Shown in pieces: positions 1 to 15,225 of a stretch of DNA of 15,225 nucleotides. The stretch comes from a virus. Under the pieces are notes generated by a model. It saw only the letters and a list, made by a program, of their open reading frames with translations. It was not told the origin of the DNA and searched no databases. Within the stretch, counting starts at the first letter, position 1. Each line of letters opens with the position of its first letter. The stretch lies in UHGV virus genome UHGV-0070361, one strand, 5' to 3'. Made by a program: the position numbers and the translations under genes.

Positions 1-49
1 AGATTGTCTTTAAAGGAGTGTACTACAGCACAAAAATTGCACCACTCCC

Positions 50-634
50 TTACGCACTAGCCTTTTTCTGGGTTACATTTAAATGATTAACCTTAGCTTC
101 ACATTCTTCATAAATCTCTCTTACAGTATCATCGGGTAACTCTTGTAGACTCAATGCTAGTGCTCTTTTGACTCCGCTCAATGAGTGCAGTTTTTGAATA
201 TCTGTATCAAGCAAAACAGTTAGTAGTTCGGCCCCTTTTCTGATCAATAAGTTGGACAAAATCTCTTGTTCAGATGAAGTTAGCGAGTCCCACGCCCTCA
301 TGATGATGGAATCACTATCATCAATTCTTTGTTTTTTTGTTCTTTTTGTTTGTTCAATTGGTTCTTTTTTCATGCTTGGCTCATCACCATAACCATGGAC
401 TAGCCACTCCATAGATACATGTTCTCTTTCTGCAATGTTCTGGAGATGGTGCTTTCTTGGTTGTGGTGGCGGCTGATTGTTTCTCCTTTTGTAGTAGTTC
501 TGCAATGTCTGAACGTTTATCCCCCATGCTCTAGCCGCCTCACTTCTCGATTTGTAACGCTCTGCAAGACGAAAAATCCGTTCGATCACTGGTTCTTTTC
601 CTTCGTCGAGAAAAGAACTGTTTTTCATGTTCAT
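50..634 (-). CDS. Lysogeny repressor, XRE/cI-type N-terminal HTH (functional analogue of Mu c); start chosen at internal ATG 632-634, the longer ORF extends to 763
   Basis: Divergent from ner across an AT-rich operator region. N-terminal part (SEAARAWGINVQTLQNYY ... IAEREHVSMEWLVHGYG) fits the five-helix XRE/cI HTH pattern. AAGGA lies about 10 nt upstream of the chosen ATG on the minus strand. The first 43 codons of the long ORF are read from AT-rich operator DNA and are probably not coding. Stop TAA at 52..50. Confidence 0.6.
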   Translation of the reverse strand: MNMKNSSFLDEGKEPVIERIFRLAERYKSRSEAARAWGINVQTLQNYYKRRNNQPPPQPRKHHLQNIAEREHVSMEWLVHGYGDEPSMKKEPIEQTKRTKKQRIDDSDSIIMRAWDSLTSSEQEILSNLLIRKGAELLTVLLDTDIQKLHSLSGVKRALALSLQELPDDTVREIYEECEAKVNHLNVTQKKASA

Positions 635-801
635 GCTCTCAGGTTCCTTTGTATTTATCTTATTGATATTAATAACAAAAACACCACAAAGAATAAAAAG
701 AACAAAATACCTTGATTTGGTTCTTTTGTTTGTTCTATTATTTACCCGTACAGATATCCGCACGAATATCCGCGCGGGTAACTTTTTAGAATAGAGGAAG
801 T
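635..801. promoter_or_regulatory. Divergent early control region between repressor and ner (operators plus early promoter); candidate rightward promoter TTGATT (712-717) - 18 nt - TATTAT (736-741)
   Basis: AT-rich 167-bp intergenic region between divergent genes. Near-consensus sigma70 hexamers positioned to start transcription about 50 nt upstream of ner. Contains the direct repeat ATATCCGC-acga-ATATCCGC (754-773) and a GTTCTTTTGTTTGTTC element (720-735) within the promoter spacer. Confidence 0.45.
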
Positions 802-1050
802 ATGAGTAGAAGAGAAGTTTCAGATCACGATTGGCCGCCTGAAATCATCAAGGCGCGCTTACACATGGCTGGCTTATCACTGCGCTCTTTATCTTTAAAG
901 GCTGGTTACAGCAGGGATTCGCTGAAAAGCGTATTACGTACTCCTTGCCGACCGTATCAGCAAATAATTGCTGATGCTCTTGGGGTATCGCCTGAAGAAA
1001 TCTGGCCCAGTAGATACCAGGTTAAGAGCTATATGAGAAAGGCGTCATGA
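802..1050 (+). CDS. ner: Ner-like DNA-binding protein (Ner/Nlp family, Cro analogue of Mu-like phages)
   Basis: 82 aa. The segment LSLRSLSLKAGYSRDSLKSVL ... QQIIADALGVSPEEIWPSRYQ matches the conserved Ner/Nlp pattern as I recall it (QIIA.AL...PE.IWPSRY). It is the first gene of the rightward operon, immediately upstream of the transposase. GAGG lies 4 nt before the ATG. Confidence 0.8.
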   Translation: MSRREVSDHDWPPEIIKARLHMAGLSLRSLSLKAGYSRDSLKSVLRTPCRPYQQIIADALGVSPEEIWPSRYQVKSYMRKAS

Positions 1051-1051
1051 T

Positions 1052-3142
1052 ATGTATGTCATTGCAAAAGAACTGATTGGCGCGCCCGGAATGCCTGCTA
1101 CAACAAAAGGTATTCGCCAGGCATTACAACGTTACGTACAAGGGAAAAGCTGTTGTTCCCGTCGTCGCTCAGGCTCTAAAGCAACTGAATACAGCATCGA
1201 CTGTTTACCTGAAGTGACGCAGCAGGCATTACGTGAACGTTATGCCCTGCAACTGATGACGCAAAAAGCCGATGAATCACCGGCTCCGGTGGTGACAAAG
1301 GCCAGACGCTCATCTGACGTGGTTGATGCGGTGGAGGCATATCGCGGATCACCACAACTGATGGTCGAACGCCTCAATGCCCTGACTGAAAACCAGCGCC
1401 AGGTGGCTGATGCACGAATCGCGATCGTCAGCGAAGTTCTGAAAGTCGCGCAACAACCTGGTTTCAGCTGTGCGAAGGCTATCCGGTTTATCGTTGACAA
1501 CCTGGCACGTTCGCAACTGGACGAGCGCATTGTGGCAATGGTTGAGACGGCGAACGCCAAAAAGGGAAACAGCCGTGCGTTGAGTGAAATCACGCTGAAA
1601 CGCTGGATTGCAGCCTTTAACAAGGCGCAGAACGCCGCTGAACGCCTGCTTTTGCTGGCACCTGGTAAGCGCCAGGAAATAAAAGCCGAAGATATTAACT
1701 GGCTGCCCGAATTTCTGGCGCAGTATCGCCAGTCAAACGGCCGACCAATGACCGAGGCTTACGAGGATTTTGTCGCTGAATGGCAGCACCGGCACGCTGA
1801 TGAGCCTTATATGCTCGATATCATGCCGTCTTATGACACCATTCGCCGCGCAATGAAGAAACTGCCGGAAGTGGTGAAACAAAAAGGCCGGGTGACCGGC
1901 AGTGAATACCGCCAGCTTGAGGGATTCACGCGCCGCGACTGGTCCAGAATGCCGGTGAACTATGTCTGGATTGGTGACGGTCACGGCATGAAGCTGAAAT
2001 GCAGGCACCCGGTTCACGGGCGGCCATTTGCACCGGAAGTGACCTTTGTTATCGATGGCGGTACACGCTTTGTGGTGGGCTGGAGCCTTGACCTGGCTGA
2101 AAATGTTTTCGCCGTAGCCGGTGCTATACAGCACGGCATTCGCCATCACGGCAAACCGTTTCTGTATTACTCGGATAATGGCTCCGGGGAAACCGCCGAC
2201 ATCCTGGATAAGGAGATTGTGGGGATACTACCGCGACTGGGGATTAATCACCCGACCGGGATTGCCGGTAATCCGCAGGGACGGGGCATTATCGAACGGC
2301 TTAACCGCACATTACCGATGCGCATAGCCCGCAGATACCGCACCTATTTCGGGAAAGGTGCAGATCGCGAGACGTTACGCAAAACCAACCGCGATTTACG
2401 CTCGGCATTCACTGCCCTGCAACAGGGCAAGCGGCTGAACGCCCGGCAGCAGTCAGCGATGCGTGATTTACCGTCCTGGTCTGAACTGATTGATGCCATT
2501 CGTGATGGTGTTGAGTGGTACAACAACCGGCCGCACGATGAATTACCCATGAAGCCGAACGGGAAGCATTACAGCCCGGCGGAGTTCAGAAAAAAACGCC
2601 TGGCAGAAGAGGACACGGAAATTGAATGGCTGTCCGATGTTGAGCTGCGGGATATGTTCCGGCCGATGGTGAAACGCCCGGTAAGACGCTGCGAAATACG
2701 CTGGCTGAATAATATTTACTACGCGCCCGAGCTGCGTGATGAGCATGGTCGTAAGGTGCTTATCAGCTATGACATTCATGATGCCGAACGAATTACCGTG
2801 CGTCGCCTGGATGGCAGCGTGATTTGCGAGGCGGTATGGGACGGCAATAAACGCGAAGCCTTCCCGGTCAGCGCGGAATACTACAAACAGCAGCAGCGTC
2901 TTAAAGGCATGCGTAAACGCGCAGAGGAAAAAATTCGTGATGCCGAGGATGAGGTTATCAACGTGCTGGAGCACAAGCCGCAGGAGCCATGGCTGGAAAA
3001 CATATACCGCCCTATGGGTAATACGGTGGCCGTTCAGCAGCCAGCGATTGATGATGAACCTGACGAAGAATACGAGCGTAATTTCCAGCGGGGATTACAG
3101 CTGCTTGAAGCGAAATTAAAAGAAAATGACCCGCTGGCCTGA
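1052..3142 (+). CDS. A: Mu-type DDE transposase (MuA homologue)
   Basis: 696 aa. N-terminal Mu-type DNA-binding domain (MYVIAKELIGAPGMPATTKGIRQALQ ... EYSIDCLPEVTQQAL). Candidate catalytic D-D-E residues in VWIGDGHG, YYSDNGSGE and RGIIERLNRTL. Size and position (after ner, before B) match MuA. ATG is 1 nt after the ner stop. Confidence 0.9.
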   Translation: MYVIAKELIGAPGMPATTKGIRQALQRYVQGKSCCSRRRSGSKATEYSIDCLPEVTQQALRERYALQLMTQKADESPAPVVTKARRSSDVVDAVEAYRGSPQLMVERLNALTENQRQVADARIAIVSEVLKVAQQPGFSCAKAIRFIVDNLARSQLDERIVAMVETANAKKGNSRALSEITLKRWIAAFNKAQNAAERLLLLAPGKRQEIKAEDINWLPEFLAQYRQSNGRPMTEAYEDFVAEWQHRHADEPYMLDIMPSYDTIRRAMKKLPEVVKQKGRVTGSEYRQLEGFTRRDWSRMPVNYVWIGDGHGMKLKCRHPVHGRPFAPEVTFVIDGGTRFVVGWSLDLAENVFAVAGAIQHGIRHHGKPFLYYSDNGSGETADILDKEIVGILPRLGINHPTGIAGNPQGRGIIERLNRTLPMRIARRYRTYFGKGADRETLRKTNRDLRSAFTALQQGKRLNARQQSAMRDLPSWSELIDAIRDGVEWYNNRPHDELPMKPNGKHYSPAEFRKKRLAEEDTEIEWLSDVELRDMFRPMVKRPVRRCEIRWLNNIYYAPELRDEHGRKVLISYDIHDAERITVRRLDGSVICEAVWDGNKREAFPVSAEYYKQQQRLKGMRKRAEEKIRDAEDEVINVLEHKPQEPWLENIYRPMGNTVAVQQPAIDDEPDEEYERNFQRGLQLLEAKLKENDPLA

Positions 3143-3149
3143 AATAAAA

Positions 3150-3179
3150 AAATAACCCGAGGGGTAACTCAGGTTATTT
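3150..3179 (+). other. Stem-loop in the A-B intergenic region (AAATAACC ... GGTTATTT with inner GAG/CTC), possible attenuator or RNA processing site
   Basis: 8-bp inverted repeat with inner 3-bp extension starting 8 nt after the A stop codon. Followed by GGGTTT rather than a clean U-tract, so not a canonical intrinsic terminator. Confidence 0.2.
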
Positions 3180-3223
3180 GGGTTTCAGTCTCGGAGAATG
3201 CTGTCTCAAGCGAGGTAAATAAT

Positions 3224-4156
3224 ATGACTGATATTAACGATGTAATCAAGACCATAGATGAACTTATTGATGGCGGCGTACTGACGCAGTATGCCATCGC
3301 CAGGGAGGCGGGAATTTCCGACGGCACATTATCGGCTTTCCGCAAAGGGAAATATAAAGGAGACAATGATGCTATAACGGCGGCCATGCTTTCCTGGTAT
3401 GAAAACTGGAATAAACAAAGCGCACTGTCCGAGCTGCCACAGTTTGTGGAAACGCAGACAGTCCAGGAGCTGCGCGCACTGTTTCAGGCGGTTCGCCTGA
3501 TGGGCTGTATTAACGTCATAGTGGGCGTGCCGGGTGTGGGTAAAACGGCCACCGCCCGTAATTACTGCCAGGAGCAACCGAACACCTGGATGATCACCCT
3601 GTCACCCGCGCACTCCAGCGTCACGGAGTGTCTGCTGGAGCTGGCAGAGGAACTGGGGATTGATTACACCCGCGCGAACAAAGGGGCATTATCCCGCGCC
3701 ATCCGCCGTCGCCTGATGGGAAAGCGCGGACTGGTGATTGTTGATGAGGCTGATCATCTTGGTATTGACGGTCTGGAGCAACTCCGGGCAATCCAGGACG
3801 CCACAGGGGTCGGGATGGTGCTTATTGGTAACCCAAAGGGGCTGTTTAAAGGCGGACGCCGCGCCGTTGATGATTTATCTCGCCTGTTCAGCCGTCTTGC
3901 CCGTACAAAACAACTACGCAAGGCCAAAAAAGCGGATGTGCTGGCTATTGCCAGGGCATGGGGGATTAGTGGTGAGGCCGAGCTGGCTGTCATGCAGGCT
4001 ATCGCTGAAAAACCGGGGGCATTACGCGTTCTGACGCATACGCTTAACCAGGCGTGGATCACCGCCAGCGGTGAAGGTGCGGCACTGACAGAAAAACATA
4101 TTAATGCGGCCTTTAAAGAGGTTTATGCCAACCCTGAATTACTCTCACAGGTGTGA
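3224..4156 (+). CDS. B: Mu B-like AAA+ ATPase, transposition target DNA activator
   Basis: 310 aa (MuB is about 312 aa). Walker A GVPGVGKT and Walker B LVIVDEADHL. N-terminal HTH-like region. Immediately downstream of the transposase. GAGG lies 7 nt upstream of the ATG. Confidence 0.85.
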   Translation: MTDINDVIKTIDELIDGGVLTQYAIAREAGISDGTLSAFRKGKYKGDNDAITAAMLSWYENWNKQSALSELPQFVETQTVQELRALFQAVRLMGCINVIVGVPGVGKTATARNYCQEQPNTWMITLSPAHSSVTECLLELAEELGIDYTRANKGALSRAIRRRLMGKRGLVIVDEADHLGIDGLEQLRAIQDATGVGMVLIGNPKGLFKGGRRAVDDLSRLFSRLARTKQLRKAKKADVLAIARAWGISGEAELAVMQAIAEKPGALRVLTHTLNQAWITASGEGAALTEKHINAAFKEVYANPELLSQV

Positions 4157-4380
4157 TTATGATTGCATTTAATATTCCTGATATTTACGGACGCTTTCAC
4201 CTGGTGAATTTCGATAACGTCAAAGCAGTCTCCGTGTCTGACAGTGAAGAATGTGGCGATTTACTTTTTGAATTTAATGATCGCACCAGAATGGCAATAT
4301 CGGCAGGACTTGATCGTGAAGGTGCGAAAGAAGCTTACAGCAATATTTGTCGTTTTATCGGTGCAAAACGAATCAGCTAA
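4153..4380 (+). CDS. Hypothetical small protein, first gene after B (position of Mu kil); 75 aa
   Basis: ORF starts at GTG 4153 overlapping the B stop (GTGA), or at ATG 4159. Visibly more AT-rich than A and B. Same position and size as kil in Mu, but no sequence-level recognition is claimed. Confidence 0.45.
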   Translation: MIMIAFNIPDIYGRFHLVNFDNVKAVSVSDSEECGDLLFEFNDRTRMAISAGLDREGAKEAYSNICRFIGAKRIS

Positions 4381-4392
4381 ACGAGGTGTTAT

Positions 4393-5025
4393 ATGAATAC
4401 GCAGATACAGCAGGAAATCAATGTTCTCCACAGCTTTCGAGAGTTTAACGACAATGGCTGTGAGGTTCGTGATTATATCTATGAATTGATGATCGGTGAT
4501 GGTGTGTGTTTTCTGTATATAGACCTGTATCAGTGGTATGCAGACATGCAACTTGATTCCATCAGACGCCGTTTTAATCATGAATGCTTTGATGTGGATG
4601 TATGGGAAAGCCTGCGCTTTGGTTTTCTGATTATGGATGATTATCGCCAGGGGTGGCGACACGGTTACTCCATTCTTCGTGCAATCATGCGTGGCGAAAC
4701 CCGAAAAATTCCGGGGATGGGTAAAGTTAATCGAGGCTTCCTGTCAGAGCTGGCTGCATTGCGCATGAATCCATTACTGATACAACCGGAGTTCCCTATG
4801 AATTTGTTTGATTCACTGAATAACGCCCGCCGCCTGACTGAACTTGCTGGTGCGGTACTGGAGCGCAGCAAACGCTACCCGCAACGTTTTGCACTGAAAA
4901 CCACGCCGCCGGTAAACGAAGTTAAGGGAACCGGTGAAATTGAAATCACCGTTAAGACCAACGGCCTGCGCCGCCGTGTGAAGGCCACCCGTATAAGCGG
5001 ATGCACGGTTTACTGGGAAGTATGA
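4393..5025 (+). CDS. Hypothetical protein, 210 aa, semi-essential early region
   Basis: ATG 4393 with GAGG 6 nt upstream, 12 nt after the previous stop, co-oriented with the early operon. No recognisable motif. Confidence 0.5.
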   Translation: MNTQIQQEINVLHSFREFNDNGCEVRDYIYELMIGDGVCFLYIDLYQWYADMQLDSIRRRFNHECFDVDVWESLRFGFLIMDDYRQGWRHGYSILRAIMRGETRKIPGMGKVNRGFLSELAALRMNPLLIQPEFPMNLFDSLNNARRLTELAGAVLERSKRYPQRFALKTTPPVNEVKGTGEIEITVKTNGLRRRVKATRISGCTVYWEV

Positions 5026-5099
5026 AGTTGCTTCATGGTTCGGCTCTGTCATCAGGTCAGACGCCGGGTCAGTTATCCGAACAAAACGAGGACCAGAGG

Positions 5100-5372
5100 A
5101 TGAGTAAAGTCGTACGCATTATTTTCGAATACAAGGAGCACGTTATCCATAAAAACGCGGATGGAACAGTGCGCATGGGGGTAAGTCTGGACATACGTTC
5201 AACCGGGATAAAGCAGAAAGGTGATGGACCTGCCATGATTTTTGGGGTGGTTATGCTCGCGGAAAGCAGAGACTTTGCTGAACTTGTGGCAATGAAAGCC
5301 AGTGCGCTCATGAAAGATATGGACATGAGTTCCGGGGTTATTAAAGGTAATGAATTTAATCAGCAGGGGTAA
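5100..5372 (+). CDS. Hypothetical small protein, 90 aa, first of a diverged tandem pair (N-terminus MSKVVRIIFEY)
   Basis: Internal ATG 5100 of ORF 5001..5372, chosen because GAGG sits 8 nt upstream and the N-terminus matches the next gene. Confidence 0.45.
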   Translation: MSKVVRIIFEYKEHVIHKNADGTVRMGVSLDIRSTGIKQKGDGPAMIFGVVMLAESRDFAELVAMKASALMKDMDMSSGVIKGNEFNQQG

Positions 5373-5376
5373 TTCC

Positions 5377-5670
5377 ATGAGCAAAGTACGCGTTATTTTT
5401 GAATTTGACCACGTAATGCATGAAGTAAAGCCAGCCGGTAATGATAGTGAGGAAATCACGGAGGGGGTTACTGCCACGGTAAAAATCGAACGTGATACAG
5501 AGAACAGACCGGCAGGACCCTGTGATGTTTATGCACAAATTCTTAAATATCACAGCCCCACAATCATTCAGTTTCTGACAGATGAACTACAGGGTTCCAT
5601 GCAGGCCATGGGGGTAAGCAGCTCCGTTGAACGCCGTTCTGTTCAGAACGGACCAGATACATTGCAATAA
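5377..5670 (+). CDS. Hypothetical small protein, 97 aa, second of the tandem pair (N-terminus MSKVRVIFEF)
   Basis: Internal ATG 5377 of ORF 5350..5670, with AGGGG 6 nt upstream and 4 nt after the previous stop. Shares the N-terminal motif MSKV-R-IFE with the preceding gene, then diverges. Confidence 0.45.
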   Translation: MSKVRVIFEFDHVMHEVKPAGNDSEEITEGVTATVKIERDTENRPAGPCDVYAQILKYHSPTIIQFLTDELQGSMQAMGVSSSVERRSVQNGPDTLQ

Positions 5671-5681
5671 GGAAAAACAAA

Positions 5682-6212
5682 ATGGCAAAACGCGTTACAA
5701 AATTAAAGGCCGCAGCCGAGGCGGCACCGCAGACCCGTGAAGAGGTCAGCCGCGATATCCGACGCTTTGGGGATATGCAGCGTGAGGCACTACGCCTGGA
5801 AACGGCGATGAATGACGAAGTGGCAGAAATCACCGCCCGTTATACGCCGCAGATTGAAAACCTTAAAAAAGAAATCAAAGTGCTTTTTAAGGGGATTCAT
5901 GACTGGTGTAAAACCAACCGCAATGAGCTGACGAACGGCGGTGAAACCAAAACTGCCAATCTGACCACCGGAACGGTGTCATGGCGGCTGGGAAATCCAT
6001 CATGCAGCGTCAGTCGTGATGTGGAAGGTGTGATTGAAATGCTGCGTCGTATGGGGCTTGAGCGCTTCATCCGCACGAAAGAGGAAGTGAATAAGCAAGC
6101 TGTCCTGGCAGAGCCGGATGCGGTGAAAGGGATTGCGGGTATTAAGGTGAATAAAGGCGCTGAAAATTTTCATGTCGAGCCTTTTGAACAGGACGCCGGA
6201 CTGAATAAATAA
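5682..6212 (+). CDS. gam: Gam-like protein (Mu Gam family, DNA-end-binding host-nuclease inhibitor)
   Basis: 176 aa (Mu Gam about 174 aa). Collinear similarity to Mu Gam as I recall it: RLETAMNDEVAEITARY, ELTNGGETKTANLTTGTVSWR, LERFIRTKEEVNK, FHVEPFEQ. AAGGAAAAA RBS before the ATG. Confidence 0.85.
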   Translation: MAKRVTKLKAAAEAAPQTREEVSRDIRRFGDMQREALRLETAMNDEVAEITARYTPQIENLKKEIKVLFKGIHDWCKTNRNELTNGGETKTANLTTGTVSWRLGNPSCSVSRDVEGVIEMLRRMGLERFIRTKEEVNKQAVLAEPDAVKGIAGIKVNKGAENFHVEPFEQDAGLNK

Positions 6213-6226
6213 CACCGCATTAAATC

Positions 6227-6246
6227 TTTAAATATCACATCGTTTT
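6227..6246. repeat. 20-nt element TTTAAATATCACATCGTTTT, copy 1 of 2 (19/20 identical to 8892..8911)
   Basis: Direct comparison of the two positions; copy 1 lies in the intergenic region just after gam. Confidence 0.6.
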
Positions 6247-6253
6247 AATTATG

Positions 6254-6331
6254 GGGCGCGCGGCAGGGGGCTGGTCGCGCCTGCATGCAAATTTATCGCG
6301 CTCGCGTCAGGGGACTGCTCGCGCCTGAATG
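6254..6331. repeat. GC-rich imperfect tandem direct repeat (CAGGGGGCTGGTCGCGCCTGCATG at 6264-6287, CAGGGGACTGCTCGCGCCTGAATG at 6308-6331), 21/24 identical
   Basis: Read directly from the sequence. GC-rich island inside an otherwise AT-rich intergenic region immediately upstream of the AT-rich gene at 6341. The GGCGCG/CGCGCC segments can pair. Two mini-ORFs (25 and 15 codons) run through the repeats. Confidence 0.6.
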
Positions 6332-6340
6332 AGGCATGTC

Positions 6341-6919
6341 ATGAGTATTAAATATCGTTATTTTAAAATGAATGAGAGCGATTCCCGTCATTATCACAGG
6401 GAATGGCTTGATTGTGTTGGCAGGGAGCGCCAGAAATTGATTGATGATTTTCTCAGTAATCAGAATGCCAGAGGGTATTGTTATTCCTGGTATTGTGGGG
6501 ATTTTTTTGTCAAATCAATACTGGTGCATGAGGATGTTGATGTCGGAAGAAATAAACGGGTGTTGTCTGATAAATTTGATGAAGATGGCCGTACTTTATT
6601 TTCAGTTAAGCCCGACCGCAGATTCAGAGAGGAAAAAAAACTGAACAAAGCACTGAATATCTTAAACGAGAAGTTAAAACAGCTTCCGTCATTCAGTACC
6701 TGGATGGTTAATAAACTGGACTGCTATTTTGAGGTTTTTGGTGTCAGCAACGGCCGCACAGTTATGGCGTGCTCTTCTGCCGGGTTCTATGGCGACAAAG
6801 GGGCTGTTGTGGTTCGTATTCCTGTCGGTGAATCAGATAATGCCTTTTCACCTGAAAAGCTGCATCCGTCATTGATGGCAATCAAGCATTCCGAATTCAT
6901 CGCAATAACGGAGGAATAA
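6341..6919 (+). CDS. Hypothetical protein, 192 aa, AT-rich, first gene of a six-gene coupled block
   Basis: Start at internal ATG 6341 (GAGG 6 nt upstream) rather than ATG 6329 (no RBS). Composition is markedly more AT-rich than flanking phage genes. No recognisable motif. Confidence 0.5.
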   Translation: MSIKYRYFKMNESDSRHYHREWLDCVGRERQKLIDDFLSNQNARGYCYSWYCGDFFVKSILVHEDVDVGRNKRVLSDKFDEDGRTLFSVKPDRRFREEKKLNKALNILNEKLKQLPSFSTWMVNKLDCYFEVFGVSNGRTVMACSSAGFYGDKGAVVVRIPVGESDNAFSPEKLHPSLMAIKHSEFIAITEE

Positions 6920-6922
6920 TTC

Positions 6923-7456
6923 ATGATTGATGCAAAAGTGCTTGAAGGGGTTAAAAGCTGGCTGCGTTTTTCTGGCCGTCTGACCAGTCGTTCTCTGGCA
7001 GAAAAAATGAATATGCCGCTATCCTCCATGGTTTATTTTCTGCGTGATGCGGTCGATGCCGGTGTGCTGACGGACCGTAACGGTTTTTATGATATTCCGC
7101 GTCCCCGCCCGGTGCAGCCGGTTCGTCGCAAATGCAGCCAGGAAGGTGCGGCTGATGATGTTCAGTGGTGCAGCTTCAGAAAATCCCTGCCGTGGATTGA
7201 GGGGCATGATATTCCGTCGATGGCGTGGGAATTTGCTCAGGGCGTTCTGACCTGTGAAACCGTTTATGTGGTGGCTGAAGTTGATGAGCAGGCCATGAAA
7301 GAAGGCGTGCCCCAGTTTGTGATGGCGTATATCGACATTCGCCTGGGCGTCATTATCTGCGGTTTAAGCGGCTGGAATATCACCGAACATGTTCTGCGTT
7401 ACCTGATTGTTGACCGGACGGCTGCGCCTGCCGCGATTTCTGCGGAGGTAGAGTAA
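6923..7456 (+). CDS. Hypothetical protein with N-terminal winged-helix-like DNA-binding motif, 177 aa
   Basis: GGAGG 8 nt upstream, 3 nt after the previous stop. N-terminal LTSRSLAEKMNMPLSSMVYFLRDAVDAGVL resembles a MarR/ArsR-type wHTH recognition helix region. Confidence 0.5.
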   Translation: MIDAKVLEGVKSWLRFSGRLTSRSLAEKMNMPLSSMVYFLRDAVDAGVLTDRNGFYDIPRPRPVQPVRRKCSQEGAADDVQWCSFRKSLPWIEGHDIPSMAWEFAQGVLTCETVYVVAEVDEQAMKEGVPQFVMAYIDIRLGVIICGLSGWNITEHVLRYLIVDRTAAPAAISAEVE

Positions 7457-7971
7457 TGTTCTTTAAAACATCAAACCCTGCCGCGCTGGCTGCGTGGCAA
7501 AAATACCAGCAGGACTGCCAGACGGTAAAAGATGAGGCGAAACGCCTTGAGGCCGTGCTGAATGTTGCGTGCCGGTCGGTATTTGAATTCAGTATCAGTG
7601 GCTTTTGTTTTAAGGGGCTGCGCTTTATGGATGACAAATATCCTTTTCATCGCGACTTATGGCGAAAACCAACTGCGTCGAATGGCTGGAGCTGTACGCC
7701 GCGCACATCACGTATCCCTAAAACCCTGCGTGTTGCCTCTGATGAACTGAACATTCTGTGGCGTGAATATTCGCCCGTCACGTATGCCAGAACCGATGCC
7801 CTGTTGTTCTGGCTGGGTATTGATTTCTCGGCAATCATGTTTGGCCCTGTGAAGTGGTTCTGCGTTGACGATGTGATTTACCTTGAGTGCGGCGTAAAAC
7901 CCGCAAATCAGAAAATGACCGAAATTCTGTCTGATGAGTTTTATGCTGCTGAAAAGCGAGTCAGGGGGTGA
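7456..7971 (+). CDS. Hypothetical protein, 171 aa
   Basis: ATG overlaps the previous stop (TAATG). GGAGG 7 nt upstream. No recognisable motif. Confidence 0.5.
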   Translation: MFFKTSNPAALAAWQKYQQDCQTVKDEAKRLEAVLNVACRSVFEFSISGFCFKGLRFMDDKYPFHRDLWRKPTASNGWSCTPRTSRIPKTLRVASDELNILWREYSPVTYARTDALLFWLGIDFSAIMFGPVKWFCVDDVIYLECGVKPANQKMTEILSDEFYAAEKRVRG

Positions 7972-7974
7972 TGT

Positions 7975-8526
7975 ATGATGATTTTACAACCCATGGGGCG
8001 AAAAGGTCAGGCACCTGCTCATGTCCGTGCGTGGACACCTGAAGAAGATGCGCTGCTGATTGCGCTTTATCCATCCACCCCGGTTAAGAATATTGCTGTC
8101 AGGGTAAAAAGAAGTTTCTGGGGTGTACATAACCGGATTGTTTTATTACGCGGTACTTACCCGGAGTTGCTCAAATGCAAACGTCCAAGATTTAAACATG
8201 ATGAAGATAAATTTATCCGAAAAAATGCCAGAACGATGACCGGTAAGCAAATAGGAGAATATCTGGGGCGAGACCGGGATTCTGTCCACAATCGGGCGCG
8301 ATATATTGGCGTAAGCATGAAAAAATACGGAGAATTGCTGCCCTTCACCCGTATACCTGACGATGATGTTCATCTTATTCGTGAATTACGGGATGCTGAA
8401 TCACCACGACGTCTTACCTTCCGGGAAATAGGCGAGAAATTTGAATTATCCGAGAGTACGGTGAATTTTATTTATCACCATCGCCGGACTGCCGGGGACG
8501 CTGTATTACGGGAGTTAACGCCATGA
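7975..8526 (+). CDS. Hypothetical DNA-binding protein with three HTH-like repeats, 183 aa
   Basis: AGGGGG 6 nt upstream. Three internally similar segments: KNIAVRVKRSFWGVHNRIVLL, MTGKQIGEYLGRDRDSVHNRARYIG and LTFREIGEKFELSESTVNFIYHHRR, each resembling a sigma70 region-4/LuxR-like HTH. Confidence 0.5.
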   Translation: MMILQPMGRKGQAPAHVRAWTPEEDALLIALYPSTPVKNIAVRVKRSFWGVHNRIVLLRGTYPELLKCKRPRFKHDEDKFIRKNARTMTGKQIGEYLGRDRDSVHNRARYIGVSMKKYGELLPFTRIPDDDVHLIRELRDAESPRRLTFREIGEKFELSESTVNFIYHHRRTAGDAVLRELTP

Positions 8527-8855
8527 TAACGACCTTATTTGTTGAATCAGACGAACCTCTGGTATGTGCCGCCGGGATGCCGGTCTGTGGCGGAACCCTG
8601 ACCGGGGTTTATTTCGGGGATTTGCGCGGTTATCCCTGGCATTCACTGAATGATGCTTTCCCGCCTGATATGGAGGCTGTTGTACTGATTGTTCAGTACG
8701 GTCACCGACAGGAGCTGCGCATCGGCCATATCGGGTATGAAGGTTTTTTTGTTGATGAAGAAACCGGAGCCTGCCTTGAAGATGAGGATGGACAGGTGAC
8801 GCACTGGTGCCATATTTCGGCTTTACCGGAATTACGGGAGATACACAATGGATGA
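8523..8855 (+). CDS. Hypothetical protein, 110 aa, possibly DUF551-like (C-terminal VTHW ... LPE)
   Basis: ATGA overlap with the previous gene. The C-terminal motif QVTHWCHISALPE resembles the THWMPLPEPP ending that I recall for DUF551 prophage proteins; weak recognition. Confidence 0.4.
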   Translation: MITTLFVESDEPLVCAAGMPVCGGTLTGVYFGDLRGYPWHSLNDAFPPDMEAVVLIVQYGHRQELRIGHIGYEGFFVDEETGACLEDEDGQVTHWCHISALPELREIHNG

Positions 8856-9159
8856 GCAAATAACGGACAATATTTCTCTGCTGTTCTGGTGTTTATATAT
8901 CACATCGTTTTTCGGCGCATTTGTTATCACCCGGTGGTTATGCCGGAAAATTATCAGCCTTTTTGATAAAAGATATCTGCTTGAGCTGGCTGCGGATGCG
9001 CTTATTCAGCAGGCCATTGTGTTATACAGCGGTGAGTTTTTCTGCCGAATAACAACCAGAGATGGCTGGCACATAATGATTATTCCGCCAACGCATCATA
9101 TCCGGTGGAATGAGCCAGAAAAGGCTTTCCATGTCCGTAAAAAGGTAAATACGGTATGA
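8848..9159 (+). CDS. Hypothetical small membrane protein, 103 aa, one N-terminal TM helix
   Basis: 8-nt overlap with the previous gene. Hydrophobic segment ISLLFWCLYITSFFGAFVITRWL. Contains copy 2 of the 20-nt element near its 5' end. Confidence 0.45.
   Translation: MDEQITDNISLLFWCLYITSFFGAFVITRWLCRKIISLFDKRYLLELAADALIQQAIVLYSGEFFCRITTRDGWHIMIIPPTHHIRWNEPEKAFHVRKKVNTV
8892..8911. repeat. 20-nt element TTTATATATCACATCGTTTT, copy 2 of 2
   Basis: 19/20 identical to 6227..6246; lies inside the coding sequence of the membrane-protein gene at 8848. Confidence 0.6.
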
Positions 9160-9665
9160 GAGGAAAACTGATATCTGCCATTCATGTGGCAAAACGCGAG
9201 CTTGCTCTGGATGATGAAACCTATACATCCGCACTGCTGGCAGCCACCGGTAAAGCCAGTTGCCGGGATATGTCACCGGATGAGTTATCCCGCGTACTGG
9301 ATGTTTTCAAAAAACGCGGTTTTAAAGTGCGTCAGAAACCGGTTAACCGGGCCTTAAAGCCGGGTACGGTGACCGCCAAAATTCGCGCCATCTGGAAAGT
9401 GATGCACCGGCAGGGCTTTATTTCTGATGGTGCGGAAACGGCCCTTAACCGCTGGGTGAAATCGCAGACGGCCGCGCAGAACGGCGGCGAAGGTGTGGCT
9501 AACTGGCAGTGGCTGGAGCAACACCCCGAGCTGGCCTCTGATGTGCTGGAGCGTCTCAAACGCTGGCACCGCCGCAAAATGCTGGCAGCCCTGGATATGT
9601 CGGAGCGTGCAGTGATGAGTTATGAGCGCGTTTGCAGGCTGTATGAAAAATCATTCCCCTGTTAA
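9156..9665 (+). CDS. gemA: GemA-like phage regulatory protein (Mu gp16 / DUF1018 family)
   Basis: 169 aa. N-terminus LISAIHVAKRELALDDETYTSALLAATGKASCRDMSPDELSRVLDVFKKRGF fits the conserved GemA-family pattern as I recall it (LIAKIH.AK..LGLDD..YR ... TGK.S ... GF). Lies upstream of the Mor-family gene as in Mu. ATGA overlap with the previous gene. Confidence 0.75.
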   Translation: MRGKLISAIHVAKRELALDDETYTSALLAATGKASCRDMSPDELSRVLDVFKKRGFKVRQKPVNRALKPGTVTAKIRAIWKVMHRQGFISDGAETALNRWVKSQTAAQNGGEGVANWQWLEQHPELASDVLERLKRWHRRKMLAALDMSERAVMSYERVCRLYEKSFPC

Positions 9666-9668
9666 CCC

Positions 9669-9699
9669 AAATCCCGCCACAGTGCGGGATTTTATTTTT
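9669..9699 (+). terminator. Rho-independent terminator hairpin AAATCCCGC-cacagt-GCGGGATTT followed by TATTTTT; left copy of a duplicated pair
   Basis: Perfect 9-bp stem, 6-nt loop and T-run, starting 4 nt after the gemA stop. The stop codon of the antisense gene 9692..10114 lies inside its T-tail. Confidence 0.75.
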
Positions 9700-10114
9700 C
9701 CTGAATTTCCGTTTCTGACGGGATTATGCAACCAATTGTTTCATCTGGTTTTTCATATAACGCTATCAATTTAGCCAGCTCATCAGCATCAAAGTTATAA
9801 AATTCAGTTTGTTTAGTTGTCTCCTGATAGTGTTCCCAGCTACGAACAATGACGCTACGAATAACTTTCTTTTCCGGGGGTGTTTGTTTTGTTGGTTTAC
9901 GATGTAACCACGTCTGAAACATACTGGCTAATGCCTGCCAGAACCCATCGCATGAAGCTGCGGCCAGAACGATCAATACAATATCGCTTCCGGCAGCACT
10001 AAGTGTTGCTGCTTCTATATTATGATTTGTAAGTTTATACTCTTTCGCCAGATCATTGAGTTCATGGGCCAGTTCTGGTGGGCACGATAAAAGCAAAGAT
10101 GGAGGTTGTTTCAT
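9692..10114 (-). CDS. Hypothetical protein, 140 aa, antisense to the phage early operon, inside the hairpin-bracketed AT-rich insertion
   Basis: Long ORF in AT-rich DNA. Over the stretch I tabulated, codon first positions are G/A-rich and third positions AT-rich, consistent with real coding. AGGAAG-type RBS 6-9 nt upstream on the minus strand. No recognisable family by eye. Confidence 0.5.
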   Translation of the reverse strand: MKQPPSLLLSCPPELAHELNDLAKEYKLTNHNIEAATLSAAGSDIVLIVLAAASCDGFWQALASMFQTWLHRKPTKQTPPEKKVIRSVIVRSWEHYQETTKQTEFYNFDADELAKLIALYEKPDETIGCIIPSETEIQEK

Positions 10115-10349
10115 GGATATCTTCCTTTATTCCGGTGGAACGCTGTCAGGCAGACTGAAATTATTTGTTTTTGCACTGGAGCAAGCCTGGTGTGCTTTAA
10201 GAGTTGGGATAATTGGTTTTCATGTTGATGAAACAACAATAACCCGCAATATGCACAAGCTTTTTGATAAGAAAAACTCCTTCAGGGTTTGTATTTTTAA
10301 AAATAAAAACGATCTTTATCATATAGTTACACCGGAAAATGATCAATAA
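10113..10349 (+). CDS. Possible small protein, 78 aa, inside the insertion (alternative or additional to the antisense gene)
   Basis: Internal ATG 10113 of ORF 10056..10349 with a strong GGAGG 7 nt upstream; stop about 40 nt before the right-hand terminator hairpin. Its start overlaps the antisense gene's start by 2 nt (CATG). Could instead be the promoter/leader region of the antisense gene. Confidence 0.3.
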   Translation: MDIFLYSGGTLSGRLKLFVFALEQAWCALRVGIIGFHVDETTITRNMHKLFDKKNSFRVCIFKNKNDLYHIVTPENDQ

Positions 10350-10388
10350 ATACACAGCTCATTTCGGGTTATGATTTACAGCGCCTCT

Positions 10389-10419
10389 AAATCCCGCCAC
10401 AGCGCGGGATTTTTATTTT
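10389..10419 (+). terminator. Rho-independent terminator hairpin AAATCCCGC-cacagc-GCGGGATTT followed by TTATTTT; right copy of the duplicated pair
   Basis: Near-identical to 9669..9699 (one loop substitution, slightly different T-tail). Lies 35 nt upstream of the Mor-family gene. Confidence 0.75.
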
Positions 10420-10454
10420 AAACTTGCCCTGTGTAATGATGACCGGAGGCGGGT

Positions 10455-10877
10455 ATGGCTGAAACACAGATGAGCATGTTTGGTGACAGCGAACAGCTGC
10501 ACGCGCTGATTGACCGTCTGGATGACATTCCTGATGATGAGCTGAAAAAGAACTGGCCCGGCACGCTGCGGGACCTGGTTGATGTGATCAGTGCTGAACT
10601 GCACCGTCAGGGGATTGAACCTGCTCAGGCAGGAATGCTTGCCCGTAAAGTTGCGGCCGCACAGGCCGGGTACATGGGCGGGCGTGGTTATTATCTCCCG
10701 GTCGGTGAATCCCTTTTCACCGAACTGCGCAATAATGAGATTTTTTCCCGCTGGAGCCAGGGCGAAAAAATTGAAACCCTGCGCCGCCATTACAGGATGT
10801 CAGAAACCCAGATTTATACCGTCATACGCGAACAGCGCCGTCTGCATCTGGCAAGAACGCAACCGCCACTTTTCTGA
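10455..10877 (+). CDS. mor: Mor/C-family transcriptional activator (middle/late gene activator of Mu-like phages)
   Basis: 140 aa. C-terminal two-thirds align by eye with Mu Mor as I recall it (GYMGGRGYYLPVGESL ... IETLRRHYRMSETQIYTVIREQRRL ... QPPLF against GGGQVYIPRGQAL ... TTRYGVTFNTVYKAIRRMRRL ... QPSLL). GGAGG 5 nt upstream. Only one family member is present in the window. Confidence 0.8.
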   Translation: MAETQMSMFGDSEQLHALIDRLDDIPDDELKKNWPGTLRDLVDVISAELHRQGIEPAQAGMLARKVAAAQAGYMGGRGYYLPVGESLFTELRNNEIFSRWSQGEKIETLRRHYRMSETQIYTVIREQRRLHLARTQPPLF

Positions 10878-10948
10878 TATTCCGCAAAGCCTGCCGCCTT
10901 TCCTTCACCGTTACGCTGACTCAGAGAACATCATGAGACAGCGTAACA

Positions 10949-11449
10949 ATGCCAAAACTCCCCGCACCACTGCGTAAAAAGCTGATTGCCCTTGTTCTGG
11001 CCGGTGCCGGGACGTTCACCATTACCACGCATTACACCGGTTACTGGGAAGGGAAAGAAAACTCCACGTATATCGATCCCACCGGTACACCAACCATCTG
11101 TTACGGCCATACCGGCCCGGATGTGAAACCGGGTATGACCCTGACGGATGAAGAATGCCTGGAACTACTGGAAAAGGACATGAAATGGGCCTTTGCGGCC
11201 ATTGATCGGCGTGTTCAGGTGCCGCTTACCCGTGGTCAGACGGTGGCGCTGGCTTCGTGGATCTTCTGGGCTGGTGAAACGAACTTCCGCAACTCCACGC
11301 TTCTGCGCCTGATCAATGCCGGGCAGATGCCCGCGTCCTGTAAGCAGTACATCCGCTGGATTTATTCGAAGGGGGTGAAACTCCCCGGTCTTGAGGCCCG
11401 CCGTTCGGCGGATGAATGGTTATGTCGCTACGATTTGCCGAAAGTCTGA
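10949..11449 (+). CDS. SAR endolysin, T4-type lysozyme fold (GH24) with N-terminal signal-anchor-release domain
   Basis: 166 aa. Catalytic region YWEGKENSTYIDPTGTPTICYGHTG fits the E...D...T lysozyme motif. N-terminus KKLIALVLAGAGTFTITT is a Gly/Ala-rich weakly hydrophobic SAR-type segment preceded by basic residues. Confidence 0.85.
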   Translation: MPKLPAPLRKKLIALVLAGAGTFTITTHYTGYWEGKENSTYIDPTGTPTICYGHTGPDVKPGMTLTDEECLELLEKDMKWAFAAIDRRVQVPLTRGQTVALASWIFWAGETNFRNSTLLRLINAGQMPASCKQYIRWIYSKGVKLPGLEARRSADEWLCRYDLPKV

Positions 11450-11561
11450 ACCGCTTCTGGCGACCGCTCATGATTGCGCTGCTGTGTGCCGTTGTGCTGC
11501 TGCGGGGTGTGCTGTGGCTGCGGTGAATAATCCCTTACCGGCCCTGATTGCCGGAGGCTGT

Positions 11562-11912
11562 ATGGCGGCGCTGGGGGTGATGAGCGTGCTGGCTGCCGTG
11601 GTATGGGGAATGCACCAGAAGACGCAGCGCCTTGAGGACAATAATCATGTGCTTGTGCGCGAACGGGACGAAGCCCGTCTGGTGCTGGCAAACCAGCAAC
11701 GCACCCTGCAACTCATTTCACAAATCAGTGAGGCGGCCACGAATGAAAAACAACAGAACATTCAGCACAGCGAGGGGCAGCAGAGCGTTGTCCGCCGGTC
11801 GCTGGCAGCAGTGCCTGCGGCCTCTGCCCCTGTTCCTGATGATGTGGCTGATCGGGTGCGCCGGGCCGTCTGTGAAATACGTGCCTGTGAAGCCGGTGCC
11901 GATCCCCGCTGA
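11562..11912 (+). CDS. Putative i-spanin (Rz-like): N-terminal TM segment plus charged coiled-coil periplasmic domain; start uncertain
   Basis: Start set at ATG 11562 (GGAGG 4 nt upstream) within ORF 11391..11912. N-terminal hydrophobic stretch AALGVMSVLAAVVW, then QKTQRLEDNNHVLVRERDEARLVLANQQRTLQ, with C-terminal Cys residues. Contains an embedded out-of-frame lipoprotein gene. An in-frame GTG at 11523 is an alternative start. Confidence 0.55.
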   Translation: MAALGVMSVLAAVVWGMHQKTQRLEDNNHVLVRERDEARLVLANQQRTLQLISQISEAATNEKQQNIQHSEGQQSVVRRSLAAVPAASAPVPDDVADRVRRAVCEIRACEAGADPR

Positions 11913-12114
11913 ATGGCTGGCTGACTGCCTGGTGCCTCCTGCGCCGGAGCCGTTCACGTTTGGGGCATCGGTCACTTACAACCTGCAACTGCTGGCGGTG
12001 ATCAAGAACTGCAACGTGGACAAGGCCAGTATTCGTCGTCTGGAGGCGCGGCGACAACATGAATTTACTGATATGGCCGGAACGCCTGCTGTTCCGGCAG
12101 GAAAGACGAAGTAA
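11743..12114 (+). CDS. Putative o-spanin (Rz1-like outer-membrane lipoprotein), starts inside the i-spanin gene in the +1 frame and extends beyond it
   Basis: Lipobox LIGC (Cys codon 11856-11858) followed by Pro-rich mature region VKYVPVKPVPIPAEW ... PPAPEP. Start set at ATG 11743; an in-frame TTG at 11788 would give a more typical signal-peptide length. Confidence 0.55.
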   Translation: MKNNRTFSTARGSRALSAGRWQQCLRPLPLFLMMWLIGCAGPSVKYVPVKPVPIPAEWLADCLVPPAPEPFTFGASVTYNLQLLAVIKNCNVDKASIRRLEARRQHEFTDMAGTPAVPAGKTK

Positions 12115-12123
12115 GGAAAAGCT

Positions 12124-12351
12124 ATGGATGATTCAGATCGTGCTCAGGCTGTGATGGAGCGGGGATCAGAACGCGCCCTTTGTAACCGGCTGACACGTAA
12201 GTGCCGGGCAATGGATGCTCCGGGCAGACGTGTCTGCGCAGACTGTGGCGGAGAGATCCCCGCCGCACGTCTTGTTGCTGTGCCGGATGCCATCCGTTGT
12301 GTGAACTGCCAGAACATCATGGAGGCCCGTCATGTGGGTCAGCATCGTTAA
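12124..12351 (+). CDS. TraR/DksA-family C4 zinc-finger protein
   Basis: 75 aa with exact Cx2Cx17Cx2C spacing (CADC ... CVNC). AAGGAAAA RBS before the ATG. Confidence 0.7.
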   Translation: MDDSDRAQAVMERGSERALCNRLTRKCRAMDAPGRRVCADCGGEIPAARLVAVPDAIRCVNCQNIMEARHVGQHR

Positions 12352-12640
12352 AGATTATGTTGTGCCGATCCTTTCGGCGACGGCAACCGCTGGCGGGATA
12401 TTCATGGCGCTGATGCGCAAAACGTTTGTCCCCCGCGAGGCCTTTGAAAAACTCTCCGACCGCGTTGAGAAGGTGGAAACCCGCCTGTCGTCACTGCCGA
12501 CAGAAGCCGAGGTCAACCGTCTGAATGTGGAAATCGTGACCCTGCGGGGTGAACTGAAAACCACGAACGCCACGCTCCGCTCTGTCTCCTATCAGAACGA
12601 ACTGCTGCTGGAGCAGGCTGTAAGGAAAAAAACGCAATGA
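12332..12640 (+). CDS. Small membrane protein with coiled-coil tail, Mu gp25-like (DUF2730-type); possible lysis accessory
   Basis: 102 aa. N-terminal TM VVPILSATATAGGIFMALM, then charged heptad-like region. Overlaps the TraR stop by 20 nt. Family assignment is by architecture and position only. Confidence 0.45.
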   Translation: MWVSIVKDYVVPILSATATAGGIFMALMRKTFVPREAFEKLSDRVEKVETRLSSLPTEAEVNRLNVEIVTLRGELKTTNATLRSVSYQNELLLEQAVRKKTQ

Positions 12641-12927
12641 GTGATTTCATTACTGAAGATCAGCGTCTGGTCATTCTGCGGTCGCTGGCAGATTACAACG
12701 GTGAACTGGGTGAATCCGTGCTCCAGGACTGTCTGGATGATTACGGTCACCACGTGTCCCGCGACACCGTTCACACCCACATTGCCTGGCTTGCCGAACA
12801 GGGACTGGTGCGCAAACGCGTTCTGATTAACGGTTATTTCATCGCAGAGCTGACCGGCCGGGGGCAGGATGTGGCGGAAGGCCGCGCCAGTGTTCCGGGT
12901 GTGAAGAAACCACGCGCAAGGGGGTAA
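12637..12927 (+). CDS. Small winged-helix protein, Mu gp26-like, upstream of the terminase genes
   Basis: 96 aa. ATGA overlap with the previous gene. wHTH-like segment RLVILRSLADYNGELGESVLQDCL ... HIAWLAEQGLVRK. Confidence 0.4.
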   Translation: MSDFITEDQRLVILRSLADYNGELGESVLQDCLDDYGHHVSRDTVHTHIAWLAEQGLVRKRVLINGYFIAELTGRGQDVAEGRASVPGVKKPRARG

Positions 12928-12929
12928 CG

Positions 12930-13511
12930 ATGGACAAGCCGACGCGTGGCCGCGTGCGCAAGGTGGATTTGCTCCCCGACAGCATCCGTAAGCCGCTGCT
13001 GGAAATGCTGCGTGAAAAACGTCTGACGCAGGTCCAGATCCGCGAGGAAATCAACCGTCTGATCCGCGAGGCAGGCCTGCCGGAAGAGCAGCAGCTTTCA
13101 CCGGCGGCCATCAGCCGGGAAGCCTCCCGTAATGAGCTGATTGCCCGCAATCTGCGTGATTTGCGCGAGCAGACAAAAGCCATGATGGCTGAACTGGGGG
13201 ATAAGCCGACCGGTGAAACTACGGCGCTGATTCTGGAGATGTCCCGTGCCCTGATGTACCGCCGTCTGCGTGCCGCCACCGAATCCCTGAACAGCGACAG
13301 CGACGTGGATATGCGCCTCATCAAGGACATCCTCCTGTCGGCACAGCGTGCGGAAAGTGCCGCCGAGCGCAGCATTAAGCGTGAAAAAGAAATCCGGGCC
13401 GCATTTGCTGAAGAGATGGCGAACGCGCTCACCGACGAACTGCGCGGCGTGGACGGGATGAGTGAACAGCTTGAGTCCCGTATTAAGGGGATTCTGTTGG
13501 GTAAAGTCTGA
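12930..13511 (+). CDS. Putative terminase small subunit (Mu gp27-like, DUF3486-type)
   Basis: 193 aa, highly charged helical protein directly upstream of the large terminase and overlapping its start (ATGA). Assignment by position and character. Confidence 0.5.
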   Translation: MDKPTRGRVRKVDLLPDSIRKPLLEMLREKRLTQVQIREEINRLIREAGLPEEQQLSPAAISREASRNELIARNLRDLREQTKAMMAELGDKPTGETTALILEMSRALMYRRLRAATESLNSDSDVDMRLIKDILLSAQRAESAAERSIKREKEIRAAFAEEMANALTDELRGVDGMSEQLESRIKGILLGKV

Positions 13512-15175
13512 TGAATAACGCCGAAGAACTCTCCCCCTTACTGACGAATACCGTCTCCACCCGCAAAATTGATCTGGCCGGTGAAAAAGCCCTGCTGGGC
13601 GTGGATGTGCCGGACAGCCTTGATTTGCCCGGTGATATGCCGGTATTTCTGGATTATCAGGCCCGCTGGTTTGAGGATGAAAGCGAGGTCTGCATCGCGG
13701 AAAAATCCCGCCGTACCGGGCTTACCTGGGCGGAAGCCGGGCGTAACGTCATTACCGCTGCAAAACCGAAGCGGCGCGGTGGCCGCAATGTGTTTTATGT
13801 GGGGTCAAAGCAGGAGATGGCGCTGGAATATATTTCTGCCTGCGCCCTGTTCTCCCGTGCCTTTAACCAGCTGGCAGATGCTGATGTGTATGAGCAGACC
13901 TTCTGGGATCGGGATAAAAAAGAAGAAATTCTGACCTACATGATCCGCTTTCCGAACAGTGGATTCAAAATTCAGGCACTGTCTTCCCGTCCGTCAAACC
14001 TGCGCGGCCTTCAGGGAGATGTGGTGATTGATGAAGCCGCGTTCCACGAGTCACTGGATGAGCTTCTCAAGGCGGCAATGGCGCTTACCATGTGGGGCGC
14101 GCGCGTGCGTATTATCTCCACGCATAACGGCGTCGATAATCTGTTTAATCAGTACATTCAGGAAGCCCGCGAGGGACGCAAGGATTACAGCGTCCACCGC
14201 ATAACCCTGGATGATGCCATTGCGGACGGGCTGTACCGTCGTATCTGTTATGTCACCGGCCGCGAATGGTCACCGGAAAGCGAGCAGAAGTGGCGTGATG
14301 ATCTCTACAAAAACGCCCCGACCCGTGAGGATGCCGACGAGGAATACGGCTGTATCCCGAAAAAATCCGGCGGTGCCTATATTCCTCACGCACTTATTGA
14401 AATGGCGATGATCCGCGACATCCCGATTCTGACGTTTGAAGCCCCGGACGACTTCATCAGCCGTGCCGCATGGCTGCGTGAATCGGAAGTTTTAACCTGG
14501 TGTGAAGAACATTTAAAACCGCTTTTAGAGGCGTTAAATCCCCGTTCCCGCTTCAGCTTCGGGGAAGACTTTGCCCGCACCGGTGACCTCTCCTGCTTTG
14601 TGCTGCTGGAAATCACCGAATCCCTGGCAAAACGTGAGGTGTTTCGCGTGGAGCTGCGCAACTTGCCGTATGCCCAGCAGGAGCAGGTGATGATGTACAT
14701 CCTGACCCGCGTTCCGGCCCTGGTTGGTGCAGCGTTTGACGCCACCGGTAACGGCGGCTATCTGGCAGAAGCCGCGCTGCTGGCCTTTGGCCCGGACATC
14801 ATCGACTGCGTGATGTTGTCGCCGAAGTGGTACGGCGAGTGGATGCCAAAACTGAAAGCCGAGTTTGAAGATCAGAATATCCTCGTCGCCCGCCATCAGA
14901 CCACGCTTGATGATTTGCGCCATGTGAAGGTGGTGAATGGTATCCCGCAAATCGACAAGGGGCGCACGAAGGACCAGAACGCAACGGCTGCGAACGCCCG
15001 CCGCCATGGTGATTTTGCCGTGGCACTCTGTATGGCAAACCGGGCGTCATACATGGAGGGTTTCATCCTGGATGAATCAGCCTGTCAGGCGCTGCCGGAG
15101 CGGTCGCGGGCAATGGAGGGCGGTTATCGTGATGACGATGAGGCATATCATGAATTTGATCGGGGGTGCTGGTAG
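13511..15175 (+). CDS. Terminase large subunit (Mu gp28-like)
   Basis: 554 aa. Walker B-like GDVVIDEAAFHES in the N-terminal ATPase half and acidic residues in the C-terminal nuclease-like half. Size and position typical of Mu-like TerL. Confidence 0.8.
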   Translation: MNNAEELSPLLTNTVSTRKIDLAGEKALLGVDVPDSLDLPGDMPVFLDYQARWFEDESEVCIAEKSRRTGLTWAEAGRNVITAAKPKRRGGRNVFYVGSKQEMALEYISACALFSRAFNQLADADVYEQTFWDRDKKEEILTYMIRFPNSGFKIQALSSRPSNLRGLQGDVVIDEAAFHESLDELLKAAMALTMWGARVRIISTHNGVDNLFNQYIQEAREGRKDYSVHRITLDDAIADGLYRRICYVTGREWSPESEQKWRDDLYKNAPTREDADEEYGCIPKKSGGAYIPHALIEMAMIRDIPILTFEAPDDFISRAAWLRESEVLTWCEEHLKPLLEALNPRSRFSFGEDFARTGDLSCFVLLEITESLAKREVFRVELRNLPYAQQEQVMMYILTRVPALVGAAFDATGNGGYLAEAALLAFGPDIIDCVMLSPKWYGEWMPKLKAEFEDQNILVARHQTTLDDLRHVKVVNGIPQIDKGRTKDQNATAANARRHGDFAVALCMANRASYMEGFILDESACQALPERSRAMEGGYRDDDEAYHEFDRGCW

Positions 15176-15225
15176 TGGGACGCATAATTGATCTTGACGG
15201 AAAACCTTTCTCCTTTGACCCGGAG
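15175..15225 (+). CDS. 5' end of putative portal gene (Mu gp29-like), truncated by the window end
   Basis: GTG at 15175 overlapping the TerL stop (TAGTG). The 16 encoded residues (M)GRIIDLDGKPFSFDPE resemble the Mu portal N-terminus as I recall it. Only 17 codons are visible. Confidence 0.35.
   Translation, partial: MGRIIDLDGKPFSFDPE

Follow-up and report, generated by a model that had tools for sequence, protein, structure and literature searches.

As the first-pass annotation had proposed, the DNA that follows gene B in the window (the whole stretch of 15,225 nt analyzed here, viral genome UHGV-0070361) belongs to a Mu-like E. coli prophage and represents its semi-essential early region. 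Taken as a whole, it is best explained as an accessory block that combines an E7-Kil fusion with a Gnarl2-like pair of genes (ORF3 and ORF4), an account to which we give an even chance of being right. The block would make up the accessory genes on the promoter-proximal side of the early operon and would be transcribed together with A and B. It had been described earlier as four genes without assignment; the four ORFs are real (4153/4159–4380, 4393–5025, 5100–5372 and 5377–5670, all on the + strand), but the second of them joins an E7-like gene to kil, and the stretch also holds the scar of a fifth gene. Along the window the order is ORF1, the E7-like gene, kil, the scar of a phrog_1518 gene, ORF3, ORF4 and gam, the last of which forms the downstream boundary of the accessory block:

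4159..4380, + strand: ORF1, 73 aa, acidic (pI 5.2); full-length match to phrog_3375 (E = 1.8e-40)
4393..4797, + strand: E7-like part of ORF2; BLASTP match to Mu_8 (33% identity over 76 aa, E = 2e-7) and match to phrog_3690 (E = 2.8e-4)
4794..4795, + strand: site of a 1-nt deletion, GAGTTC[A]CCTATG to GAGTTCCCTATG, from a DNA alignment with three E. coli prophages
4798..5025, + strand: kil, 75 aa, basic (pI 10.35); phrog_2679 "Kil" matches residues 136–210 of ORF2 (E = 2e-39)
5035..5103, + strand: scar of a phrog_1518 gene, its last 22 codons and stop, from tblastn with the protein of related locus L007
5100..5372, + strand: ORF3, 90 aa, pI 8.0; phrog_4107 (E = 1e-60); the more diverged copy of the pair
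5377..5670, + strand: ORF4, 97 aa, acidic (pI 4.9); phrog_2230 (E = 3.6e-35)
5682..6212, + strand: gam, host-nuclease inhibitor; Pfam PF07352 (E = 6e-39), 55% identity to Mu Gam

Comparison with relatives was based on the ORF maps of 49 related loci. Conservation of the four ORFs extends to about 50 related Mu-like prophages. The region of this prophage clade matches 232 of 5426 complete genomes, with at least 80% of the region present in only 10. Every ORF start is preceded by a Shine-Dalgarno-like GAGG, GGAG or AGGGG at a distance of 6–8 nt, and the GC content of the ORFs lies between 0.40 and 0.48 compared to 0.54 for A and B, so the good ribosome-binding sites and the lower GC content noted at first reading are both borne out. 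Promoter-like and terminator-like matches in the region were no more frequent than expected by chance, and Rfam returned no match for it. Minus-strand ORFs (4261–4662, 5199–5477 and others), for which no family was found, were taken as non-coding. The semi-essential region of Mu comprises 14 ORFs, most of them without assigned function, and its deletion restored viability after MuBam infection (PMC3325207). The locus is an ordinary, typical phage accessory block with fast-evolving early genes. It resembles the accessory-gene slots of temperate phages in its optional cassettes (the E7 and phrog_1518 genes), its reassorting allele classes and its raised dN/dS, and differs from them in that ORF1, kil and the ORF3-ORF4 pair are almost constant here rather than sporadic morons.

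ORF1 most likely starts at the ATG at 4159 rather than at 4153, as annotated in relatives, which places its start 3 nt past the stop codon of B. It occurs in about 41 related loci with a dN/dS of about 0.20, and an orthologue with 49% identity holds the same position in a Salmonella Mu-like prophage, whereas Mu itself possesses no counterpart. Searches of ORF1 against Pfam, NCBIfam, PADLOC and the PDB gave no match. Kinship between ORF1 and ORF4, considered on account of a common "LLFEFND" string and 11-mer, was dismissed; hhalign (E = 0.043 over 16 columns) indicates no relation.

In the 210-aa ORF2, a natural fusion has joined a Mu E7/gp8-like gene in frame to a Mu-type kil. In related loci L002, L003, L005 and L006 the E7-like gene is separate and encodes 139–140 aa. 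In the window, a single-nucleotide deletion at 4794/4795 removes the E7 stop and thereby puts E7 in frame with kil: the last five codons and the stop are lost and the frame runs on into kil, so that E7 no longer forms an ORF of its own here, which would be about 139 aa long and have a stop that overlaps the start of the next gene. The deletion site does not lie in a homopolymer run, and the fusion allele is common to at least five assemblies, including KY203, CP55_Sichuan and two IMG/VR contigs, and persists across recombinant backgrounds. The E7-like part resembles Mu gp8/E7 (139 aa, phrog_3690) over the first 76 residues, and the gene of the relatives is equally 139 aa long; on the other hand, the Mu gene sits after E6, whereas the E7-like part in the window precedes kil. 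Its dN/dS is about 0.43.

The second half of the fusion contradicts the statement that none of these ORFs has an assignable motif, since the C-terminal 75 aa of ORF2 belong to the Kil family (phrog_2679). Comparison with the C-terminus of Mu Kil gave 36% identity (BLASTP, E = 6.5e-6; phrog_2743, E = 8.5e-4), and a Salmonella Kil orthologue (69% identity) has a recorded match to Pfam PF26843 (Kil_protein), although the copy of Pfam scanned here returned no match for the window kil. The gene retains its own Shine-Dalgarno sequence (GGAG, 4788–4791, 6 nt 5' of the ATG) and its own ATG, and PGAP annotates exactly the ORF at 4798–5025 as a separate CDS in KY203. As with Mu Kil (Mup05), the product is basic, of about 75 aa and encoded in the early operon 3' of B, with a conserved C-terminal half (R-x-V-x-A-x-R-x-x-G-C-x-V/I-x-W). 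It differs from Mu Kil in its unrelated N-terminal half, in not being encoded by the first gene after B and in doubling as the C-terminal domain of a 210-aa read-through product. In an account that cites Waggoner 1989, expression of Mu kil is lethal to the host and leads to spherical cells (PMC3961180), a phenotype established for the Mu gene only. Mu-type Kil has nothing but its name in common with lambda Kil and Rac KilR (PMC3961180), so the PHROG label "septation inhibition" should not be taken literally. By analogy with Mu, the Kil of the window would be expressed early, be toxic and round the cells; it would probably still be made from its own Shine-Dalgarno sequence and ATG, with the 210-aa E7-Kil product made besides. 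The recurrent fusion could conceivably be a functional two-domain toxin and not an accident; alternatively, its outcome could be an inactivated E7 or an altered dosage of Kil rather than a useful protein. The dN/dS of kil is about 0.10.

The 74-nt spacer between kil and ORF3 (5026–5099) contains the remnant of the fifth gene. The scar corresponds to residues 72–93 of the 93-aa L007 protein with 77% identity (tblastn), the intact gene not being present, and its stop overlaps the start of ORF3 (ATGA). The full phrog_1518 gene (93 aa, labeled "host nuclease inhibitor") is found in 27 related loci.

Judged from protein alignments, ORF3 and ORF4 are old tandem paralogues over their whole length. 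The first-pass annotation had recognized an old tandem duplicate pair but considered it similar only at the N-terminus and completely diverged beyond it. The pair stands, and the limit does not: the two proteins align over 86 aa with 26% identity (BLASTP, E = 3e-6), the ORF3 family aligns with the ORF4 family (hhalign, E = 1.7e-5), and a joint family alignment that includes the Salmonella and Serratia members is coherent. ORF3 occurs in about 45 related loci, and ORF4 is the nearer of the two to the relatives that Salmonella and Serratia have as a single copy. Salmonella prophage L050, for example, has one 97-aa member (P0071) with 37% identity to ORF4 (E = 2e-13) and 29% to ORF3. The family consists of small proteins restricted to Mu-like prophages of Enterobacterales; it is single-copy in the Salmonella prophages and probably in Mu (E6 only) and duplicated in this E. 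coli clade, and the single copy elsewhere indicates that the duplication is specific to this clade. ORF3 and ORF4 also have an exact 12-mer in common, at 5174 and 5607; the protein alignment does not bring the two copies into register, and the match was treated as chance.

AlphaFold2 models of the two proteins (both with pLDDT 76.9) display a β-hairpin, a long helix and a short strand, with strands at 6–18 and 24–35, a helix at 44–73 and a strand at 78–80 in ORF3, and strands at 3–21 and 24–40 and helices at 48–77 in ORF4. The elements are offset in the same way as in the sequence alignment; one shared alignment lies behind both models, so their likeness is not independent evidence. With Foldseek, neither model had a significant structural relative in the PDB, nor did the ORF4 model have one in BFVD. 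Recurrent weak Foldseek matches to a designed C2 dimer and to OsmC/Ohr dimers give a hint of dimerization only. The sequences of ORF1 and ORF2 and the ORF3/ORF4 family profile found nothing in the PDB either, Pfam, NCBIfam and PADLOC scans gave no match for any of the four ORFs, and neither ORF3 nor ORF4 bears an enzymatic, DNA-binding or nucleic-acid-binding signature.

The common start of the pair, which had first drawn attention to it as MSKV-R-IFE(Y/F), is present in the proteins (MSKVVRIIFEY in ORF3 and MSKVRVIFEF in ORF4) as well as in the DNA, where 25 of 31 nt are identical with one 3-nt gap (blastn, E = 2e-4). Within the family this N-terminus constitutes a conserved β-strand motif; it is not a translation element. 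The opposite reading holds that it is a nucleotide-level element (a signal for translation initiation or coupling, or the product of recent gene conversion) in ORFs that are otherwise unrelated, and could draw on the restriction of the DNA likeness to the first 31 nt and on the synonymous diversity among ORF4 alleles, which over the first 12 codons is about threefold lower than in the remainder of the gene. It is nevertheless extremely improbable and largely refuted. The proteins align end to end and their predicted topology is alike, and the strand motif (V-I-F-x-F-E) is kept in the Salmonella and Serratia members with other codons and different surrounding residues, so that a translation-initiation element fails as the sole cause. 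Additionally, the third base varies in three (AGT/AGC, GTC/GTA and TTC/TTT) of the seven identical degenerate codons of the pair, which is close to saturation, and such differences at synonymous sites argue against a translation element.

Weak profile matches suggest that the ORF3/ORF4 family is probably a distant relative of Mu Gnarl2 (E6/Mup07; NP_050611.1, NC_000929 4784..5047) (Silas et al., Nat Commun 2025, PMC12373910). Expression of Gnarl2 downshifted the O-antigen bands in ECOR1 and ECOR22 and increased T5 infection 10^5-6-fold (PMC12373910). When Mu E6 was compared with 38,880 PHROGs, the second-best match was the family of ORF4, phrog_2230 (hmmscan, E = 0.009, 78 of 87 residues). A narrower Mu E6 profile aligned with the ORF3/ORF4 family with E = 0.003 and a probability of 11% (hhalign), and a broader Mu E6 family profile aligned with the ORF3/ORF4 family profile with E = 1.7e-4 and a probability of 49% over 71 colinear columns, compared to E = 0.04–0.5 over 5–24 columns for four families of the same locus that served as controls. 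When the family HMM was run on the Mu early region, translated into 138 six-frame ORFs, E6 came out at the top (E = 0.034; next 2.9). Against the link, 18 of 2000 shuffled sequences scored at least as high as the real one (p ~0.009), ORF3 alone and ORF4 alone did not match the Mu E6 profile, and a profile search of genome contigs with the Mu E6 alignment found no relatives.

Gnarl2 and the pair share several traits. Gnarl2 is small (87 aa) and non-enzymatic and starts with M-x-K-V-I-I-E, and its gene lies between B and gam, among the semi-essential early genes; ORF3 and ORF4 are likewise of this class of small proteins (40–90 aa), at 90 and 97 aa, non-enzymatic by lack of matches, and encoded between kil and gam. 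On the other hand, identity between Gnarl2 and the family is about 17%, Mu has one copy whereas the window has two diverged ones, and the Mu order (kil-E5-E6-E7-E8-gam) differs from that of the window (ORF1-E7-kil-(scar)-ORF3-ORF4-gam). The O-antigen phenotype was shown for Mu E6 only, and even if homology holds at 17% identity, ORF3 and ORF4 may not share the function of E6.

All genes of the block are under purifying selection. ORF3 (mean dN/mean dS 0.49, median 0.30), ORF4 (dN/dS 0.35) and E7 evolve 3–5 times faster than B, Gam and Kil (about 0.10), which agrees with the diversification of ORF3 and ORF4 supposed earlier, and along the proteins it is the hairpin and the C-terminal tail that carry most of the variation. 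ORF4 falls into two allele classes, with at least 90% and 55–60% identity to the window copy, that reassort with the ORF3 classes. Obligate co-evolution of ORF3 and ORF4 was rejected, as all four combinations of allele classes occur and ORF4-type genes are also found alone.

Several readings of what ORF3 and ORF4 do can be weighed against these data. The ORFs might be non-functional, the decaying leftovers of a defective prophage. Such decay would fit the frameshift-type fusion and the deletion scar, but it is hardly credible given that every ORF is intact, that about 45 loci conserve the ORFs at a dN/dS of 0.1–0.5, that ribosome-binding sites and overlapping start/stop junctions are kept and that the fusion allele endures in recombinant backgrounds. 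The preferred reading, in which the pair is Gnarl2-like, envisages small non-enzymatic proteins, probably dimeric, that would bind host factors. By analogy with Gnarl2, they would most likely perturb the host O-antigen/LPS pathway after induction or infection; the resulting change in surface receptors could lead to superinfection exclusion or to less re-adsorption of progeny, and two diverged copies with reassorting allele classes would widen the range of variable host targets. A stricter version, namely that ORF3 and ORF4 are two Gnarl2-like specificity variants, maybe a heterodimer, each acting on a different hypervariable component of O-antigen/LPS biosynthesis, with allele classes that track the host O-antigen type, is speculative and on balance unlikely.

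Host-takeover or anti-defense proteins with targets unrelated to O-antigen, for instance an intracellular defense system or a DNA-binding host protein, offer another explanation, under which the likeness to Gnarl2 would be irrelevant or not due to homology. The variable accessory slot adjoining kil and gam, the acidity of ORF4, the raised dN/dS with reassorting classes, the weakness of the link to Mu E6 and the lack of enzymatic or DNA-binding motifs are all compatible with such a role. We regard it as possible though somewhat unlikely: PADLOC and the solved structures gave no match, no specific defense system is positively indicated and the sole experimentally characterized relative, though distant, is Gnarl2. 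It is also conceivable that the pair serves the transposition-replication or the regulation of the phage itself, for example as the Mu arm or cim functions, which are defined by genetics but unassigned. Its place just behind A, B and kil in the early operon, its conservation in nearly all E. coli relatives and the number of Mu semi-essential ORFs still without a role (PMC3325207) would suit this, but the idea is decidedly doubtful, as ORF3 and ORF4 outpace B and Gam 3–5-fold in their evolution and no nucleic-acid-binding signature was found. Moreover, ORF3 is absent from related locus L013 and from the Salmonella prophages, and ORF4 was lost to an IS66 insertion in L003, a pattern typical of dispensable accessory genes.

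The analysis corrects the annotation of this region, in which kil is present and the 210-aa ORF is a fusion. Its wider meaning lies in the pair, since Gnarl2 (Mu E6) is one of the few genes of the Mu semi-essential region with a phenotype and a widespread E. coli clade has two diverged, probable relatives of it. In their distinct allele classes, ORF3 and ORF4 offer a natural set of variants with which the host target, and the residues behind specificity, could be mapped. If the two proteins do prove to be specificity variants directed at O-antigen/LPS biosynthesis, Mu-like prophages would carry a small, modular and non-enzymatic kit for seroconversion or superinfection exclusion.

The window spans the left portion of a Mu-like prophage, and the locus between B and gam is a Mu-like accessory block of typical sort, whose families, Kil excepted, are already catalogued as unknowns. 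The genes concerned are as follows:

50-763, minus strand, repressor
1052-3142, transposase A
3224-4156, B
4159-4380, plus strand, ORF1
4393-5025, plus strand, ORF2 (210 aa), an E7-like part followed by kil (4798-5025)
5100-5372, plus strand, ORF3 (90 aa)
5377-5670, plus strand, ORF4 (97 aa)
5682-6212, Gam

Other genes encode ner, gp10/DUF5420, gp11, GemA, a Mor/C-type activator, endolysin and terminase. The single Mor/C-family activator (10455-10877) lies immediately upstream of the endolysin, whereas Mu carries mor after gemA and C before lys. Between gemA and the activator, a low-GC island (0.38-0.44; 9600-10450) contains a 140-aa minus-strand ORF (9692-10114) without a PHROG family that looks like a moron insertion. 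The segment 4100-5700 is 98.6% identical to the prophage of E. coli JNEC-KY203 (KY203) and is matched in 232 of 5426 complete E. coli genomes, at least 80% of it in 10. The first-pass annotation, whose observation was largely right, had described four small genes here; all are present, each with an SD-like motif 6-8 nt from its start and with a GC content of 0.40-0.48 compared to 0.54 in A and B. The start of ORF1 is most likely ATG 4159 (73 aa), following the annotation of relatives. Promoter-like and terminator-like matches in the region did not exceed chance and an Rfam search of it gave no match, consistent with a single continuous early transcript; minus-strand ORFs of the region matched no family.

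None of the four genes had been thought assignable, which does not hold for ORF2, since phrog_2679, the Kil family, covers its residues 136-210 (E=2e-39); this part shares 36% identity with the Mu Kil C-terminal half, and residues 1-76 resemble Mu gp8/E7 (33% identity, E=2e-7). In OkiPb01696, 23CRST047, M18 and a Stx-phage-embedded Mu these are two separate genes (139-140 aa and 76 aa) overlapping by 14 nt. DNA alignment revealed that one A is absent between positions 4794 and 4795 (GAGTTC[A]CCTATG), so that E7 enters the kil frame 3 nt ahead of the kil ATG. The fusion allele is shared by KY203, CP55_Sichuan and two IMG/VR contigs, and its carriers differ elsewhere (CP55_Sichuan and the window share 84% identity in B and 59% in ORF4); three exact unfused junctions were found in IMG/VR. 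Because the deletion site lies outside any homopolymer, sequencing error was rejected as its source, and the fusion is taken as a true allele spread through recombination. kil retains its own GGAG (4788-4791) and ATG (4798), from which the PGAP annotation of KY203 calls precisely the kil CDS, and free Kil is probably still producible beside the 210-aa E7-Kil protein. Expression of Mu kil turns E. coli spherical, and lambda and Rac kil are not related to it (PMC3961180), so that the PHROG label 'septation inhibition' should be read loosely. Deletion of the semi-essential (SE) early region of Mu restores viability after MuBam infection (PMC3325207).

The spacer before ORF3 is a deletion scar: by tblastn, 5035-5100 aligns at 77% identity with residues 72-93 of the phrog_1518 protein (93 aa, labelled 'host nuclease inhibitor'), and in ATGA the stop of the scarred gene and the start of ORF3 still overlap. 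Of the related loci, 27 have this gene in full. E7, which precedes kil, and the full phrog_1518 gene, which follows it, are nearly mutually exclusive (phrog_1518 only in 26 of 45 loci, E7 only in 14, neither in 4, both in 1) and behave like alternative cassettes in the general order B, ORF1, (E7), kil, (phrog_1518), ORF3, ORF4, gam.

ORF3 and ORF4 are paralogues along their full length. They align by BLASTP over 86 residues (26% identity, E=3e-6) and their family profiles align at E=1.7e-5, which bears out the suggested tandem duplication and shows that the two do not, as had been proposed, diverge completely. An exhaustive HMM search against 1.84 billion representatives yielded no more than ~20 proteins, including ones of 90-98 aa from Salmonella enterica and Serratia, every one named 'hypothetical'. 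The joint alignment is coherent, with an N-terminal strand motif V-I-F-x-F-E, a hairpin G, G-P ahead of the helix, Y-A-x-I-L, S/A-P-x-I-I and a post-helix G. The AF2 models (mean pLDDT 76.9 each), both built from one shared mixed alignment, which qualifies their similarity, place strands at 6-18 and 24-35, a helix at 44-73 and a strand at 78-80 in ORF3, and strands at 3-21 and 24-40 and helices at 48-77 in ORF4; the offset of these elements equals that of the sequence alignment. Almost all of the 49 related Mu-like loci carry both genes; L013 lacks ORF3, and L003 has an IS66 element in place of ORF4. The layout recurs in a Mu-like prophage of Salmonella with one member only (37% identical to ORF4, 29% to ORF3) and Mu likewise has one candidate member, which indicates a duplication confined to the E. 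coli clade; of the two copies, ORF3 has diverged further. In L003 (E. coli 23CRST047) the IS66-family ISEc22 (3035-4453) directly follows the ORF3 homologue, replacing ORF4 and gam. In the Salmonella enterica locus (L050) a DUF3164 protein (5303-5941) directly follows the single ORF4-like gene, in the slot where the E. coli clade has Gam.

The reported DNA likeness of the two 5' ends stands (25/31 identical, then no DNA-level similarity), although the proteins align further, across the 86 residues. The shared N-terminus (MSKVVRIIFEY in ORF3, MSKVRVIFEF in ORF4) does not read as a nucleotide element: the motif is conserved at the protein level in distant relatives with different flanking residues, and identical degenerate codons differ at the third base in 3/7, near saturation expectation, which rules out a shared translation-initiation element as the sole explanation. 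An exact 12-mer, CATGGGGGTAAG, at 5174-5185 (ORF3) and 5607-5618 (ORF4) encodes M-G-V-S in both, but the two copies fall at different positions of the protein alignment and are probably due to chance. That the similarity of the pair is altogether a nucleotide-level artefact is highly improbable. The two ORF4 allele classes have a common 5' end, and synonymous diversity among ORF4 alleles is ~3x lower in the first 12 codons (5377-5412; pS 0.10 compared to 0.22-0.33 in the rest), which could reflect a shared recombination boundary or mRNA constraint.

dN/dS, calculated as a ratio of means, was 0.10 for Gam and Kil, 0.12 for B, 0.20 for ORF1, 0.35 for ORF4, 0.43 for E7 and 0.49 for ORF3 (median 0.30). 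Variation in ORF3 and ORF4 is concentrated in the hairpin and the low-confidence C-terminal tail (pN/pS 0.8-1.05), and the N-terminal strand and helix are conserved. Two allele classes exist for ORF4 (at least 90% and 55-60% identity to the window copy) and two for ORF3 (~97% and ~81%), in all four combinations. These are real, constrained, quickly evolving genes, and it is hardly credible that they are decaying ORFs; their rapid evolution fits host interaction, without proving it.

The ORF3/ORF4 family is also probably homologous, though not proven to be so, to Mu E6/Mup07 (N-terminus MAKVIIEIKN), on the strength of profile comparisons. The family of ORF4 is the second-best match of Mu E6 among 38,880 PHROGs (E=0.009, 78/87 residues), and hhalign gave E=0.003, or E=1.7e-4 (probability 49%, 71 colinear columns) with a broader E6 profile of 15 IMG/VR and phage sequences, compared to E=0.04-0.5 across 5-24 columns for control families of the same locus. 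In the Mu early region, with 138 six-frame ORFs, E6 was the sole match (E=0.034; next best 2.9), and 18/2000 shuffles reached the real score. Mu E6 is Gnarl2 (orf63, NP_050611.1, NC_000929 4784..5047), whose expression in ECOR1 and ECOR22 downshifted O-antigen bands and raised T5 infection 10^5-6-fold; its authors consider it too small for an enzyme (PMC12373910; bioRxiv 10.1101/2023.04.06.535777).

Upon induction or infection, the early transcript would yield ORF1, E7-Kil and/or Kil, ORF3, ORF4 and Gam; Kil would arrest and round the cell and Gam would protect DNA ends. ORF3 and ORF4, predicted to be small β-hairpin/helix proteins and probably dimeric, may bind host envelope or O-antigen pathway factors and remodel the surface, by analogy with Gnarl2. 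The fast evolution of the pair would also suit other host or defence targets, a possible though less favoured reading, and it is rather unlikely that they serve the phage's own replication or regulation. The host species has >170 O-antigen types, and if surface factors are bound, duplication and allele classes may broaden or shift target specificity. New and useful here are the allele that fuses E7 to kil, the scar left by the deletion, and the probable relationship between the duplicated pair and Gnarl2.

Follow-up and report, generated by a model that had tools for sequence, protein, structure and literature searches.

The window, a stretch of 15,225 nucleotides that covers the left half of a Mu-like prophage of E. 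coli, carries between gemA and mor a cassette that is probably a moron-type accessory module, lodged in a cassette-exchange hotspot at the gemA/mor junction of an enterobacterial lineage of Mu-like prophages. Since no family was found for either of the proteins encoded in the cassette, this best-supported reading rests on architecture. Set beside the definition of morons (PMC4378225), the cassette separates two genes that lie next to each other in related phages, as seen at empty sites and in Mu, where they overlap; its composition deviates (39.6% versus 54% GC; GC3 0.33 versus 0.57); and at the sequence level it has a predicted promoter of its own and a hairpin abutting the stop codon, the U-tract of which is weak on the minus strand. 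Accessory loci of prophages are described as typically antisense and equipped with a promoter of their own (PMC7067206). The features of the locus, with positions in the window, are as follows.

9156 to 9665, plus strand: gemA (gp16 family), the left conserved flank (Pfam PF06252 GemA, E=6.4e-30; RefSeq 'gp16 family protein').
9669 to 9699, plus strand: left hairpin and T-run, with the stem-loop AAATCCCGCCACAGTGCGGGATTT at 9669-9692; on the sense strand a predicted intrinsic terminator after gemA.
9692 to 10114, minus strand: antisense gene of 140 amino acids (ORF; RefSeq WP_001536796.1, hypothetical protein).
9700 to 10388, no strand: AT-rich cargo of 689 bp with 39.6% GC, missing from most relatives.
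10101 to 10105, plus strand: GGAGG ribosome-binding site of the 78-aa gene, 7 nt before its ATG and within antisense codons 4-5.
10113 to 10349, plus strand: small sense gene of 78 amino acids (ORF; RefSeq WP_024192020.1, hypothetical protein).
10121 to 10126, minus strand: Shine-Dalgarno-like AAGGAA of the 140-aa gene, 6 nt before its ATG, read from the sequence.
10318 to 10346, minus strand: predicted sigma-70 promoter of the antisense transcript, from a promoter scan; conserved in cassettes A and B.
10389 to 10419, plus strand: right hairpin and T-run, with the stem-loop AAATCCCGCCACAGCGCGGGATTT at 10389-10412; the copy that precedes mor in empty sites.
10455 to 10877, plus strand: mor, the middle-operon activator, the right conserved flank (Pfam PF08765 Mor, E=1e-30).

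Each hairpin consists of 24 nt with a 9-bp stem and a 6-nt loop and is followed by a T-run. The initial annotation had described near-identical hairpins as direct repeats about 720 bp apart, and together with the T-runs they are indeed direct repeats of 31 nt whose spacing is exactly 720 bp. The window contains the motif at no other place, and no match arose in 200 shuffles; the folding energy is about -13 kcal/mol for both copies, with z-scores of about -3. As had also been noticed, the DNA between them is more AT-rich than the phage backbone: the GC content of the cargo (39.6%) is well below those of the whole window (51.1%) and of gemA and mor (54%), and only 1.8% of windows of the same size are as AT-rich. 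The GC3 values of both cassette ORFs (0.32-0.33) likewise differ from those of backbone genes (0.56-0.58).

The gemA-mor pair is present in 231 of 5426 complete E. coli genomes. Among these carriers, which include STEC strains, the 60 best-ranked rows and 60 spaced evenly along the ranking were examined. The cassette of the window (cassette A) is found in 4 of the 231 at 100% identity, always as one copy and only in this slot, and a second type (cassette B) in 2 of the 231, the mouse isolates M1 and M3. Carriers of cassette A include STEC2018-607, CP55_Sichuan, STEC1587 and JNEC-KY203. In all other rows examined, the span is about 1003-1005 bp or 942-981 bp, as expected for an empty site. In the lineage of the window, the site commonly consists of the gemA stop codon, one hairpin and about 42 nt before mor, so that gemA and mor are 75-76 nt apart; in Mu they overlap by 4 nt, in keeping with the earlier remark that gemA is directly followed by mor there. 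The empty sites may be either ancestral or products of deletion between the repeats. More distant relatives were drawn from viral contigs, Logan assemblies and Citrobacter. Some of these also have empty sites, including one Citrobacter locus found in the second of two genome-contig scans, the first of which gave no match, and Salmonella relatives carry either cassette B or two further antisense cargos, C and D. The antisense proteins of B cassettes have 111-113 aa, the others being 54-61% identical to that of M3. Cargo C encodes a protein of 143 aa that starts at GTG, carries a signal peptide and matches phrog_15648 (no known function), and cargo D a protein of 106 aa with a signal peptide, named 'periplasmic protein' in one source. 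Cargos B, C and D are all antisense to the early operon and have 41-44% GC. A 30-codon ORF abuts the D gene, and its changes between copies are non-synonymous. In one relative, an IS4-like element is inserted in this gemA-mor spacer. A metagenome scan gave no match, and a viral scan with an A+B profile revealed nothing beyond the loci already found. The alignment of this junction across relatives, proposed in the initial annotation as a check, thus points to variable cargo, since every other sampled E. coli relative is empty or holds an alternative; the contrary outcome named there, a conserved core with a known early function, is not what was found, as alternative cargos occupy the slot.

The earlier description of the cassette as carrying an antisense gene is only partly adequate: the antisense ORF is present, preceded by AAGGAA 6 nt before its ATG as a plausible ribosome-binding site, while the cassette is a two-gene head-to-head unit rather than a single gene. 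The ATG codons of the 140-aa and 78-aa genes have the palindrome CATG (10112-10115) in common, and the ribosome-binding site of each gene is located within the gene on the opposite strand. A small sense ORF stands back-to-back with the antisense gene not only in cassette A but also in all B cassettes, where the two starts abut as CATATG. The 140-aa protein is an ORFan restricted to E. coli and Shigella. Identical copies of it occur on 524 contigs, those of the 78-aa protein on 352; a shortened variant of the 140-aa protein with 86 aa (27 contigs) and an in-frame-deleted one with 115 aa also exist. The possibility that the 140-aa protein has a signal peptide or is a lipoprotein was rejected by eye, the hydrophobic region before Cys 11 being too short.

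The statement that neither protein can be assigned to a known family stands after profile searches. For the 140-aa, 78-aa, B and D proteins, only sub-threshold noise was obtained in Pfam, PHROGs, NCBIfam and PADLOC, and no defence-system model of PADLOC-DB v2 matches any A, B, C or D protein. A word-index search of 5.8 billion sequences returned only near-identical E. coli/Shigella copies and fragments of the cassette A proteins, and a full HMMER scan of 1.8 billion representative proteins gave no homologues beyond such copies and fragments. A match to a eukaryote-like repeat protein of 1309 aa was judged spurious. A profile search with A plus B found no additional homologues, tblastn against phage genomes found no match, and matches in Rfam were all sub-threshold. 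AlphaFold2 models had a pLDDT of 51 from the single sequence and 38 from a 7-sequence alignment, and are therefore too poor to use.

Apart from the hairpins, conservation of DNA between cassettes A and B is confined to one block of about 45 bp directly 3' of the small gene. The minus-strand sequence of this block is TATTGATC, 17 nt and (T/C)ATGATAA. TATTGATC and ATGATAA are unchanged in six A and B cassettes; the spacer and the surrounding DNA vary, and the neighbouring DNA is unalignable. The predicted sigma-70 promoter has the -35 hexamer TTGATC (10346-10341), a 17-nt spacer and the -10 hexamer TATGAT (10323-10318), and the promoter scan finds the same site in M3. This fits the earlier view of a self-contained antisense gene, as the promoter-like element is its own and is conserved in the diverged A and B cassettes. 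GATC sites lie within the -35 hexamer and just past the -10 hexamer. An IHF site in the block was rejected by eye. The predicted transcript start at about 10309-10311 would give a leader of about 195 nt, antisense to the 78-aa gene. No sense-strand promoter of the small gene was found to be shared by A and B. Cassettes C and D have neither the conserved promoter block nor the small gene.

The two hairpins are not equivalent with respect to this promoter. The left one is intact beside the gemA stop codon in every relative examined, empty or occupied. On the minus strand its stem directly follows the stop codon of the 140-aa gene and is succeeded only by UUUGGGUU, which makes it a weaker terminator in the antisense direction; antisense termination at this hairpin may thus be leaky. 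The right hairpin is situated upstream of the antisense promoter, and so it cannot terminate the antisense transcript. It is complete in cassette A and in cassette B of M3; in cassettes B, C and D of Salmonella the 5' arm has degenerated, leaving only the 3' half and the T-run, as in GTCTGTCGCCACAGCGCGGGATTTTT. From the right hairpin onward, with only 42 nt to mor, the window is identical in sequence to empty-site relatives. The right hairpin is therefore best seen as part of the mor upstream region that was duplicated during insertion or recombination, and not as an insulator. The label 'terminator-insulated' in the initial annotation fails on this side, given the position upstream of the antisense promoter and the degenerate 5' arm in the Salmonella cassettes.

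As a moron-type module, the cassette would be expressed from both strands at different stages. The 140-aa gene would be transcribed leftwards from the predicted promoter (10346-10318), with the transcript ending at the left hairpin; because a sigma-70 promoter of its own is independent of the repressed early operon, synthesis of the 140-aa protein would be expected in the lysogen. The early operon of Mu ends with mor, according to a study that cites Mathee and Howe 1990 (PMC9936078). Given this position and the mere 42 nt between the right hairpin and mor, early transcripts would have to read through the cassette, and read-through past the left hairpin towards mor would supply the mRNA of the 78-aa protein only during lytic growth. 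Because the predicted leader of about 195 nt would be fully complementary to the small gene, and because the ribosome-binding sites lie inside each other's genes, mutually exclusive, excludon-like expression of the two genes is expected. By analogy with other morons, and also with the opposite-strand exclusion genes of phage Fc02, it may be speculated that the lysogen-expressed protein serves an interaction between host and phage, such as superinfection exclusion, defence or conversion. A more elaborate and unlikely version is that the A/B module works as a two-gene toggle between lysogeny and lysis, in which the antisense mRNA would produce the 140-aa protein while its leader silences the small membrane protein, until early read-through, brought about by induction or coming from a superinfecting relative, tips the balance the other way and sets the membrane protein free, leading to exclusion, abortive infection or gating of Mor synthesis.

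The same geometry might instead mean that the module mainly regulates phage development, the proteins being secondary. The head-on antisense promoter and two serial sense terminators would then damp or delay Mor synthesis, and the consequence would be stabilised lysogeny or an action against a superinfecting sibling through RNA antisense or transcriptional interference. The cassette is immediately upstream of mor, which is reached only by read-through; the antisense promoter is the most conserved DNA of the cassette; and a precedent exists in the antisense RNA STnc6030 of prophage BTP1, which excludes its own phage type (PMC7067206). Such a role is nevertheless unlikely, as about 97% of the E. 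coli relatives do without the cassette, both B proteins are under purifying selection, and cargos C and D encode secreted proteins without the conserved block or the small gene.

The small proteins of A and B cassettes (63-78 aa) have a single hydrophobic stretch, with a maximum 19-residue hydropathy of 1.5-1.9, and a charged tail, and are probably single-pass membrane proteins, as judged from the sequence. This leads to another possibility, in which the two genes form a type I toxin-antitoxin-like or abortive-infection pair, and a small membrane toxin is silenced in the lysogen by the antisense leader and released when sense transcription dominates. The size and the single hydrophobic stretch of the small protein, its strong conservation, and an antisense overlap that is complete, including the ribosome-binding site and the start codon, would suit such a pair. 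The antisense partner, however, is no small RNA but a protein-coding mRNA under selection, the small protein carries a hydrophilic tail of 25-40 residues and, in cassette A, charged residues in the hydrophobic stretch, and no known toxin family was matched; a toxin pair is thus very unlikely.

Evidence that the ORFs are genes comes mainly from cassette B. M3 and the Salmonella B cassettes have 59-66% DNA identity. In this comparison, the antisense gene shows ω of 0.12-0.33, and the small gene, which has 63-64 aa and the same position, shows ω of 0.07-0.16 with a marked excess of changes at the third position (e.g. 20, 7 and 40 at positions 1, 2 and 3). These values indicate that both genes are real and under purifying selection in B cassettes, and the 78-aa plus-strand ORF with GGAGG, initially regarded as a possibility, is supported as a real gene by the ω of its B counterparts. 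For cassette A, the estimate of selection comes from one diverged allele only (L007), against which the 140-aa gene has 6 synonymous and 7 non-synonymous codon changes (ω 0.31, weak with 13 changes) and the 78-aa gene has 3 synonymous and 1 non-synonymous change (ω 0.08, weak with 4 changes); these changes are weakly consistent with coding.

The A and B proteins align collinearly with about 25% identity, and the hhalign P values are 0.028 for the large and 0.032 for the small proteins. When scored against the HMM of the B proteins, the 140-aa protein is equalled by 1 of 5000 of its own shuffles and the 78-aa protein by 276 of 5000. Reversed sequences and the D protein are unremarkable as controls, but the score of the C protein is reached by 70 of 5000 shuffles, so that the test is imperfectly clean. 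These scores, together with the same layout and the shared promoter block, suggest that A and B are likely diverged versions of one module and not independent acquisitions. This relationship bears on the idea that the cassette A ORFs are non-functional, in decaying AT-rich DNA that is carried neutrally. The few informative substitutions (ω 0.31 for the 140-aa gene comes from 13 changes), the shortened variants of the 140-aa gene, and the presence of only near-identical copies among 1.8 billion representative proteins would all agree with neutral carriage. It is made highly improbable by the two ORFs being intact at 97% DNA identity on different backbones, by the layout, start-codon overlap and promoter in common with B cassettes, where selection is clear, and by good ribosome-binding sites on both ORFs.

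The exchange of cargo at the hairpins is seen directly in the comparison with M3. On the left, 98.8% identity extends over 1013 nt through the left hairpin, and on the right, identity is 100% from the right hairpin to the start of mor, whereas between them the cargos have about 49% identity and are unrelated at the DNA level, the drop falling exactly at the hairpins. This fall from 99-100% in the flanks to about 49% at the hairpins marks the slot as a cassette-exchange hotspot, and the acquisition by recombination at a pre-existing terminator suggested in the initial annotation gains support from the exact coincidence of the exchange breakpoints with the hairpins. In the opposite arrangement, the cargo of L007 is 97.4% identical to that of the window, against identities of 91% for gemA, 94% for mor and about 82% for the upstream genes, and thus the cassette is inherited and exchanged as a unit separately from the backbone. 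Between cassette types, the length of the duplication ranges from about 17 to 31 nt, a variation more easily explained by recombination or slippage than by a target duplication of fixed size. A hairpin-targeting mobile element (IS, MITE or integron-cassette-like) with the 31-nt repeats as target duplication or recombination sites can hardly be the explanation, even though direct repeats surround the cargo, breakpoints coincide with the hairpins and an IS4-like element landed in the same spacer, because the cassette contains no transposase, integrase or terminal inverted repeats, its DNA occupies a single slot of Mu-like prophages (4 of 5426 genomes, once each), the hairpin is not dispersed, and the duplicated length varies.

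Several known systems resemble the cassette in part. Phage morons in the sense of the Hendrix/Juhala concept, such as HK97 gp15, lambda bor and lom, and accessory genes of Pseudomonas Mu-like phages, provide the comparison set. Like them, the cassette is extra DNA of deviating composition with a promoter-like site and a hairpin, opposed to the lytic operon; unlike them, it has two opposite-strand genes with overlapping starts instead of one ORF, and its terminator is a duplicate of the resident inter-gene hairpin. Excludons of Listeria are characterized by long antisense 5' leaders that span a divergent gene. Similarly, the predicted leader of the cassette would cover the divergent small gene including its ribosome-binding site, as deduced from the promoter position. 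With type I toxin-antitoxin systems (hok/sok, tisB/istR), the cassette has in common a gene for a small hydrophobic protein under an antisense transcript, here a predicted one; it differs in that the antisense RNA encodes a conserved protein and in the lack of a family match. In the Pseudomonas Mu-like phage Fc02, olg1/sie1 and gene 10 are on opposite strands and are tied to superinfection exclusion (PMC9936078). Both cases represent an early region of a transposable phage with genes on both strands, of which, in Fc02, one is expressed in the lysogen and the other in the early lytic stage (PMC9936078). The Fc02 genes, however, are next to c/ner and not at gemA/mor, have no sequence similarity to the cassette and overlap extensively, whereas in the cassette only start codons and leaders overlap.

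The cassette is an ordinary kind of phage feature, probably a moron, sited in an exchange hotspot, and not a new kind of element. Two points refine the earlier picture: two conserved, overlapping genes make up the cassette, and the hairpin on the right is no insulator. The gemA/mor junction is an accessory-gene hotspot in Mu-like prophages of E. coli and Salmonella, with at least four alternative antisense cargos, A, B, C and D, which are candidates to encode factors for exclusion, defence or conversion that would be expressed in the lysogen. In the A/B module, two conserved genes on opposite strands overlap at their starts, a compact natural system that may serve to study mutually exclusive expression.

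The slot between gemA and mor also holds antisense cargos in Salmonella relatives (C and D) and a transposase gene in another Mu-like prophage (L numbers denote loci of relatives):

L067:2899-3330, minus strand, cargo C, 143 aa with a GTG start, Salmonella
L069:2991-3311, minus strand, cargo D, 106 aa, Salmonella
L014:2595-3932, IS4-like DDE transposase gene, 445 aa, in the gemA-mor spacer

The C and D proteins both begin with an N-terminal signal peptide, and the two cargos share a right-end motif, TCACATTTCGGAAAA, ahead of a degenerate copy of the hairpin. The C protein is a member of phrog_15648, a family without known function. The IS4-like insertion indicates that true mobile elements are also accepted by the spacer. 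The site is empty, with a 75-nt gap between gemA and mor, in the Mu-like phages inserted in two Stx-converting phage records, LC727881.1 and LC727895.1 (L002). In a degraded prophage (L020), the entire semi-essential early region is deleted: a 302-aa ORF at 1003-1911 is a fusion of an N-terminal portion of transposase A with the final residues of GemA, and is followed 3' by an intact hairpin and then an intact mor.

The antisense 140-aa gene of the window (9692-10114, minus strand) itself has variant forms. P0002 is a 115-aa allele that has lost 25 residues in-frame between two TKQT repeats, and P0011, an 86-aa truncated form, occurs on 27 contigs; loss of the gene may be under way in some lineages. 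The -35 hexamer (TTGATC, 10341-10346) of its conserved predicted promoter contains a GATC (Dam) site, and a second, at 10311-10314, lies shortly 3' of the -10 hexamer. Since these sites are retained in most cassettes of type A, as in the window, and of type B, a different two-gene cassette of this slot, activity of this promoter may be methylation-sensitive.

Some relatives have a second slot for antisense genes immediately 5' of gemA, occupied by an ORF that encodes either 79 or 136 aa:

L005:164-403, minus strand, second-slot antisense ORF
L014:1667-1906, minus strand, second-slot antisense ORF
L038:4945-5355, second-slot ORF, antisense to the phage early operon

At this position the window has sense-strand genes instead. 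Its early region contains further AT-rich pockets (4051-4650, 6300-6750 and 8848-9159; GC 0.39-0.43), whose sense-strand ORFs belong to no family or only to DUF5420 (6329-6919), and these pockets may be additional variable cargo.
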